64,000 nucleotides of DNA, taken from the NCBI RefSeq assembly GCF_900314595.1, contig NZ_OMVW01000002.1; one strand, written 5' to 3'. How positions within the stretch are numbered: the first letter of the stretch is position 1; every line of letters begins with the position of its first letter. Position numbers and translations under genes: made by a program. Below, piece by piece: positions 1-64,000 of this stretch. The notes beneath the pieces were generated by a model that saw nothing but the letters and a program-made list of their open reading frames with translations, did not search any database and had not been told where the DNA came from. This DNA is from an uncultured Dialister sp. (GTDB lineage: Bacteria > Bacillota > Negativicutes > Veillonellales > Dialisteraceae).

Positions 1-758
1 CGGGGGAATTTATCCAGACCTATAATGGTATGTTTAATAGAAATGACCCGTTTGCCTATTGCGAAGCCGGTTATTTTGATGGCAGAATCCGATTCCCTGT
101 TCTTCTTGAAAATGGAAATGTTTGGATGAGTATTGTCCTGAGTGAAATACAGTCCATGGCCTTACCGATAGAAAGAGCGTCCGGGAAGGTTATTACTTAC
201 GGTTTGGGGCTTGGCTACTATGTTTATATGGTTACATCCAAACCGGATGTGGAATCCATTACGGTCATTGAAAAAAATCCGGATGTAATTACACTCTTCA
301 GAAAAAATCTGATGCCCCAGTTTCCTAATAAAGAAAAAATCCGGATTATCGAAGGGGATGCATTTGAATTCGTTAGAAAACAACAGGATGGTGAATTTAA
401 TTATGCATTCAGTGACTTCTGGGGCGGTTTTTATGATGGATTGGAATTGTATCTCCAATTTGCTTCAGAAGCAGCCAGATTTGTTAATACCATTCATGAT
501 TTCTGGATAGAAAGCTGTTTTGCGGACTTCTTTTTCCGCCCGGCCATGATGCAGTTTTTAATGGAAGCGATTTTAAAGAAGAAAATCCGTATTACTGACC
601 AGGGGAAAAAAGTCAGGAGAATCCAGAAAAATTTTATTGATTTTTTATGTAATGAACAACTTTCATTTAGAAATACGGATGAAATTGTTCAGCTGCTTGA
701 TTATTCTTCCCTGATTCCACTGATGAGAAAGTTCGCCGTTTACTGCAGGCATAGATGA
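1..758 (+). CDS. SAM-dependent methyltransferase, spermidine-synthase-like fold (probably 5' partial)
   Basis: The reading frame is open back to base 3, so the gene likely starts upstream of the window. A glycine-rich SAM loop (VITYGLGLGYY) is followed by the acidic strand VIEKNP and IIEGDAFEF, typical of class I methyltransferases and spermidine synthases. Confidence 0.55.
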   Translation, partial: GEFIQTYNGMFNRNDPFAYCEAGYFDGRIRFPVLLENGNVWMSIVLSEIQSMALPIERASGKVITYGLGLGYYVYMVTSKPDVESITVIEKNPDVITLFRKNLMPQFPNKEKIRIIEGDAFEFVRKQQDGEFNYAFSDFWGGFYDGLELYLQFASEAARFVNTIHDFWIESCFADFFFRPAMMQFLMEAILKKKIRITDQGKKVRRIQKNFIDFLCNEQLSFRNTDEIVQLLDYSSLIPLMRKFAVYCRHR

Positions 759-765
759 GGAAAAT

Positions 766-2160
766 ATGTTTAAAAAGATAGCAACTCTTCTGGGAATTCT
801 CCTGCTCCTTTTTTCGGTCGTTGAGGCATCGGAACCTCTTTTATTAAAAGTTAAGGGAATCAAAGGCAGTCCTGTCGCCTTTGATGTGGATGGAACTGTC
901 TATATGGAGCCTTCTTTTCTGGAAAAAGGCGGGATAGTGAAAATCCTTTGGGAAAACGAAAAACTGTATATCATTCCCGAAGGATTTACCAGCAGTGAAA
1001 AGGTGGAAATCCCTTTTAGTACAGTTAACGGTACCTCCTGCATTGACTTTTCTTATTTTTGTGAACCGACTGGTTTTAGCTATTCTTATAAAAAGGATAA
1101 ACAGAAAATTTCTATTAAAAAGACGGATTTTGAAAGGAAAAAGAAAAACAGGGCCGGAAAGCGGAATTCTGATTCCACCAGGCCCCTGATTTTATGGGAC
1201 CCTGTTCATTTATATACGTCTGAAAGTGCAGGCTTTAAAAAGACTTCCGGTTTTCGTATCCTGTCACCGGAGTGGGGATGTTATGACAGATTCGATACAA
1301 TCATTCCGTTGAAAAATTTCTCCTACCTGAAAACAGCAAAAGACAATGAAATAGCAGTGATGCCGCTTGTTCATAATAACTTTAACCCTCCAGCCACTTC
1401 ATCATTTCTGCATGATGAAAGAAAACAGGAAGAAGTGATTTCCCGGATGGCTTCTGTGGCTAGGGTGTATGGTCTGTATGGATATAATATAGATTTTGAG
1501 AATATGAATCCTGACGATAAGGACAGATTTACCGCTTTTGTAAAAAAACTGTCTGAGGCTCTTCATAAGGATGGAAAGGTCCTTACCGTGGATATTACTG
1601 TCTATAATGAATCAGCTCCTTACTGGAGCCTTTGTTATGACAGAAAAGCGTTGGCCGGGTTCTGTGACTATGAAATTGTCATGGGCTATGATGAGACGCC
1701 AAGAATCAGTCAACATGCCGGTTCGGTTTCTTCCTGGAATTGGCTGAATAAAAATCTGAATCAGCTTTTGACGATGGTTCCATCTGAAAAACTGGTTCTG
1801 GGCCTCCCATTTTATACGCGTATTTATGAAGGGAAACCGGGTTCAGTTAAATCCCGGGTGCTGCAGATGAAAGATCAGTCTTTGATGATTGCCAGATATC
1901 ATTTAAAGCCGGTATGGCATTCGTCAGAAAAGCAATTTGTTGCGGAATGGAAGCATAATGGCCGTCCGCAAAAGGTATGGCTTGAAGAAAGAAAATCTCT
2001 TGCGGCTAAAGTAGAACTTGTCAGTAAGTATGGACTTGGCGGACTGGCTTTCTGGCGATATGGTTTTGAAATGCCTTCTATTTATAGTGATATAGAGACA
2101 GTGCTTGAAAATTCCGGTACTATGGAAGAAGTTCCAACGAAGGGGGACAAGAGCGACTAA
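766..2160 (+). CDS. Secreted glycoside hydrolase family 18 protein (YaaH/YdhD-like peptidoglycan hydrolase type)
   Basis: N-terminal signal peptide. The GH18 catalytic motif context is GYNIDFENM (DxxDxDxE-type, ending in E). The C-terminal GGLAFWRYGFE is typical of the GH18 TIM barrel. Confidence 0.8.
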   Translation: MFKKIATLLGILLLLFSVVEASEPLLLKVKGIKGSPVAFDVDGTVYMEPSFLEKGGIVKILWENEKLYIIPEGFTSSEKVEIPFSTVNGTSCIDFSYFCEPTGFSYSYKKDKQKISIKKTDFERKKKNRAGKRNSDSTRPLILWDPVHLYTSESAGFKKTSGFRILSPEWGCYDRFDTIIPLKNFSYLKTAKDNEIAVMPLVHNNFNPPATSSFLHDERKQEEVISRMASVARVYGLYGYNIDFENMNPDDKDRFTAFVKKLSEALHKDGKVLTVDITVYNESAPYWSLCYDRKALAGFCDYEIVMGYDETPRISQHAGSVSSWNWLNKNLNQLLTMVPSEKLVLGLPFYTRIYEGKPGSVKSRVLQMKDQSLMIARYHLKPVWHSSEKQFVAEWKHNGRPQKVWLEERKSLAAKVELVSKYGLGGLAFWRYGFEMPSIYSDIETVLENSGTMEEVPTKGDKSD

Positions 2161-2302
2161 GCATTGTTATGTGTACGGCTCCCAGAACAAGAGAGCTCAG
2201 GCAAAAGTGAAGAACAGTCAGCAGCAGATATTGGAAAAAGTCAGGAACATTAATAATAAACGATATGATATTTCGCAAAATTTCCCCCTTTTTCAATATT
2301 AG

Positions 2303-2340
2303 AAAAATCCTGTCCTTATAATTTAAGGGCAGGATTTTTA
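2303..2340. terminator. Bidirectional intrinsic terminator between convergent genes
   Basis: A ~12-bp inverted repeat ATCCTGTCCTTA / TAAGGGCAGGAT is flanked by an A-run and a T-run. Confidence 0.65.
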
Positions 2341-2348
2341 TTCGTAAA

Positions 2349-2972
2349 TTATCTGGTAATAGAATTACTGTGTAAAATCACCTTTAAAAATGCCGAGATG
2401 ACTTCAGGATCAAAAAGAATTCCGGAGCCGGTCATGATATCTCTGGTCAATTCCTTAATGGATTTCATCTTAAAATCAGGTGACGAATAAATCGTATTGT
2501 CATAGTAACTGGCAACAGATATAATTCTGGCGCCTAAAGGGATATTTACGTTTTTCAAGTGCTTTGGATAGCCGGTTCCATCCCATCGTTCGTGATGAGA
2601 ACGGATGTAAGGAAGAAGATCCTGACAGCCTGGAATGGATTCCAGCATGTTGGCGCCCAGTTCTGGATGTTTTTTATAAAGGGATAATTCCCTTCTTGAC
2701 AGGTAAGGTACTTTTGCCAATATATGGTTGGGAATGCATAACAATCCGATATCGTGCAATAATCCGGCATAACGGATAAGCATGATTTCGTTGGAAGGAA
2801 GTCTCATATATACAGCCGTAGCACCCGCATAATTGGAAACCCGGACAGAATGATCATATAATTCCTGTGATTTTAATCGCAATAGTTCAGAGAAACTGGT
2901 GACGATTGAATCCAGTATATTTTGTGTATCCCGAAAAGTTCCGGGACTTTGAAACAGAGATGAGCTGTACAT
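2349..2972 (-). CDS. HD-GYP domain protein (putative cyclic-di-GMP phosphodiesterase)
   Basis: LLHDIGL (HD motif) and HHERWDGTGYP (HD-GYP signature) are present in a stand-alone 207-aa protein. Confidence 0.85.
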   Translation of the reverse strand: MYSSSLFQSPGTFRDTQNILDSIVTSFSELLRLKSQELYDHSVRVSNYAGATAVYMRLPSNEIMLIRYAGLLHDIGLLCIPNHILAKVPYLSRRELSLYKKHPELGANMLESIPGCQDLLPYIRSHHERWDGTGYPKHLKNVNIPLGARIISVASYYDNTIYSSPDFKMKSIKELTRDIMTGSGILFDPEVISAFLKVILHSNSITR

Positions 2973-3324
2973 ATAAAGCTCCTGATTTTAAATAAACAAA
3001 CACTGTCTGCCGGGAAATTATACGGCAGCCGGGAAATGATTTCGTAAAAATAGAAGGCGCAAAGAGTCACCGACATAAAACCGATCTAGTAAAATTTTCG
3101 GAAACCCATAAGCATGTCAGCAGTTACAATGATATTTTACCCAAGTCAGAGAGAAAGGTCAAAGGAATATTCATTCGCTCTTTGGAGGAGAAATATACTA
3201 TGACAGGCAACCCTTATGTTATAATCATTATACAGTTTATCCTTTAAATAATCATCTCAGTTAAAATTTATAGTCCCATAAAAAATGATGATACAAATAC
3301 AAGTTCTATCTCAGGAGGAAGGAA

Positions 3325-4035
3325 ATGAAACCATTTATAATTCACTTTTTGCATCATAGCGGTTTTATAGTGGAAACTGACCGGATAGTACTTGTTTTTG
3401 ATTATTACAGGGATCCTTTACATGTTCTTGAAAGTATTCTTTCTGAACAGGAAACAATAAATAAAGCGGTTTATTTCTTTGTCAGCCATGTTCATGGGGA
3501 TCATTTCAATCCGGAAATCAGAATGTATGAAGAAAAGGCAGCAGCCTATTTCATGCATGAGGATTGTCATATGCCCCTGAACAATGGGGAAAAATGTCAT
3601 CTCATGAAACCGGAAGATTCTTTTGATGGAGATGATTTTTCCGTTAAAATGTATGGCTCCACCGATGCGGGAGGTTCTTTTATGGTCCGGTTGGGAGATA
3701 AAACCATATATCATGCTGGAGATCTGAACTGGTGGCACTGGGCCGGTGAACCGGATGATAATAATCGGGAAGCAGCAGAATTATTTTTCAAGGAACTTGA
3801 AAAAATTGAAGAAACCCGGGTGGATCTCGCTTTCCTGCCGGTTGATTACCGACAGCAGGTTGCCAGGGAATGGGGTGTCAGGCAGTATCTGGAGAAAATG
3901 AATATTGAGGTTCTGGTACCAATGCATTATTTTGGTACGCCATGGATTCCATCTTATGACTTTCGGTGGCATCATAGGGATCAGAAAATATGGATTCCTC
4001 AGGCTGATGGTGATAAGTTTAGAGGTGAATGGTAA
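3325..4035 (+). CDS. MBL-fold metallo-hydrolase
   Basis: SHVHGDH (HxHxDH zinc motif) is followed by downstream His/Asp ligands. A GGAGGAAGG RBS precedes the ATG, and an extended -10 (TGTTATAAT) lies at 3217-3225. Confidence 0.8.
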   Translation: MKPFIIHFLHHSGFIVETDRIVLVFDYYRDPLHVLESILSEQETINKAVYFFVSHVHGDHFNPEIRMYEEKAAAYFMHEDCHMPLNNGEKCHLMKPEDSFDGDDFSVKMYGSTDAGGSFMVRLGDKTIYHAGDLNWWHWAGEPDDNNREAAELFFKELEKIEETRVDLAFLPVDYRQQVAREWGVRQYLEKMNIEVLVPMHYFGTPWIPSYDFRWHHRDQKIWIPQADGDKFRGEW

Positions 4036-4334
4036 TGGCCTCTTCCTGGCTCTATGCACTTCCGGTTTATCTTACAGGGAGATTTATCCTTCAGTTGATT
4101 CCGCTGATGTTTTATGTGCCTGCGATATACAGCATTAATCTTGCCGTCGCATTTGTTTCATGTTTTATTTTCAAATCCGGATCAAAAAAGTCTTTCCCTA
4201 TAAATATGGGGTTGATAATGATTCTTACGGCTTTAGAAATCCTTTGTGATCTGGATATTTTGTCGGGCCTCTTTTCCTGGTGTATATTTGCTGCATTCAT
4301 TGCTTTTTCAATTCTGGGCAGTCGTTGGGAATAA
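4029..4334 (+). CDS. Small hypothetical membrane protein (about 3 TM segments)
   Basis: Hydrophobic 101-aa ORF overlapping the stop of the upstream gene. No recognisable motif. Confidence 0.4.
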   Translation: MVMASSWLYALPVYLTGRFILQLIPLMFYVPAIYSINLAVAFVSCFIFKSGSKKSFPINMGLIMILTALEILCDLDILSGLFSWCIFAAFIAFSILGSRWE

Positions 4335-4414
4335 TTGAAATTCATGCAGGCGGATATACTTTATTTTCTCTTTTAAGTATAATAAAAACCTTGGGCAGGT
4401 CTGTTTCTATTGTC

Positions 4415-4443
4415 CTTGACAATATTTTGTAAAAATTTTAGAA
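4415..4443 (+). promoter_or_regulatory. Near-consensus sigma-A promoter (TTGACA-17 nt-TAGAAT)
   Basis: TTGACA at 4415-4420, a 17-nt spacer, and TAGAAT at 4438-4443. Confidence 0.5.
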
Positions 4444-4600
4444 TTAATTCAGGTGCTGGACCAAGTGAACATTCCTTTAATGGATTGATTCTGACTTATA
4501 TATAGATGCTCCTTGGAGACATGGTGTCATGGCTTGGGAGCTTTCATTGTAATGAACGGAAATATTTCCGTATAGAGGAAAATCCATCTGCTTCGGCCTT

Positions 4601-4626
4601 AGCATCCCCGCAGGGAGATGCTTTTT
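4601..4626 (+). terminator. Terminator-like hairpin in the rny upstream region
   Basis: AGCATCCCC / GGGAGATGCT forms a stem with one bulge, followed by TTTTT. It lies 40 nt upstream of the rny start. Confidence 0.45.
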
Positions 4627-4666
4627 ATAGTTACTGAAATGATTTTAAAACCAAAAGAAGAAAGAG

Positions 4667-6250
4667 GTGAATCGTTTGACACTGGATGAAGTTTTACTTT
4701 ATGTAATTATCGGCTGTATTATTGCAGTGGTTATTGGGGCAGGTATTGGTTATATCCTTAGAAAACGAATTGCGGAGGCCAGAATTGGTTCTGCAGAGGA
4801 AAAGGCACGCCAGATTGCCGATGATGCTCAGAAAATGATTGATTCTGCATCTCGTGAGGCTGAAACGTTAAAGAAGGAAGCCCTGGTACAGACTCGTGAG
4901 GAAATTCATAAGCTTCGCGAAGATGTTGAACAGGAAAATAAGCAGCGCAGGGATGAACTGCAGAAGTATGAACAACGCCTTGTCCAGAAAGAGAATAATC
5001 TTGACTGGAGGAGTGGAAATCTGGAACAAAGAGAATCCCAGTTAGATAAAAAAGAGAACCAGATTAAATCCCAGAAGGAAAAACTCAATCAGCTGTACGA
5101 TGAGCAGCAGAACAAATTAGAAGAAATTTCACAACTTTCTGTGGAACAGGCTAAAGAAATGATTTTGGGCCGCGTAGATGAAGAGCTTACTCATGAAAAG
5201 GCTATTCGTATCCGGGATGCTGTTGAGGAGGCAAAAAATACTGCTGATATCAGAGCCAGGGAAATTATTGCTTCTGCTATTCAGCGCAATGCTGCCGATA
5301 CGGTATCTGAAACCACGGTTTCTGTCGTATCTCTGCCAAATGAAGAAATGAAAGGCCGGATAATTGGTCGTGAAGGTAGAAATATTCGGGCTATTGAAAC
5401 ATTGACAGGCGTAGATCTCATTATTGATGACACTCCCGAAGCGGTTATTCTTTCCTGCTTTGATCCGATCCGACGTGAAATAGCAAGGCTGGCTCTTGAA
5501 AGCCTGGTCAAAGACGGAAGAATCCACCCGGCACGAATTGAAGAAATCGTGGCAAAGACGAAGAAAGATGTAGAAAAAGCAATTCGCGAAGCCGGTGAAC
5601 AAGCGGTCATGGAATGCGGTATCCGAGGCATGAATCCGGATCTGATAAAAATTCTTGGCAGGTTGAAATATAGGACCAGCTATGGTCAGAATGTCCTGCA
5701 GCACTCTATTGATACTTCTTATTTTGCTGGCATACTTGCCGGTGAAGTTGGGGCTGATGTAGAACTTGCAAAACGGGCCGGTCTTCTTCATGATATAGGC
5801 AAAGCAGTGGACCGTGAACAGGAAGGTACACATGTAGAACTGGGTGTGGAACTGGCCCAGAAATTCCATGAAGCCCCGCAAATCATCAATACGATTGCTT
5901 CTCATCATGGAGACACTGAAGCCACCTGTGTGGAAGCTGTGCTTGTGGCAGCTGCTGATGCCATTTCAGCGGCACGTCCGGGAGCACGCCGCGAAACGCT
6001 TGAAAATTATATCAAGCGCCTGACGAAGCTTGAAGATATCGCAAAATCCTTCCCGGGGGTTGCCAGCTGTTATGCAATTCAGGCAGGCAGGGAACTTCGC
6101 GTAATTGTCAAGCCGGAAAAAATTACTGAAGATCAGACTACCATTCTGGCTCATGATATTTCCCAGAGGATTGAAAAGGAACTTCAATATCCTGGTCAGG
6201 TAAAAGTTGTCGTTATCCGTGAAACAAGAGCTACTGATTTTGCAAAATAA
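4667..6250 (+). CDS. rny: Ribonuclease Y
   Basis: N-terminal TM helix, a coiled-coil region, a KH domain ([14 protein letters not shown]), an HD domain (LLHDIGKA) and the C-terminus [10 protein letters not shown] are close to B. subtilis RNase Y throughout. The start is ambiguous (GTG 4667 or TTG 4676). Confidence 0.95.
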
Positions 6251-6261
6251 CATACTGTGCA

Positions 6262-6303
6262 AAAAGATTTTATCCATCTCAACAGATGGGTAAAATCTTT
6301 TTC
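6262..6303 (+). terminator. Intrinsic terminator after rny
   Basis: A 16-bp stem AAGATTTTATCCATCT / AGATGGGTAAAATCTT with loop CAAC is followed by a T-run. Confidence 0.7.
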
Positions 6304-6384
6304 CTTTTATGGGATTATGCTATAATTTTATAAACACATTAAAATAATCTGTCCTTGGGGCAGGGAAAGATACGAGGTTTATCA

Positions 6385-7572
6385 ATGGATAGAGAAGATC
6401 TGGATAAACAGCTGAAAGAACATGGGGAAAACATGAATTTTGTCAGTTCCGACCATCACAAAGGAAAAGTGAAAATTGCTGCTTTGGCTCTTGCTCTCCT
6501 GGTCATCGGGGGCGCTGGTGGCTGCTTCTTTGGCGATTTTAAAACGGAAAATAAAAATCAGGGTGCTTCGTCTTCCTATCAGCTTCCTGCTCAGGAAGGA
6601 AAGAAGCTCCAGGAGCTGCCTGCTATAAGAAATACCGCAGTCGTTCAGGCGGTCAAGGAAGTCGGACCGGCAGTAGTAGGTATTACTACCAGGGTTTACG
6701 ATAGAGATATTTTTAACCGCCGTGTGGAAGTGGGGCATAGCGTAGGATCCGGAGTCATTTTTGATAAAAAAGGATATATTGTTACTAATAATCATGTAGT
6801 GTCTGGAAGCAAAGATGTCAATGTCAGTCTGTCTAACGGGACTACAGTTCCTGGCAAAGTTGTTGGTACAGATGCATCGACTGACCTGGCTGTAGTGAAA
6901 ATTGAGGAAAATGACAACCTGCCGGTTGCCCAGTTTGGAGATTCCGATGCACTGCAGGTTGGTGAAACAGCTATTGCTATCGGTAATCCGCTGGGTCTTG
7001 AATTCCAGGGGACGGTCACAGTAGGTGTAATCAGTGCGCTCAACAGGAGTCTTGACAACATTGACCAGCGTTTCAAGCTGATTCAGACGGATGCTGCCAT
7101 CAATCCGGGAAATTCCGGCGGTGCCCTGGTTACGGCTGATGCGAAAGTTGTAGGTATAAACAGTGCTAAGATTGCCAAAGAAGGCGTAGAAGGTATGGGA
7201 TTTGCCATTCCGGTTAATTCTGCCAAGGGCATTATCAGACAACTTATTGATAATGGCAGGGTTGTCCGGGCTTATCTTGGCGTATATGCGGCGGATAAGG
7301 ATATCGCCATGAGGTATGGTTATAACTGGGATCATGAACATGGTGTCCTTGTCATGAAGATTGCTTCCCGGAGTCCTTTGAGTCTTACAGAGATCCGTCC
7401 TGGCGATTATATTATGGCCATTGATGGAAAAGCTTTTGATACGGTCAAGGCCATGCGGGAAATACTGGACAATCATAAGCCGGGAGACAGGATTACGCTG
7501 ACCTATGAACATAATGGCAGGGAGGAAAAGACAGAAGTGCTTCTTGCTGCAGCACCGGAGAGCAATAAATAA
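6385..7572 (+). CDS. htrA: HtrA/DegP-family serine protease with one PDZ domain, membrane-anchored
   Basis: Trypsin-like triad context (TNNHV, TDLAV, GNSGGAL), an N-terminal TM helix and a C-terminal PDZ domain. ATG 6385 has a GAGG RBS, so the TTG start at 6355 in the ORF track is less likely. Confidence 0.9.
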   Translation: MDREDLDKQLKEHGENMNFVSSDHHKGKVKIAALALALLVIGGAGGCFFGDFKTENKNQGASSSYQLPAQEGKKLQELPAIRNTAVVQAVKEVGPAVVGITTRVYDRDIFNRRVEVGHSVGSGVIFDKKGYIVTNNHVVSGSKDVNVSLSNGTTVPGKVVGTDASTDLAVVKIEENDNLPVAQFGDSDALQVGETAIAIGNPLGLEFQGTVTVGVISALNRSLDNIDQRFKLIQTDAAINPGNSGGALVTADAKVVGINSAKIAKEGVEGMGFAIPVNSAKGIIRQLIDNGRVVRAYLGVYAADKDIAMRYGYNWDHEHGVLVMKIASRSPLSLTEIRPGDYIMAIDGKAFDTVKAMREILDNHKPGDRITLTYEHNGREEKTEVLLAAAPESNK

Positions 7573-8051
7573 TGAAATTTACCATTCTGGCCATTGGCAA
7601 AATCAAGGAAAAATGGATGCGGGACGGTATTAGTGAATATGTGAAACGGATTGCCCCCATGGCTAAAATAGAATTCATTGTAAAAGATGAAGAAAAAATG
7701 CCTGAGCATCCTTCGCCGGCCCTCAAAGAAAAGGTTATGGAGGAAGAGGGTGAAAAGCTTCTTAAATATCTGAAAGGTGATGATTTCCTGATTCTTTTGG
7801 ACCTAAAAGGAAATCCTCTTACCTCAGAAGGCCTGGCGGAAGTCCTCCAGAAAAAAATGGTGGGCGGGATCAGTCATTTTTCCTTTATGATTGGAGGACC
7901 TTTCGGAAATGGTGAAAATATCCGTAAAAGGGCTGATCTTAAGATTTCCATCAGTGCTATGACCTTTACTCATCAGATGGCAAGACTGATTTTGACTGAA
8001 CAGCTTTATCGGGCCATGAAAATCATGAGACACGAGCCTTATCATTTATAA
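7572..8051 (+). CDS. rlmH: 23S rRNA (pseudouridine1915-N3)-methyltransferase RlmH
   Basis: A 159-aa SPOUT protein: MKFTILAIGKIKEKW start, IGGPFG motif and C-terminal HEPYH. The TAATG arrangement overlaps the htrA stop. Confidence 0.92.
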   Translation: MKFTILAIGKIKEKWMRDGISEYVKRIAPMAKIEFIVKDEEKMPEHPSPALKEKVMEEEGEKLLKYLKGDDFLILLDLKGNPLTSEGLAEVLQKKMVGGISHFSFMIGGPFGNGENIRKRADLKISISAMTFTHQMARLILTEQLYRAMKIMRHEPYHL

Positions 8052-8086
8052 TGGGAGCCCGAATATTTATATGAACAGGCCTGTAT

Positions 8087-8128
8087 AAACCTGCAGATGA
8101 TTTCATAAAATCATTTGCAGGTTTTTTG
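8087..8128 (+). terminator. Intrinsic terminator after rlmH
   Basis: Stem AACCTGCAGATGATT / AATCATTTGCAGGTT followed by TTTT. Confidence 0.7.
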
Positions 8129-8212
8129 AAATTTCGTTAAAATATAAACAGGTAAGATGACCGTATATATCGATTGCTTCACATGTTTTTCTGTTGGAAG
8201 AGGGGATTGATC

Positions 8213-8770
8213 ATGACTGCCAAATCGATGAAAGTCAAGGATTTCATGTCGAAATATGTGTTTACTGTGTCTGCGGATACCACTGTTCATGAGCTGGTAG
8301 GGCTTTTCATTACCCATCCGGTGAGTGCCATTCCTGTGGTAGGAGATGATAATGAACTTCTTGGCATTGTTTCCGAAGGGGATCTTTTATACAAAAAAGT
8401 AAATCCGAAAATTCCGCAATATGTGGATGTACTGGGAGGAAATCTGTATTATTGTGGTTTTGGACGGTATGAAAGGTCTTTTCGTAAACTTCTTGCTACC
8501 ACTGCTTCGGAGATTATGACTAAAGATGTACGTTGTGTTACGTCAGATACAGATATGGAGACACTGACTACTCTGATGGTTGATGAACATTTAAAGACCG
8601 TACCGGTAGTTGAAAGAAAGAAAGTACCCAATTCCGATATCCAGCCGCCGGCCCGTCTGGTCGGTATTATTACCCGGCACGATATTCTGGGTGCTATTGC
8701 TGCCACAGAGGCAGAAGAGCTTCTTAAAAACCGGGAGCAGTTGGCTAAAGAAGGTTATCAGGACGAATGA
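8213..8770 (+). CDS. CBS-domain pair protein
   Basis: Two CBS repeats are visible (VKDFMS...IPVV...GIVSEGDLL and IMTKDV...VPVV...GIITRHDIL). ATG 8213 is preceded by a GAGGGG RBS. Confidence 0.8.
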   Translation: MTAKSMKVKDFMSKYVFTVSADTTVHELVGLFITHPVSAIPVVGDDNELLGIVSEGDLLYKKVNPKIPQYVDVLGGNLYYCGFGRYERSFRKLLATTASEIMTKDVRCVTSDTDMETLTTLMVDEHLKTVPVVERKKVPNSDIQPPARLVGIITRHDILGAIAATEAEELLKNREQLAKEGYQDE

Positions 8771-8799
8771 TAATGAATCTTTCCATTTTTAAATAAATA

Positions 8800-8830
8800 A
8801 AAAACTGCATGAGATCATGCAGTTTTTTAT
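8800..8830 (+). terminator. Intrinsic terminator after the CBS gene
   Basis: Stem ACTGCATGA / TCATGCAGT followed by TTTTTT. Confidence 0.7.
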
Positions 8831-8897
8831 TTTGATTCTCCATTGTATAATATAGGAAACATGAATTTATATTCGCAGTACCGGCGCAAGGTAAAAT

Positions 8898-10244
8898 ATG
8901 TCCAGGGAAATAATTCACTTTCTGAATAAACTTCATAGAGGAGTTTTGATTTGCGGGGGATTTGCCCTTTTTATGCTGCTTGGGGCACTTCTTTTGATGC
9001 TGCCTTTTGCCCAATCTGGCACGAGAAGCATAAGTTTTATTGATGCTCTATTTATGTCAGTAAGTATTGTCAGTGTTACGGGTATGAGTATGTTTGATCT
9101 TGGGCGGGATTTCAGCCTTGCCGGTCAACTTATCATACTTTTTCTGATGCAGGTTGGCGGATTGGGGATAATGACCATTATGGCAATGGTCAGCATATCT
9201 ACCGGGCGTAAAATAAGGCTGCAGGAAAGGCTGTTAATCAGGGATTCCTTCAATCTTCAATCTCCTTCCGGAATGGTTATGCTTGTTAAAAAGATTATAT
9301 TATGGACTTTTACAGTAGAATTGATATCGGGAGTTCTCCTTTCTGTTTATTTTTGCTTCAAATTTGGATTAAAAGGAATTTACTTTGGGCTCTGGTATGC
9401 TGTTTCTTCTTTTACTACCTGTGGTCTCGATCTTATTGGTGAAAATATCGGCTTCCCCGGTATGGCAGCCGACAGTTTTGTAAGTACTGTTATTGTTGTC
9501 ACTATGTTTTTGGGAGGCGTCGGTTTTCTTGCTTTAGATGATGTAATCAGGCACAGAAAATGGTCAAAACTTTCGTTTAATACTAAATTCGTGTTTACGC
9601 TGGAATTCATCCTCATTCTGTCAGGGGTTATTGTATTTTACCTGCTGGAAGGGGATAATCCGGCAACTCTTGGAAGGCTTGGAACTCTTGAAAAATGGCA
9701 GAGTGCCTTTTTTATGTCCCTATCATCTCGTCTGGCAGGTTTTGCTGTATTTGATATCCATTCCATGATGAATCCAACTGTACTCGTGGTTATGATGTTT
9801 ATGTTTATTGGAGGTGCTCCTGTTTCTACTGGAGGCGGGATACGGACGACCACTATGGGTCTTTTAATTCTTTCCATGTTTGCATGGATTCGTGGCAGAA
9901 GAGAAGTTGTTATTTTTCACAAACAGATAGATCCCGGATGTCTTGTTAAAGCTTCTAATGTTTTTACTCTGGCGATGATATTAACTTTCTTTACAGCTTT
10001 TCTGATATTTCTGCTGGAACCAGCTGACTTTAATTTTGAAAATGCTCTTTTTGAGTCTGTATCGGCTTTCAGTACGGTGGGATTCAGTATGGGACTGACC
10101 GGGGAGTGGAATACATCATGCAAGATCGTACTGATTGTTGCTATGTATATAGGGCGAATAGGCGTAATGACGCTGGCGATTGCCTTCGCCGGTCATCATA
10201 ATAGATTGATGAAATATCCAAAGGAAAATGTAGTCATAGGATAG
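8898..10244 (+). CDS. ktrB: TrkH/KtrB-family potassium uptake membrane subunit
   Basis: A polytopic 448-aa protein with repeated pore-loop glycine motifs (VTGMS, TTCGLD, STGGGIRTTT, STVGFSMG), characteristic of Trk/Ktr/HKT transporters. Confidence 0.9.
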   Translation: MSREIIHFLNKLHRGVLICGGFALFMLLGALLLMLPFAQSGTRSISFIDALFMSVSIVSVTGMSMFDLGRDFSLAGQLIILFLMQVGGLGIMTIMAMVSISTGRKIRLQERLLIRDSFNLQSPSGMVMLVKKIILWTFTVELISGVLLSVYFCFKFGLKGIYFGLWYAVSSFTTCGLDLIGENIGFPGMAADSFVSTVIVVTMFLGGVGFLALDDVIRHRKWSKLSFNTKFVFTLEFILILSGVIVFYLLEGDNPATLGRLGTLEKWQSAFFMSLSSRLAGFAVFDIHSMMNPTVLVVMMFMFIGGAPVSTGGGIRTTTMGLLILSMFAWIRGRREVVIFHKQIDPGCLVKASNVFTLAMILTFFTAFLIFLLEPADFNFENALFESVSAFSTVGFSMGLTGEWNTSCKIVLIVAMYIGRIGVMTLAIAFAGHHNRLMKYPKENVVIG

Positions 10245-10255
10245 AGGTTATTTAT

Positions 10256-10918
10256 ATGGGACAGAAACTTCAGTTTTTTGTTGCCGGTTTGGGAAGATTC
10301 GGAAAAAGTGTTGCTGTAACACTGGAAAAAATGGGCTATGATGTTATGGCCATGGATATTAATGAAGATGTCGTGCAGGATTTATCAGATACGCTGGGAT
10401 ACGTAGTTTGTGCAGATTGTTCGGATGAAAAGAATCTGACAGCCATTGGTGCCGGTAATGCAGATGTGGCGGTTGTTTCTCTTGGCGATTTATCAGCCAG
10501 TCTAATGACAACCTTGATCCTTAAAGATATGGGAGTTAAAAAGATAGTCGTTAAAGCTCTGGATCCACTCCATGGTAAAATGCTTCAGAAGATAGGGGCG
10601 GATAAAATCATATATTCGGAAAAGGAAATGGGAGTCCGGGTAGCGCATAACCTGATTTCACCCGGGATTGTAGATTATATAGAAATGGAAAATAATATCA
10701 CCATCCTTTCTATTCATGTTCCTTCCGATTGGATCGGCAAAAGTATACTTGATATCGATGTCCGCCGAAAATATAATATTACTGTTGCAGCTATTAAACG
10801 GAGAGGAGATATGTATGTCAATCCCAGACCGGATATGGAAATGACATCAGATGATATGCTGATTATTTTGGGAGACTCAGAAAGCGTTAAACGTGTTACG
10901 GAAAGTCTGGAACAATAA
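10256..10918 (+). CDS. ktrA: TrkA/KtrA potassium uptake regulatory subunit (RCK-N plus RCK-C)
   Basis: A Rossmann GLGRFG motif sits at the N-terminus. The 220-aa size and the position right after ktrB match KtrA. Confidence 0.9.
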   Translation: MGQKLQFFVAGLGRFGKSVAVTLEKMGYDVMAMDINEDVVQDLSDTLGYVVCADCSDEKNLTAIGAGNADVAVVSLGDLSASLMTTLILKDMGVKKIVVKALDPLHGKMLQKIGADKIIYSEKEMGVRVAHNLISPGIVDYIEMENNITILSIHVPSDWIGKSILDIDVRRKYNITVAAIKRRGDMYVNPRPDMEMTSDDMLIILGDSESVKRVTESLEQ

Positions 10919-11161
10919 CGAAATTTTCGAAATTTCCGGTTGGTGTCAGTTATTGGCACTCCAATAGGTCTTCTTGAAATCATATAGGATTTTTGCTATG
11001 ATACGTATGATTCTATGATAGTGGGTTCTGAAACACTTTAAGTGGAAAAAATTATCAGATAAGATTAGAACTTGATTTAAAAATTTAAATAAGTAATGTA
11101 GATATCGTTACGTTAAAGCTGAACAGTCATATTGTAGTTTGAACAGTAGGAGTGATTCCTT

Positions 11162-12421
11162 TTGGAGAAATTAGTAATTCATGGCGGTCATCCACTTCGT
11201 GGACATGTTCGTGTATCCAGCGCAAAAAATGCGGTACTTCCTATTATCGTTGCCACATTGCTCCCGGATACGCCATCATCCATTGTAGATGCGCCAAACC
11301 TTGATGATGTAAGCACAATCTGCAGTGTTCTGGAGTCTTTGGGCGTCAAGGTTATAAAAGAAGATAATGTAATAACCTTTGACTCATCAATGCTGGAGAA
11401 TACGGAAGCTTCTTATGAACTTATGAGTCGAATGAGGGCTTCTTTTCTGATCATGGGACCACTCCTTGCAAAGCGTGGGCATGCCAAAATTGCCTTGCCC
11501 GGAGGCTGCATGATAGGAAGCCGTCCTATTGATCTCCATCTCAAAGCTTTTGAAGCGTTAGGCGCTGAAATTAATGAAAGCAATGGTTATGTGGAAGGCT
11601 TTGCTCCCCATGGGCTTAAAGGCACTACTATTTATCTCGATTTCCCAAGTGTTGGAGCAACAGAAAATATCCTGATGGCTGCCGCTACGGCTGAAGGCAG
11701 GACGATTATAGAAAATGCGGCGGAAGAGCCCGAAATCGTTGACCTTGTTACTTTTTTAAATTCCATGGGTGCCAATATCAAAGGCGCGGGAACTAATGTT
11801 ATTCGGGTCGAAGGCGTCAAGGAGCTGCAGGGAGTATCACATACTGTCATTCCAGATAGAATTGAGGCAGGAACTTTTATGATTGCTGCCGCTATGGCTG
11901 GTGGTGATGTGGTTGTTGATAATGTTCTTAAAGAACATTTAAAGCCACTTCTGGCTAAATTAAACGAGGCCGGGGTCAAAGTTATTACGGATATTGATAG
12001 TATCCGTGTGATTAGTGATGGGCATATTCGATCCACTGATATTAAAACACTTCCTTATCCCGGGTTTCCAACAGATTTACAAGCTCAATTTATGGCTTTA
12101 ATGACTATAGGAAACGGGATTAGTCGTGTGACAGAAACAGTTTTTGAAAATCGTTTTATGCACGTAGGTGAATTGCAGCGAATGGGTGCTTCCATTATGG
12201 TGGAAGGCCGTTCTGCTATCGTCAGGGGAGTTCCATTCCTTACTGGCGCATTTGTACGTGCAACGGATTTACGCGCGGGTGCAGCCTTGACAATCGCTGG
12301 TCTGGCGGCACGTGGTGAAACAGAAATAGGCGAACTTCACCACATCGATCGTGGATATGATCACCTCGTTGAAAAACTGCAGGGGTTAGGAGCGGACATT
12401 GTCAGAGTCGACAGGGATTAA
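11162..12421 (+). CDS. murA: UDP-N-acetylglucosamine 1-carboxyvinyltransferase
   Basis: A full-length MurA pattern: SAKNAVLPII, the catalytic-loop Cys in LPGGCMIGSRPIDLH, and DRGY near the C-terminus. TTG start. Confidence 0.95.
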   Translation: MEKLVIHGGHPLRGHVRVSSAKNAVLPIIVATLLPDTPSSIVDAPNLDDVSTICSVLESLGVKVIKEDNVITFDSSMLENTEASYELMSRMRASFLIMGPLLAKRGHAKIALPGGCMIGSRPIDLHLKAFEALGAEINESNGYVEGFAPHGLKGTTIYLDFPSVGATENILMAAATAEGRTIIENAAEEPEIVDLVTFLNSMGANIKGAGTNVIRVEGVKELQGVSHTVIPDRIEAGTFMIAAAMAGGDVVVDNVLKEHLKPLLAKLNEAGVKVITDIDSIRVISDGHIRSTDIKTLPYPGFPTDLQAQFMALMTIGNGISRVTETVFENRFMHVGELQRMGASIMVEGRSAIVRGVPFLTGAFVRATDLRAGAALTIAGLAARGETEIGELHHIDRGYDHLVEKLQGLGADIVRVDRD

Positions 12422-13493
12422 TCTTATTTCCCGAAAATTCAGGATATCCAACCCAAATTCTCTCATGGATTGGATAGGTTCTTTCGGCACAGAAGATATC
12501 GGAGTAGATATAGGAACATCTAATACGGTCCTTTTTGTAAAACATAAAGGGCTGGTATTTCCAGAAGCTTCCGTGATAGCCAGAAATGATTTGACAAAAG
12601 AATATTTTGCCTTTGGAACAAAAGCAGAGGAAATGGAAGGGAAAACTCCATCAGCGGTCAGGGTTATCCGGCCAATGAAGCAGAGTGCAATTATTGATTA
12701 TAGTGGTGCCGCCTATCTTCTGAACTGTATCGTTAATCATTCTTATTTAAAAGGACTCTTCTTTCATCCTCGTCTAATGATGTGTGTTCCTACTGGTATT
12801 AATGGTGTTCAGCGCAGGGCACTCCTTGAGGCGGCTGTTGCTATTGGAGCAAGAAAAACAGTCTTGATTGATCAGCCGATCGCGGCCATGATGGGAATTG
12901 GGATTGGGAAACAACCGAAAGAAGGAACCATGATTGTGGACCTCGGGGGAGGTTCTACCAAGATTGCAGTCTTGTCTAAACATGGTATTGTGGCTAGTCA
13001 TTTTTCTATTGCCTCAGGTTCAGAAATGGATCAGGCAGTGCTTAATACGGTGAGGGATAGGTACCATATACTGATTGGACGCAAGTCGGCAGAGAGTCTT
13101 AAAATTGCTCTGGGGGCCCTGTGGGATTTGAAGAGTGGTCCACAAATTGCTGAGATAAGCGGATTATCTATTGTTTCAGGACTCCCTGTTAAAATGGCAG
13201 TAACAGGAGAAGATATTGCTCATGCAATCAATCCTGTTTTGTATAAAATATTTAAAGATATCCGGGATGTCCTCCAGCGGACTCCACCATCTCTTCTTCA
13301 AGCCATTAAGGAAGACGGAATTATCCTGGTAGGGGGAGGAGCTCAACTTCGCGGGATTGATAAACTTATTTCCCGTGTCATAGGGGTTCCTGCTTATGTT
13401 GCTGAAAGGCCGTCATATGTTAATGCAGTGGGAGCAGGTTCGGCCCTCGATTACATTAATGAATTTCGGGATTCTCTCCAGGATCTCCATTGA
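12399..13493 (+). CDS. MreB/Mbl-family actin-like protein (paralogue)
   Basis: Actin-fold phosphate motifs are present (IGVDIGTSNT, DLGGGST, LVGGGAQLRG). The start is ambiguous: TTG 12399 has an AGGAG RBS and overlaps murA, while ATG 12465 gives a canonical MreB N-terminal length. Confidence 0.85.
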   Translation: MSESTGINLISRKFRISNPNSLMDWIGSFGTEDIGVDIGTSNTVLFVKHKGLVFPEASVIARNDLTKEYFAFGTKAEEMEGKTPSAVRVIRPMKQSAIIDYSGAAYLLNCIVNHSYLKGLFFHPRLMMCVPTGINGVQRRALLEAAVAIGARKTVLIDQPIAAMMGIGIGKQPKEGTMIVDLGGGSTKIAVLSKHGIVASHFSIASGSEMDQAVLNTVRDRYHILIGRKSAESLKIALGALWDLKSGPQIAEISGLSIVSGLPVKMAVTGEDIAHAINPVLYKIFKDIRDVLQRTPPSLLQAIKEDGIILVGGGAQLRGIDKLISRVIGVPAYVAERPSYVNAVGAGSALDYINEFRDSLQDLH

Positions 13494-13680
13494 ACAAAGT
13501 AAAAGGCAGCAGGAATGCTGTCTTTTACTTTGCCATAAACAAGAATTCAGGATATGAAAATATTATGCAAAAAATTTGAAGAACGAAAATATAGAAAGAA
13601 TTATCAGGAAAATATTATTTAAGCGTGGTAAAATAAAAGCAAAACAACTATTTATTCGTCTTAATGACAGTGAGGTACTT

Positions 13681-13971
13681 ATGAATAGAACAAAAATAAT
13701 TGGATTGACCGCAGGAATTGCTGCATTGCTTGCAGGCAGTGCCGGGGCTGCAGAAATTTCTCAGAATGCTGTGATTTCAGGAATGGTCACTTCTGTAGTT
13801 GAAGCGAATGTCCACGTCAAGGAAGGACAGGTACTGGCTACAGTGGATTCACTGGTAGGGCCTGTGCCTGCGGCAAGGGCAGATTCAGATGGTTTGGTGA
13901 AGAAAGTGCTTGTTACTAAAGGACAGCAGATTGGCAAGTCAGACACTGTAGTTATTATTGAAACTGAATAG
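13681..13971 (+). CDS. Small secreted protein with a biotinyl/lipoyl-like (barrel-sandwich hybrid) domain
   Basis: A signal peptide (IIGLTAGIAALLAGSAGA) is followed by two half-motifs, GMVTSV..V.VKEGQVLATVDS and DGLVKKVLVTKGQQIGKSDTVVIIE. These resemble the split lipoyl domain of membrane-fusion proteins, but without the helical hairpin. A GTGAGGT RBS precedes the ATG. Confidence 0.5.
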   Translation: MNRTKIIGLTAGIAALLAGSAGAAEISQNAVISGMVTSVVEANVHVKEGQVLATVDSLVGPVPAARADSDGLVKKVLVTKGQQIGKSDTVVIIETE

Positions 13972-13986
13972 TTCAGGGAGCAGACA

Positions 13987-15921
13987 ATGCATGTGATTTT
14001 GAAAAAGAACATTAAAAGACTGTGCATTTCTTTATTCCTGTCTTTAAATTTAATTGTTCCGGCTTCGGCAGCTGCTGAGGAATTTATGCCTCTTGCAGAA
14101 GTCCGGGAGGGCATGCATGGATATGCAAAAACGGTGATTCATGGCACCCGGATTGATACTTTTGACGTCGATGTACTTGGGATTATGAAAAACAAGGGCG
14201 CTGCCGGTGGTGATCTTGTGCTGGTGCGCGTTTCCGGACCTGTCATTGATGAGTCCGGCGGGATTGCTCAGGGGATGAGCGGAAGCCCTGTATATATAAA
14301 TGGCAAACTTCTTGGGGCGATAGCTTATGGTTTCCCGCAGTCAGATGGCAGGATTGGCATGGTTACTCCAATTTCAGATATGCTTCGACTGTGGACTGTA
14401 GATAATAGCAGAGACAAGAATGTTTTGAATCATGCAGATGGATTTATTCCGCTGGAAACTCCAATCATGGCCTCAGGCTATACATCAAATGGCATGGCTT
14501 TCCTGACTGGTCAAATGAAAGATTTCAATATGGTACCCTGTTCAGCTGCTTCAACAATAGCGGATGACAGTCCATTTCCTCTGGAAGCAGGTGGATCCGT
14601 TTCTGCAACTCTTGTAACCGGGGATTTAAAACTTGGGGCGGTAGGGACTGTGACTTATGTAGATGATGACCATGTGGTAGCCTTTGGTCACCCTTTTATG
14701 AATAAAGGCAGTTCGCATTATTTTATGCACAATTCCTATATATTTACTGTTATACCCAGCAGAAATATTCCATTCAAACTTGGCTCAGTCGGAGCGGAAA
14801 TTGGTACAATTACAGAAGACCGCGGAGCCGGTATAAGTGGAATTAACGGTAAAATTCCCCAATCCGTCCGGCTTCATGCCGAAGTGAATGATCTGGACAC
14901 AGGGAAAACCGGAAACCTGAATGTACGAATGATACAGAACGAAGCGTTGCTGCCAATGCTTTCTTCTACATCTGTTTATAATAATGTCAGCAATACATTG
15001 GATAGGACTGGTGAGGGCACAATTTCTTTATCCTATACTCTATTCCCTGAGAATATGAAAAAGAAGCCTTTTACCCGCTCAAATATGTACTGGTCCTCCA
15101 AAGATATTGCCGCCAGAAGTGTAGATGAATTGTACAATGTGGTAAGGATTTTGGAACAGAACCGGTTTGAGCCATATAAGCTGCGGAATATTGCCGTTCA
15201 TATGGATGTAACGCAGAATAGAAAAACTGCCAAACTTCTGGATGCATCTGCCGCTCCTACTGTGGTGAGTCCCGGTGACACTATTTATGTACGTGCCAGA
15301 CTGGAACCCTGGCGTGGAGAAATCTTTTACAAAGAGTTGTCTTTCAAAGTCCCTGAGGACCAGCCTTTGGGAAATATGATTCTCGAAGTGAGAGGTGGAG
15401 GGGTGACACCACTTCCATATCTTCTCCAGCAGCAGAAATACAACCTTACCGATGAGATTCTTGAAAGACTCCGGAATTATGAGGATTTTGATGATCTTTT
15501 TGATAAACTTGAAAATGAAGACAAGAACAATCAGATTGTTGTTGAAATTCTGGACCCCAATGTCAGTATGATATCCAAGGATGAAAGCGATGGGGCTAAA
15601 GCGGAAATTCAGGATAAGCGTCCTTCAAAATCACCGGAATATCTGAAAGGAGAGTCAAAACCTGTAAGAGGAAACGATAAGGAAGATGATTCACCAAAGA
15701 GCAGGGTAGATACGAATTATGTCATTTATGGGGACGGGCAATTTACATTCCATGTTATGACCCCTGATGATAGAGATAGAGAATTAAAAAAATTATCACA
15801 TTCTAATAAAAAGTTGTCAGCTGAAATGAAAGATAGTGAAAAGAATTCTTCATCTGGTGAATCAGAGAGAATTAAAGATTCAAAGCAAAATAATTCATCC
15901 GGTCCGATCAATAAAAATTAA
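13987..15921 (+). CDS. Secreted peptidase S55 (SpoIVB-type) domain protein with a low-complexity charged tail
   Basis: A signal peptide is present. GGIAQGMSGSPVYINGKLLGAIAYGF closely resembles the SpoIVB catalytic-serine block (GMSGSP). The C-terminal ~130 aa are K/E/D/S-rich. Confidence 0.8.
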   Translation: MHVILKKNIKRLCISLFLSLNLIVPASAAAEEFMPLAEVREGMHGYAKTVIHGTRIDTFDVDVLGIMKNKGAAGGDLVLVRVSGPVIDESGGIAQGMSGSPVYINGKLLGAIAYGFPQSDGRIGMVTPISDMLRLWTVDNSRDKNVLNHADGFIPLETPIMASGYTSNGMAFLTGQMKDFNMVPCSAASTIADDSPFPLEAGGSVSATLVTGDLKLGAVGTVTYVDDDHVVAFGHPFMNKGSSHYFMHNSYIFTVIPSRNIPFKLGSVGAEIGTITEDRGAGISGINGKIPQSVRLHAEVNDLDTGKTGNLNVRMIQNEALLPMLSSTSVYNNVSNTLDRTGEGTISLSYTLFPENMKKKPFTRSNMYWSSKDIAARSVDELYNVVRILEQNRFEPYKLRNIAVHMDVTQNRKTAKLLDASAAPTVVSPGDTIYVRARLEPWRGEIFYKELSFKVPEDQPLGNMILEVRGGGVTPLPYLLQQQKYNLTDEILERLRNYEDFDDLFDKLENEDKNNQIVVEILDPNVSMISKDESDGAKAEIQDKRPSKSPEYLKGESKPVRGNDKEDDSPKSRVDTNYVIYGDGQFTFHVMTPDDRDRELKKLSHSNKKLSAEMKDSEKNSSSGESERIKDSKQNNSSGPINKN

Positions 15922-15963
15922 AATCTCCGATTGATTTGTAAAAAATAGAAGGGAGGGGTATGC

Positions 15964-16725
15964 TTGGGGTTCTTGGAATTACTTGGCCATTATACTCTCA
16001 GCATTTTTCATCAGCTGGGAGCGGTTATACTGCTTTTGGTTCAGGCACTTAAAGAGTTGGGAAGTCTTCGCATTAATGAAACCTGTAAGCAGTGCCTTGC
16101 GCTAGGCGTACTTTCCTTTCCTATAGTGGCATTGACACTCCTTTTTACAGGAATGGTTCTTTCCGTGCAGATAGCAGGGGAACTGACCAAGTATGGTGCT
16201 GATTTTACAGTAGGCGCAATCGTGGCAATAGGTATTGGACGTGAATTGGGACCTGTATTGTGTGGTGTAGTACTTGCCGGCAGGGTGGGTGCTGCTATTA
16301 CAGCAGAAATTGGCACTATGAGGGTAACTGAACAGATAGATGCCCTTCGTTGCATGGCAGTAAGTCCTGTGGGTTATCTCGTAGTTCCTCGTCTTCTTGC
16401 CTGTATGTGCATGCTTCCTCTCTTGAATGTATTTGGCGTTACCATTGGTGTTGGCGGAGGTATGATTGTGGCATCTTTATCTCACGGGGTTTCTTCCTAT
16501 GTGTTTATGCATTCCATTCATACATTCTGCGTTCCATCTGATTTATACATTGGAGTCCTTAAATCTGTGGTCTTTGGCGCTATCGTGGCTCTTGTTGGTT
16601 GTGACAGAGGTATGACCTGTACAGCCGGAGCTGAGGGGGTAGGTAAAGCCACAACCCAGTCAGTCGTTTATTCCATCATTATGCTTTTTGCGGCAAATTA
16701 TCTTCTTTCGTCGATACTCTTCTGA
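15964..16725 (+). CDS. mlaE: Mla-type ABC transporter permease
   Basis: A 253-aa polytopic protein with the MlaE/Ttg2B pattern (GRELGPVL..AGRVGAAITAEIGTMRVTEQIDAL). Confidence 0.9.
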   Translation: MGFLELLGHYTLSIFHQLGAVILLLVQALKELGSLRINETCKQCLALGVLSFPIVALTLLFTGMVLSVQIAGELTKYGADFTVGAIVAIGIGRELGPVLCGVVLAGRVGAAITAEIGTMRVTEQIDALRCMAVSPVGYLVVPRLLACMCMLPLLNVFGVTIGVGGGMIVASLSHGVSSYVFMHSIHTFCVPSDLYIGVLKSVVFGAIVALVGCDRGMTCTAGAEGVGKATTQSVVYSIIMLFAANYLLSSILF

Positions 16726-16733
16726 GGACTGTT

Positions 16734-17495
16734 ATGATTGATATAAGACATGTATACCAGACCTTTGGTACGAGAAAAATCCTGAAGGACGTGAGCCTTA
16801 CAATCAGGGATGGAGAAACTATGGTCATCCTGGGGGCTTCGGGTTCAGGAAAATCAACCCTTTTAAAACTGATTATCGGTCTCCTGAAACCTACTTCAGG
16901 AGAAGTTCTCGTTGATGGAAAAGATATGGCTCTTCTGAGCGAGGCAGAACTCAACCATGAGCGCCGCCATATGGGTTTTGTATTTCAATATTCTGCCCTT
17001 TTTGATTCGATGAATGTAAAAGAAAATGTGGCTTTTGGCCTTCGAATGCATACAAAACTTCCTGAAGGGGAAATAGACAGGATTGTCAAAGAAAAACTGC
17101 ATCTGGTAGGACTTGATGGTATAGAAAACCTGATGCCTGCGAATCTTTCCGGCGGCATGAAAAAAAGGGTGAGTCTGGCCAGAGCTATAGCTCTGGAACC
17201 AAGGATTATTCTCTATGATGAGCCGACGGCCGGACTTGATCCTATTCGTTCCACCGATATCAGTTTATTGATTAAAAATACACAGAAAGCCATGCATGCA
17301 ACAAGTGTCGTAGTTACCCACGATCTGAAGTCAGCTGAAATGATTGCTGACCGGATGGCTTTTCTATATAAAGGCTCTTTCCTGGCCATTGGCAGACCTG
17401 ATGAATTGTATCAATCGAAGGATCAGAGAGTTCGACAGTTTATGGAGGGTCTGCCATCAGACCCGGATTTTTTGAAGGAAGGTGATGTTGGATGA
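16734..17495 (+). CDS. mlaF: Mla-type ABC transporter ATP-binding protein
   Basis: Walker A (GASGSGKST), the ABC signature (LSGGMKKRVSLARA) and Walker B (ILYDEP) are present. Confidence 0.9.
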   Translation: MIDIRHVYQTFGTRKILKDVSLTIRDGETMVILGASGSGKSTLLKLIIGLLKPTSGEVLVDGKDMALLSEAELNHERRHMGFVFQYSALFDSMNVKENVAFGLRMHTKLPEGEIDRIVKEKLHLVGLDGIENLMPANLSGGMKKRVSLARAIALEPRIILYDEPTAGLDPIRSTDISLLIKNTQKAMHATSVVVTHDLKSAEMIADRMAFLYKGSFLAIGRPDELYQSKDQRVRQFMEGLPSDPDFLKEGDVG

Positions 17496-18649
17496 AATGG
17501 TCTACTGAAGCGAAGGTAGGTGCTTTTTCATTAGCCGGAATCGTTTTGTTTGCATTGATCATCATCCAGCTCAGCAGTCTTGTTATATTTGGGAAAAGCG
17601 GCTTTCATGTGACAGGCTATTTTAAGGAGGCAGAAGGCATTGAACCGGGAAATCCTATCCACTATGCAGGTGTTGAAGTAGGAATGGTAGATGGTATTTC
17701 CGTAGAAAACGGGGAAGCCGTTCTAAAGCTCCGATTTTATAATGAAGCAAAAGTACCAAAGGATGCGGATTTTTCCATTCAGACCAGCAGTGTGATGGGC
17801 GGTCGGTTCGTAAAAGCTTCCGGTGGACATCAGGACAGGGGATACCTGTCTGACGGAATGACTGTGGAGGGGAAAGCGGTTCCCGGCATTGATCAGGCAA
17901 TGGATAAAATGGATAAACTGATTAATTCTGCTCAGACCATGCTTGATGGAATTAATACGGTCGTAGGAGATCCTGCATCTCAGAAAAATGTGAGAAACAG
18001 TCTTAGTAATTTTGACGCCGTATCCCAGAACCTGGCTATCTTGACTGCTCAGGGGATACAGACGGCTAATGAAATCGAAGGCATTACTGCACAGATTAAT
18101 TCCATGCTTTATCAGCTGAATGGGGATGGTAAAGCTGTGGCCGATGCAAGGCAGATTATGGATAATCTGGCAGTGGCATCGGAAAATGCAAAAGCTATTT
18201 CCAGTGATGCCAAAAATATTTCCGGAAAAATTAACGGAATTATGAGTGGAACAGGCGATTTGGGTATATCTGTTTCCGGAGAATTGTTATATAATACTAA
18301 GAAAGATGATTTTTCACCAAATCTGTCTCTCCGTTTTGGGAAAGACAGTTACGGAATTCTGGGGATAGAATCCGCAACCAATGATCCCGTGTATGATGCT
18401 ATGTTTGGCCGAATGAGAGGGAGCTACGGCATTCATGCAGGGATTATCCGAAACAAGCTTGGCCTGGGAGCCGATTATGAGAAAGACAGATGGAAGTTTA
18501 CAGCTGATTTGTTCGATCCGAATGATGTATCCATGAGGATTGGCGGAAAATATGCGCTGGATGATCATTTCTTTATTACCGGTCAGTCGATATTCCCACA
18601 TCGCCGGAGAGGTGGCGGAGAATACTTCGGCGTCGGTTACAACTTTTGA
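17492..18649 (+). CDS. mlaD: MCE-domain protein MlaD with a long helical region and a beta-strand-rich C-terminal extension
   Basis: An N-terminal TM helix and an MCE domain (aa ~35-120) are followed by a helical region and then ~130 aa of alternating-hydrophobic strands ending YFGVGYNF. The ATGA arrangement overlaps the mlaF stop. Confidence 0.85.
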   Translation: MKWSTEAKVGAFSLAGIVLFALIIIQLSSLVIFGKSGFHVTGYFKEAEGIEPGNPIHYAGVEVGMVDGISVENGEAVLKLRFYNEAKVPKDADFSIQTSSVMGGRFVKASGGHQDRGYLSDGMTVEGKAVPGIDQAMDKMDKLINSAQTMLDGINTVVGDPASQKNVRNSLSNFDAVSQNLAILTAQGIQTANEIEGITAQINSMLYQLNGDGKAVADARQIMDNLAVASENAKAISSDAKNISGKINGIMSGTGDLGISVSGELLYNTKKDDFSPNLSLRFGKDSYGILGIESATNDPVYDAMFGRMRGSYGIHAGIIRNKLGLGADYEKDRWKFTADLFDPNDVSMRIGGKYALDDHFFITGQSIFPHRRRGGGEYFGVGYNF

Positions 18650-18685
18650 ATAAGAAGACATCTGTCTTAGAAGGGATGAATTTTT

Positions 18686-20167
18686 ATGAATAAATACACC
18701 TGCCGTATTTTGGCGGCATCCATTGTCATTGCTCTCTCCTGCGGGATGATGGGTGTAGAGGCAAAAGGTTCAAAAACAAGGATTACTACAGATCCGGTGT
18801 TGACGGAAAAAGCGCTGGCTGCTCAAATGGATCAGGTCAGCACTGATAAAAATGTCAATTTTAATAATATGCTTCTCCAGAAAAATATCTCCGATTCCCT
18901 TGGTGAAGTTGCTGCACCGGAAGCTTCCAGCCTGGATATTGATCTGAAAGGTGCGGTTGTTACTTCTATTCAGAACAATCGAGACATCACAATTGCTGAC
19001 TTGCAGAGAAAAGAAGCTGAATCTGATGTGAGAAAAGCAGCAGCGGCTAAAAATCCACAAATCGGTTACAGCTGGAGCGGTAATCAGTTTAAAACAGTTT
19101 ATAATCCGGCAACTGGTCGTTCTACTAACCGTTCCTATAATCAGGGCGTAAATGTTTCTATGCCAATCTGGACTGGCGGAAATATAGAAGGTGCTATTAA
19201 TCAGGCTAGATATGCAAAGAATATTTCTGATTTGGAATACTACAAAACGGAAGCGGATACCAAATTATCAGCCGTGGAAGCTTACTATAAGTATCTGGAA
19301 ACTATTAAACTGGCAGGTGTGCAGGCTGAATCGGTCAGCGATTATGCCAGCCATCTGAATAATGTACAGCAGCAGTTTGATGCAGGTATCGTGGCAAAAC
19401 TTGATGTGTTGACTTCCAATGTTTCTTTGGCAAATGCGAAACAGAAGAGCATTGCTGCTGATAATGCAAGAGATTTGGCCGAAGCGAATTTGAATAATAT
19501 TATGCGTATTCCTATGAATACGAAACTGAATCCCCTTGACAAAGATTTCCCGGAACCGGAGTTTGACCTGACTCTGGAACAGGCTATTGCTATGGCGGAG
19601 AAATACCGCTGGGAACTGATTGAATCTGACTATAATGTTCGTATTGCGAAAGAAGCTCTTCGCATTGCAAGATCCGGCTATATGCCCACGATTTCCGTAG
19701 GTGGCGGATACAGCTGGGATGAAGCTGCTTTATCAAAAATAGATAAAGATGATTGGGCTTTACTGGGCAAAATCAGCTGGAGCATCTGGGATGGTGGTTC
19801 TACTGATGCGGCAATCAAGAAAGCCAATGAGGAAATCAAGGTGGCTCAGGAACAACTGTTGCAGGCAAGAGAGGGTGTAGAGCTTGAGGTCCGTCAGGAT
19901 TATCTGAATATCCTTTCTGCCAAGGAACAAATTCGTGCTACTGAAGCAGCTGTTGCGCAGGCAGAAGAAGCTTACAAGATTGCTACCGTCCGTTACAGCA
20001 GCGGTGTAGGTATCAACCTGGATGTGCTGGATGCTGAGTTACAGCTCAATACGGCAAGAACGAACTATATTACTGCTCTTTATGATTACAATATCGGTCT
20101 GGCAACTCTGGAACACGCCATGGGGATTCCGGCAGTGATTCATCCTGAATTTGCCAACGCAAAATAA
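18686..20167 (+). CDS. tolC: TolC-family outer-membrane channel
   Basis: A signal peptide precedes two repeats of the OEP pattern, helix-rich with ...GGYSW...W.GG... beta-turn motifs. The protein is 493 aa. Confidence 0.9.
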   Translation: MNKYTCRILAASIVIALSCGMMGVEAKGSKTRITTDPVLTEKALAAQMDQVSTDKNVNFNNMLLQKNISDSLGEVAAPEASSLDIDLKGAVVTSIQNNRDITIADLQRKEAESDVRKAAAAKNPQIGYSWSGNQFKTVYNPATGRSTNRSYNQGVNVSMPIWTGGNIEGAINQARYAKNISDLEYYKTEADTKLSAVEAYYKYLETIKLAGVQAESVSDYASHLNNVQQQFDAGIVAKLDVLTSNVSLANAKQKSIAADNARDLAEANLNNIMRIPMNTKLNPLDKDFPEPEFDLTLEQAIAMAEKYRWELIESDYNVRIAKEALRIARSGYMPTISVGGGYSWDEAALSKIDKDDWALLGKISWSIWDGGSTDAAIKKANEEIKVAQEQLLQAREGVELEVRQDYLNILSAKEQIRATEAAVAQAEEAYKIATVRYSSGVGINLDVLDAELQLNTARTNYITALYDYNIGLATLEHAMGIPAVIHPEFANAK

Positions 20168-20195
20168 GTGAAATGATTGTGTGAAATCATTTCAC
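20168..20195 (+). other. Intercistronic 11-bp stem-loop between tolC and tamB
   Basis: GTGAAATGATT (20168-20178) pairs with AATCATTTCAC (20185-20195). No strong U-tract follows. Confidence 0.35.
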
Positions 20196-20239
20196 CCAAT
20201 CATTTTCAAAAAACTGGGGAGATTATTTTGAAGCATAGT

Positions 20240-23200
20240 ATGAAATGGTGGATAAACACCATAGCGGCTGCCATTTTTATGGTGCTCGTCGTGATTTATC
20301 TGCTAATCCGGCCTATTATCGTGCAGAATCTGGAACCTGTACTGGCTGAAAAGCTGGGAGACAGGGTGAATGGTACCCTGTCCTGGTCTTCCATCGATCT
20401 GGACCCAAACCTGGATCTTTCTTTTGCCTATCTGGAACTGAAAGATGAAAAGGGGGAGGATGTTTTAAAGACACCCTCATTGACCGTAGGCTGGTCCATG
20501 TCTTCTCTATATAATTATCTCCTTCACGATGACGGTATCGCTACTGTTATTCGTGATGTAACTATTGAAAAGCCGGAACTTTCTCTTTCCCAGAAGGCCG
20601 ATGGAACCTGGAATATCAGTGATATCCTTAAACCTTCTGATGATTCCGACAGTGGGAAGTTTACGGGAAAGGTCATCATTACAAAGGGAAGGGCCCTGAT
20701 AAAGACAAATGAAGCTGGTCAGTTCGACTTCACAAAGGTGGAGGGCACTTTTGCCTGGGATAAGGATGCCCATATTGATGGCAGTCTAACGGGAGCCATC
20801 TTTGACAGCTCTTTTGATGGCAGGCTGAAATATACTGACAGCAATAATCTGGAAGTGAATATAAAGACAGATCCGATTCCATTGAAATCCCTGCAGCCGC
20901 TTATTGAAAAACTGCCGCAGTTTCAGAAAAAGCTGACACCGCAGGATGGGACGGGAAGCATAACGGAAGCCAAAATCTGGAAAAGCGACGGGATCGTCGT
21001 TTACCGGATGACCGGCTCTTTTAATCATGCTGCTCTTGGCTATGAAAATTACATTCTGGCTGATGGAGCGGCTTTTTTTAATATTGAAAATAACAGGGCA
21101 GATGTCACAAAAATTTCCGGAACGGTGAATGGGCAGAAAATCAGCGGTGAGGTCCATGTGGATCTTGCCGGAGAGGATACTCCTTTTTGGGGCACTGCTG
21201 CTTTATCCAAAGTTGATATAGCAAAAGTTGTCCCGGATTATGAAGCAAAAGGGATTGTGACAGGGGATCTTTCTTTCTCCGGAACAAAGGAACATCCATC
21301 TGTCAGTGGCGATATTTCCATTGTCGATGGAGCCTATGAAAATCTTTCAGTGGAAAAAGGAAAAGTATCTTTTTCCTATGATGATGGTTCCATCACTATA
21401 CCGTATCTGGAAGCAGATGCCGCAGGAGGGCATATTCTTGGTCATGGCAGCTATAGCATGGATGCCGGATTGTTTTCGATTCAGGCCTTTGTCGATCACG
21501 TTTCTATGGATCAAATCCCTGCAGGACAGGTTTTGAATGGACTTGTGAGCGGTTATTGCCAGGCAGAAGGTTCCTATAAAGATGGTATCCTCAATCTAGT
21601 CAGGGCGTCAGCCAACGGGGAAGCACTGAATTTGGATTTTAACGGTCTGTCGGCAGGAAATCTACGGGGATTTGGCAATTATCGGAATGGGAACTGGGAT
21701 GGAACCCTGAATGGTCAGAATATTTCTTATAAAGGGGTATTCCTGAATAATATAGCGGCATCCATTTCTGAAAAAGACGGTGTTATAGATATTCCTTATG
21801 CCAGCGGAATCAGCGGTAATGGCGCATTCTTTGCCACCGGTTCTTATGGCGGGGATCTGATGAATATAAATGTGGACGCATCAGATATTGATATGTCCAT
21901 GTTTACGCAACTGACCGATGAAGATATAGCCGGTATTGCATCGTTCAAAGGTAATATTTCCGGGACACTGGATCAGCCGGATGGAAATGGTACTATCAGG
22001 GCCAGAAATGGCCATTTCCGCAAAGCGGCTTTTGATACTGTTGATGGAAGTATGGCTCTTCATGATGGAAAACTGAACATTCCTTTATTAAATGTGGCTG
22101 GGGCCTCTGGAAATCATGAATTCAGCGGTACCATAGATATCCACAACTATGATATGAATATAAAAGTAAAGACTGATAAAGCAAGGATAGAAAATCTTCT
22201 ATCCATAGCTGGGCTGGATTATCCTGTGACTGGCTGGATTTCAAATGAACTTACGGTCACCGGAAAACCGGAGAACCCGAAAGTTCAGGGAGATTTTCAT
22301 GCCTGGAGCGGTTCGGTCATGGGGGAATTATTCCAGAGTATTTCCGGTCAGTATGGTTATGATAATAAAAAATTTGATTTGAAGAACTGCATGGGCTATA
22401 TGTATGATGGGGTAATCGTAATAAACGGTGGTGCAGAAGAGAACAATCTGAATCTCACTGTTTCCATGACGGATATTGATATTGAGCGTGTGCTGCCTGA
22501 CAAAGGCGTAAAAGGCAAAATTACACTTAACGGTCTCGTTAAGGGGAATTTTGACAGCCCTGATTTTGATGGTACGGCATCATCCCGGGAAATTACGATT
22601 GCCGGAAATACGATTCGGAATGTTTCTACCGGTGTCCATTATAAAGATCAGATTGTAACTGTTGATGAAGGCTCTTTCCATCAGAAGAAAGGAACTTTCC
22701 TCTGGAAGGGAAGTTACAATCTCTCCAGTGATGCATTGAATGGTTATCTGGATTTCAATGGCTGGAACATCCGGGATATTATGGCCTTCTTTGGGCGACC
22801 TGATGAATCTGTGGACGGACTTGTTGAAGGCGGTATGAAAATCAGTGGCACAAGAGATTCGCCTAATGTTAATTTCAGGGCCCATATTCTTGGTGGTCAT
22901 TTAGGAAATACTGCTCTTGGAGAAGGAAATATTGATTTCTCTTATATGAATGGGGCGCTTTCTATTCGTCAGTTTTCAATACCCGTGGGTGATGGTATCC
23001 TTGCGGCTAAGGGATCCATGAATAGCAGGGGGGATCTTGATATCCAGGCTGCAGCCCGAAATATGGATATTTCCTGGATTCCTCAAGTGATTGGAAGGAA
23101 AGATATTTCAATAGGTGGTAATCTGACTGCGGCTGTTTTCCTTTCCGGAAATAAATCAGCTCCGGAAGCAGATGTTTCCGTTGGTCTTGATCATCCGAAA

Positions 23201-24616
23201 TATGGGGATATAGCTTTTGACAGCATGTCTCTTATGGCCAATGCCTCGAATAATGTGATCACTATACAGAATGCTCTGATTTCCAGAGATGCTTACAGGG
23301 CCAGTATGAAAGGAACCATGCCGGGGAATATCTTTACCGGCAGTGAAACTGACAAGGCTGTCCCCCTGGATCTGGATATCAATCTGGACGAAGCGGATCT
23401 CAATATGCTTGCTCTTTTCTTCAAACCGGTTACGTCGGCCAGCGGTCCTATTCAGGGACATTTAAAGGTGGCCGGCAGTTATAAAGACCCGTTTCTACTT
23501 GGTGGTGTGAGCGTAAAAGATGGCGAATTTACGCTGCTGACGCTGAATGAAGTTGTGAAACCGGTCAATATGAATATGGAATTTAATGGAAATTCAGCTC
23601 ATGTAGAAAGCAGTGCTTCTATAGGTAATGGCGCTGTTACCGCTAATGGAACGGTTTCCTGGGATCATATGAAGATTTCCCAATATAATGGAGATTTCCA
23701 TATTCATCTACCTGCTCTGGATTCCCAGTATTATAAAGGGAAAGTAGATGGAGACTTTACTTTGGGCGAAATTGCGGGACTGGAGAGACCGGGAATTGAC
23801 GGGAATCTGAAGATTCAGGATGCGGTAATAGATGTTCCTTTAGCACTACTTAGTGATTCCGATACAACCCCATTGGATATACTGACACGTATCAATATCC
23901 AGGTTGGAAATAATGTGCGCCTTTATAATTCGGCTCTTTATGATCTTCTTGTGAGAGGAAATATTTCCATGATGGGGCCGCTTTCGGAACCTGTCATGGC
24001 TGGACGGGTTAATGTAGAGAAAGGTACTGTCAAAATCAATACTTCAGAATTCAAAGTAGATACGGCCAATGCCATCTGGGGGGGTGAGCCGGGGTCTTTC
24101 CTTCCTGTTGTTCACGCCAAAGCATTTACTAAAGTTGGTCATTATTCCATTACAGCTGAACTGGATGGTCTTCCCGGTGAAATGAAGACCACTTTCCACA
24201 GTGAACCGGCATTGAATGATTCCCAGATTCTTATGCTTCTTGTTTTTCACCAGAATCCGAAATCTGATAACGATGGAGCTATGGAAGGCGCACTTTTCAA
24301 TGCGGGACTCACTATGCTTTTGGGGAACGGGGTACAAGATTTTATGAAAGATAAGATAGGACTTGATCTGATTTCCATAACTTCCAGCCTGACCGATTAT
24401 TATGACAATGAAAAGGATAACAATGACAGTTATTATTATCTGAAAATCGGAAAGTATCTTTTTAATGATTTTATGCTTACTGCAACTATGGGGATGAACA
24501 ATAATGAGACAAGTTATGGCGCTCATTATGATTTGAACTCGCGAACTGGCATTTCCACGTGGTATAATAATAAACATGACAGTTATATTGGGATTGATTG
24601 GAGTTTTAAATTCTAG
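20240..24616 (+). CDS. tamB: TamB/AsmA-like translocation and assembly module protein (DUF490 C-terminus)
   Basis: A ~1460-aa protein with an N-terminal TM anchor (WWINTIAAAIFMVLVVIYLL) and a long beta-rich repetitive body. The C-terminal SEPALNDSQILMLLVF block is typical of TamB. The start is ATG 20240 or TTG 20228; the 20177 start in the ORF track is less likely. Confidence 0.85.
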   Translation: MKWWINTIAAAIFMVLVVIYLLIRPIIVQNLEPVLAEKLGDRVNGTLSWSSIDLDPNLDLSFAYLELKDEKGEDVLKTPSLTVGWSMSSLYNYLLHDDGIATVIRDVTIEKPELSLSQKADGTWNISDILKPSDDSDSGKFTGKVIITKGRALIKTNEAGQFDFTKVEGTFAWDKDAHIDGSLTGAIFDSSFDGRLKYTDSNNLEVNIKTDPIPLKSLQPLIEKLPQFQKKLTPQDGTGSITEAKIWKSDGIVVYRMTGSFNHAALGYENYILADGAAFFNIENNRADVTKISGTVNGQKISGEVHVDLAGEDTPFWGTAALSKVDIAKVVPDYEAKGIVTGDLSFSGTKEHPSVSGDISIVDGAYENLSVEKGKVSFSYDDGSITIPYLEADAAGGHILGHGSYSMDAGLFSIQAFVDHVSMDQIPAGQVLNGLVSGYCQAEGSYKDGILNLVRASANGEALNLDFNGLSAGNLRGFGNYRNGNWDGTLNGQNISYKGVFLNNIAASISEKDGVIDIPYASGISGNGAFFATGSYGGDLMNINVDASDIDMSMFTQLTDEDIAGIASFKGNISGTLDQPDGNGTIRARNGHFRKAAFDTVDGSMALHDGKLNIPLLNVAGASGNHEFSGTIDIHNYDMNIKVKTDKARIENLLSIAGLDYPVTGWISNELTVTGKPENPKVQGDFHAWSGSVMGELFQSISGQYGYDNKKFDLKNCMGYMYDGVIVINGGAEENNLNLTVSMTDIDIERVLPDKGVKGKITLNGLVKGNFDSPDFDGTASSREITIAGNTIRNVSTGVHYKDQIVTVDEGSFHQKKGTFLWKGSYNLSSDALNGYLDFNGWNIRDIMAFFGRPDESVDGLVEGGMKISGTRDSPNVNFRAHILGGHLGNTALGEGNIDFSYMNGALSIRQFSIPVGDGILAAKGSMNSRGDLDIQAAARNMDISWIPQVIGRKDISIGGNLTAAVFLSGNKSAPEADVSVGLDHPKYGDIAFDSMSLMANASNNVITIQNALISRDAYRASMKGTMPGNIFTGSETDKAVPLDLDINLDEADLNMLALFFKPVTSASGPIQGHLKVAGSYKDPFLLGGVSVKDGEFTLLTLNEVVKPVNMNMEFNGNSAHVESSASIGNGAVTANGTVSWDHMKISQYNGDFHIHLPALDSQYYKGKVDGDFTLGEIAGLERPGIDGNLKIQDAVIDVPLALLSDSDTTPLDILTRINIQVGNNVRLYNSALYDLLVRGNISMMGPLSEPVMAGRVNVEKGTVKINTSEFKVDTANAIWGGEPGSFLPVVHAKAFTKVGHYSITAELDGLPGEMKTTFHSEPALNDSQILMLLVFHQNPKSDNDGAMEGALFNAGLTMLLGNGVQDFMKDKIGLDLISITSSLTDYYDNEKDNNDSYYYLKIGKYLFNDFMLTATMGMNNNETSYGAHYDLNSRTGISTWYNNKHDSYIGIDWSFKF

Positions 24617-24625
24617 GAGAGGTAC

Positions 24626-25243
24626 ATGCTGGAAGAATATATGGCTTCTCTTTCTGCAATTCATAAGCTTGGCAGGAAGGAAGAAGCCGACCTGTGGAAA
24701 CAGTATAAAAAGTCTGGGCTGATTGAAGCAAGACAGTCTCTTATTGAACATTACCAGCCTCTTGTCTTCGGTGAGGCAATGAAATATTCTCTTCAAGAAG
24801 CAGTGACACTGGACCTGATTCAGGAGGGGACTGTGGGATTGATGGAAGCTGTCGAAAGGTATAATCCTGATACTGGAGTGGCTTTTTCCCTGTATGCTCT
24901 TCATCGGGTTCGTGGGAGAATGATTGATTTTCTGCAGAAGAATGGCAGAGAACTCCTGCTGGAGGATGGTCAGGAAGAACAAATCTTCTTTTCCAAAGCT
25001 GGGCCGGATACGGCTTTTGAAACAGCTGATAGAAATTCGCTCCATATGAAAGTCAGTCAGGCTGTTGACCGCCTTCCTGTGAGAGAACAAGATGTAATTA
25101 GGAGTGTCTATCTCAAGGAACAGACTGCCCAGGAAACTGCGGATGCTTTGGATGTCAGCACAGCCTATGTTTACAGGTTGGAAAAAAGAGGAATTAGGCG
25201 GCTGAGAGGGATGCTATCCCGGGTGATTCATGACAGAAAATGA
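24626..25243 (+). CDS. Sigma-70 family RNA polymerase sigma factor (small, group-3/FliA-like regions 2 and 4)
   Basis: Region 2 is visible (LIEHYQPLVFGEAMKY, DLIQEGTVGLMEAVERYNP, AFSLYALHRVRGRMIDFL). Region 4 contains a helix-turn-helix (QTAQETADALDVSTAYVYRLEKRGIRRLR). An AGGAGAGG RBS sits 10 nt after the tamB stop. Confidence 0.85.
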   Translation: MLEEYMASLSAIHKLGRKEEADLWKQYKKSGLIEARQSLIEHYQPLVFGEAMKYSLQEAVTLDLIQEGTVGLMEAVERYNPDTGVAFSLYALHRVRGRMIDFLQKNGRELLLEDGQEEQIFFSKAGPDTAFETADRNSLHMKVSQAVDRLPVREQDVIRSVYLKEQTAQETADALDVSTAYVYRLEKRGIRRLRGMLSRVIHDRK

Positions 25244-25410
25244 TTCTACATTGTGTATTCATTTGAATTTAAAAGATAATTGATGAAAATAGAAGAATTA
25301 TGTGGTTAACGACTGTTCATTTATACTTCTCTTTTTCTGATTATGTAATAATAAAGAAATCACTATGCTCTTTTTGATACGGGCAAAATTCCTTATTATT
25401 GGGAGGTATC

Positions 25411-25968
25411 ATGTCAGGAGATAAGATCAAACGGGTCCGGGCAGTAAGAAAATGGCTTGAAAAAGCCGAAAATTCTTATTCCAGCCACAGGGAAATAACA
25501 GGTGAAATAAACTTGATCATGGCACAGGCGGAAATGCAGCGGCTTCATGAGACAAGAAAAGAGTCCTCGACCAGACGCTGGGGCTTGAGGATTGTTGCTA
25601 TGATTGCTGCCTTTGGCATATTTCTGGGAATCAATGCGTTCTGGAATTTACTTAATTCTCCTGTTGAGCCACAACAGAAACCTGTCCAGATTGTTATTAA
25701 TGAAGTGACTTCGGCAGAGCCATCTGAGACAATATCTAATTTAGATAAAACAGAGGTGGTCTTGAAGGAGAAAGACAGCTCAAATGTTTATTCTCGCGAG
25801 GTATCGTCTGAAAACTTACGGGCGGCAGCTTATTCTGAGCCTGTACAGATACGGACAAAGGAGCAGGCTGCAGTTCCATCCCGCTATGTACCTGCACCAG
25901 CCTTATCAGATAAAGAAATTCAAAGTGTTGTTGGAGAGGCAGGAAGGGCCCTACGTGGTCAGGCTTGA
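25411..25968 (+). CDS. Single-pass membrane protein of unknown function (candidate anti-sigma factor)
   Basis: A ~58-aa charged helical N-terminus is followed by one TM helix (LRIVAMIAAFGIFLGINAFW) and a ~110-aa low-complexity extracytoplasmic tail. A GGGAGG RBS precedes the ATG. There is no zinc anti-sigma motif, so the role is inferred from position only. Confidence 0.45.
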   Translation: MSGDKIKRVRAVRKWLEKAENSYSSHREITGEINLIMAQAEMQRLHETRKESSTRRWGLRIVAMIAAFGIFLGINAFWNLLNSPVEPQQKPVQIVINEVTSAEPSETISNLDKTEVVLKEKDSSNVYSREVSSENLRAAAYSEPVQIRTKEQAAVPSRYVPAPALSDKEIQSVVGEAGRALRGQA

Positions 25969-26026
25969 CTTTTAATAAATAAAATTAAGCAGAAGTAAAT
26001 GCTACTCAAAAATTAGGGAGGATTTT

Positions 26027-28072
26027 ATGATTACTTTTGAAAACAAAAAGGCTCTTATCCTGGCAGCAATTTTTACAGCGGTTAGTGGTGCAGGAGCATT
26101 GGCCGATAGTCCGGATATGACATCAGGGCAGGGAAACATGTCTCAGAGTGATATGATCAGCGTAAAGAACGGTCAGGCTGTTGGAACATCCGGTCAGATT
26201 TCTGATGAAACTGAAGCTAAAGTGGAAGATTCTTCACTTCAGGTTCAGCAGTCCCAGCAGACCGTGGCTGTCGGAGATGCATCTTTATATTTAACAAAAG
26301 CTGATGACGAAGCTATTGAAGCACAAGTAGGAAAGACGATTACTTCTGTTGATTTCTCAGGAATTCCCGAATCAGTTAAACCGAAACTTGCTCCATTGCT
26401 TCAGAGCAAGCCTGGTATAAAGATTAGTGAAGAAGGGATTCGCAATGATGTGGCATCTCTTGGATCTACCGGGGTCTTCGCCCAGATTACTCCCGCATTC
26501 AATACTGTTAAGGAAGGTGTGGATGTCATATACCAGCTCGTTTCCAATCCGGTTGTTCATGATGTCGACTTTTCAGGGAATACCGTTTTTACCGGAGATT
26601 ATCTGAAGTCTATCATGAATATTCCACAGGACAGCGTGCTTAATTTTGTTCTTGTTAACCAAAAGTTAAAGGAAATTGAAAATCTCTATCTTAAGCAGGG
26701 ATATATGCTGGTTTCCATTCCTAATGTTCAGGTTTCTCCTGATGGGATTCTTCATGTCAACATTTCGGAAGGTACCGTCGAAGATATAGTCCTTGTAGGT
26801 AATGAGAAGACAAAAGATAAGGTCATTACACGTGAACTAAAACTCAAAAAAGGACAGCCATTTAATAAGTTCCTTGCCAGCAGGAGTATGGAAAGATTAT
26901 ACAACCTGGGTTATTTTGAAGATGTAAATATGAAACTTCTCCCAGGTAAGGAGAATGAGCATAATGTCATTATTGAAATTGACGTTATCGAACAAAAAAC
27001 AGGTGTTGTAACGGTTGGTGCAGGTTACTCCGATTCTGATGGTACCGTTGGTATTATTGAACTTGGCGATACAAACTTCCGTGGAACTGGCGATAAAGTT
27101 AATTTCCATTGGGAATTTGGCGGTGCCGGTGATGGCAAGAACTATACGATTTCTTACACCAGACCCTGGATCAATTCCAATGGCGACTCCCTGGGTGCAT
27201 CCATTTTCAACCGTATCTACACCTACGATGATTATGATGCCAAAGGTCATGAAATTGCTGAATACGACAAGAGAAGAAAAGGCTGGAATCTTACCTGGGG
27301 TCATGTAAGCAGCGAATACCGTACCAACTATTTCAATTTTGAATCATCCAAGGAATCCTATGATGATCATGATGGATTTGAATGGGGCGGAGCAGCGGAA
27401 GGCAAATTTAATAATGCAGAAAAGTATGGCTATACTGCAACAACGGATTCTGATGGTAATACTGTTTCTGCTCGTGAAAATATGAAAAAAGCCTGGCGGA
27501 AGGCTATTGATGATAACTTCGGAACCACAAACAGCTTTACTTTCACGCATGTATTTGATAATCGTGATAATTACTTCAACGCGAGCCGTGGCAGACGTAT
27601 TTCTTTCGCCCTCCAGTATGGCGGCCATGGACTTGGCGGGGATTATGATTTCTATAAATTCACCACAGAAGGCCGCTTCTATAAGGGGCTGGGCAATGGA
27701 CACATCCTTGCGCTGCGCTTGATGGGTGGCTATATAGATGGAGACGTGGCATATGGCAACCTCTTTGATCTTGGTGGCTCCAATACACTTCGCGGCTATG
27801 AAGATGATCAGTTCAAAGGCAAGAAGATGTATGCGGCTACGCTGGAATATCGTTTCCCAATTGCCAAGAAAGTTCAGGGTGTACTCTTTACCGATGTCGG
27901 CAGTACCTGGGATATTGATGATGGTAAGATTCCGTGGTATGATGACGATGATTCTATAAATTGGTCCGTAGGTGTCGGCCTTCGTCTCCAGACCCCAATC
28001 GGACCTATTCGCCTTGATTATGGTCATGGTGATCAGAACAAGTTCCATTTTAGCTTTGGTACACAGTTCTGA
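26027..28072 (+). CDS. bamA: Outer-membrane protein assembly factor BamA (Omp85 family)
   Basis: A signal peptide and an S/Q-rich linker are followed by about three POTRA-like modules (aa ~105-335). The Omp85 barrel carries RGY (NTLRGYEDDQF), and the C-terminal beta-signal ends FSFGTQF. Confidence 0.92.
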   Translation: MITFENKKALILAAIFTAVSGAGALADSPDMTSGQGNMSQSDMISVKNGQAVGTSGQISDETEAKVEDSSLQVQQSQQTVAVGDASLYLTKADDEAIEAQVGKTITSVDFSGIPESVKPKLAPLLQSKPGIKISEEGIRNDVASLGSTGVFAQITPAFNTVKEGVDVIYQLVSNPVVHDVDFSGNTVFTGDYLKSIMNIPQDSVLNFVLVNQKLKEIENLYLKQGYMLVSIPNVQVSPDGILHVNISEGTVEDIVLVGNEKTKDKVITRELKLKKGQPFNKFLASRSMERLYNLGYFEDVNMKLLPGKENEHNVIIEIDVIEQKTGVVTVGAGYSDSDGTVGIIELGDTNFRGTGDKVNFHWEFGGAGDGKNYTISYTRPWINSNGDSLGASIFNRIYTYDDYDAKGHEIAEYDKRRKGWNLTWGHVSSEYRTNYFNFESSKESYDDHDGFEWGGAAEGKFNNAEKYGYTATTDSDGNTVSARENMKKAWRKAIDDNFGTTNSFTFTHVFDNRDNYFNASRGRRISFALQYGGHGLGGDYDFYKFTTEGRFYKGLGNGHILALRLMGGYIDGDVAYGNLFDLGGSNTLRGYEDDQFKGKKMYAATLEYRFPIAKKVQGVLFTDVGSTWDIDDGKIPWYDDDDSINWSVGVGLRLQTPIGPIRLDYGHGDQNKFHFSFGTQF

Positions 28073-28088
28073 TTGAGAGAGGAGGAAC

Positions 28089-29378
28089 ATGATTTCTTCC
28101 TTGAAAAGGAGTATGCTTGGGGCAGGCCTATTTCTGATGACGGGAGTTTTTTCTGGAAGTGTTAGTGCTGCCTCTATTCAGAATGTGGATGTCCATCTTT
28201 CCGTAACTGATGGAAATGTTCCGCCAGTTGTGGCAAAACGGATTGTATCAAGTATATCTTCCATCGGAAATCGTATACTTATCGGAAAAGAGGAAAATCT
28301 TTTTCGCCTGAACAGTGCCGAATACAATAAAGTGATTGCTGATATCATCAATCGTGTTGTTATTGGTTATGTAGTTTCAGACCTTTCCGTGGATTATGGT
28401 AGCAATACGTCTATCAATGTGTCCCTTCAACCGGTTGGCAGAATGATTCGACATGTGAATACAGAAATCGATTATGGAAATCTTTCAGGAGATGCAGAAC
28501 GGTATATTAAAGCGGAAACTGCGGAAGTACCGGTTCTTATGAATAATCTTTTGATTGGGCTTCCTGTTGATTCCGTAGGATGGGCGGAAAGTGTTTCCCA
28601 GTCGGCAGGTCGGGATCTTCTTAAGCAGATCCTTCCGGAATTTCAGGCTAATTTTGAGGTTCTCTCAGGTGAAGATACGAAAGTAAAGATTTACTTGATT
28701 CCTCAAGGAAATATTATCAGGTCCACCAGGCTTACACTGGAAAAATCTACCGTACCTCGGCTCCTTATGCTGAGGGCGGTGGATGAAACGGAAACTGCTC
28801 TTAAGAATCTGGAAGGTCTTCCCGTCGGCTTTGTAAGCAGGAATCAGGGAAAAATTGCTTCTGAACTCAATGGAATCCTGAGCAAAGATTTCTTTGTTGA
28901 GAAATATGGCATTGAAACAAGGTCAAGGCTGATTCCGGGAGAAAAAACGGAACTTGTAGTTGATGCCCTGACAGACCACTGGATTATCCGGACGGAAGCC
29001 TGGCTTGATGCCGGCCGTGACGGAGACCGCAATACTACGATTGAGGGCATGCTCGGTCATTTTGTGGGTGGAAACAATGTGGTATTCGGAGAGGCCCGTT
29101 TTTATCCCGGACCGGTGGACTGGGATGTATATGGGGGATTTTACCATCATTTCCGGGGTCTTATGGATCTCGGCTACAAATATAATTTTATCGAGAATAG
29201 TAATCATGTCTTCGGAATAGTTCCCATTGGGAGTAAATTTTCGCTCCGTTATGAGCGGGATTTTAAAGATGACGAGAATGAATTTGGTCTTTCCTATAAA
29301 GTTCATAATTATATGACTCTTGAATATGTGTATAATGATGAAGATGGAAAATGGCTGCGACTTGTAGCCAATTTATAA
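28089..29378 (+). CDS. Uncharacterised secreted protein: three to four ~90-aa tandem modules plus a beta-strand-rich C-terminus (putative OM protein)
   Basis: A signal peptide with SVSA-AS cleavage context is present. Modules open at I30-Q31, I120-R121, I210-R211 and I300-R301, an exact 90-residue period. The C-terminal ~130 aa consist of short amphipathic strands separated by D/N/G turns (FSLRYERDF, EFGLSYKV, MTLEYVYN, KWLRLVANL). A GAGAGGAGG RBS sits 16 nt after the bamA stop. Confidence 0.7.
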   Translation: MISSLKRSMLGAGLFLMTGVFSGSVSAASIQNVDVHLSVTDGNVPPVVAKRIVSSISSIGNRILIGKEENLFRLNSAEYNKVIADIINRVVIGYVVSDLSVDYGSNTSINVSLQPVGRMIRHVNTEIDYGNLSGDAERYIKAETAEVPVLMNNLLIGLPVDSVGWAESVSQSAGRDLLKQILPEFQANFEVLSGEDTKVKIYLIPQGNIIRSTRLTLEKSTVPRLLMLRAVDETETALKNLEGLPVGFVSRNQGKIASELNGILSKDFFVEKYGIETRSRLIPGEKTELVVDALTDHWIIRTEAWLDAGRDGDRNTTIEGMLGHFVGGNNVVFGEARFYPGPVDWDVYGGFYHHFRGLMDLGYKYNFIENSNHVFGIVPIGSKFSLRYERDFKDDENEFGLSYKVHNYMTLEYVYNDEDGKWLRLVANL

Positions 29379-29394
29379 AGGAGTGATTTAAATC

Positions 29395-29910
29395 ATGATG
29401 ACAACTCTTGGAAACAAGAAGAATGTTAAGATTTTCTCTTTCGCCCTGGCGGGAGTATTTATTGCATCCGTAGCTGTGATGGCGGTTGTATCCATGGGGG
29501 ATACGGCCAGTGCTGCGCCAACTACGGATATTGGCGTAGTTGATCAGAGAGAAGTGATTTCCTCCAATGGACAGCTTGCCATTGATTATCAGACCAAAAT
29601 GAAGCAGACTGCTGAAGAAATGCAGAAAGATTTTGATGCAAAATCTGCAGGCATGTCCGATGCGGATAAGGAAAAGCTTTTTGCTGATATGCAGCAGCAG
29701 TTTAACCAGAAGCGGACTGCTATTGAAAAGGATATGGAAGATCAGGTAACTGGGGCAGTAAAATCTGTAGCCTCCAAAAAGGGTCTTTCTCTGGTAGTTG
29801 ATAAATCTGCAGTCATTTATGGTGGTACCGATATTACCAGAGAAGTGTCTGAAGCGTTGAATAAATCTGTTTCCTCTGCACAGTCTGTGGCAGCTTCCCA
29901 GAGTAAGTAA
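29395..29910 (+). CDS. skp: Skp/OmpH-family periplasmic chaperone
   Basis: A signal peptide is followed by the OmpH-type start TDIGVVDQREV and then a helical K/E/Q-rich arm. The protein is 171 aa. Confidence 0.8.
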   Translation: MMTTLGNKKNVKIFSFALAGVFIASVAVMAVVSMGDTASAAPTTDIGVVDQREVISSNGQLAIDYQTKMKQTAEEMQKDFDAKSAGMSDADKEKLFADMQQQFNQKRTAIEKDMEDQVTGAVKSVASKKGLSLVVDKSAVIYGGTDITREVSEALNKSVSSAQSVAASQSK

Positions 29911-29924
29911 CAGGAGTGGTTACC

Positions 29925-30887
29925 ATGCGTTCCGGCTCTTTTGCCCGAATAGCTGCAACTGCGATGATTGTTTTTACTTTTGTCTTTTCCGGCTGTGGAC
30001 CCAGGAAAGAGGAAACTCCTCCGCCTGCTGTCCAATATGGTGTGGCAGACCTGGAGACAATGGTGAAAGCACATCCCCAGTACAGCAGCTACTTCAAATT
30101 GCAAACTGAATATAACCAGTTACTGGAACAATACCGGAATGAACGGAATCGATTGATTCAGGCCGCCTCTCAGCAGAAAAGAATCAATGCGGCTTTGTCC
30201 GATCAGACACGGCGTCTGGCAGCAGAAAATGAACTGAAAGCCAGGGTAAAAGCTAAAGAAGATGAATTGAATGATGGTCTTAAGAAGCTTTACTCTGATA
30301 TCTCTAAAAATCATGCTGCATCTTCCTCTTTAAATGTGGAAACGCTGACACCGGAAGAAAGGGCGGAAATGGCCAATCTTCAAATGAAGCTTACGATTCT
30401 TGGTGTAACAGGGGAAGAAAAAGAAAAGATTAAGGATAGACTTCATTTCCTGATGGAGCTTCGGGCGTCCCGTGAAAAAGCTGATATGACTGGCTGGACA
30501 GCAGACGAGGTTAAGCGGATGAAAAATGCTAAGGAGAAGGCTGAATCTGAACTTACCGAATTCTCTCGTGTTACTGCCGAAGACATTAAAAAGCGGCTGG
30601 CATCTGACAATAAAGCCCATTTGGACCCAATTGAACAGAGCTTTGATGCGGGTAATCAGGAATGGAATAGGGCCTGGCAGTCCCGTATCGATTCCAAACA
30701 GAAACAGATGGCCGATTTGAAAAAACAGATTATGGCTGATATAGAGAAGGAGGCGGCGCGTGTCGCTTCTGATAAGCAGCTTGCTATGATTTTTGTAAAG
30801 TATAAAGCTAATATTAACGCGACCGATGTAACCGGAGATATGGTTAATCGGATTGTAAATATAAAGCAGGAGGAAATAAATGGATAA
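29925..30887 (+). CDS. OmpH/Skp-like coiled-coil lipoprotein (long paralogue)
   Basis: A lipobox is present (FVFSGCG). The OmpH-like start YGVADLETMV is followed by ~250 aa of coiled-coil-type sequence. Confidence 0.6.
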   Translation: MRSGSFARIAATAMIVFTFVFSGCGPRKEETPPPAVQYGVADLETMVKAHPQYSSYFKLQTEYNQLLEQYRNERNRLIQAASQQKRINAALSDQTRRLAAENELKARVKAKEDELNDGLKKLYSDISKNHAASSSLNVETLTPEERAEMANLQMKLTILGVTGEEKEKIKDRLHFLMELRASREKADMTGWTADEVKRMKNAKEKAESELTEFSRVTAEDIKKRLASDNKAHLDPIEQSFDAGNQEWNRAWQSRIDSKQKQMADLKKQIMADIEKEAARVASDKQLAMIFVKYKANINATDVTGDMVNRIVNIKQEEING

Positions 30888-31338
30888 GGCTGTGTTGAAA
30901 AAGATAGCCTGCGTGGGATTACTTGCTTTTGCAGCTGTATTTTCCGGCTGTGGCAGTGAACATAAAGTAGCAGTTATTGATTATCAGAAAATTGAATCCC
31001 AATCTCCTAAAATCAAGGCAATACAGAAGGAGATTACTGACAAGGATAAAGAAATCAGTGCCCGTCTGGCAGAGGATTCAAAAAAGGGTCTTTCTGATGA
31101 GGAAATGCAGAAAAAAGTACAATCTGCACAACAGGAAAGAATGATTTTCATTCAGAGCAAGCAGAAACAAATTGAATCAATGATTCAGTCCCATTGCAGC
31201 TCCATTGCAAAAGAAAAGAATCTTGGAATCGTTATGAATAAAATGGCTGTACCGAGTGGGGCAGTCGATATTACAGATGAAGTTCTGGCTAAAATGGATG
31301 GAGGATCATCCAAAGCAGCTTCTTCAGCAACCAAGTGA
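30880..31338 (+). CDS. OmpH/Skp-like lipoprotein (short paralogue)
   Basis: A lipobox is present (AVFSGCG). The OmpH-like start KVAVIDYQKI is followed by a helical arm. The gene overlaps the upstream stop by 8 nt. Confidence 0.7.
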   Translation: MDKAVLKKIACVGLLAFAAVFSGCGSEHKVAVIDYQKIESQSPKIKAIQKEITDKDKEISARLAEDSKKGLSDEEMQKKVQSAQQERMIFIQSKQKQIESMIQSHCSSIAKEKNLGIVMNKMAVPSGAVDITDEVLAKMDGGSSKAASSATK

Positions 31339-31346
31339 GGAAGATT

Positions 31347-32369
31347 ATGAAAAAATCAGCAGGCGAATTGGCTCAAATTGTAAGCGGTACGCTTTACGGA
31401 GATGAATCGGTTCTTATTGATGATGTGCGCAGTGCAGAAAGTGCAGGCCCCTCTCATATTACCTTTGCCCGTGGCGTCTATGCCGAGCACATAGAAGAAA
31501 TACAGGCCGGCGTTATTTTGGTGGATGAGCTTCCAGCCCATTATACTAAAAATTTGATTGTGGTTCCTGACTGCCGCCGTTCTTTTGGAGAGCTGGTTGA
31601 ACTTTTTCATCCGGAAAACCATATTAAACCCGGGATTCACCCGACTGCTGTAGTAAGCGATACCGCTGAAATCGGACAGGATGTTTGTGTGATGGCTTAT
31701 GCAGTCATTGATGATGGAGCCATGATTGGTAATAGAACTATTATTTATCCTTATACTTATATTGGGAAAAACGCTCATATAGGAGAGGATTGTGAAATTA
31801 ACCCCGGTTGTGTCATTCATGAAAATACAGAAGTCGGTAATCGTGTCGTTTTACGGGCACATGCGGTTATCGGTGGTCAAGGTTTTGGATTTTCTACAGA
31901 TGATAAAGGGCATCATCATCATATACGTCAATTAGGAAAAGCTGTTATCGGTGATGACTGCGAAATCGGAGCAGGTTCTACTATAGATAATGGTGCCTTG
32001 AATGATACGGTAGTAGGCAGAGGAACCAAAATTGATAACCTTGTCCATCTTGGTCATAATGTTCAAGTTGGTGAAGACTGTTTTATTTGTGCACAGACTG
32101 GCGTAGCAGGCAGCACAACTATTGGCAGCCATTGTATTCTTGCGGGCCAAGCGGGGGTTAATGGACATATAAGCATCACAGACCATGTTGTCCTTGGCGG
32201 GAAAGCAGGTGTTATTGGTTCCATTAAGGAACCTGGAGTATATATTGGCTATCCTGCAAGGACTCATGCCCAGTGGGGAAGGGTTGAAGTAGCTGTATCT
32301 CATCTTCCTGAATTGATGAAGAAGATGCGCCTTCTGGAAAAGAAACTGGCAGCACTGGAGAAAAAATGA
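31347..32369 (+). CDS. lpxD: UDP-3-O-acylglucosamine N-acyltransferase
   Basis: An LpxD N-terminal domain (ELAQIVSGTLYGD...ITFA) is followed by a long left-handed beta-helix of hexapeptide repeats and a C-terminal helix. Confidence 0.92.
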   Translation: MKKSAGELAQIVSGTLYGDESVLIDDVRSAESAGPSHITFARGVYAEHIEEIQAGVILVDELPAHYTKNLIVVPDCRRSFGELVELFHPENHIKPGIHPTAVVSDTAEIGQDVCVMAYAVIDDGAMIGNRTIIYPYTYIGKNAHIGEDCEINPGCVIHENTEVGNRVVLRAHAVIGGQGFGFSTDDKGHHHHIRQLGKAVIGDDCEIGAGSTIDNGALNDTVVGRGTKIDNLVHLGHNVQVGEDCFICAQTGVAGSTTIGSHCILAGQAGVNGHISITDHVVLGGKAGVIGSIKEPGVYIGYPARTHAQWGRVEVAVSHLPELMKKMRLLEKKLAALEKK

Positions 32370-32497
32370 AACTTTTATGACTTGCGTATTTCGCCTTGTC
32401 TTAATTTTGAAATGTATTGAAAGGAAGATGCAGGGTCCTCTATCCTCGGATTTGGACAGGGCCTTGTATTTTCTTTTATTTTTCAATGAGGTTTTCC

Positions 32498-33418
32498 ATG
32501 AGCGCTACTTACAGATTACTCAAAATGCTTGGATGGATTGCCTGTCATTTGCCGCCGGGGTCGGCTGAATCCATGGGGCGGGGACTTGGTAAGTTTTTTT
32601 GGACTTTTGTTCCATCCAAAAGGAAAAAACTGGCGGTCAATAACATAATACGTGCCGGTATCACGGATGAAAAGGATAAAGCCATTGAGATTGCCAGGGC
32701 TTCTTCAGTTCGCTTTGGCCCTTTGGGAATTTCCATGTTCCGTTTCCCTCTTTTGACAAAAGATAACATCAGCACCTATGTAACTATCAGGGGAAGAGAA
32801 AAACTGGATGCTCTTGTAAAAGAGGGTAAAGGATGTGTATTGGCTGCCACTCATTGTGGAAATTGGGAAATAGAAGGAGCAGCACTGGCCTTGTATGGAT
32901 ATCCGCTTCTTTCTGTGGCCATGAAGCAAAAAAATAAGGGCTTTGATCGTTTCCTATGCGAATATCGTTCTATGCCCGGACAGGTAGTGGAATACAAGAC
33001 CGGAGTCCGTGATATGCTCCGAAGGCTCAAAGAGGGGTATTTCGTGGGCCTTTTGTGTGACCAGGACCCTGGTGATACAGGTATACTTTCCGATTTTATG
33101 GGACAAAAAACGTTAACTGCTACTGGTCCTGCCCATTTTTCCCTGCTTACCCATCTTCCGGTTATGACTGCACTTATCCATCAAACTGGTCCCTGGCAGT
33201 ATGAAATCATTATCGGGGATCCTATCACGGCTGATCCGGGATTGAAGAAGAAGGAAGCTATTCAGAATATTACCGATAAAATCAACAGGAGACTTGAGGC
33301 CTGGATTTATAAGTATCCGGAGGAATGGTTCTGGCTCCATAACCGGTGGAAATGGACGGACCATTTCTATCCGGAACTGAAAGGAGTACCTGTCGTTCAT
33401 GATTCGGCTGAACATTGA
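32498..33418 (+). CDS. LpxL/HtrB-family lipid A (Kdo2-lipid IVA-type) late acyltransferase
   Basis: An N-terminal hydrophobic anchor is present. The acyltransferase motif HCGNWE (HX4E) and the family-typical C-terminal YPEEWFWLHNRWK are both seen. ATG 32498 has a GAGG RBS. Confidence 0.75.
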   Translation: MSATYRLLKMLGWIACHLPPGSAESMGRGLGKFFWTFVPSKRKKLAVNNIIRAGITDEKDKAIEIARASSVRFGPLGISMFRFPLLTKDNISTYVTIRGREKLDALVKEGKGCVLAATHCGNWEIEGAALALYGYPLLSVAMKQKNKGFDRFLCEYRSMPGQVVEYKTGVRDMLRRLKEGYFVGLLCDQDPGDTGILSDFMGQKTLTATGPAHFSLLTHLPVMTALIHQTGPWQYEIIIGDPITADPGLKKKEAIQNITDKINRRLEAWIYKYPEEWFWLHNRWKWTDHFYPELKGVPVVHDSAEH

Positions 33419-34136
33419 AAAAACTTTTTGTAAAGATATTCCTGTCATCATTGTGCATCCATTTGGTGAAAGTCTTGGACCTGCTGTTTTCTATCATGGC
33501 TGGAGCAGCCGGGGAGAATACCAGCTTAGCAAAGCCGCTGTTCTTGCTGCTAACGGGTATACCGTATATCTGCCTGATGCCATCAATCATGGAATGCGTA
33601 ACCAACTCTGTGATTACTACAAAGTCGAAGATTATCAGGTTTTCTGGGAAACCCTGTTTCAAAATGTAAATGAATTTCCAAAGCTTGTAGAATTTATCAG
33701 GAACAGGGAAACGGAAAAAATCGTTATTTGTGGTCATTCTATGGGCGGGATGACGGTTCTTGGAATCGCCAGTCGGTATGCTGATGATTTAAAAGCTGTT
33801 GTTTCATTCAATGGATCCGGAGACTGGCTCCTGACCCATCTCTTCATGCAGGCCAGGTTTGGCGTATACATGAAACGGGATTGGGAAATGTATGGGAAAA
33901 TAGAAAATCAGTCTCCATTGGCCCATATAAAGGATATGACCGGAATTCCGATACTTCTGACGAATGGGGAAAGTGATACTTCCATCGACCCCAGAGCTCA
34001 GGCTCATTTTTATGAATCCTTAAAAGATGGGGGAGGATGTGTCGAACGTATTACATATCCCGGGTTGGGTCATTTTGTTACCACAAATATGCTGGATGAT
34101 GCCATGAATTGGCTTGACAGTCTGAAATTAAAATAA
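33399..34136 (+). CDS. Alpha/beta-fold hydrolase (dienelactone hydrolase/S9-like)
   Basis: The nucleophile elbow GHSMGG and a C-terminal GLGH histidine context are present. There is no signal peptide. The gene overlaps the upstream gene by 20 nt. Confidence 0.75.
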   Translation: MIRLNIEKTFCKDIPVIIVHPFGESLGPAVFYHGWSSRGEYQLSKAAVLAANGYTVYLPDAINHGMRNQLCDYYKVEDYQVFWETLFQNVNEFPKLVEFIRNRETEKIVICGHSMGGMTVLGIASRYADDLKAVVSFNGSGDWLLTHLFMQARFGVYMKRDWEMYGKIENQSPLAHIKDMTGIPILLTNGESDTSIDPRAQAHFYESLKDGGGCVERITYPGLGHFVTTNMLDDAMNWLDSLKLK

Positions 34137-34189
34137 ATCCGGTTATTTAGTGTGCAGATGCATAAATCCATTTGATGAAAGGAGGAACT

Positions 34190-35386
34190 TTGGTTAGAAA
34201 TAAAAGTATCATCATTCTGGTAGCCAGCATGTTCCTCGTTTCTTCAGGATATACCATGGTTATTCCTTTTCTGCCCTTATATCTGGGGCAGCTTGGTGTA
34301 CCTTCTGAAGAACTGTCTCTTTGGACAGGATTTGTTTTTTCGATTTGTTTCTTCATTGCGGCAGTTATGGGTCCGCTTTGGGGGAAACTGGCCGATACGG
34401 ACGGTAAAAAGAAAATGGCTGTCCGAGCTGCTATTTTATTGGGATTTTCATATTTATTCTGCGGCCTGTGCCAGAATCAGTATCATCTGCTTGCTGCTCG
34501 CGCTTTTCAGGGATTTGCCAATGGTTTTGTGGCGGCTGCCATGGCAATTATTTCAGACAATGCGGAGCCGGGAAAACTTGGCGTTACTCTCGGAATGGCC
34601 CAAACTTCACTTGTGGTCGGAGGCATCCTGGGGCCTCTCATGGGTGGGGCTTTATCGCATGCAATAGGGATGAGGAATACATTTTTCCTGTCAGCAGCTT
34701 TTCTGTGGGCTGTGGCCCTGACAGTCATATTTTTTGTTTCTGAAATTAAAAAGGGACTTCCTCCAGAGATGAGGAAGTCCACATCCATTAGTCAGGACCT
34801 GATTTATGCCTGGGAAAACCATGATCTCCGTGGACTTCTTTTCATTACATGCCTGCTTCAGACAACGATTCTGATGATCCAGCCGGTAACAGCTATTTAT
34901 GTAGGAAATATTATGAATCATTCCGGAAATATCGAACTGGCGGCAGGAATCATTATGTCGAGCGGTGGAATTGCCGGTGCCCTGACTACGACTCTCTGGG
35001 GTAAGTTTGGCCAGTCCAAAGGTTACTATCGTGCTATATTTGTAACTCTTGGGGCTGCTGGCGTATTGACTATAATCCAGTCTTTTCCAAATACTATCTG
35101 GGGATTCGGGCTTTGCCAGTTTCTGGTGGGCTGCTTTGTAATTGGCGTCAATCCTTCCCTCAATGCGGCACTTGTAAAATATTCCCCCTCTGATTTCAGA
35201 GGAAGGATTTTTGGACTTTCCAATATGGCTCAGCAATTTGGGAACATGACCGGTCCCCTGGTGTCTGCAGCGGTTTCCATGTCCCTGGGAATATGGGAAG
35301 TTTATGTTTTTGCAGGAATGATTCAACTCTCGGCTGCGTGTGTCATCTATTTTAAACGGGTGAGGTCTCCTCTGCAAAATAAATAA
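34190..35386 (+). CDS. MFS transporter, MdtG/DHA1-like
   Basis: 12-TM pattern. MVIPFLPLYLGQLGV and motif A (GKLADTDGKKKM) closely resemble E. coli MdtG. TTG 34190 follows an AAAGGAGG RBS; the alternative starts are 34172 and 34175. Confidence 0.85.
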   Translation: MVRNKSIIILVASMFLVSSGYTMVIPFLPLYLGQLGVPSEELSLWTGFVFSICFFIAAVMGPLWGKLADTDGKKKMAVRAAILLGFSYLFCGLCQNQYHLLAARAFQGFANGFVAAAMAIISDNAEPGKLGVTLGMAQTSLVVGGILGPLMGGALSHAIGMRNTFFLSAAFLWAVALTVIFFVSEIKKGLPPEMRKSTSISQDLIYAWENHDLRGLLFITCLLQTTILMIQPVTAIYVGNIMNHSGNIELAAGIIMSSGGIAGALTTTLWGKFGQSKGYYRAIFVTLGAAGVLTIIQSFPNTIWGFGLCQFLVGCFVIGVNPSLNAALVKYSPSDFRGRIFGLSNMAQQFGNMTGPLVSAAVSMSLGIWEVYVFAGMIQLSAACVIYFKRVRSPLQNK

Positions 35387-35398
35387 TTTCATTCTTAT

Positions 35399-35445
35399 AA
35401 AAAACAGACAAGCTATCCGGGATAAGCCTGTCTGTTTTTCTTTTG
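35399..35445. terminator. Bidirectional intrinsic terminator between convergent genes
   Basis: Stem AACAGACAAGCT / AGCCTGTCTGTT with one mismatch, flanked by an A-run and a T-run. Confidence 0.6.
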
Positions 35446-35451
35446 AGAAAA

Positions 35452-36342
35452 TTATTTTACGGTATTGCGTAGAGTGCCGATTGGGTCGATTGTGATTTCG
35501 ACTACATCTCCCTGCTGCAGGAACTTTGGAGGATTAAAGCCCATGCCCACACCCTGGGGAGTGCCGGTCGCTATGACATCTCCGGGAAGGAGAGTCATTC
35601 CATTGGAAAGGACTTCAATCAGTCTGGCAATCGGGAAAATAAGATCAGTAGTGGAACCTTCCTGACGAAGTTCACCATTCACTTTTGTATAAATTGTGAA
35701 TGGTACTGGCCAATCTCCAATCATGACTGTCGGCCCCATGGGGCAGAAAGTGTCCAGACTTTTGCCGCGGAACCACTGGGAGTGTTTTTTCTGGAGGTCT
35801 CTTGCAGTTACATCGTTGACTATTGTATATCCATAAACATACTTCATAGCATCTTCGGCACTTACGTTGTAGCAGCGTTTTCCAATAATGACACCCAGTT
35901 CGCCTTCATAGTCTACCTGGCTGGTAGCATAGGGATGGCGGTCTATTTCTTCATCGGGACCAATAACAGAGGTCGTGGCCTTGGTAAAGAAAATGGGATT
36001 TTCCGGATTTTTAGCATTCACATTCTGATCAAATTCCTTAACATGGGCCTGATAGTTCTTGCCAACGCAGAGAATATTTCTCCGTGGATAAAAAGGAACT
36101 TCCAAACGTACCGTGCTGAGAGGGACGGGTTCAATGGATTTATCCGTCTCATTGAGCTCAAGTGCCTTTGCCAGATTAAGAAGGCCTTCTTCACCGGACT
36201 GTATGAATTCTTCCATTGTTTCTCCGAGGGGAATAAAGTATGTTTCTTCCAGTTCCTCAGCCGGATAGATAAACTTGCCGTCGGTGCTTAAAATACCCCA
36301 CTGGCGCTGACCATTCTGATTATAAGATACGAGTCTCTGCAT
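35452..36342 (-). CDS. Fumarylacetoacetate hydrolase (FAH) family protein
   Basis: The FAH-domain pattern is present (CVGKNY, DYEGELGVIIG, GDVIATGTPQGVG). Confidence 0.88.
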   Translation of the reverse strand: MQRLVSYNQNGQRQWGILSTDGKFIYPAEELEETYFIPLGETMEEFIQSGEEGLLNLAKALELNETDKSIEPVPLSTVRLEVPFYPRRNILCVGKNYQAHVKEFDQNVNAKNPENPIFFTKATTSVIGPDEEIDRHPYATSQVDYEGELGVIIGKRCYNVSAEDAMKYVYGYTIVNDVTARDLQKKHSQWFRGKSLDTFCPMGPTVMIGDWPVPFTIYTKVNGELRQEGSTTDLIFPIARLIEVLSNGMTLLPGDVIATGTPQGVGMGFNPPKFLQQGDVVEITIDPIGTLRNTVK

Positions 36343-36532
36343 AATATACCTTCTTTCTTTAATGTTTACTGGTATTATACCATAAAGAAAGACTTGTCAT
36401 ATCTGATGAATATGAAGTATTTTTTTAATAATCAGTTCGGTGTATAATCCTATCTATGTCACATAAAATCGATAGAATTGTGGTATAATTAAAAAAAATA
36501 ACTATGTGTTTTTATGAATGGAGGAAGATGAA

Positions 36533-38218
36533 ATGGAAGAAAATAAAACGGCCGCTAATTTTATCGAAGCGGAAATCAATAAAGATATTGCCAATCATGT
36601 TTATTCCAATGACCGGGTGCTGACCCGGTTCCCGCCGGAACCAAATGGTTACCTGCATATAGGTCATGTGAAGAGTATCTGCCTGAATTTCGGGATTGGT
36701 GAAAAATATCATGGAGAAACTAACGTTCGTTTCGATGATACAAATCCGACCAAGGAAGACGTGGAATATGTAAACTCCATCCTTGATGATGTGAAATGGT
36801 TAGGATTCAAGTGGAAGGAACCCGTTCATTATGCTTCTGATTACTTCCCTGAACTTTACGAATTTGCGTGCAAGCTTATACGTATGGGGCTTGCCTATGT
36901 TGATGATCAGAGCAGCCAGGAAATTCATGATACCCGCGGGGATCTGGAACATCCGGGTAAGGAAAGTCCCTGGAGAAACCGTTCTGTAGAAGAGAACCTG
37001 AAGCTTTTCCAGGAAATGAAAGAAGGCAAGTACAAGGATGGTGAAAGATGTCTGCGTGCTAAAATTGATATGGCATCTCCGAACGTCGTTATGAGAGATC
37101 CGGTTATTTATCGTATACTTCACGCAACCCATCATCGGACGGGGGATACCTGGTGTATTTATCCGCTCTATGATTTTGCACATCCACTTTCTGATGCTCT
37201 TGAGGGAATTACTCATTCCATTTGTACTCTTGAATTTGAAGAAAGACGCCCTCTCTATAACTGGTGTCTGCAGGCCTATGAAGGCAAGGAAAAACCGAGA
37301 CAGATTGAATTTGCCCGTCTGAACGTGACTACTATGATTACCAGTAAGAGAAAGCTGCGCAAGATGGTAGAAGCAGGACTGGTATCCGGTTGGGATGATC
37401 CTCGTATGCCTACGGTCAGCGGTATCCGCCGCAGAGGTTATACGCCAGAATCGCTCCGCCATTTCTGCGATCTGATCGGAGTAGCAAAAGCTGATAATAT
37501 GGTAGATGTATCGCTCCTTGAATACTGCATCCGGGAAGATCTGAAGGCCAAAGCTCCCAGAATCATGACAGTTATTGATCCTGTCAAAGTTATTCTTACC
37601 AATTATCCAGAAGAGAAGATTGAGTATGTGACTATGGAGAATAATCCGGAAGTCGAATCCATGGGCAGCAGGCAGGTTCCATTCAGTAGAAATCTTTATA
37701 TTGAAAAAGATGACTTTATGGAAACTCCTGTGAAGAAATTTTTCCGCATGACCCCGGGTAAGGAAGTCCGGCTGAAAGGCGCTTATATCGTCAAATGCGA
37801 TGAAGTTATTAAAAATGAAGATGGAAGCATCAAAGAAATCCATTGCACTGTTGATTTTGATACCAGAAGTGGTACTCCGGGGGCCGATCGAAAAGTAAAA
37901 GGGACCCTGCACTGGGTATGCGCTGATAAAGCGGTGGATATTGACACACGGCTTTATGATTACCTGATTCCACCGGATGATACGGATGACGGCCGTGATT
38001 TTATGGAAAAAGTCAATACCCATTCTCTGGTTGTCATGCATAGCAAAGCTGAACCCGCAATTCTTGATTATAAGGTGGGGGATCGTTTCCAGTTCCTGCG
38101 GAAAGGTTACTTTATTATTGACAAAGATACCACAGAAGGTCATATAGTCTGCAACCGTATCGTGGGTCTTCGTGATTCCTGGGCAAAAATTCAGAAAAAG
38201 CAGAATAAGGAAAACTAA
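36533..38218 (+). CDS. glnS: Glutamine--tRNA ligase
   Basis: TRFPPEPNGYLHIGHVKSICLNFG is almost identical to the E. coli GlnRS HIGH region. The MSK-type loop reads VTTMITSKRKL, and a C-terminal anticodon-binding beta-barrel region is present. ATG 36533 follows a GGAGGAAG RBS. Confidence 0.93.
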   Translation: MEENKTAANFIEAEINKDIANHVYSNDRVLTRFPPEPNGYLHIGHVKSICLNFGIGEKYHGETNVRFDDTNPTKEDVEYVNSILDDVKWLGFKWKEPVHYASDYFPELYEFACKLIRMGLAYVDDQSSQEIHDTRGDLEHPGKESPWRNRSVEENLKLFQEMKEGKYKDGERCLRAKIDMASPNVVMRDPVIYRILHATHHRTGDTWCIYPLYDFAHPLSDALEGITHSICTLEFEERRPLYNWCLQAYEGKEKPRQIEFARLNVTTMITSKRKLRKMVEAGLVSGWDDPRMPTVSGIRRRGYTPESLRHFCDLIGVAKADNMVDVSLLEYCIREDLKAKAPRIMTVIDPVKVILTNYPEEKIEYVTMENNPEVESMGSRQVPFSRNLYIEKDDFMETPVKKFFRMTPGKEVRLKGAYIVKCDEVIKNEDGSIKEIHCTVDFDTRSGTPGADRKVKGTLHWVCADKAVDIDTRLYDYLIPPDDTDDGRDFMEKVNTHSLVVMHSKAEPAILDYKVGDRFQFLRKGYFIIDKDTTEGHIVCNRIVGLRDSWAKIQKKQNKEN

Positions 38219-38220
38219 GC

Positions 38221-38910
38221 ATGAAGCGGTCTACTGTAATTGGTATTTTAATGACTCTTGGATTAATGGCAAGTACCTGTGCTGTTCACGCAGCTGATGT
38301 GCTGACCTTGCAAGGCATTGGAACTATGTCGGTTCCCAAAAATATTTCTTTTGTAGAAGGTGTTCAAAGTGCCCTGCCTTTTCTCAGCGAAGGAGGGACG
38401 AAAAGGTATTTTATACGAAACGGTTTCACAAAGAGTCAGTATTTTACGATGACTTATAAGGATGGTCCGGATTTCTCTTACGGCTGGGCTATGTCCCATG
38501 AAATCGGGATTCCTTATCTCTTGGAAATTGGTGAAATCAGGCACAAAAATGATTCCGCAGAAGAGCAGATGGATGTGGTTGCAGCTTATCTGAACCAGAA
38601 ACTTGCTGCAGATGGAGTTGTATTTACGGGGCCATCTCCGCTGGTCAAAGTCAAAGACAATAAATATCCCCGCTGGGAGGGGTCTTTTGTTAAAGAAACC
38701 AGGGAAAATGGTATCATTTATCGGGAAGCCTATGTAGTGGTCCTTCAAAGTGACGGATATTTCAATACTCTTGGAATCATTAATTCTGATGCAGATCGTT
38801 CAGATATTACGGACGCATTAAAGAAGATGATGGCAAAACGCAAATTCCCCAAACGATCAAGTGTAATGAATTTATCCAGCAGAGTTCCTTCCCTCACGGA
38901 ATTTGAATAA
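38221..38910 (+). CDS. Hypothetical secreted protein
   Basis: A signal peptide is present (IGILMTLGLMASTCAVHA). No recognisable motif. Confidence 0.5.
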   Translation: MKRSTVIGILMTLGLMASTCAVHAADVLTLQGIGTMSVPKNISFVEGVQSALPFLSEGGTKRYFIRNGFTKSQYFTMTYKDGPDFSYGWAMSHEIGIPYLLEIGEIRHKNDSAEEQMDVVAAYLNQKLAADGVVFTGPSPLVKVKDNKYPRWEGSFVKETRENGIIYREAYVVVLQSDGYFNTLGIINSDADRSDITDALKKMMAKRKFPKRSSVMNLSSRVPSLTEFE

Positions 38911-39003
38911 CCGGTGATTTTCAAATTGACAAGAGCCGATTGAATCAGTAAGATAAAGAAGTAAGCAAATTTTTAATTTTGCATTGATAGGAGGAAATTT
39001 TAA

Positions 39004-39432
39004 ATGGCAAAGATTGCAATTGTATATTGGTCCGGTTCCGGTAATACGGAAGCTATGGCTCAGGCTGTAGAAGAAGGTGCAAAAGCTGCAGGAGCAGAAA
39101 CTGAACTGAGCTTCGTCAGCGATACATCGGCTTCTGATGTAGCAGCATTTGATCACATCATTCTTGGCTGCCCGGCAATGGGAAATGAAGAACTGGAAGA
39201 ATATGAATTTGAACCGTTCTTTGAAGAACTTCTCCCGCAGCTTGGCGGTAAAGTTGTTGCGATTTTTGGTTCCTATGCATGGAATCAGGGCGACTGGATT
39301 TTAAACTGGAAGAATCGTTTCGATGAAGCTGGAATTAAACTGGCTGCAGATCCGGTCAAAGCTTACAGCTATCCGGATGATGATGCACTGGAAGCATGCA
39401 AAGCTTTGGGCGAAACCGTGGCAAAGGCATAA
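39004..39432 (+). CDS. Short-chain flavodoxin
   Basis: The FMN phosphate loop is present (KIAIVYWSGSGNTEAMA). The protein is acidic, 142 aa, with a GSYAW aromatic FMN-stacking context. Confidence 0.88.
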   Translation: MAKIAIVYWSGSGNTEAMAQAVEEGAKAAGAETELSFVSDTSASDVAAFDHIILGCPAMGNEELEEYEFEPFFEELLPQLGGKVVAIFGSYAWNQGDWILNWKNRFDEAGIKLAADPVKAYSYPDDDALEACKALGETVAKA

Positions 39433-39447
39433 TTTAAAGCGGAAAAA

Positions 39448-39477
39448 GGGCGTTCTCTTCAGAGCGCTCCTTTTTTT
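39448..39477 (+). terminator. Intrinsic terminator between the two flavodoxin genes
   Basis: Stem GGGCGTTCT / AGAGCGCTCC with one bulge and one G-U pair, loop CTTC, followed by TTTTTTT. Confidence 0.6.
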
Positions 39478-39501
39478 ACATGGAAAAAGGAGGGTTTCCA
39501 T

Positions 39502-39939
39502 ATGAGAAATAAAGTGGCAGTGGTTTATTACTCGGCAACAGGCAATACAGAAGCTATGGCAGAAGCTGTGGCAGTCGGTGCAAAAAGAACAGGTGCGGAA
39601 GTAATTCTGGCCCCGGTTTCCGATGTGGATCCTGTTGAAATCGGAAATACTTGTCACCATATCATACTTGGCTGTTCTGCCTGGGGCGTCGAAGTAATAG
39701 AAGAGACACAGATGCGGCCTTTCTGTGATAAGCTGAAGCCCTATCTGAAAGGTAAGATTATGGGGATTTTCGGCTCTTGTGGCTGGAGCCGAGGCGCATG
39801 GCTGAATTCCTGGTATAACGAACTTCATTTTGCCGGGGCTGTATTTCCCGCTCAGCCGCTTCTGGCTTATGGCTACCCGGATGAACCTTCACTGAAAAAA
39901 TGCGAAGAACTTGGTGAAAAGGTGGCTTCTGCAAAATAA
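39502..39939 (+). CDS. Short-chain flavodoxin (paralogue)
   Basis: KVAVVYYSATGNTEAMA loop and a GSCGW context. The protein is 145 aa, with a GGAGGG RBS. Confidence 0.8.
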   Translation: MRNKVAVVYYSATGNTEAMAEAVAVGAKRTGAEVILAPVSDVDPVEIGNTCHHIILGCSAWGVEVIEETQMRPFCDKLKPYLKGKIMGIFGSCGWSRGAWLNSWYNELHFAGAVFPAQPLLAYGYPDEPSLKKCEELGEKVASAK

Positions 39940-40003
39940 GAGCCATTCCGTTTCCCGGCATCACTGATGTGTATATTTTATATTCTGAAGTAGAGAGGAT
40001 TTA

Positions 40004-41203
40004 ATGATGGATTGGGACTCAAAAGTCGCATCAAATATCAAGGCAGTGGAATTTTCAGGTATCCGTAAATTCTTTGATCTAGCCAGCACAATGAAAGATG
40101 TCATTTCTCTTGGGGTGGGTGAACCTGATTATTCCGCACCGGATCCGGTGATTGAAGCCTGTATAGCTAGCCTGAAAAGAAAGGAGACATCATATACTTC
40201 CAATTGGGGCCTTCTTGAACTAAGAAAAGAAATCGGCAAACTCTTTGAAACCAGGTATGGTGTGAAATACAATCCGAATGATGAAATTATGGTGACGGTT
40301 GGGGTTTCTGAAGCTATCGGTGTTATCCTGACTGCCATATTGAATCCGGGTGATGAAGTCCTGATTCCGGATCCTGCCTATCTGGCATATCCGGCCTGCG
40401 TTTCCATCGCTCATGGGAAACCGGTATTGGTTCCGACTTTTGCTAAAGATGAATTCCGGTTGATTGTTGAGGAACTGGAAAAGAAGGTTACTCCCCGCAC
40501 TAAAGCCATTCTTATCGGATATCCTAACAATCCAACGGGAACTGTTATGAACAGAGATTCCCTTATGAAAATCGCATCTTTTGCAGAAAAACATGATTTG
40601 ATTGTTATCTCTGACGAAATCTATTGCGATTTAACTTACGAAGGGCAGCATACCTGTTTTGCATCTTTTCCCGGTATGCATGACAGGACTTTTGTCATGA
40701 ACGGATTTTCTAAATCCTATGCCATGACAGGACTACGAGTTGGATATATCTGCGGACCTGCACAAATCATGCAGCAGGTATATAAGGTTCATCAGTATGA
40801 AATCCTCTGTACCAGTGTGACCAGCCAGTATGGTGCCATTGCCGCACTCAAATATTGTGATGATGATGTAAAAGCTATGTTCAGGGAATACAAAATCCGA
40901 AGAGATATTGTTTATGATGGTTTGTGCCAAATGGGACTTTCCGTAGTTAAGCCGCAGGGGGCGTTTTATATTTTTCCGGATATCAGCGTGACCGGTATGA
41001 ATGATGAGGAATTTGCAGACCGGCTTTTAAAAGAGGAAAAGGTCGGGGTTGTACCTGGCAGTTGTTTTGGCCCGGGAGGGAAGAATCATATACGAATTTC
41101 TTACGCAGCAAGCCGGGAAAATCTTGTGGAAGCTTTGAAAAGAATGGCCCAATTTGTAAAAAAATACAAAAAATTGAATGATGCGGGACACCTGTTTCCT
41201 TAA
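40004..41203 (+). CDS. Class I/II pyridoxal-phosphate-dependent aminotransferase (AspC-like)
   Basis: The PLP-lysine block is present (NGFSKSYAMTGLRVGY), along with GYPNNPTG and a C-terminal IRISYA. Confidence 0.88.
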   Translation: MMDWDSKVASNIKAVEFSGIRKFFDLASTMKDVISLGVGEPDYSAPDPVIEACIASLKRKETSYTSNWGLLELRKEIGKLFETRYGVKYNPNDEIMVTVGVSEAIGVILTAILNPGDEVLIPDPAYLAYPACVSIAHGKPVLVPTFAKDEFRLIVEELEKKVTPRTKAILIGYPNNPTGTVMNRDSLMKIASFAEKHDLIVISDEIYCDLTYEGQHTCFASFPGMHDRTFVMNGFSKSYAMTGLRVGYICGPAQIMQQVYKVHQYEILCTSVTSQYGAIAALKYCDDDVKAMFREYKIRRDIVYDGLCQMGLSVVKPQGAFYIFPDISVTGMNDEEFADRLLKEEKVGVVPGSCFGPGGKNHIRISYAASRENLVEALKRMAQFVKKYKKLNDAGHLFP

Positions 41204-41371
41204 AATATTGTCATTAAGGAATGGAGATTAATTATTCTTGGGTATAAGTCAAAATATTCCGATATAACGAGATGGTGCTGATCCTTTTGTGGACAGTGCC
41301 GTTTTCGGCTTGACAGATAATCATAGGACTAGCATAATAAGGATTATGTTCTGAAAAGAGAGGTGACTGCC

Positions 41372-42490
41372 ATGAGATTCCAATTGAAAAATGTTTTGAC
41401 AGTTTTAACCGTATTGGTTTTACTTCCGTACTGTTTCAAGTATGCCGGAGCTGAAGATCCTGCTGGGCATCATGAAGGTGATGGTTTTTCATTGAATGGC
41501 AGCTATTCAGGCAAGATGCAGGAAGAAGTTCTGAATGATGGCAATTCTCATCATAGTGATGAAAGAAAGGAGAATGCCCTGATCTCTTTTGATTTATCTC
41601 CATTAGGAGATAAAGATTTTGGCATTGGTGGAATCAGCCTCATGGATCCTTTGAAGCGAAGTATCGATTTAAAAGGACAGCCGGATTCCATAGTAAAAGG
41701 TCCTGTTATTGAAGAATATAGGTGGAAAGGGCTTGATATACGCCGATATAACCCATTCCTTTTAAAATATACCGGACGGGAAGATTTGCCTTCTGATTTC
41801 AATTCCATTAAAGCAGGAATTTCAGAAATCCGTTTGAATGATGGCGGTGAGCACACTTCCAGAAATATAGGGATAGGAAGCAGACGGGAAGACATACTTC
41901 GAAGTTATGGACCACCGAACCGGGTTTTTTGGAATGAAGTTCAGGGAAACCTTTATTTTATTTATGCTTTGGATAATCGGGAAATTGATTTTTCTTTAAA
42001 AGAAGGTAAAATTTCCGGAATTCACGTTCTATTTAACGATAAAAATGTTTCCGATTCGTTTTACGGGATTCTGCCGGAGAGGAAAAAATTAATTTCCGAC
42101 AAGGATTTCTATATTGCCGGTTATAAGCCTGGAGACAGGTTTAATTCCCAAAATTCCGGTAACTGGGAAAAGAAAATTGCCAATCCCAAAGAGGAGATAT
42201 GGTATTATGCCGGATATGCAGTTCGTATGTCAGCTAAAGGACAGGATATCTCATCTCTTCTGCTTACGGATGATCGTATGGTCACATCACGCGGTATAAC
42301 ATTGGGAGATGATATATCTACGGTGGAAGCCATTTATGGAACACCTCACCGTATGGAGATGGATATCTCCGGCAGCAGCCCGAAAACCACCTATATTTAT
42401 TTTTCTTCCGGTAAAAATCGCATATTGATGTTTGGGTTTCTGAATAACAAAGTAGATGGTGTGATTAGTGCATTAAATCCAAAGAATTAG
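41372..42490 (+). CDS. Hypothetical secreted protein with two clear internal repeats
   Basis: A signal peptide is present. The two repeats are ISEIRLNDGGEHTSRNIGIGSRREDILRSYGPPNR... and ISSLLLTDDRMVTSRGITLGDDISTVEAIYGTPHR.... Confidence 0.5.
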   Translation: MRFQLKNVLTVLTVLVLLPYCFKYAGAEDPAGHHEGDGFSLNGSYSGKMQEEVLNDGNSHHSDERKENALISFDLSPLGDKDFGIGGISLMDPLKRSIDLKGQPDSIVKGPVIEEYRWKGLDIRRYNPFLLKYTGREDLPSDFNSIKAGISEIRLNDGGEHTSRNIGIGSRREDILRSYGPPNRVFWNEVQGNLYFIYALDNREIDFSLKEGKISGIHVLFNDKNVSDSFYGILPERKKLISDKDFYIAGYKPGDRFNSQNSGNWEKKIANPKEEIWYYAGYAVRMSAKGQDISSLLLTDDRMVTSRGITLGDDISTVEAIYGTPHRMEMDISGSSPKTTYIYFSSGKNRILMFGFLNNKVDGVISALNPKN

Positions 42491-42540
42491 GACCGGATAT
42501 TTTCGGGATAATTTTAAAAATTCTTATATTGAGGTGTAAT

Positions 42541-43338
42541 GTGTACGAATATTTCTGCGCTTTGATTGTAGGCATTGTGGAGGGGCTTACGGAATATATT
42601 CCTGTATCGTCTACAGGACATATGATCATCATTGGGCATATGCTGGGGTTTGAAGGGACACTTGCAGATCTTTTTGATGTATTTATCCAGCTTGGAGCCA
42701 TCCTTTCGGTGTTGGTTATATATCATAATAAATTTACTTTTATTATGAATACGCATCATTGGTTTCGTAAAAAAGGCCCCTCTGTTTTTAATCTTTGTGT
42801 TTCTATGTTTCCGGCATGCCTGTTAGGTCTTATTTTTCATGATTTCATCAAGTATTATCTTTTCAGCCCGTCTACTGTCATTGCCGGACTGGTCCTGGGC
42901 GGTTTATTTATGATTTTTGCCGAAAAAAGCCGCAGAGGCAAACCATTTGCAATTAAAAGCGTAGACAAGATTACATCAAAACAAGCTTTAATTATAGGCT
43001 TGTTCCAGTGCTTGTCACTTTGGCCCGGCTTTTCCCGAAGTGGAAGCACGATAGCTGGTAGTCTTCTTCTTGGAATCTCCCGTAAAGCCGGTGCGGATTT
43101 CACTTTTATCATGGCTGTTCCGCTAATGTTTCTGGCCTGCTTTTATGATTTATTAAAGGTCATTGGAAGTCTATCTTTTTCCGACTTCGGAGTGCTGGCA
43201 GTTGGTTTTGTAACTGCTTTCATTGTGGCATATATTTCAATCTTGTGGTTCCTGAAATTTCTTAACACTTCTACTTTGACAGGTTTTGCTATTTATCGTT
43301 TTCTGGTGGCAATATTTGCATTTATTTATTTTTGGTAG
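42541..43338 (+). CDS. uppP: Undecaprenyl-diphosphate phosphatase
   Basis: VEGLTEYIPVSSTGH and PGFSRSGSTI are the two conserved BacA/UppP motifs. GTG 42541 follows a GAGGTG RBS. Confidence 0.92.
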   Translation: MYEYFCALIVGIVEGLTEYIPVSSTGHMIIIGHMLGFEGTLADLFDVFIQLGAILSVLVIYHNKFTFIMNTHHWFRKKGPSVFNLCVSMFPACLLGLIFHDFIKYYLFSPSTVIAGLVLGGLFMIFAEKSRRGKPFAIKSVDKITSKQALIIGLFQCLSLWPGFSRSGSTIAGSLLLGISRKAGADFTFIMAVPLMFLACFYDLLKVIGSLSFSDFGVLAVGFVTAFIVAYISILWFLKFLNTSTLTGFAIYRFLVAIFAFIYFW

Positions 43339-43346
43339 TTATAATC

Positions 43347-43376
43347 GGGATATCCTTGTCGGGATATCTCTTTTTT
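43347..43376 (+). terminator. Intrinsic terminator after uppP
   Basis: GGATATCC / GGATATCT form an 8-bp stem, followed by CTCTTTTTT. Confidence 0.55.
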
Positions 43377-43479
43377 ATGATCATCTATTCAATAAATATA
43401 TGCAGTACTGGTAAAAATATAACATTGATGATATCATTAAACATATAGTAGTGTGTTTTTATTCTTCCGGAGGAAGTTC

Positions 43480-44211
43480 ATGAAAGCTTATATCCGCATC
43501 AGGCATACGGGAGAGTTTTACGATCCAAGCTGTTATTATGCTTTCACTGGCTGTAAACAGATGGGAATACCCGTTGTCAAGTACAAAGCCGTATATTCAA
43601 TTACGGATAATGGTCCGGAAGATCCGGTAGTTGGTACCGTTTCAGATGTAGAAGTAGCCTTGGAACGTTTTGGCGTCAAGCTTGCTCCTCTGGATTATCC
43701 TGAAGAGCTTATGCCTTTTACGGGAAGGAAGATTTGGAAATCAACATTGTTTACAATTACAAGTCATCCGGAAGATTGGCATGTATTTGTAAAACCGGTA
43801 GAAGATATCAAACGTTTTCGAGGCACAGTCCTTGACAAGTCTGAAGATTTGATAAAGCTTGGTGGCGGTCTGGAAGATATTGATGTATGGTGTAGTGAAA
43901 AGGTGAATTTCATTTCTGAGTGGAGATTATGGGTACTAAACAGGAAAATTGTCGGACTGACTCCATATAGGGGACGCTGGGATGTTTTTCCTGATGTTTT
44001 TGTTTTGAAATCTGCAGTTGAATCTTATACCAGTGCACCTGCCGGTTATGCTATAGATTTTGGTATTACGGATAAGGGGCAGACATTATTGGTTGAAGTA
44101 AGTGATGGTTATTCATTGGCTAGCTTTGGCTTACTTCCCAGTCTTTATATGAATGTTCTCTCTGCCCGTTGGCATGAATTAACCCATAATGCGGCAATGG
44201 GTATTAATTAA
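43480..44211 (+). CDS. Hypothetical protein, ATP-grasp-like (DUF4343-type) by motif
   Basis: VFVKPVEDIKRFRG, EWRLWVLNRKIVG and YAIDFGITDKGQTLLVEVSDGYSL resemble the lysine strand, the E-R/W-v strand and the metal-binding strand of small ATP-grasp proteins. This call was made by eye only. Confidence 0.4.
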   Translation: MKAYIRIRHTGEFYDPSCYYAFTGCKQMGIPVVKYKAVYSITDNGPEDPVVGTVSDVEVALERFGVKLAPLDYPEELMPFTGRKIWKSTLFTITSHPEDWHVFVKPVEDIKRFRGTVLDKSEDLIKLGGGLEDIDVWCSEKVNFISEWRLWVLNRKIVGLTPYRGRWDVFPDVFVLKSAVESYTSAPAGYAIDFGITDKGQTLLVEVSDGYSLASFGLLPSLYMNVLSARWHELTHNAAMGIN

Positions 44212-44341
44212 ATACCAGATTGCATTGTGATGAGCACCGATGAGTGAATTGTTAAGTAATTCCCTTATGTATCGGTGCTTCCTTAGTCTGTTTTTATGTT
44301 TGCCTCATAAAAGAGTGAAATATATAAAATCGGGGAGAGTT

Positions 44342-46138
44342 ATGGCTTATTTTGACAATGGCTTTCTACAGCGATTAAAAGAGAATATTAATCTTGTTGA
44401 TTTAATCGGTTCATATATTAAACTTCAGAAAAAGGGACGCTATTATTTTGCATCTTGTCCGTTTCATGGTCCTGAAAGAACGCCTTCTTTTTCAGTATCT
44501 CCGGATAAGGGCTTTTATTATTGCTTCGGATGCCATGCTGCTGGTAATGCAATAACCTTTGTCATGAAAATGGATAATTTGACTTTTACAGAAGCTGTTG
44601 AAAAACTTGCACAATATGCGCATATGGAAATTCCCAGACAGGAAGTTACTCCCGAAGAGAAAGAAAAAGCGGCTTTAAAACAAAAACTTTATGAAACGAC
44701 GGAATTGGCAGGATCTTATTTCTACAACTGTCTGACAAAGACGAATATGGGTAGAACAGGTCTTGATTATTTCAGTAAACGTCACTTGTCAAAAGATACG
44801 ATTGATTATTTTAAACTTGGATACGCCCCTCCTGAATGGCATAGGCTCTATCAGGATTTTACAGTAAAGAAGAATATAGATAAGGATATACTTGTTAAAG
44901 CGGGATTATGTGCTTATAAAAATGGTCACTATTATGATGTGTTCAGAAATCGGTGTATATTTCCTATCTGGAATTTAAAAGGGAGAATTGTGGCTTTTGG
45001 CGGGCGGGTTCTAGACGACTCTAAGCCCAAATATCTTAATTCACCGGAAACAATCATTTTTAATAAAAGAAAACTCCTTTTTGCTTTGTATCAGGCATTA
45101 CCTTCTATACGACGGAAAAAACAGGTCATTATGGTAGAAGGATATATGGATGCGATTTCTCTCCATGCACATGGAGTAACAAATGCAGTGGCTTCTCTAG
45201 GAACTGCATTCACAATTGAACAGGCCAGATTGTTAAAAACATATGCAGATGAAGTTGTATTCAGCTATGATATGGATTCTGCCGGACAGAATGCTACAAA
45301 ACGGGCATTAAGTATTGCCAGTTCCATTGGACTTAAATTAAGGGTAGTCCACCTTGGCCAGGGAAAAGACCCGGATGAGTTTGTTAATCTGAATGGAGGA
45401 GAGGCTTATTTAGAAGCCGTTAATCAGGCTGAACCGGCTTTGGATTTTCTGTTTCATTCTTTAATGAAGCAATATGATGGGACAACTCTTGATGGCCAGC
45501 ATCATATTCTTGAAGAAATGTTTTCAATTTTGCTTGAACAGGGAGATGCTTTTCAATTTAATTCTTTTATTAGAAAAATGGCAAATGTTATGCATATGGA
45601 CGAAGGAATGATACGCAGTGAGGCGCTCGTGTTTGCCAAGAAAAATCATTCATCTTTGTATGTTTCACAAAGAGTTCCTGTGGAAAGTGATACTGTCAGA
45701 AACGATCCGGATAAGCAGCGTCAGAGTAAGCTGGAAGCCGCATTTTTAAATTATTGTATAGTACATCAATCTCTTCCGGATGGATGGGAATTATTAAATG
45801 ATTATCGCTTTGTTGACGAATTTTATGGCAGGTTATTTGGAATTTTAAAAAATCTTTCTGAAAGTGGAAACCCGCTCAGTGATAAGTTGATAGAAGAAAA
45901 ACTATCAAGTGAGGATATCATCCATTTTGCCCGTCTTCGTATGGAAAGCGGTCAACTTGGAACAATACCTAAGGAGGAGTATATCTTGCCGATGAAAAGG
46001 ATATATCTTCAGGATGAATACAGATTACATACTAAACGGGCACAAGAGTTGATGATTACTGATCCAAACAAAGCCAGAGAGGAACAATTACTATGTATTA
46101 AATTAAGCAGGGAAATTATGACGTTGGGAAAAGTGTAG
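44342..46138 (+). CDS. dnaG: DNA primase
   Basis: The zinc ribbon is present (CPFHGPERTPSFSVSPDKGFYYCFGCHAAGNAITF), together with a TOPRIM domain (MVEGYMD, DMDSAG). ATG 44342 follows a GGGGAG RBS. Confidence 0.93.
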   Translation: MAYFDNGFLQRLKENINLVDLIGSYIKLQKKGRYYFASCPFHGPERTPSFSVSPDKGFYYCFGCHAAGNAITFVMKMDNLTFTEAVEKLAQYAHMEIPRQEVTPEEKEKAALKQKLYETTELAGSYFYNCLTKTNMGRTGLDYFSKRHLSKDTIDYFKLGYAPPEWHRLYQDFTVKKNIDKDILVKAGLCAYKNGHYYDVFRNRCIFPIWNLKGRIVAFGGRVLDDSKPKYLNSPETIIFNKRKLLFALYQALPSIRRKKQVIMVEGYMDAISLHAHGVTNAVASLGTAFTIEQARLLKTYADEVVFSYDMDSAGQNATKRALSIASSIGLKLRVVHLGQGKDPDEFVNLNGGEAYLEAVNQAEPALDFLFHSLMKQYDGTTLDGQHHILEEMFSILLEQGDAFQFNSFIRKMANVMHMDEGMIRSEALVFAKKNHSSLYVSQRVPVESDTVRNDPDKQRQSKLEAAFLNYCIVHQSLPDGWELLNDYRFVDEFYGRLFGILKNLSESGNPLSDKLIEEKLSSEDIIHFARLRMESGQLGTIPKEEYILPMKRIYLQDEYRLHTKRAQELMITDPNKAREEQLLCIKLSREIMTLGKV

Positions 46139-46215
46139 ATCAGAGATTGATATTTTAATAATATTTGGTCCTTATTACTTTGCAAGCCTGTTCCGGGTTT
46201 TCGGGAGGAAATACT

Positions 46216-47340
46216 ATGACAGAACGTTCTGTTTTAATTGATAAGTGGCTGATTGAACTGAAAAAGAAATCCAGGAATGGCGTTGTATCTAATAAGGATA
46301 TTATGGATCTTATTGAAAAAAAGGATCTTACGGAAGATGATTTGTCATCTCTTTATGAAGCGCTTCATACGGATAATTATGAAGTGAATTTTGATGCTGA
46401 TGTCTCCGATGAAGATCTGGAACAAATAGAGGAAGAATTTGAAATAGAGGAAGCTAAGGAAGGCGTTCTCAATGATGAGTCTTCAGTAACTATTGATGAT
46501 CCGGTTAAAATGTATCTAAAAGAAATTGGTGCGATGAAGCTTCTGGATAGCGAAGAAGAAATCAGGCTGGCCAAACTTGTAGAAAAAGGTGCCCGGAGTG
46601 ATGCCTCTTTAGAAGATAAGGCGGCGGCAAATGCGGCGAAAAAAGAGTTAGCTGATAGAAATTTGAGGCTTGTCGTATCTATCGCAAAAAAATATCTGGG
46701 CAGAGGCATGCAATTTCTTGATTTAATTCAGGAAGGAAATCTGGGACTTTTAAAAGCCGTGGATAAATTTGATTACACAAAAGGTTATAAATTTTCTACT
46801 TATGCCACATGGTGGATCAGACAGGCAATTACGAGGGCTATTGCCGATCAGGCTCGTGTTATAAGAGTTCCTGTACATATGGTTGAAACTATCAATAAAC
46901 TGAACCGTATAGCCCGTCAGTTGCTTCAGGAAAAAGGAAGGGAAGCGACGAATGAAGAGCTTGCAAGGGCTATGGGAGTAACAGCAGCCAAAATAAGAGA
47001 AATTAAGAAAATTGCACAAGACCCAATTTCTCTTGAAACACCTATTGGCGAAAAAGAGGATTCTCATCTGGGGGATTTTATTGAGGATCATGAATCAGTT
47101 TCACCTGATGATGCAGCCGGTTCAATTCTTCTTAAGGAACAGATAGAAGGATTATTGCAAGGATTAACAGAACGGGAAAGACAGGTTCTTGAACTTCGCT
47201 TTGGCCTTGTCGATGGAAGAACAAGAACCCTGGAAGAAGTTGGAAGGTACTTTGACGTAACAAGAGAAAGAATTCGTCAAATTGAAGGAAAGGCCTTATC
47301 CAAGTTGAAGAAGTCAGCAAGAAATTTGATTAATCAGTGA
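46216..47340 (+). CDS. rpoD: Primary RNA polymerase sigma factor
   Basis: An acidic region 1, region 2 ([43 protein letters not shown]), region 3 and region 4 ([20 protein letters not shown]) are present. Confidence 0.95.
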
Positions 47341-47434
47341 ATTTGCATAGATATTTTATTTTCATTTGACAAAAGAAATTCTAAACTGTACTGATTTAAT
47401 TATCCTTGTTCACTTGAGTATCAGACTGCTTAAC

Positions 47435-47463
47435 TTGACGCATATCCAATTAGCTGATAAAAT
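47435..47463 (+). promoter_or_regulatory. Candidate promoter for the tRNA gene (TTGACG-17 nt-TAAAAT)
   Basis: TTGACG at 47435-47440 and TAAAAT at 47458-47463, about 20 nt upstream of the tRNA 5' end. Confidence 0.45.
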
Positions 47464-47482
47464 AACATAAGTTGGTGAATGC

Positions 47483-47559
47483 GGGCCCATAGCTCAGTTG
47501 GTCAGAGCCGACGGCTCATAACCGTCTGGTCCCAGGTTCGAGCCCTGGTGGGCCCACCA
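47483..47559 (+). tRNA. tRNA with anticodon CAU, more likely tRNA-Ile2 (lysidine) than elongator tRNA-Met; encoded CCA
   Basis: The cloverleaf can be drawn by hand: acceptor GGGCCCA/TGGGCCC, D-arm GCTC..GAGC, anticodon arm GACGG-CTCATAA-CCGTC and T-arm CCAGG-TTCGAGC-CCTGG. The C4-G69 and C5-G68 pairs and the variable loop TGGTC resemble ileX-type tRNAs. There is no initiator-type C1-A72 mismatch. Confidence 0.88.
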
Positions 47560-47572
47560 ATTTTAAATTTTC

Positions 47573-47599
47573 AAAGCTGAGCATATGCTCAGCTTTTTT
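47573..47599 (+). terminator. Intrinsic terminator after the tRNA
   Basis: A perfect stem AAGCTGAGCA / TGCTCAGCTT is followed by TTTTT. Confidence 0.8.
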
Positions 47600-47646
47600 G
47601 TTTTGACTGTTATATTATTTATTGATAAAACTCTTTACGAGGAAAT

Positions 47647-48336
47647 ATGAAACTGACACCCCGTTTAATGAAGATTGCAGAAATGGTTCCTCTTTCAGAT
47701 TCCATGGCCGATATTGGCACTGATCATGCCTATTTGCCCATTTTTCTGCTGGAACAGGAAAAAATAAGAAGAGCAGTGGCATGTGATATCCACAAGGGCC
47801 CTCTTCTTCGGGCTGCTTCCAATATAGCGGACCGAGGAATGAACGGCCTTATCACGTTGCGTCTGGGCAGCGGATTTGAAACGCTGAGATCGGGTGAAGT
47901 GAATGGGGCTGTTATTGCGGGAATGGGCGGTCTGATGATGATTGATATCTTAAAAAAATCGCCTGTCGTATCTTCGTCCTTTCAATGGATGATTCTTCAA
48001 CCGCAGAATCATGTGGCGGAATTGAAAAAATATATTTGTGAGCATTATTTCCAAATCGTTAAGGAATGTCTTGTGGAGGAAGCGAATCAGCTATATGAAA
48101 TTATGAAAATCGTTCCGGGGAAATCGTCTATGATTACTCTTTTTGAGGCTGAAATTGGGGTTACAAATGATTATAGACGAGACCCTTTATTTGCAAAACA
48201 TATAGGAAAACTGATAAAGAAAAGGGATTTTCTTATAAATGGCATAGCTTCGGATACTGATAATGATATTAATCGGAGGAAAAGAGAGAAAGCTATGAAT
48301 GAAAAAAAGGAACTGGAGGAATTGATATGGCAGTAA
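47647..48336 (+). CDS. trmK: tRNA (adenine22-N1)-methyltransferase
   Basis: MADIGTDHAYLPIFL and AGMGG resemble B. subtilis YqfN/TrmK. The gene sits in the conserved position downstream of sigA. Confidence 0.87.
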   Translation: MKLTPRLMKIAEMVPLSDSMADIGTDHAYLPIFLLEQEKIRRAVACDIHKGPLLRAASNIADRGMNGLITLRLGSGFETLRSGEVNGAVIAGMGGLMMIDILKKSPVVSSSFQWMILQPQNHVAELKKYICEHYFQIVKECLVEEANQLYEIMKIVPGKSSMITLFEAEIGVTNDYRRDPLFAKHIGKLIKKRDFLINGIASDTDNDINRRKREKAMNEKKELEELIWQ

Positions 48337-49373
48337 AAGCTGGTGATCTGATTTCGCTCATGAATGAACTTGCTCCACAGGAACTGGCTGAGAAATGGGA
48401 TCATCCCGGTTTACAGATAGGGAATCCGGAATTGTCGGTGAATAAGGTGCTTATCTCGCTTGATTTAACAGAATCGAATGTTGATTATGCGATTCAGCAT
48501 GGAATTTCTATGATAATTTCCCATCATCCGTTTCTTTTTCATCCCATTCAACAGCTTGATTTAAGAACTGCCAAAGGCCGTATTATAGAAAAGCTGATAA
48601 AGAATGATATCCTTTCTTTTGCTGCGCATACGAATCTTGATACCGTTTCCGGAGGGGTTAATGATGCATTGGCAGCAGCCCTGAATTTATCAGATTTAGA
48701 AGGCCTCGTTCCGGGGAAAAAATATAAATCATTCAAGATTGCCGCTTATACCAGCGCTGTGAAGGCAAGGCAGTTCCGCCGTGAGCTGCAGGTTAAATAT
48801 CCCGATGATTCAGGATATTTCTATCTTCTGGATGATGATGATGACCTGACAACTGAGGAAAAAATGGAATTTAATGTTTCCGAAAAAGCACTGGCTTCCG
48901 TCATTTCTGATATGGGAAGAATATGCGGCACTCTTCATTATGATATATATCCGCTTGAAAATAACGGAAGGCAAGAATTTATGGGGAGGATAGGCATTCT
49001 GCCATCACCATTGTCTGGTCGGAAAGCTTTGGAATATGTCAAGCAAAAGCTCGGAATACCGGTATTACGATTTTGCGGTAATACGGAAATTACTGTTAAA
49101 AAAGTGGCCGTCCTTGGAGGTGCAGGTAGTGAGTTTGCAGAACTTGCAAAAATGAGGGGTGCAGATTTATATGTGACCGGAGATCTTAAATATCATGAGG
49201 CCCAGGATGCAGCTTCACATGGACTCCTTGTGGCAGATGCCGGACATTTCTACACAGAGCGTGTCATTATCTCCCGTCTTGCAGAAGAACTTGGGAGGAA
49301 AACTAAAGCAAGGGGATGGGATATTTCTATTATTAAGGATCCCTGTGCTGCTGATATTTTTGATCAGTTGTAG
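48327..49373 (+). CDS. Nif3-family dinuclear metal centre protein (YqfO-like, with inserted domain)
   Basis: HHPFLF and the C-terminal GDLKYHEAQDA...DAGHFYTE motifs are present. A central insertion matches the YqfO arrangement. Confidence 0.87.
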   Translation: MAVKAGDLISLMNELAPQELAEKWDHPGLQIGNPELSVNKVLISLDLTESNVDYAIQHGISMIISHHPFLFHPIQQLDLRTAKGRIIEKLIKNDILSFAAHTNLDTVSGGVNDALAAALNLSDLEGLVPGKKYKSFKIAAYTSAVKARQFRRELQVKYPDDSGYFYLLDDDDDLTTEEKMEFNVSEKALASVISDMGRICGTLHYDIYPLENNGRQEFMGRIGILPSPLSGRKALEYVKQKLGIPVLRFCGNTEITVKKVAVLGGAGSEFAELAKMRGADLYVTGDLKYHEAQDAASHGLLVADAGHFYTERVIISRLAEELGRKTKARGWDISIIKDPCAADIFDQL

Positions 49374-49452
49374 GCGGCAATGGCATTTATTCAATGTGCG
49401 TGAATTTAAAAATGTGTTGAATTTTGGCTTATACAGTGTTATACTCTAACAC

Positions 49453-49796
49453 GCGAGCAGGAAAGATGATTGCGGGCCGTAAGGCGTGAGGAAAGTCCGA
49501 GCTTCGCAGGGCAGGATGCCGGATAACGTCCGGCGGGGGTGACCCCAGGGAAAGTGCCATAGAAAAGGAAACCGCCACACTAGTGGTAAGGGTGGAAAGG
49601 TGCGGTAAGAGCGCACCAGCAGTCGGGAGACCGGCTGGCTTGGTAAACCCCATCTGAAGCAAGACCGAATAGGGAAGGGTTGAGGCTGCCCGCTGACCTT
49701 CCGGGTTGCGTCGCTTGAACAGTTAAGCAATTAGCTGTCTAGACAGATAATCATCACCGCTTTGGCGGTACAGAACTCGGCTTATTGAATGCTCGT
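49453..49796 (+). ncRNA. rnpB: RNase P RNA, bacterial type A
   Basis: Universally conserved blocks are present: GAGGAAAGTCCG, GGTAAGGGTGGAAAGGTGCGGTAAGAGCGCACC, AGCAAGACCGAATAGGG and ACAGAACTCGGCTTA. P1 pairing is CGAGCA (49453-49458) with TGCTCG (49790-49795). Confidence 0.9.
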
Positions 49797-49806
49797 TCCA
49801 AAAAAA

Positions 49807-49843
49807 GGAAGCAGGAACCCTGGTGGATTCTGCTTCCTTTTTT
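49807..49843. terminator. Bidirectional intrinsic terminator (rnpB on plus, tmcAL on minus)
   Basis: Stem GGAAGCAG / CTGCTTCC is flanked by AAAAAA and TTTTTT. Confidence 0.75.
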
Positions 49844-49882
49844 GGTTTATATTATCCTGCTTTTTTTAAGACAGATTGAATT

Positions 49883-51061
49883 TCAGGATACAATAACAGG
49901 AGAGTGGTAAAAATCTTCCTTTCCTTGACGATATTTTTCCGAATGAGCGAAACAGGACCTTATATTGCTGGCGGAAATATCCATTTCTAATTGTTTGGCA
50001 ACAGGTGACGGCAGATTTTTTAATGCACGGGCCGCGCTGGTAATTACAGGTATACCGGTCTTTTTTATCCGTCTCAACATCGGGCTATTTTCCTGCTTCA
50101 GGGCAAGAAGTCTGGCGTAAAGAGGATAATTTCCGGCAACAAAGGAAGAAGGGAATTCATTAGTTAGTAAAAGACAGGCACCGATTCGTTTCAGCCGGCT
50201 GTAAAGGTAACGTTTGCTTTTGATAGAATCGAGCATCTCTAAATAATTATTTCGTTCTGATTCCCGAAACCATTTATTTTCCAATCCTTCCTTAAATAAT
50301 CCGGAAGCAGACAATTCTTCGAGAGAATACAGTCTTGATAAAAGATGGCATGCATCTTGGTATCGTATATAATCCGTATAATTTCCTTCCTTCAGAAGAT
50401 TTATAACCTCATCGGCTTCCCTGTCAGGGAGTCCGGAGACATCCTGATTCTGTAATATATTTTTACGGATAAGGGAAGCGGATATGTTATGCTCTATATC
50501 TCTATGACAGACAATGATTTTCATATCGAGACCATAAGATTGTATTGTTTCCAGATAACGGTAACCCAAAAGATTGTTGGGTTTTGTTAATTCTTTCGAA
50601 AGAGGAACCGAATGTGAAGCCATGGAAATGGATGATGCCTGTGCATAGGAATGACCTGCTTTCAGGCTCGTTTTGAAACAGGCGTGGTATTCTGCAGTTT
50701 GAGAAAACGATACTGCCTCCTCTAATTGTTTTTGCCCCAGAGATTCTGTGGAAAATGCGATGGCATTGCACCCCATAGAGGCCAGCAATTTTGTACCTGC
50801 TTCTGCAAAACGGTCAGCACTTTGCAGGACTGATAATACAGGCAGCTCAAATACTGCATCCACCCCATGCCTGCATGCCCAGACTGCACGGCTCCATTTG
50901 TCAAAAAGGGCAGGCTCTCCCCGCTGTACGAAAGAACCGCTCATAACTGCGACTATTGATGAGTGAGGGTAGTTCATTCTTATTTCACGGATCATTTTTT
51001 CATGACCTTTGTGAAAAGGGTTCCATTCTGCCACAATGCCGATCATAGCTGGTTCTGTCAT
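49883..51061 (-). CDS. tmcAL: tRNA(Met) cytidine acetate ligase (YlbM/UPF0348 nucleotidyltransferase family)
   Basis: IGIVAEWNPFHKGHEKMIREIR is the HIGH-like nucleotidyltransferase start typical of YlbM/TmcAL. The ~390-aa length also fits. Confidence 0.82.
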   Translation of the reverse strand: MTEPAMIGIVAEWNPFHKGHEKMIREIRMNYPHSSIVAVMSGSFVQRGEPALFDKWSRAVWACRHGVDAVFELPVLSVLQSADRFAEAGTKLLASMGCNAIAFSTESLGQKQLEEAVSFSQTAEYHACFKTSLKAGHSYAQASSISMASHSVPLSKELTKPNNLLGYRYLETIQSYGLDMKIIVCHRDIEHNISASLIRKNILQNQDVSGLPDREADEVINLLKEGNYTDYIRYQDACHLLSRLYSLEELSASGLFKEGLENKWFRESERNNYLEMLDSIKSKRYLYSRLKRIGACLLLTNEFPSSFVAGNYPLYARLLALKQENSPMLRRIKKTGIPVITSAARALKNLPSPVAKQLEMDISASNIRSCFAHSEKYRQGKEDFYHSPVIVS

Positions 51062-51344
51062 TCGATGTTCTTCCTCCTTTGACTTCCTTTTTTATTTTAT
51101 CATAGCCAGAAAGGATTAAAACAGTTAAAGAAATCATAATGCAGCAATTATAATGAAAGAAAAAATGGAAACCATAGGGGAAATCTGAAAATCCAGTCTC
51201 TGGATTTTTATTCTCTGCAGCGGATATGTTCCCGTTGTTGTCTAATATTTGCTGTAACGTCTAAACCGTTTTGATATGTTATAATAGAAAATAACTTGAG
51301 CTTTAAGAATTTTGAATATTTAATTGATGGAAAGTGTTAAGCTA

Positions 51345-51923
51345 ATGTTTTTAAAAAAGATAAAGCCTCTTTTGTCTGCCATGTTTATATGTGGAACACT
51401 TCTGTTTTCCGGCTGCGGCACGATGAATGTCAATGATGATTTTATTTTTGGTAAAAATCGGATACACTGTGCCGGGGAAACCATAACCATTGTTACCCCG
51501 TTTGAACTGGTTTCTGAAGGCAAACAGGTCGATCTTGGTGATCGGAATACCACTCGTGTCAATGCAGAGGGGCATAATAATAATCTGCAGATTCTGGTTA
51601 CTGGTAATGCAATATCAGAAACTTATAATGTGGAAAAGCTCTCAAATGAGGCTGTGAATGTTCTGAAAAATAATCCATCTCTTTCAGAGCTGAACACCAG
51701 GGTGGATTCGGTTCCCGTTGGAAACACTACGGGAAAACTCCTTACATTCACGTTTACTGAATCCGGAAAGGGTCATAAGACCGCTCTAACCGTTAAAGAA
51801 TATATTTTTAGCGGGAAGAATACGGTGTGGCGTGTGATATATCAATACCGGACTGGTGATGAACTGGGAAAAGGACTGGCTGAACGTGTCACAGGCAGGA
51901 TTTCATCGGGCAGTGAATTTTAA
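51345..51923 (+). CDS. Hypothetical lipoprotein
   Basis: A lipobox is present (LLFSGCG). An extended -10 (TGTTATAAT) lies about 60 nt upstream. No other motif is recognisable. Confidence 0.55.
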   Translation: MFLKKIKPLLSAMFICGTLLFSGCGTMNVNDDFIFGKNRIHCAGETITIVTPFELVSEGKQVDLGDRNTTRVNAEGHNNNLQILVTGNAISETYNVEKLSNEAVNVLKNNPSLSELNTRVDSVPVGNTTGKLLTFTFTESGKGHKTALTVKEYIFSGKNTVWRVIYQYRTGDELGKGLAERVTGRISSGSEF

Positions 51924-51969
51924 AAAATGATTTCTTCTTTTCTTGCTATTTGGACAACAGGAGAATTTT

Positions 51970-52233
51970 ATGCACTTTTCTAAGGGCTTGCTTTCGTTAT
52001 TCCTCTTTCTGGCGGCCGGTGCGCTGATTGGCGGCATTGTAAGTCAGTTGATTCAGGGCGCTGATTTTGTTGGCCTTATGCCTTATTTGACCAGGACATA
52101 TGAGATTTTTGATATCAAGGATATTTTTTTAAATCTTGGAATCATGCAGATTCATTTCGGTATCCGGTTTGCACCAAATTTAATCAGTATCATAGGTATT
52201 CTGATCGCTGCCTGGCTTTACAGGAAATTCTGA
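51970..52233 (+). CDS. Small two-TM membrane protein (DUF4321-like)
   Basis: An 87-aa protein with two hydrophobic helices and a CAGGAG RBS. The family assignment rests on size, topology and context only. Confidence 0.4.
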   Translation: MHFSKGLLSLFLFLAAGALIGGIVSQLIQGADFVGLMPYLTRTYEIFDIKDIFLNLGIMQIHFGIRFAPNLISIIGILIAAWLYRKF

Positions 52234-52401
52234 CAGTATTTTTTATCGATTACTATCTGCCTGGTCATATGGTTTCCATTCTGCCTGAAATCTCTTATTG
52301 GAACAGTTTGTCAAGATTCTGATGAACCCATTCATTGGTTTCTGATTGCTCACGGATTCTTCGCTTTCGATTGTTTGATTTCTAACCGGGGTGATAAGAT
52401 T

Positions 52402-53085
52402 ATGCTGATACGAGAAATGCGGACTGAAGATAAGCCAAGAGAAAGGTTTGCCCAATCCCCCTCGCTGGCAAGCAATACAGATCTCGTTGCGATTCTGCTC
52501 AGGACTGGCAGGCAGGGACATTCTGTCATGGAGATTGCCAAGGAAGTTGTGGATATGCTTGAAACAACTTCCGGGATTAACGGCTATGAGGATTTGAACT
52601 GGCGTGATTTGACTGATATTAAAGGTATTGGTCCGGACAAGGCCATTACCATATGTGCTGCCGTCGAACTGGGCCGCCGCCTTTCCTTCCTTTTTGACAG
52701 GCGAAAGCTAATCAGCTTTAATACTCCGGACAAAGTTGCTGATTTTTTTATGGAAAAACTTCGCCATGAAAATCAGGAACATTTCCTGGTTTCATACGTC
52801 AATGTAAAAAACCGGCTTCTTGGATTTCAGGAAATAACAAAAGGTAATCTGAATGCGGCTCCTGTGGACATTAAAGAGGCTATGAAATGGGGAATCCGCT
52901 ATAAGGCTTATGGTCTTATTCTGGTTCATAATCATCCTTCCGGATATCCGGAACCATCGAAGGAAGACATTTCTGTAACAAAGGCTTTTGCGGAAGCCTC
53001 CAAACTTCTTGATATGCAGGTACTGGACCATATCATTATTGGAGATGGCACTTTCGTCAGCCTTCACGAACGGGGATGCTTGTAG
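52402..53085 (+). CDS. radC: RadC-family JAMM/MPN+ domain protein
   Basis: The N-terminus reads EDKPRERF...LVAILLRTG, followed by a helix-hairpin-helix (IKGIGPDKA). The C-terminal JAMM motif is ILVHNHPSGYPEPSKED. Confidence 0.88.
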   Translation: MLIREMRTEDKPRERFAQSPSLASNTDLVAILLRTGRQGHSVMEIAKEVVDMLETTSGINGYEDLNWRDLTDIKGIGPDKAITICAAVELGRRLSFLFDRRKLISFNTPDKVADFFMEKLRHENQEHFLVSYVNVKNRLLGFQEITKGNLNAAPVDIKEAMKWGIRYKAYGLILVHNHPSGYPEPSKEDISVTKAFAEASKLLDMQVLDHIIIGDGTFVSLHERGCL

Positions 53086-53197
53086 AAATATTCAACTTGC
53101 ATACTTGATGATTATTTTGTAATATTTTCTGCATACAGTTAACTAAGATGTTATAATAGGTAAGGTTAAAATTCTTTGTAAAGGATAGGTGCTTTTT

Positions 53198-53539
53198 ATG
53201 GAAGAAATGGAAAAAGGAAAAAGATATTCTGCTGAATCTAAAGGCTATAATGATAAAATCTATGAAATCCGGTTCATTCCGGTTATGGAACGCCCTGAGT
53301 ACCAGGAAGGCCCTACAAGAGAAGCTTTGGAAAGATTGAAAAAAGAGATGTCTGATAAGGACTTTGAAAAATATATCAATAACAGTCTTGCTCGTGTTAC
53401 CTATGATGGAAGCCGTCTACTGCTGATTACGACTTCTGAAATATACCGGACCATGCTCTATGGACCTTTCTTTAATGTAATCTGCAAAGCATTCAACGTA
53501 GGTAATTTCCGCGTTGTGAGCCAGGTTAATGGATATTGA
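53198..53539 (+). CDS. Hypothetical protein, C-terminal half resembles DnaA domain I
   Basis: FEKYINNSLARVTYDGSRLLLITTSEIYRTMLYGPFFNVICKAFNVGNFRVV follows the DnaA N-terminal domain pattern (F..wi..l......l.l.vp..f....i...y...i..a......v.v). Pattern match by eye only. Confidence 0.35.
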   Translation: MEEMEKGKRYSAESKGYNDKIYEIRFIPVMERPEYQEGPTREALERLKKEMSDKDFEKYINNSLARVTYDGSRLLLITTSEIYRTMLYGPFFNVICKAFNVGNFRVVSQVNGY

Positions 53540-53572
53540 TGAATAGGCGGTATGATTTCTCTTATTTCTATA

Positions 53573-53607
53573 CTGTGGATGATGTTTTCATTCACAGTTT
53601 TCTTTTT
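53573..53607 (+). terminator. Intrinsic terminator after the 113-aa ORF
   Basis: Stem CTGTGGATGA / TCATTCACAG with one G-U pair, followed by TTTTCTTTTT. Confidence 0.6.
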
Positions 53608-53751
53608 GCATTTTAAATACTTCACAAATAATATCCGGCATATAAATTGTTTTGGATATAGTAGAAAAGTCATGGTACAATAATACATATTAAAAATACG
53701 CTTTGCATGTTTATTATCAAATCATGGATGAAAGCGGACAGGAGGAGATTT

Positions 53752-54462
53752 ATGAAAAAGGGAAAATTATATGGAATCGGTGTAGGGCCGGGGGATTCAA
53801 AGCTTCTGACTGTAAAGGCGGTAGAGACGATTCAGAATGCGGATATAATCATTACGCCAAAGACAGAAAAGAAAGAAGGATCGGTTGCATTTAATATCGC
53901 CAAACCGTATATTTCTGTAAAAACAGCTATCCTTCCTATGGTATTTCAGATGAATACGGATATGGATGCTGTTGAAAAACAGTGGAAAGAGAACAGGAAA
54001 ATAATAGCAGAAAAGCTGGACGAAGGGAAAAATCTGGTATTTCTGACTCTTGGAGATCCTATGCTTTACAGTACATATATGTACATTTTTAATGAGTTTA
54101 AGGATTCTGACGAATACGAAGTTGAGACGATTCCAGGCATTCCTGCATTTCTTGGAATTGCATCATATATAGGGCTTCCTGTTACGGAATGGGAGGAAAA
54201 CGTACTCATTATCCCTGCTACAGCAGATCCTGAAAAATTTGATAAAGCCCTTGCTGCATCTGATAATGCTGTCATTATGAAAGTATATAAGAGTTTTGCT
54301 TTCGTTCAGGAAGAACTTAGAAAGCATCATATGATCAAGAAGGCGGTTATGGTTTCCCGGGCAGGACTTCCGGATGAAATTATTCAGAGAGATATTGATA
54401 GCCTTCCGGCAGATTACAAACCGAATTATTTGAGTACGATTATCGCAAAGAGAGATGACTGA
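53752..54462 (+). CDS. cbiL: Precorrin-2/cobalt-factor-2 C20-methyltransferase
   Basis: KLYGIGVGPGDSKLLTVKA and LTLGDPMLYST match the CbiL/CobI tetrapyrrole methylase pattern. A CAGGAGGAG RBS precedes the ATG. Confidence 0.85.
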   Translation: MKKGKLYGIGVGPGDSKLLTVKAVETIQNADIIITPKTEKKEGSVAFNIAKPYISVKTAILPMVFQMNTDMDAVEKQWKENRKIIAEKLDEGKNLVFLTLGDPMLYSTYMYIFNEFKDSDEYEVETIPGIPAFLGIASYIGLPVTEWEENVLIIPATADPEKFDKALAASDNAVIMKVYKSFAFVQEELRKHHMIKKAVMVSRAGLPDEIIQRDIDSLPADYKPNYLSTIIAKRDD

Positions 54463-54464
54463 AT

Positions 54465-55847
54465 ATGCGTAATCTCGAACGTCCCCGTATTGTTATTGCC
54501 GGAACTAACAGCGGTGTTGGTAAAACTACGATTGTAACGGGTCTCCTTGCTTATTTTCATTCCATTGGATTTGCTGTACAGCCTTTTAAAGTGGGCCCGG
54601 ATTATATCGATCCTGGTTTTCATGGCCTTGCCGCAGGAAGAAATTCCTATAACCTTGATACCTGGATGAGCCCTGAGGATCATCTGCTCTCAAATTTTGC
54701 TTATCTTTCGGAAGGCGTAGATATTTCCATTGTGGAAGGTGTTATGGGGTTGTACGATGGCGGTGCAAATGGAATCAGCTCTACTGCAGATATTGCAAAG
54801 CGCCTGAAAGCCCCCGTCATTCTTGTACTGGATTGTAAATCTGTAGGTTACAGTATAGCCGCTACTGCTTTAGGTTTTCGTAAATATGATCCTGATGTTA
54901 ACATTGCCGGGGTTATTTTAAATCGTCTTGGCTCGGATCGGCATGAGGCCATGGTTCGGGAGGTTATGGATAAAATTCATATGCCTGTCCTTGGTGCTTT
55001 TCACAGGGATGAGGGGCTTAAGACTCCTGAACGTCATCTTGGCCTTACACCGGTAACGGAGATTGAAACATCCAACCTTATTCATCATATGGGAGAGGAT
55101 GCAGGTAAATGGGTGGATACGGATAAGCTGATACAGATAGCCAGAAGCGCCCCATCTATTTCCGTGGCTGATGAGAAAAAAGAGAATATAAAGAAATACG
55201 TAAAAATTGGTGTTGCAAAGGATGCAGCATTCAGTTTTTATTACCCGGCCAGTCTACATGCTTTAGAAATACTGGGTGCAGAACTGATAGATTTCAGTCC
55301 TGTCAAAGATTCAGCTATTCCCGATGTAGATGGTCTGGTATTTGGCGGTGGGTTTCCTGAGATGTTTCTCAATGAACTTGAGGGAAATGATTCCATGAAG
55401 AATTCTATTCGCAAAGCAGCTGCTGATGGTATGCCGGTCTATGCGGAGTGCGGGGGGCTCATGTATCTCTGTGATAAAATTCAGGGATTTGATGGACATC
55501 AATATGAGATGGCGGGACTTGTTCCAGGAATCTGCGAGATGCAGAAAACGCTTCAACGAGTGGGGTATGTAACCGGAAGAGCACTTCGGGACAGTATCAT
55601 TGCAGATCAGGGAGATATTCTAAAAGGACACGAATTTCATTTTTCTCTTTTGCGCTGTCATGAGGATTTTCCGTGGGCCTATGATTTGCAGGGAACTCGC
55701 CAGTCTCTTCCCCATCAGGAGGGATTTGCTGAGAAGAATGTCCTGGCCAGCTATCTCCATCTTTCTTTTGAGGGAAATCCGAAAGCTGCGGAGAAGTTCC
55801 TTAAGTCGTGCGAGACTTATAAAAACGGGAAAGCCGGAGGAAGGTAA
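54465..55847 (+). CDS. cbiA: Cobyrinate a,c-diamide synthase
   Basis: The N-terminal P-loop is IAGTNSGVGKTT. A C-terminal glutamine amidotransferase domain carries the catalytic Cys in YAECGGLMYL. Confidence 0.92.
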   Translation: MRNLERPRIVIAGTNSGVGKTTIVTGLLAYFHSIGFAVQPFKVGPDYIDPGFHGLAAGRNSYNLDTWMSPEDHLLSNFAYLSEGVDISIVEGVMGLYDGGANGISSTADIAKRLKAPVILVLDCKSVGYSIAATALGFRKYDPDVNIAGVILNRLGSDRHEAMVREVMDKIHMPVLGAFHRDEGLKTPERHLGLTPVTEIETSNLIHHMGEDAGKWVDTDKLIQIARSAPSISVADEKKENIKKYVKIGVAKDAAFSFYYPASLHALEILGAELIDFSPVKDSAIPDVDGLVFGGGFPEMFLNELEGNDSMKNSIRKAAADGMPVYAECGGLMYLCDKIQGFDGHQYEMAGLVPGICEMQKTLQRVGYVTGRALRDSIIADQGDILKGHEFHFSLLRCHEDFPWAYDLQGTRQSLPHQEGFAEKNVLASYLHLSFEGNPKAAEKFLKSCETYKNGKAGGR

Positions 55848-55848
55848 A

Positions 55849-56409
55849 ATGCAGGGAAAACAAAAAGGTCTGGTCTTGATTAATACGGGCACCGGAAAAG
55901 GAAAGACGACGGCTGCGCTTGGGACAGCTATGCGTGCCTGGGGAGATGGACAGCGGGTTCTCATTCTTCAATTTATCAAGGGTGCATGGAAGTATGGTGA
56001 ATTAAAAGCTGTGGAGGCACTCAAGAGTATCGATGGTCGTATTGAAATCCGCCCTATGGGAGATGGGTTCGTTTTTCATAATAAAAATGATCAGGACGAT
56101 GAGGAGACATTTAAAAAGAAGGCTTTGCTGGCACAAAAAGCCTGGACTATGGTTAAAGATGAAGTGATGAATGGTAATTGGGACCTGGTTATTTTGGATG
56201 AGGCTAATTATGCAATTCATTTTGGGATGCTATCTGTAGAAGAGGTTGTAAATTTGATTAAAAACAGGCCGGAGCATTTGAATATCATATTGACTGGTCG
56301 GTATGCTCCGCAGGAACTTATTACTCTGGCGGATACAGTGACAGAAATGACCCTTGTAAAACATGCTTACCAGCAGGGGATTCGTGCAAGGAAAGGAATC
56401 GAATACTAA
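55849..56409 (+). CDS. cobO: Cob(I)yrinic acid a,c-diamide adenosyltransferase
   Basis: GLVLINTGTGKGKTTAALG (P-loop) and LVILDE are present. The upstream extension in the ORF track (55660) overlaps cbiA and lacks support. Confidence 0.9.
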   Translation: MQGKQKGLVLINTGTGKGKTTAALGTAMRAWGDGQRVLILQFIKGAWKYGELKAVEALKSIDGRIEIRPMGDGFVFHNKNDQDDEETFKKKALLAQKAWTMVKDEVMNGNWDLVILDEANYAIHFGMLSVEEVVNLIKNRPEHLNIILTGRYAPQELITLADTVTEMTLVKHAYQQGIRARKGIEY

Positions 56410-56634
56410 CAAGCCTTTCCTCAGAGTTTCTATTGCCTTTTGTTTCCTGTTATATTTATTGGTTTTGCCTGTTTACGCTGTTAAGGTATCCCGCGCGGGA
56501 AATCATATTTCTATTGATGCGGTTCTGTTATTGATTTGATTCGTTTTATAACAATTCTTCTTTACAGGATATCAAGGGCATGATAAAATTCTAAAAGTTA
56601 TAGATGGTAATTACTTGTTGAACGAGGGATGTAA

Positions 56635-57867
56635 ATGGCGCTTTATGTAAAGAAGTTTGGTGGAAGCTCAGTTGCTACACCGGAAAAAATGCTGAATATT
56701 GCTAACCGTGTGCTTCGGGACAGAAAGCCTGGAGATAAAATTGTTATCGTTGTATCAGCCATGGGAGATACGACTGATGATCTGCTGGATCTTGCAGCAA
56801 AGGTTTCAGACGTTAATCATGGCAGAGAAATGGATATGCTTCTGGCTACCGGTGAGCAAAAATCCATTGCTTTAATGGCCATGACATTCCGCAAACTGGG
56901 CGTCCCATCAATTTCTTTAACCGGTCCCCAGGCAGGAATTATTGCTGGTGGAGCTTATGGCAAGGCCCGGATTGATGATGTGAAACCGGATCGGGTATTT
57001 AAAGAACTGGAAGAAGGAAAAATTGTTATCGTTGCCGGTTTTCAGGGAATTATGCCTAATGGCGACGTGGCCACGCTCGGCCGCGGCGGTTCCGATGCTA
57101 CAGCCGTAGCATTGGCCGGGGCTATGCATGCTGACATGTGTGAGATTTTTACTGATGTAGATGGTATTTATTCTGCTGATCCCCGTCATGTTAAAGGCTG
57201 TATTAAAATGAAAGAAATAACGAATACTGAGATGCTAGAAATGGCCAGACTGGGAGCTGGTGTCATGCAGCCAAGAAGTGTTGAGCTTGGAATGAAATAC
57301 CACATTCCGATTCATGTAAGATCTACATTCACCGATGAAGAAGGTACCATTATCAGGGAGGTTTGCACAATGGAAGGCAAGAATGATTCAGTAAGAGGTG
57401 TGGCTCAGGATGCGCATGCTGCCCGCATAGCGGTATTGGGACTTAGGAATATTCCTGGCGTTGCTTATACAATTTTCTCCGCCCTTGCGGAAGATAATAT
57501 TACCGTTGACATGATTGTACAGAGTGTTAGAAATTCCAATGATGACAAAACAGATATTATTTTCACCATTGATGATACAGATATGGATGATGCCAAACGG
57601 GTATTGGAACAGATGCGTGATGAAGGCAAACTGGAGGAAGTCATTTATGATGATGATACTGCCAAGGTTTCTGTTGTGGGAGCAGGCATGCTTGGCACTC
57701 CGGGAGTCGCTGCCCGTATGTTTGGCGCTCTTGGCAGAGCAAATATAAATATTGATATTGTCAGCACTTCTGAAATCAGTATCTCCTGCCTTATTTTAAG
57801 AAAAGACCTGGATCGGGCTGTTCAGGCTATTCATGACGAATTCTTCCCACAGGCAAAGTCTGAATAA
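56635..57867 (+). CDS. lysC: Aspartate kinase (two C-terminal ACT domains)
   Basis: MALYVKKFGGSSV, VVSAMGDTTD and GRGGSDATAVALA are present, followed by tandem ACT domains. Confidence 0.93.
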   Translation: MALYVKKFGGSSVATPEKMLNIANRVLRDRKPGDKIVIVVSAMGDTTDDLLDLAAKVSDVNHGREMDMLLATGEQKSIALMAMTFRKLGVPSISLTGPQAGIIAGGAYGKARIDDVKPDRVFKELEEGKIVIVAGFQGIMPNGDVATLGRGGSDATAVALAGAMHADMCEIFTDVDGIYSADPRHVKGCIKMKEITNTEMLEMARLGAGVMQPRSVELGMKYHIPIHVRSTFTDEEGTIIREVCTMEGKNDSVRGVAQDAHAARIAVLGLRNIPGVAYTIFSALAEDNITVDMIVQSVRNSNDDKTDIIFTIDDTDMDDAKRVLEQMRDEGKLEEVIYDDDTAKVSVVGAGMLGTPGVAARMFGALGRANINIDIVSTSEISISCLILRKDLDRAVQAIHDEFFPQAKSE

Positions 57868-57881
57868 TTCACATCAAATAA

Positions 57882-57909
57882 AAAGCACAGGTATATGCCT
57901 GCGCTTTTT
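57882..57909 (+). terminator. Probable intrinsic terminator after lysC
   Basis: Stem AAAGCACAGG / CCTGCGCTTT with one mismatch, followed by a T-run. Confidence 0.5.
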
Positions 57910-57931
57910 CTGTTCATTAAGGGAGGCTTTT

Positions 57932-60859
57932 ATGAAATGGAAAAAAGGAGACCAGGTGCATGGGTTTCGTGTAACTGCCGTGTCTCATATTGAAGAAGTT
58001 AATTCAGATGCATATCAGATGGAACATGTCAAGAGCGGAGCCAGGTTAATGTATCTGGGCAATGATGATGATAATAAGGTTTTTTATATCTGCTTCAGGA
58101 CAACTCCGGATAACTCCAAGGGGACGCCGCATATTATGGAACATTCCACCCTTTGCGGATCTCGCAAATATCCGTTAAAAGAACCTTTTGTCGAATTGGC
58201 TAAAGGATCACTTAATACATTCTTAAATGCTATTACCTGGCCGGATAAAACCATGTATCCGATTGCCAGCAGAAATGCGGTAGATTTTCATAACCTGATG
58301 GATGTTTATCTGGATGCAGTCTTTTACCCCGACTGTATTAAAAATCCGCAGATTTTGATGCAGGAAGGCTGGCATTATGAACTGGAAAATAAAAATGGGC
58401 CTCTATCCTATAATGGCGTGGTTTACAATGAAATGAAAGGAGCTCTTTCTACTCCGGATGCTATTATTGAGGGGAAAGCCATGGAAAAACTTTTCCCGGA
58501 TACAACTTATGGAGTGGAATCAGGCGGAGATCCGGAACTTATTCCAACGCTGTCTTTCCGCGAATTTACTGAATTCCATCGTCGATTCTATCATCCTTCC
58601 AACAGTTACATTTATCTTTATGGGGATATGGATATCGATGAAACTTTAAAATATATTGACCATGACTATCTTTCAGCGTTTGACCGGAGGAATGTGGATT
58701 CCGGAGTTAAAACGCAGGCTCCTTTGTCTGGACGGGTGTCTTTTGTTACACCTTATGGAGTGGCAGAAAATGACAGTCTCCAGAAAAAAGCGATTCATGC
58801 TCTCTTTGTCGCTTTTAATGATCATATGTCGACCATGGAATCGCTGGCTTTCCGCATCCTTAATTATGTACTAATTGATGTAGATGGTGCTCCTCTCAAA
58901 CAGGCCATGCTTAATGCGGGTATAGGCAGTGATCTTTCCGGAGATTATTGTGACAGTTACAAACAGCCCGTATGGACGTTGGAACTTACCGGTTCAGAGG
59001 TGGAAGACCAGTACAGGTTTGCCCAGATTCTTGATAATACTTTACGCAACATTGCCTTGAAAGGTATTGATAAAAATATGCTGGAAGCAGCGCTGAACCG
59101 TACTGAATTTACAGCACGCGAAAATGATTATCAAGGCCGGCCAAAAGGACTTTTTTATGGTGTACGCGCCATGGACATGTGGCTTTATGATCGGAATCCG
59201 TTTGATGCGCTCCGTTATATTGATGATATCGATACTTTACGAAAAAATATCAGAACTAACTATTTCGAAAATCTTTTAATCAAGTACATTATCAAGAATC
59301 CTCATCAGGTCCTTGTCACAATGAAGCCGGAGAAGGGACTGACGGAAAAAGTCAATCGTGAAACCGCCGAAAAACTTGCTTCCTTCAAAAGCAGTCTAAG
59401 TGATGAACAACTGGATAAAATTATTGAATCGACCAGGCTTCTTAAGGAAAGACAGGCTTCCGGTGAAACAGAAGAAGCATTGAAGACAATTCCACTTCTA
59501 TCCCGAAATGATCTCAATCGAAATGTGGAAAAGGAACAATTGGATAAAGATGTCATTTCCGGAATCAATCATTATCATTACAATGTACATACGACCGGAA
59601 TCACTTATATTAATCTTTATTTTAAACTCGTCAATTTAAAAGAAGAAGACATTCCTTATGCAATCCTGCTTTCAACTCTTCTTAGAAGTCTCAGCACTAC
59701 AAAACACAGCTTTGGAGAACTGGCAAGGTTGTCCAATGCTTATACAGGTGGCATGAGTTTTTCAGTCGGCTCTTATGGGAATATAGATAATGAATCTGAC
59801 TACATGCCGATTCTTACCGTTCGCGGTAAGGCTCTAACTCCCAAAGTGGATAGAATGATGGATCTTTTAGGGGAAATTATAAATCATACCCTGTTTACGG
59901 ACACTAAGAGACTGAAAGAATTACTCCTCCAGGAGAAGTCAGAATGGGATATGACTGCTTTTTCAAGGGGTCATGATCTTGTTATGACCCGTTTGGCATC
60001 TTATTTCTCCAAACAAGGTGAATTTTCTGAGCAGGCAGGCCTCAGTTATTATTATTTCCTCACAAATCTTGTACATAACTTTGATGATGACTATGAAATA
60101 CTGCAAGAGCGTCTGACAGATGTTTCTCGAAAAATTTTTACTAGAAAAAATCTTTTCTTTGAAACAATTGGTGAAGCGGAAGAGAAAAAAGCGGTCACCG
60201 ATACCCTGTCTTTTATTACAGACGACCTACCGGAGGGGAAGCTTCCTGAATACCGGCGGTTAAGCTTTTTGCCAAAATTCATCAATGAAGCTTTCATGAC
60301 TTCTGGAAAAGTTCAGTACGTTGCTAAAGGTGGAAATTTCAAAGTCCACGGCTTTACCTATAGCGGAGCACTGGCGGTTATGGAAACGATTCTGCGATAT
60401 GAATATCTATGGAAAAAAGTTCGAGTCCTTGGTGGTGCCTATGGTGCATTTACCAGATTTCTCCGGAATGGAAATTCCGAGCTTTGTTCCTATCGGGACC
60501 CCAACCTGGCAGAGACCATTTGCGTTTATAAAGAATTGCCGGAATATCTCGAGAATCTCGTACTTTCGGAACGAGAAATGACGAAGTATGTTATTGGCAC
60601 TATGGCTGCTTCAGAAATTCAATTGACCCCGTTTATGAAAGGTGAAAGAGCGATGACTCATTATCTTACCGGTAACACGCGGGAATCCCGTTTAAAGATT
60701 CGTAATGAAATTATTGATTGTACTGTTCAGGATATCCGAAATCTGGCTCCTTTGGTAAGAAGTGTTATGGAAGATTCTTATCTTTGCGTGATGGGGAGCG
60801 AAGAAAAAATCCGGAAAGATAAAGAACTCTTCAATATCGTCCAGTCGATGCCGGACTGA
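57932..60859 (+). CDS. M16-family (M16C/PreP-like) zinc metallopeptidase
   Basis: The inverted zinc motif HIMEH (HxxEH) and a downstream NEMKG glutamate context are present. The ~975-aa four-domain size is typical of PreP-like peptidases. ATG 57932 follows a GGGAGG RBS. Confidence 0.88.
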   Translation: MKWKKGDQVHGFRVTAVSHIEEVNSDAYQMEHVKSGARLMYLGNDDDNKVFYICFRTTPDNSKGTPHIMEHSTLCGSRKYPLKEPFVELAKGSLNTFLNAITWPDKTMYPIASRNAVDFHNLMDVYLDAVFYPDCIKNPQILMQEGWHYELENKNGPLSYNGVVYNEMKGALSTPDAIIEGKAMEKLFPDTTYGVESGGDPELIPTLSFREFTEFHRRFYHPSNSYIYLYGDMDIDETLKYIDHDYLSAFDRRNVDSGVKTQAPLSGRVSFVTPYGVAENDSLQKKAIHALFVAFNDHMSTMESLAFRILNYVLIDVDGAPLKQAMLNAGIGSDLSGDYCDSYKQPVWTLELTGSEVEDQYRFAQILDNTLRNIALKGIDKNMLEAALNRTEFTARENDYQGRPKGLFYGVRAMDMWLYDRNPFDALRYIDDIDTLRKNIRTNYFENLLIKYIIKNPHQVLVTMKPEKGLTEKVNRETAEKLASFKSSLSDEQLDKIIESTRLLKERQASGETEEALKTIPLLSRNDLNRNVEKEQLDKDVISGINHYHYNVHTTGITYINLYFKLVNLKEEDIPYAILLSTLLRSLSTTKHSFGELARLSNAYTGGMSFSVGSYGNIDNESDYMPILTVRGKALTPKVDRMMDLLGEIINHTLFTDTKRLKELLLQEKSEWDMTAFSRGHDLVMTRLASYFSKQGEFSEQAGLSYYYFLTNLVHNFDDDYEILQERLTDVSRKIFTRKNLFFETIGEAEEKKAVTDTLSFITDDLPEGKLPEYRRLSFLPKFINEAFMTSGKVQYVAKGGNFKVHGFTYSGALAVMETILRYEYLWKKVRVLGGAYGAFTRFLRNGNSELCSYRDPNLAETICVYKELPEYLENLVLSEREMTKYVIGTMAASEIQLTPFMKGERAMTHYLTGNTRESRLKIRNEIIDCTVQDIRNLAPLVRSVMEDSYLCVMGSEEKIRKDKELFNIVQSMPD

Positions 60860-61812
60860 TGGAAATACGAACTCGATTTGCACCTAGTCCGACCGGTTAT
60901 ATGCATTTAGGAAACTTGTGGATAGCCTTTTTAAACTGGCTGTGGACGAGGCAGCATAAAGGCAAAGTTATTCTGAGAATAGAAGATATTGATAAGCAGC
61001 GCTGTAGTGATATCTTCACCCGGGGGATCCTGCATGATCTGGAATGGATGGGACTTGATTATGACGAAGGACCTGAAAATCAATATAGCTATGGAAGTAC
61101 TGTGCAGAGCCACAGGCTTCAGGTGTATGAATCTATACTCCGGTTTCTGGCGTCATCTGGAGACATTTATCCCTGCTATTGCACTCGCGCCCGAATACAT
61201 CAGATATCTTCAGCTCCTCATGAGGGGGAAGAAAGACCTGTTTACGATGGGCATTGCCGTAGTTTGACCGCTGAAGAACGAGCGAAAATTAATAAGAAAC
61301 CATCCTGGCGGATGAAGACGGAAAAAATGGATGTTTCCTTTTCGGACTTGTTTTTCGGTAGACAGGTCAGGATGATTCGTCCAGGCATGGATGATTTTGT
61401 CGTTAAAAGGGCAGATGACATGATAGCTTATCAGCTTGCGGCTTCCATTGATGACAAGGCTATGGGGATTACCCATGTTCTGCGTGGAAATGATTTGATC
61501 GAATCAACATTCTTTCAGGTGTACCTTTTAAAAAAATTGGACAGCCGGATTCCCGTATATGGACATTTGCCTCTTCTCATTGATTCAAACGGTGTAAGAC
61601 TATCAAAGCGGCAGCATGGAATCACAATTCGAGAACTTCGTAAGGACGGATTAACGTCAGAAGATCTTATAGGCTATATGCTTTACTGGGCGGGCGGAAT
61701 ATCGTCATTGCAGCCGGTGACTTTGAACGAAGCACTTTCAATTCCTTTTGATCATTTTAAATATCTAAAAAACAAACATATTATGATTTCCAAACCTGTG
61801 AAATTAATGTAG
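60859..61812 (+). CDS. gluQ: Glutamyl-Q tRNA(Asp) synthetase (truncated GluRS paralogue)
   Basis: RFAPSPTGYMHLGNL (HIGH), VRLSKR (KMSKS-like) and the zinc cluster CYCTRARI...YDGHC match E. coli YadB. No anticodon-binding domain is present (317 aa). The TGATG arrangement overlaps the upstream stop. Confidence 0.85.
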   Translation: MEIRTRFAPSPTGYMHLGNLWIAFLNWLWTRQHKGKVILRIEDIDKQRCSDIFTRGILHDLEWMGLDYDEGPENQYSYGSTVQSHRLQVYESILRFLASSGDIYPCYCTRARIHQISSAPHEGEERPVYDGHCRSLTAEERAKINKKPSWRMKTEKMDVSFSDLFFGRQVRMIRPGMDDFVVKRADDMIAYQLAASIDDKAMGITHVLRGNDLIESTFFQVYLLKKLDSRIPVYGHLPLLIDSNGVRLSKRQHGITIRELRKDGLTSEDLIGYMLYWAGGISSLQPVTLNEALSIPFDHFKYLKNKHIMISKPVKLM

Positions 61813-61841
61813 AATACACCAGTTATTTTTATATTTCCTTA

Positions 61842-61875
61842 TCCTCCACTTGAGAAAGTGGAGGATTTTATTTTG
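61842..61875 (+). terminator. Intrinsic terminator after gluQ
   Basis: A perfect 10-bp stem TCCTCCACTT / AAGTGGAGGA with loop GAGA is followed by TTTTATTTT. Confidence 0.75.
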
Positions 61876-62002
61876 CCATAATTGGGCTAAATCCACAATT
61901 TTTTATTGACTTTATTTACCGTGAATGGGCGAAAATATAGTATTTATCGATTCACCAACATATAATTCCATTTTCTGCCAACCACCAAACAAAATTTTTT
62001 CG

Positions 62003-62032
62003 TTGTTATAAAGTGGGGAAATGTGGTAGAAT
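62003..62032 (+). promoter_or_regulatory. Candidate dcw/mraZ promoter (TTGTTA-18 nt-TGgTAGAAT, extended -10)
   Basis: TTGTTA at 62003-62008, TG at 62024-62025, and TAGAAT at 62027-62032. Confidence 0.5.
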
Positions 62033-62056
62033 GTGGGTAAATGTGGAGGAGGTGGA
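62011..62056 (+). promoter_or_regulatory. Array of 10-bp-phased GTGG direct repeats (MraZ-operator-like)
   Basis: AAGTGGGGAA ATGTGGTAGA ATGTGGGTAA ATGTGGAGGA GGTGGAAGG. Four repeats sit at exactly 10-nt spacing, with a fifth at 9 nt. The array overlaps the -10 box and the 5' UTR of mraZ. Confidence 0.55.
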
Positions 62057-62062
62057 AGGATT

Positions 62063-62500
62063 ATGTTTATGAATCAGTATTCCCATACAATCGATACCAA
62101 AGGACGCATGATCCTTCCGGCTAAATTCAGGGAAGAACTGGGAAGTACTTTTGTGCTGGCTCCGGGACTGGATACCTGCCTAAACATTTATCCCAAGGAG
62201 AGATGGGATGCATTGATTACCCGTCTTCAAAAACTGCCATTTACCAACCATAAAGTAAGAAAAATTATGAGACATTTGATTGGTAGAGGCATGGAAATGG
62301 AATGCGACAAGCAGGGGAGGATACTTATTCCTCAACATTTACGTACTTTTGCACAGTTAAAAAAGGATGCCTGCATTGTAGGAACAGGTCCTATTATAGA
62401 AATTTGGGATCCTGTTCTGCTCAATTCGGATGAAAACTGTGGAGAATCTATTGCTGATATAGCAGATTCTCTGGAACTCCCATTGAACTTTGAATTGTAA
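62063..62500 (+). CDS. mraZ: Transcriptional regulator MraZ
   Basis: MFMNQYSHTIDTKGRMILP and a second DKQGRILIP repeat form the two SpoVT/AbrB-like halves typical of MraZ. The 62033 start in the ORF track lies inside the repeat array. Confidence 0.93.
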   Translation: MFMNQYSHTIDTKGRMILPAKFREELGSTFVLAPGLDTCLNIYPKERWDALITRLQKLPFTNHKVRKIMRHLIGRGMEMECDKQGRILIPQHLRTFAQLKKDACIVGTGPIIEIWDPVLLNSDENCGESIADIADSLELPLNFEL

Positions 62501-62517
62501 TTACGGGGGCGTGCTTC

Positions 62518-63450
62518 ATGGAATTTCAGCATACTACGGTTTTGCTGCATGAGATGATTGATTCGGTGATTACTAATCCTCATGGTATATATGTAGATTG
62601 CACACTCGGTGGTGGCGGTCATTCGCTGGCACTCTCGCAAAAACTGGCCGATGATGCTTTAATTGTTGGAGTCGACCAGGATGCCGAAGCCATTGCTGCT
62701 GCATCTGAGCGATTGAAGGATGCAGGATGCAGGACCTTATTCATAAGAGATAATTTTTGCCATATAAATCGGATACTTGATTCTCAGAACTTAGAGCAGG
62801 TAGATGGATTCATCTTTGATTTAGGAGTATCTTCTCACCAGCTTGATGATGGGGAACGGGGATTTTCTTATATGCATAATGGCAGGCTGGATATGAGAAT
62901 GGATCAGCGTAACCCACTCACTGCATATGAAGTTGTGAATACTTATTCTGAAGATGAACTCACTAGAATTATCAATGAATATGGGGAAGAGCGGTGGGCT
63001 AGAAGGATTGCACAATTCATTGTTCGTTTTCGAGAAGAACACCCGATAGAAAATACTGATTCCTTTGTCTCTGTAATTAAAGCTGCGATACCGGCTAAAG
63101 CAAGAAGAACAGGGCCTCATCCGGCAAAACGTACTTTTCAGGCTATACGGATTGAAGTTAATAATGAACTTGGGATTTTAAAACAAACGATGGAAGATTG
63201 TGCCAGCCGACTGACAACGGGGGGACGCCTGGGAGTTATTACATTCCAGTCATTGGAAGACCGGATTATAAAAAAGACTTTCAGGGAAATGGAGAGAGAT
63301 TGTATATGTCCGCCTGACATTCCTGTATGCGTTTGCCATCATCACAGAATTGTGAAAAGCGTAGGTAAACCTGTTAAACCTTCAGATCAGGAAATCGAGG
63401 ATAATCCTAGAGCAAGAAGTGCAGTTTTAAGGGTAGTTGAAAAATGTTAA
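62518..63450 (+). CDS. rsmH: 16S rRNA (cytosine1402-N4)-methyltransferase
   Basis: HTTVLLHE, DCTLGGGGHS, FDLGVSSHQLD and SLEDRIIK are canonical RsmH/MraW blocks. Confidence 0.95.
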   Translation: MEFQHTTVLLHEMIDSVITNPHGIYVDCTLGGGGHSLALSQKLADDALIVGVDQDAEAIAAASERLKDAGCRTLFIRDNFCHINRILDSQNLEQVDGFIFDLGVSSHQLDDGERGFSYMHNGRLDMRMDQRNPLTAYEVVNTYSEDELTRIINEYGEERWARRIAQFIVRFREEHPIENTDSFVSVIKAAIPAKARRTGPHPAKRTFQAIRIEVNNELGILKQTMEDCASRLTTGGRLGVITFQSLEDRIIKKTFREMERDCICPPDIPVCVCHHHRIVKSVGKPVKPSDQEIEDNPRARSAVLRVVEKC

Positions 63451-63491
63451 GACCAATTTGTGGACAAATCATCAGGTAGGAGAGAGACTAA

Positions 63492-63875
63492 ATGATTACT
63501 CAGACATTACAAAATGTTAATTATATAAATTCTATGCCGGCAGATATAGTTATTTCCCAAAGGGAAGAAAATGAATCTTCTCGAGGAATATTTCACAATG
63601 TCATTCTGGGAATTCTGATGATTCTGATGCCTTTTATGATTAGTACATTTTTAAATAGCGTCAATGTACAGTCTGAATATAATATGCAAAGAATTCGTTC
63701 AGAGGTTATGGCTCTTGAAAGGAAGAACGTAGTAACGAAACTGGAAGTCACTAAACTGGGGGCCCCTGTTCGAATTCAAAAAATAGCTGAAACAAAACTT
63801 GGCATGAACCTGCCTGTTCGAAATATTTATGGAAGTACTGACAGCAGCAGAACTGCTGGACAAAACCATCGCTGA
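63492..63875 (+). CDS. ftsL: Cell division protein FtsL-like
   Basis: The protein has a single TM helix, a coiled-coil segment and the block RIQKIAETKLGMNLP. It occupies the position after rsmH in the dcw cluster. Confidence 0.65.
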   Translation: MITQTLQNVNYINSMPADIVISQREENESSRGIFHNVILGILMILMPFMISTFLNSVNVQSEYNMQRIRSEVMALERKNVVTKLEVTKLGAPVRIQKIAETKLGMNLPVRNIYGSTDSSRTAGQNHR

Positions 63876-64000
63876 ATGTCGGGTAATTGGGATTACTATT
63901 TGAATTTTCGCTTTATGGGTGAGGTAAATTTTTATGAATGATTCCATTTTTATTCCTTGCATGATATTTAACTAATTTAAAGCGGCCTTTTTGGAGGCCG

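What the first reader, a model, noticed from the sequence alone, without database searches (positions are those of the whole stretch)
28089..29378. Uncharacterised protein directly after bamA with an exact 90-residue tandem periodicity and an OMP-like C-terminus: a candidate new BAM/TAM-associated component
After a signal peptide, segments begin at I30-Q31 (IQNVDVHL), I120-R121 (IRHVNTEI), I210-R211 (IRSTRLTL) and I300-R301 (IRTEAWL), exactly 90 aa apart. By eye, the first three segments alternate strand-helix-helix-strand-strand, which is reminiscent of POTRA modules.

The last ~130 aa are short amphipathic strands with D/N/G turns, ending LRLVANL. That tail alternates hydrophobic residues but has no terminal Phe. 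The ORF starts 16 nt after the bamA stop and is followed by three skp genes.

Diderm Firmicutes lack BamB-E and TamA, so this is a plausible missing partner of BamA or TamB. I cannot assign it to a known family.
Basis: partly seen in the sequence, partly recalled or inferred. Interest (0 to 1): 0.7.

Follow-up and report, generated by a model that had tools for sequence, protein, structure and literature searches.

The report
SonA ortholog beside bamA in Dialister
The gene after bamA encodes a predicted outer-membrane protein with three POTRA-like periplasmic modules on a small 10-stranded barrel; it is the Dialister ortholog of SonA, a family named in 2026 whose function is still unknown.

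Summary
ORF 28089-29378 (+) encodes a 429-aa secreted protein that starts 16 nt after bamA. It has three modules in 90-residue register. Family profiles show them to be true repeats (hhalign 96-98 %, E 3e-13 to 7e-9). A C-terminal domain of ten short amphipathic strands follows.

AlphaFold2 (pLDDT 85) gives three beta-alpha-alpha-beta-beta modules plus a 10-stranded sheet. Foldseek's best PDB matches are BamA, TamA, Toc75, CdiB and FhaC (E 1e-10).

It is not new. A profile search retrieves Acetonema longum F7NM22 (E 1.6e-73; 27 % identity over 404 residues). Beskrovnaya et al. (Nat Commun 2026, PMC13018214) named this protein SonA. They described it as a 10-stranded barrel with three POTRA domains in a conserved sonB-bamA-sonA-skp1 cluster. 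The A. longum locus is colinear with the window gene for gene.

The bamA-sonA-skp order holds wherever the contig reaches: 41 of 43 Dialister-like loci (two begin at sonA) and all six very distant homologs checked.

No Pfam or NCBIfam model covers the family. Profiles detect no sequence similarity to BamA's POTRA domains or barrel.

Function is untested in vivo. The most likely role is a membrane-anchored periplasmic docking arm in BamA/TamB-dependent envelope biogenesis. This is a rediscovery, of moderate interest.

The parts
28089..29378 (+). sonA ortholog, 429-aa precursor (stop codon 29376-29378)
   Evidence: ORF. The profile hit to A. longum F7NM22 (P0145) has E 1.6e-73. BLASTP gives 27 % identity over 404 aa, E 5e-60. 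The locus is colinear with A. longum.
28080..28085 (+). Shine-Dalgarno AGGAGG, 3 nt before the ATG, inside the 16-nt bamA-sonA spacer
   Evidence: Sequence read. The N-termini of homologs align from M1.
28089..28169 (+). Sec-type signal peptide, residues 1-27 (K6 R7, hydrophobic core, V-S-A then A28)
   Evidence: Read from the sequence. A27 is invariant in the family alignment. pLDDT is below 50 for residues 1-26. There is no twin-arginine and no Cys, so it is neither a Tat substrate nor a lipoprotein.
28176..28445 (+). POTRA-like module 1, residues 30-119
   Evidence: DSSP gives E32-39, H46-64, H76-90, E94-102, E106-115. hhalign to module 2 gives 98 %, E 2.8e-13.
28446..28715 (+). POTRA-like module 2, residues 120-209, carrying the family hallmark G-L-P-V-D-S-V-G-W (157-165; W165 invariant)
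   Evidence: Modelled alone it has pLDDT 90. Its best PDB neighbours are FtsQ, TamA, Toc75 and BamA POTRA domains, with TM up to 0.58.
28716..28979 (+). POTRA-like module 3, residues 210-297, with a second G-L-P-V motif (243-246; P245 invariant)
   Evidence: hhalign to modules 1 and 2 gives about 96 %, E 7e-9 and 3e-9.
28980..29375 (+). C-terminal 10-stranded beta-barrel domain, residues 298-429, ending W-L-R-L-V-A-N-L
   Evidence: Ten DSSP strands with pLDDT mostly 85-94. Connectors are 3-7 residues and the strands are amphipathic. The family C-terminal motif is W-L-R-L-I-G-N-[LF].
26027..28072 (+). bamA (681 aa), immediately upstream
   Evidence: Pfam Omp85 2.6e-48 and POTRA 9.5e-29; TIGR03303 6.4e-82.
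25399..25968 (+). sonB ortholog (probable ATG at 25411): a bitopic membrane protein without Cys
   Evidence: 25 % identity to A. longum F7NM24, E 2e-19.
29395..29910 (+). skp (OmpH family), 16 nt downstream of sonA
   Evidence: Pfam OmpH 1.1e-11.
29916..30887 (+). 323-aa lipobox-bearing coiled-coil protein with a Skp-like C-terminus
   Evidence: Translation. It has no Pfam hit. It is homologous to the A. longum 319-aa gene, whose product has a faint OmpH hit.
30880..31338 (+). skp (OmpH family)
   Evidence: Pfam OmpH 1.8e-10.
20177..24616 (+). tamB (1479 aa), in the same cluster
   Evidence: Pfam TamB 4.2e-33.
24626..25243 (+). sigma-70 family factor, conserved between tamB and sonB
   Evidence: Pfam Sigma70_r2 and r4. 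It keeps the same position in A. longum and in distant loci.

Best explanation
The ORF is the Dialister ortholog of SonA.

Shown or directly predicted:
- It is exported by a Sec signal peptide.
- Its C-terminal 132 residues are predicted to form a small 10-stranded beta-barrel with very short loops.
- Residues 30-297 form three tandem, mutually homologous POTRA-like beta-alpha-alpha-beta-beta modules.
- The gene is co-oriented and tightly packed with bamA and the skp genes.

Inferred mechanism: the barrel is only a membrane anchor. It is too narrow, and its loops too short, for a pore or a laterally opening insertase. The functional part is the rigid three-module arm reaching into the periplasm. 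As in other POTRA proteins, the arm would bind partners by beta-strand augmentation.

The most likely role is a transient, BamA-proximal docking platform. It would hold Skp-delivered unfolded outer-membrane proteins, or the end of TamB, next to BamA. This would stand in for the BamB-E and TamA functions that diderm Firmicutes lack.

My confidence by layer: SonA orthology ~0.95; architecture ~0.85; role in BamA/TamB-linked envelope biogenesis ~0.6; the specific BamA-side docking mechanism ~0.35.
For: Orthology:
- The A1 profile hits P0145, which is UniRef F7NM22 of A. longum, at E 1.6e-73 over nearly the full length.
- BLASTP gives 27 % identity over 404 aa, E 5e-60.
- The A. longum locus runs TamB, sigma, SonB, BamA, SonA, Skp, a 319-aa gene, Skp, LpxD. 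That is the same order as the window.

Architecture:
- AF2 gives pLDDT 85 and pTM 0.69, with three b-a-a-b-b modules plus 10 strands.
- Foldseek's top 50 are all Omp85-superfamily or POTRA structures: BamA, TamA, Toc75, CdiB, FhaC and BamA POTRA1-4. E ranges from 1e-10 to 6e-5.
- Module 2 modelled alone (pLDDT 90) finds mostly POTRA proteins. TM is 0.50-0.58 to TamA and BamA POTRAs.
- The internal repeat is supported at E 3e-13.

Linkage:
- The order bamA-sonA-skp-...-lpxD holds in every Dialister-like locus the contig covers.
- It also holds in 6 of 6 distant homologs at about 18-22 % identity.
- Gaps are 16, 16 and 5 nt, then overlaps of 8 and 4 nt. No intergenic terminator-like site was found.

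Literature (PMC13018214):
- SonA is co-expressed with BamA.
- SonA is trypsin-protected after incubation with liposomes.
Against: - Anti-BamA co-IP with cross-linking in A. longum did not recover SonA.
- V. parvula and A. fermentans have BamA and TamB but no SonA or SonB, so the protein is dispensable in some lineages.
- There is no sequence-level similarity to POTRA or Omp85. Pfam gives nothing at E <= 10. hhalign against the clade's own BamA gives probability <= 2 %. A PDB sequence search finds only designed barrels.
- Single-module Foldseek E-values (0.17-1) are not significant on their own.
- Barrel closure (strand 1 pairing with strand 10) could not be inspected.
- No in-vivo localisation or phenotype exists for any family member.
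Confidence: 0.55

Rival explanations
1. SonA is the outer-membrane receptor of TamB, a functional analogue of TamA. Its POTRA arm would capture the C-terminal end of TamB by beta-augmentation. The small barrel would fix the TamB lipid or protein bridge to the outer membrane.
For: - Diderm Firmicutes have TamB but no TamA.
- SonA has three POTRA-like modules, like TamA.
- The best single-module structural fits are to P. aeruginosa TamA, with TM 0.52-0.58.
- tamB lies in the same cluster in the window, in A. longum and in L046, L048, L050 and L051.
- The SonA paper itself raises possible interactions with TamB.
Against: - The invariant neighbour is bamA, not tamB. In L047 and L049 no tamB lies within 7 kb upstream, while bamA-sonA-skp persists.
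- V. parvula keeps TamB without SonA.
- A 10-stranded barrel lacks the Omp85 lateral gate that TamA uses.
Confidence: 0.25
2. SonA is an autonomous 'pioneer' outer-membrane protein. It self-inserts into a naive membrane and helps seed outer-membrane formation. This is the germination model proposed for A. longum.
For: - SonA becomes trypsin-protected with liposomes at 30 C.
- SonA is up-regulated with BamA during germination.
Against: - The presence of SonA does not correlate with sporulation ability.
- The family is conserved across the Dialister, Allisonella and Veillonellaceae relatives recovered here. From my own knowledge, Dialister is non-sporulating.
- Spontaneous insertion into liposomes is common for small barrels and says little about in-vivo role.
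- This model gives the three conserved POTRA-like modules no function.
Confidence: 0.1
3. SonA is an outer-membrane protein with an unrelated job, such as a structural or tethering protein or a receptor. It merely rides in the envelope gene cluster. The POTRA resemblance would be convergent or over-read.
For: - There is no sequence similarity to POTRA or Omp85.
- The single-module Foldseek E-values are weak.
- The BamA co-IP was negative.
- SonA evolves faster than its neighbours. Between Dialister and A. longum, SonA is 27 % identical, BamA 44 % and LpxD 42 %.
Against: - Position directly between bamA and skp is conserved down to about 18 % identity.
- All top whole-model structural matches are Omp85-family proteins, at E 1e-10.
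- The topology is exactly b-a-a-b-b, three times.
Confidence: 0.1

Closest known systems
SonA (Acetonema longum F7NM22; Beskrovnaya et al., Nat Commun 2026, PMC13018214)
   Same: - Full-length homology: 27 % identity, profile E 1.6e-73.
- Similar size: 429 vs 426 aa.
- Both have a Sec signal.
- Both are predicted as three POTRA-like modules plus a 10-stranded barrel.
- Both sit between bamA and skp1, with sonB upstream of bamA.
   Different: - The host is a different family (Dialister, Veillonellaceae; non-sporulating from my own knowledge).
- Dialister is not named in the paper's main text.
- Nothing has been tested experimentally for this ortholog.
TamA (Omp85 superfamily, Proteobacteria)
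   Same: - Three N-terminal periplasmic POTRA modules precede a C-terminal OM barrel.
- It is genetically associated with tamB.
- It gives the best single-module structural fit, TM 0.52-0.58.
   Different: - TamA has a 16-stranded Omp85 barrel (PF01103) with a lateral gate.
- The barrel here has 10 strands and no Omp85 sequence signal.
- The modules here are about 90 aa with a G-L-P-V loop insertion. From my own knowledge a canonical POTRA is about 75-80 aa.
BamA (Omp85 insertase)
   Same: - It is the top whole-model Foldseek match, E 1e-10.
- It shares the POTRA-then-barrel order and the same operon.
   Different: - No profile-profile similarity to the clade's own BamA, probability <= 2 %.
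- The barrel here is a 10-stranded minimal barrel with 3-7-residue loops.
- No L6-type long loop is present.
BamB-E accessory lipoproteins
   Same: The role is hypothesised to be analogous: a periplasmic partner of BamA encoded in an OM-biogenesis context.
   Different: - These are lipoproteins with unrelated folds.
- SonA has no Cys or lipobox and is an integral barrel protein.
- No stable complex with BamA was seen in A. longum.

Membership tests
SonA family (Beskrovnaya et al. 2026) | Sequence homology to A. longum F7NM22 (paper's criterion: e <= 1e-30 and >= 25 % identity) | tested here: met
   BLASTP gives 27 % identity over 404 aa, E 5e-60. The profile search gives E 1.6e-73 against a library of 1.84 billion proteins.
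SonA family (Beskrovnaya et al. 2026) | Gene lies between bamA and skp1, with sonB upstream of bamA | tested here: met
   The window order is sonB-like, bamA, target, skp. The A. longum locus L044 is colinear. The 43 related loci agree wherever the contig reaches.
SonA family (Beskrovnaya et al. 2026) | Predicted ten-stranded beta-barrel preceded by three b-a-a-b-b POTRA domains | tested here: met
   The AF2 model has pLDDT 85. DSSP shows 3 x (E-H-H-E-E) followed by 10 strands.
SonA family (Beskrovnaya et al. 2026) | Spontaneous insertion into liposomes; co-expression with BamA | not testable with these tools
   These are experimental properties reported only for the A. longum protein.
POTRA domain (PF07244 / PF08479 and relatives) | beta1-alpha1-alpha2-beta2-beta3 topology, in tandem, N-terminal to an OM barrel | tested here: met
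   DSSP on the full model and on the module-2 model.
POTRA domain (PF07244 / PF08479 and relatives) | Structural superposition on solved POTRA domains | tested here: inconclusive
   The whole model matches BamA and TamA at E 1e-10, and BamA POTRA1-4 (6j09, 2qdf) at E about 5e-5. For a single module, 23 of the top 31 hits are POTRA proteins with TM 0.35-0.58, but E is 0.17 or higher.
POTRA domain (PF07244 / PF08479 and relatives) | Match to a Pfam POTRA profile, or profile-profile match to BamA POTRAs | tested here: not met
   No POTRA family appears at E <= 10 for the whole protein or any module. hhalign against the clade's BamA gives probability <= 0.5 %.
Omp85 superfamily (BamA/TamA/TpsB) | 16-stranded barrel matching PF01103 (Omp85/bacterial surface antigen domain) | tested here: not met
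   No PF01103 hit. The model has 10 strands. hhalign of the barrel segment against the BamA barrel gives probability 2 %.
BAM accessory lipoproteins (BamB-E) | Lipoprotein signal peptide with lipobox Cys; homology to BamB, C, D or E | tested here: not met
   The protein has no Cys. It has no NCBIfam or Pfam hit.
Physical BAM/TAM component | Stable or cross-linkable complex with BamA or TamB | not testable with these tools
   The only data come from A. longum. Anti-BamA co-IP did not recover SonA. TamB was not tested.

The most novel reading that the evidence does not exclude
SonA is a genuine, previously missing subunit of envelope biogenesis in diderm Firmicutes and allied Terrabacteria. It would be a minimal POTRA-arm protein on a 10-stranded anchor that docks TamB, Skp-client complexes or both to BamA. 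In that role it would replace TamA and BamB-E.

Its range would be wider than the 36 Negativicutes surveyed so far. The family has 272 clusters at 50 % identity. Members at 18-22 % identity, from MAGs labelled Bacillota, 'bacterium' and Armatimonadota, keep the same bamA-sonA-skp-lpxD order.
Probability: 0.35. Interest if true: 0.7.

Novelty: already known. Interest (0 to 1): 0.35.

Why it matters
How diderm Firmicutes assemble an outer membrane without BamB-E, TamA or the Lol pathway is an open question. It bears on the evolution of the monoderm/diderm divide.

SonA is currently the best candidate for a lineage-specific partner of BamA or TamB, but it has no in-vivo function yet. This window adds four points:
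- The family is well conserved in Dialister, which from my own knowledge is a non-sporulating member of the human microbiota.
- The three modules are true internal repeats.
- No public domain model covers the family.
- Its linkage to bamA persists at very low sequence identity.

These points help annotation and experimental design. They do not amount to a new discovery.

Tried and rejected
- Pfam and NCBIfam scans of the whole protein and of each module, down to E 10 and E 1: nothing relevant.
- hhalign of each SonA segment and of the full family against a 21-sequence BamA alignment built from the fetched loci: no similarity, probability <= 2 %.
- Profile search of PDB sequences: only weak hits to de novo designed transmembrane barrels. 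This fits barrel-like composition but is not homology.
- The genome-contig scan returned only Dialister, Allisonella and Veillonellaceae relatives. The peptide patterns it chose were Dialister-specific, so it could not give a class-wide phylogenetic profile.
- A second homologous-protein search with the diverse alignment A3 again returned mainly Dialister clusters and added no taxonomic names.
- The paper's supplementary tables are not held, so I could not check whether Dialister is among its 36 species.
- Database names for homologs are 'acylphosphatase' (Selenomonadaceae MAGs) and 'Tat pathway signal sequence' (Dialister). I rejected both. The topology is b-a-a-b-b, not the ferredoxin-like b-a-b-b-a-b. 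No acylphosphatase model hits, and there is no twin-arginine.
- A fourth repeat starting at I300: rejected.
- Promoter and terminator scans were at chance level and gave only the negative result of no intergenic terminator.

Full report
**1. Observation**

The ORF at 28089-29378 (+) encodes 429 aa. The upstream gene, 26027-28072, is bamA. It hits Pfam Omp85 at 2.6e-48 and POTRA at 9.5e-29, and TIGR03303 at 6.4e-82. BamA ends ...FGTQF. The spacer is 16 nt and contains AGGAGG three bases before the ATG.

The protein begins with a Sec-type signal peptide: K6 R7, a hydrophobic core, then V-S-A followed by A28. It has no Cys and no twin-arginine.

In the single sequence the ungapped self-score at offset 90 is about 3 sd above shuffles. 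It is also the best offset within residues 30-299.

I built family profiles from 89 full-length representatives. With these, the three modules match one another in register:
- module 1 vs 2: 98.0 %, E 2.8e-13, 91 aligned columns
- module 1 vs 3: 95.8 %, E 6.9e-9
- module 2 vs 3: 96.1 %, E 3.3e-9

The region from I300 is unrelated to the modules (E >= 0.085). So the 90-residue periodicity is real for three modules, and the fourth 'segment' is the start of a different domain.

**2. Structure**

AlphaFold2 with a 24-sequence alignment gave mean pLDDT 85.1 and pTM 0.69. DSSP shows three beta-alpha-alpha-beta-beta units:
- E32-39, H46-64, H76-90, E94-102, E106-115
- E122-128, H134-155, H165-181, E185-192, E196-205
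- E212-220, H224-239, H246-265, E276-282, E286-294

Ten strands follow, between residues 298 and 428.

The strand connectors are only 3-7 residues long. Hydrophobic alternation in the strands exceeds shuffles: 2.44 vs 1.59 +/- 0.37, reached by 34 of 2000 shuffles.

Foldseek against the PDB returned only Omp85-family or POTRA structures in its top 50: BamA, TamA, Toc75, CdiB, FhaC and BamA POTRA1-4. E ranged from 1e-10 to 6e-5. Global TM-scores were low, as expected for flexible multidomain chains and a barrel of a different size.

Module 2 modelled alone had pLDDT 90. It found mainly POTRA proteins: FtsQ, TamA, Toc75, YaeT and Anabaena Omp85. TM was up to 0.58 with rmsd 3.4 A to P. aeruginosa TamA. 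The E-values were 0.17 or higher, so they are not significant on their own.

Sequence methods see nothing. There is no Pfam POTRA or Omp85 hit even at E 10. There is no NCBIfam model. hhalign against the clade's own BamA gives probability <= 2 %. A PDB sequence search finds only designed barrels.

I therefore call the modules POTRA-like by fold and topology, not by sequence.

**3. Identity**

A profile search of 1.84 billion representative proteins found 272 family members at E <= 1e-3. Nearly all full-length ones are 410-450 aa.

One of them, P0145, is UniRef100_F7NM22 of Acetonema longum DSM 6540. The profile E-value is 1.6e-73. Pairwise BLASTP gives 27 % identity over 404 residues, E 5e-60.

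F7NM22 is the protein named SonA by Beskrovnaya et al. (Nat Commun 2026, PMC13018214). They describe:
- co-expression with BamA;
- insertion into liposomes in vitro.

The A. longum locus (L044) runs TamB, sigma-70, a 186-aa gene (SonB, F7NM24), BamA, SonA, Skp, a 319-aa gene, Skp, LpxD. The window has the same genes in the same order. The window's 189-aa and 323-aa ORFs are homologous to the A. longum 186-aa and 319-aa genes, at E 2e-19 and 2e-24.

The window protein is therefore the positional and sequence ortholog of SonA. Its closest relatives are Dialister: 90 % identity to a Dialister MAG and 69-71 % to D. succinatiphilus and others.

**4. Conservation of context**

Among the 43 Dialister, Allisonella and Veillonellaceae loci, the order TamB, sigma, SonB, BamA, SonA, Skp, lipo-Skp, Skp, LpxD is kept wherever the contig reaches.

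I also checked six very distant family members, at about 18-22 % identity to the query. They come from MAGs labelled Firmicutes/Bacillota, 'bacterium' and Armatimonadota. All six have the gene directly downstream of an Omp85/POTRA gene. An OmpH gene follows, with LpxD or other lipid-A (Lpx) genes downstream.

tamB is adjacent in four of the six, but is absent within 7 kb upstream in L047 and L049. So the tightest linkage is to bamA.

The 'Armatimonadota' locus has the full Negativicute-type cluster, including a SpoIVB-type peptidase S55 gene. I therefore do not take the label as proof that the family exists outside Bacillota.

**5. Mechanism**

The following are shown or predicted directly from sequence: Sec export, the three homologous modules, the 10-strand amphipathic C-terminal domain, and the tight operon-like packing. 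Gaps are 16, 16 and 5 nt, then overlaps. No intergenic terminator-like site was found.

The rest is inferred. The barrel has minimal loops and would serve as an anchor. The three-module arm projects into the periplasm and would bind partners by beta-augmentation, as POTRA domains do in BamA, TamA and FtsQ (established knowledge of those families).

The family's most conserved positions are G93, W165 and P245, together with the G-L-P-V motifs in the alpha1-alpha2 loops of modules 2 and 3. These are candidate interaction sites.

I favour a transient BamA-proximal docking role, for Skp-client complexes, TamB or both. Against a stable BAM subunit stand two facts. The anti-BamA co-IP in A. longum was negative. 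Two Negativicutes that retain BamA and TamB have lost SonA and SonB.

The TamB-receptor model is the main rival. The published 'self-inserting pioneer for germination' idea does not explain conservation in non-sporulating lineages such as Dialister, or the POTRA arm. The authors themselves note that SonA presence does not correlate with sporulation.

**6. Verdict**

However, the family, its predicted fold and its synteny were published in February 2026. This is a rediscovery of SonA in Dialister, and the function remains open.

What this analysis adds beyond the paper:
- a statistical demonstration that the three modules are internal repeats;
- the lack of any sequence-level link to POTRA or Omp85, and the absence of Pfam or NCBIfam coverage;
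- family size and the C-terminal motif W-L-R-L-I-G-N-[L/F];
- synteny that persists at about 20 % identity;
- the observation that SonB orthologs mostly lack any cysteine.

Noticed in passing
window 25399-25968 (+), probable start ATG 25411: This is the SonB ortholog (25 % identity to A. longum F7NM24, E 2e-19). It has no cysteine, so it cannot be a lipoprotein. About 55 basic N-terminal residues carry a conserved W-L-x-K-A-E ... G-E-L-N-L-x-x-A-Q-A-E motif. One TM helix follows (about residues 59-77), then a low-complexity tail. In A. longum the only Cys lies in the middle of the TM helix at position 74. By a rough motif-based count, 24 of 38 Dialister-like orthologs have no Cys. The published 'OM lipoprotein' label therefore does not generalise. 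An N-in bitopic cytoplasmic-membrane protein looks more likely.
   Followed up: partly
window 24626-25243 (+) and the next gene, 25399-25968: A sigma-70 family gene (regions 2 and 4) sits between tamB and sonB. It keeps this position in the window, in A. longum and in distant loci L046, L048, L050 and L051. A sigma factor followed by a small single-pass membrane protein resembles a sigma/anti-sigma pair dedicated to the envelope cluster. This idea is untested.
   Followed up: partly
window 29916-30887 (+): The 'second skp' is a 323-aa protein with a lipobox (F-S-G-C, residues 23-26), a long coiled-coil region and a Skp-like C-terminus. It has no Pfam OmpH hit. Its A. longum ortholog (27 % identity, E 2e-24) has only a faint OmpH hit. 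A lipoprotein in this cluster is notable because the A. longum paper reports that the Lol pathway is absent.
   Followed up: partly
window 13987-15921 (+): A 644-aa protein with a SpoIVB-type peptidase S55 domain (E 4e-13) lies at the head of the envelope cluster. The order is S55, MlaE, MlaF, MlaD, TolC, TamB. From my own knowledge Dialister is non-sporulating. An S55-domain protein (F7NM31) was one of only two proteins that co-eluted with BamA in A. longum. S55 genes also sit directly upstream of tamB in L050 and L051.
   Followed up: no
P0276-P0278 (Selenomonadaceae MAGs); P0007, P0014, P0057 (Dialister): Public records name SonA homologs 'acylphosphatase' or 'Tat pathway signal sequence'. 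Neither name is supported. No acylphosphatase model hits, the topology is b-a-a-b-b, and there is no twin-arginine motif.
   Followed up: yes
L007, L011, L012, L021, L036-L038, L043: Some contigs carry a Dialister-type LPS/outer-membrane cluster, with SonA 52-69 % identical to the window. They are filed in genome bins named Agathobacter, Ruminococcus bromii, Paludibacteraceae, Fusicatenibacter, Oscillospiraceae, Lachnospiraceae, Acutalibacteraceae and Erysipelotrichaceae. This is most likely mis-binning.
   Followed up: no
L044 vs window; L002 vs window: SonA diverges faster than its neighbours. Between Dialister and A. longum, SonA is 27 % identical, BamA 44 % and LpxD 42 %. Within Dialister, SonA is 71 %, BamA 82 % and Skp 89 %.
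   Followed up: no
L050 (GCA_031459815.1) and P0195 cluster: SonA family members occur in several MAGs labelled Armatimonadota. The cluster order there is identical to the Negativicute one: S55, TamB, sigma, SonB-like, BamA, SonA, Skp, a 364-aa gene, Skp, LpxD, LpxC, FabZ, LpxA, LpxI, LpxB. Either the family reaches beyond Bacillota or these MAGs are misclassified.
   Followed up: partly
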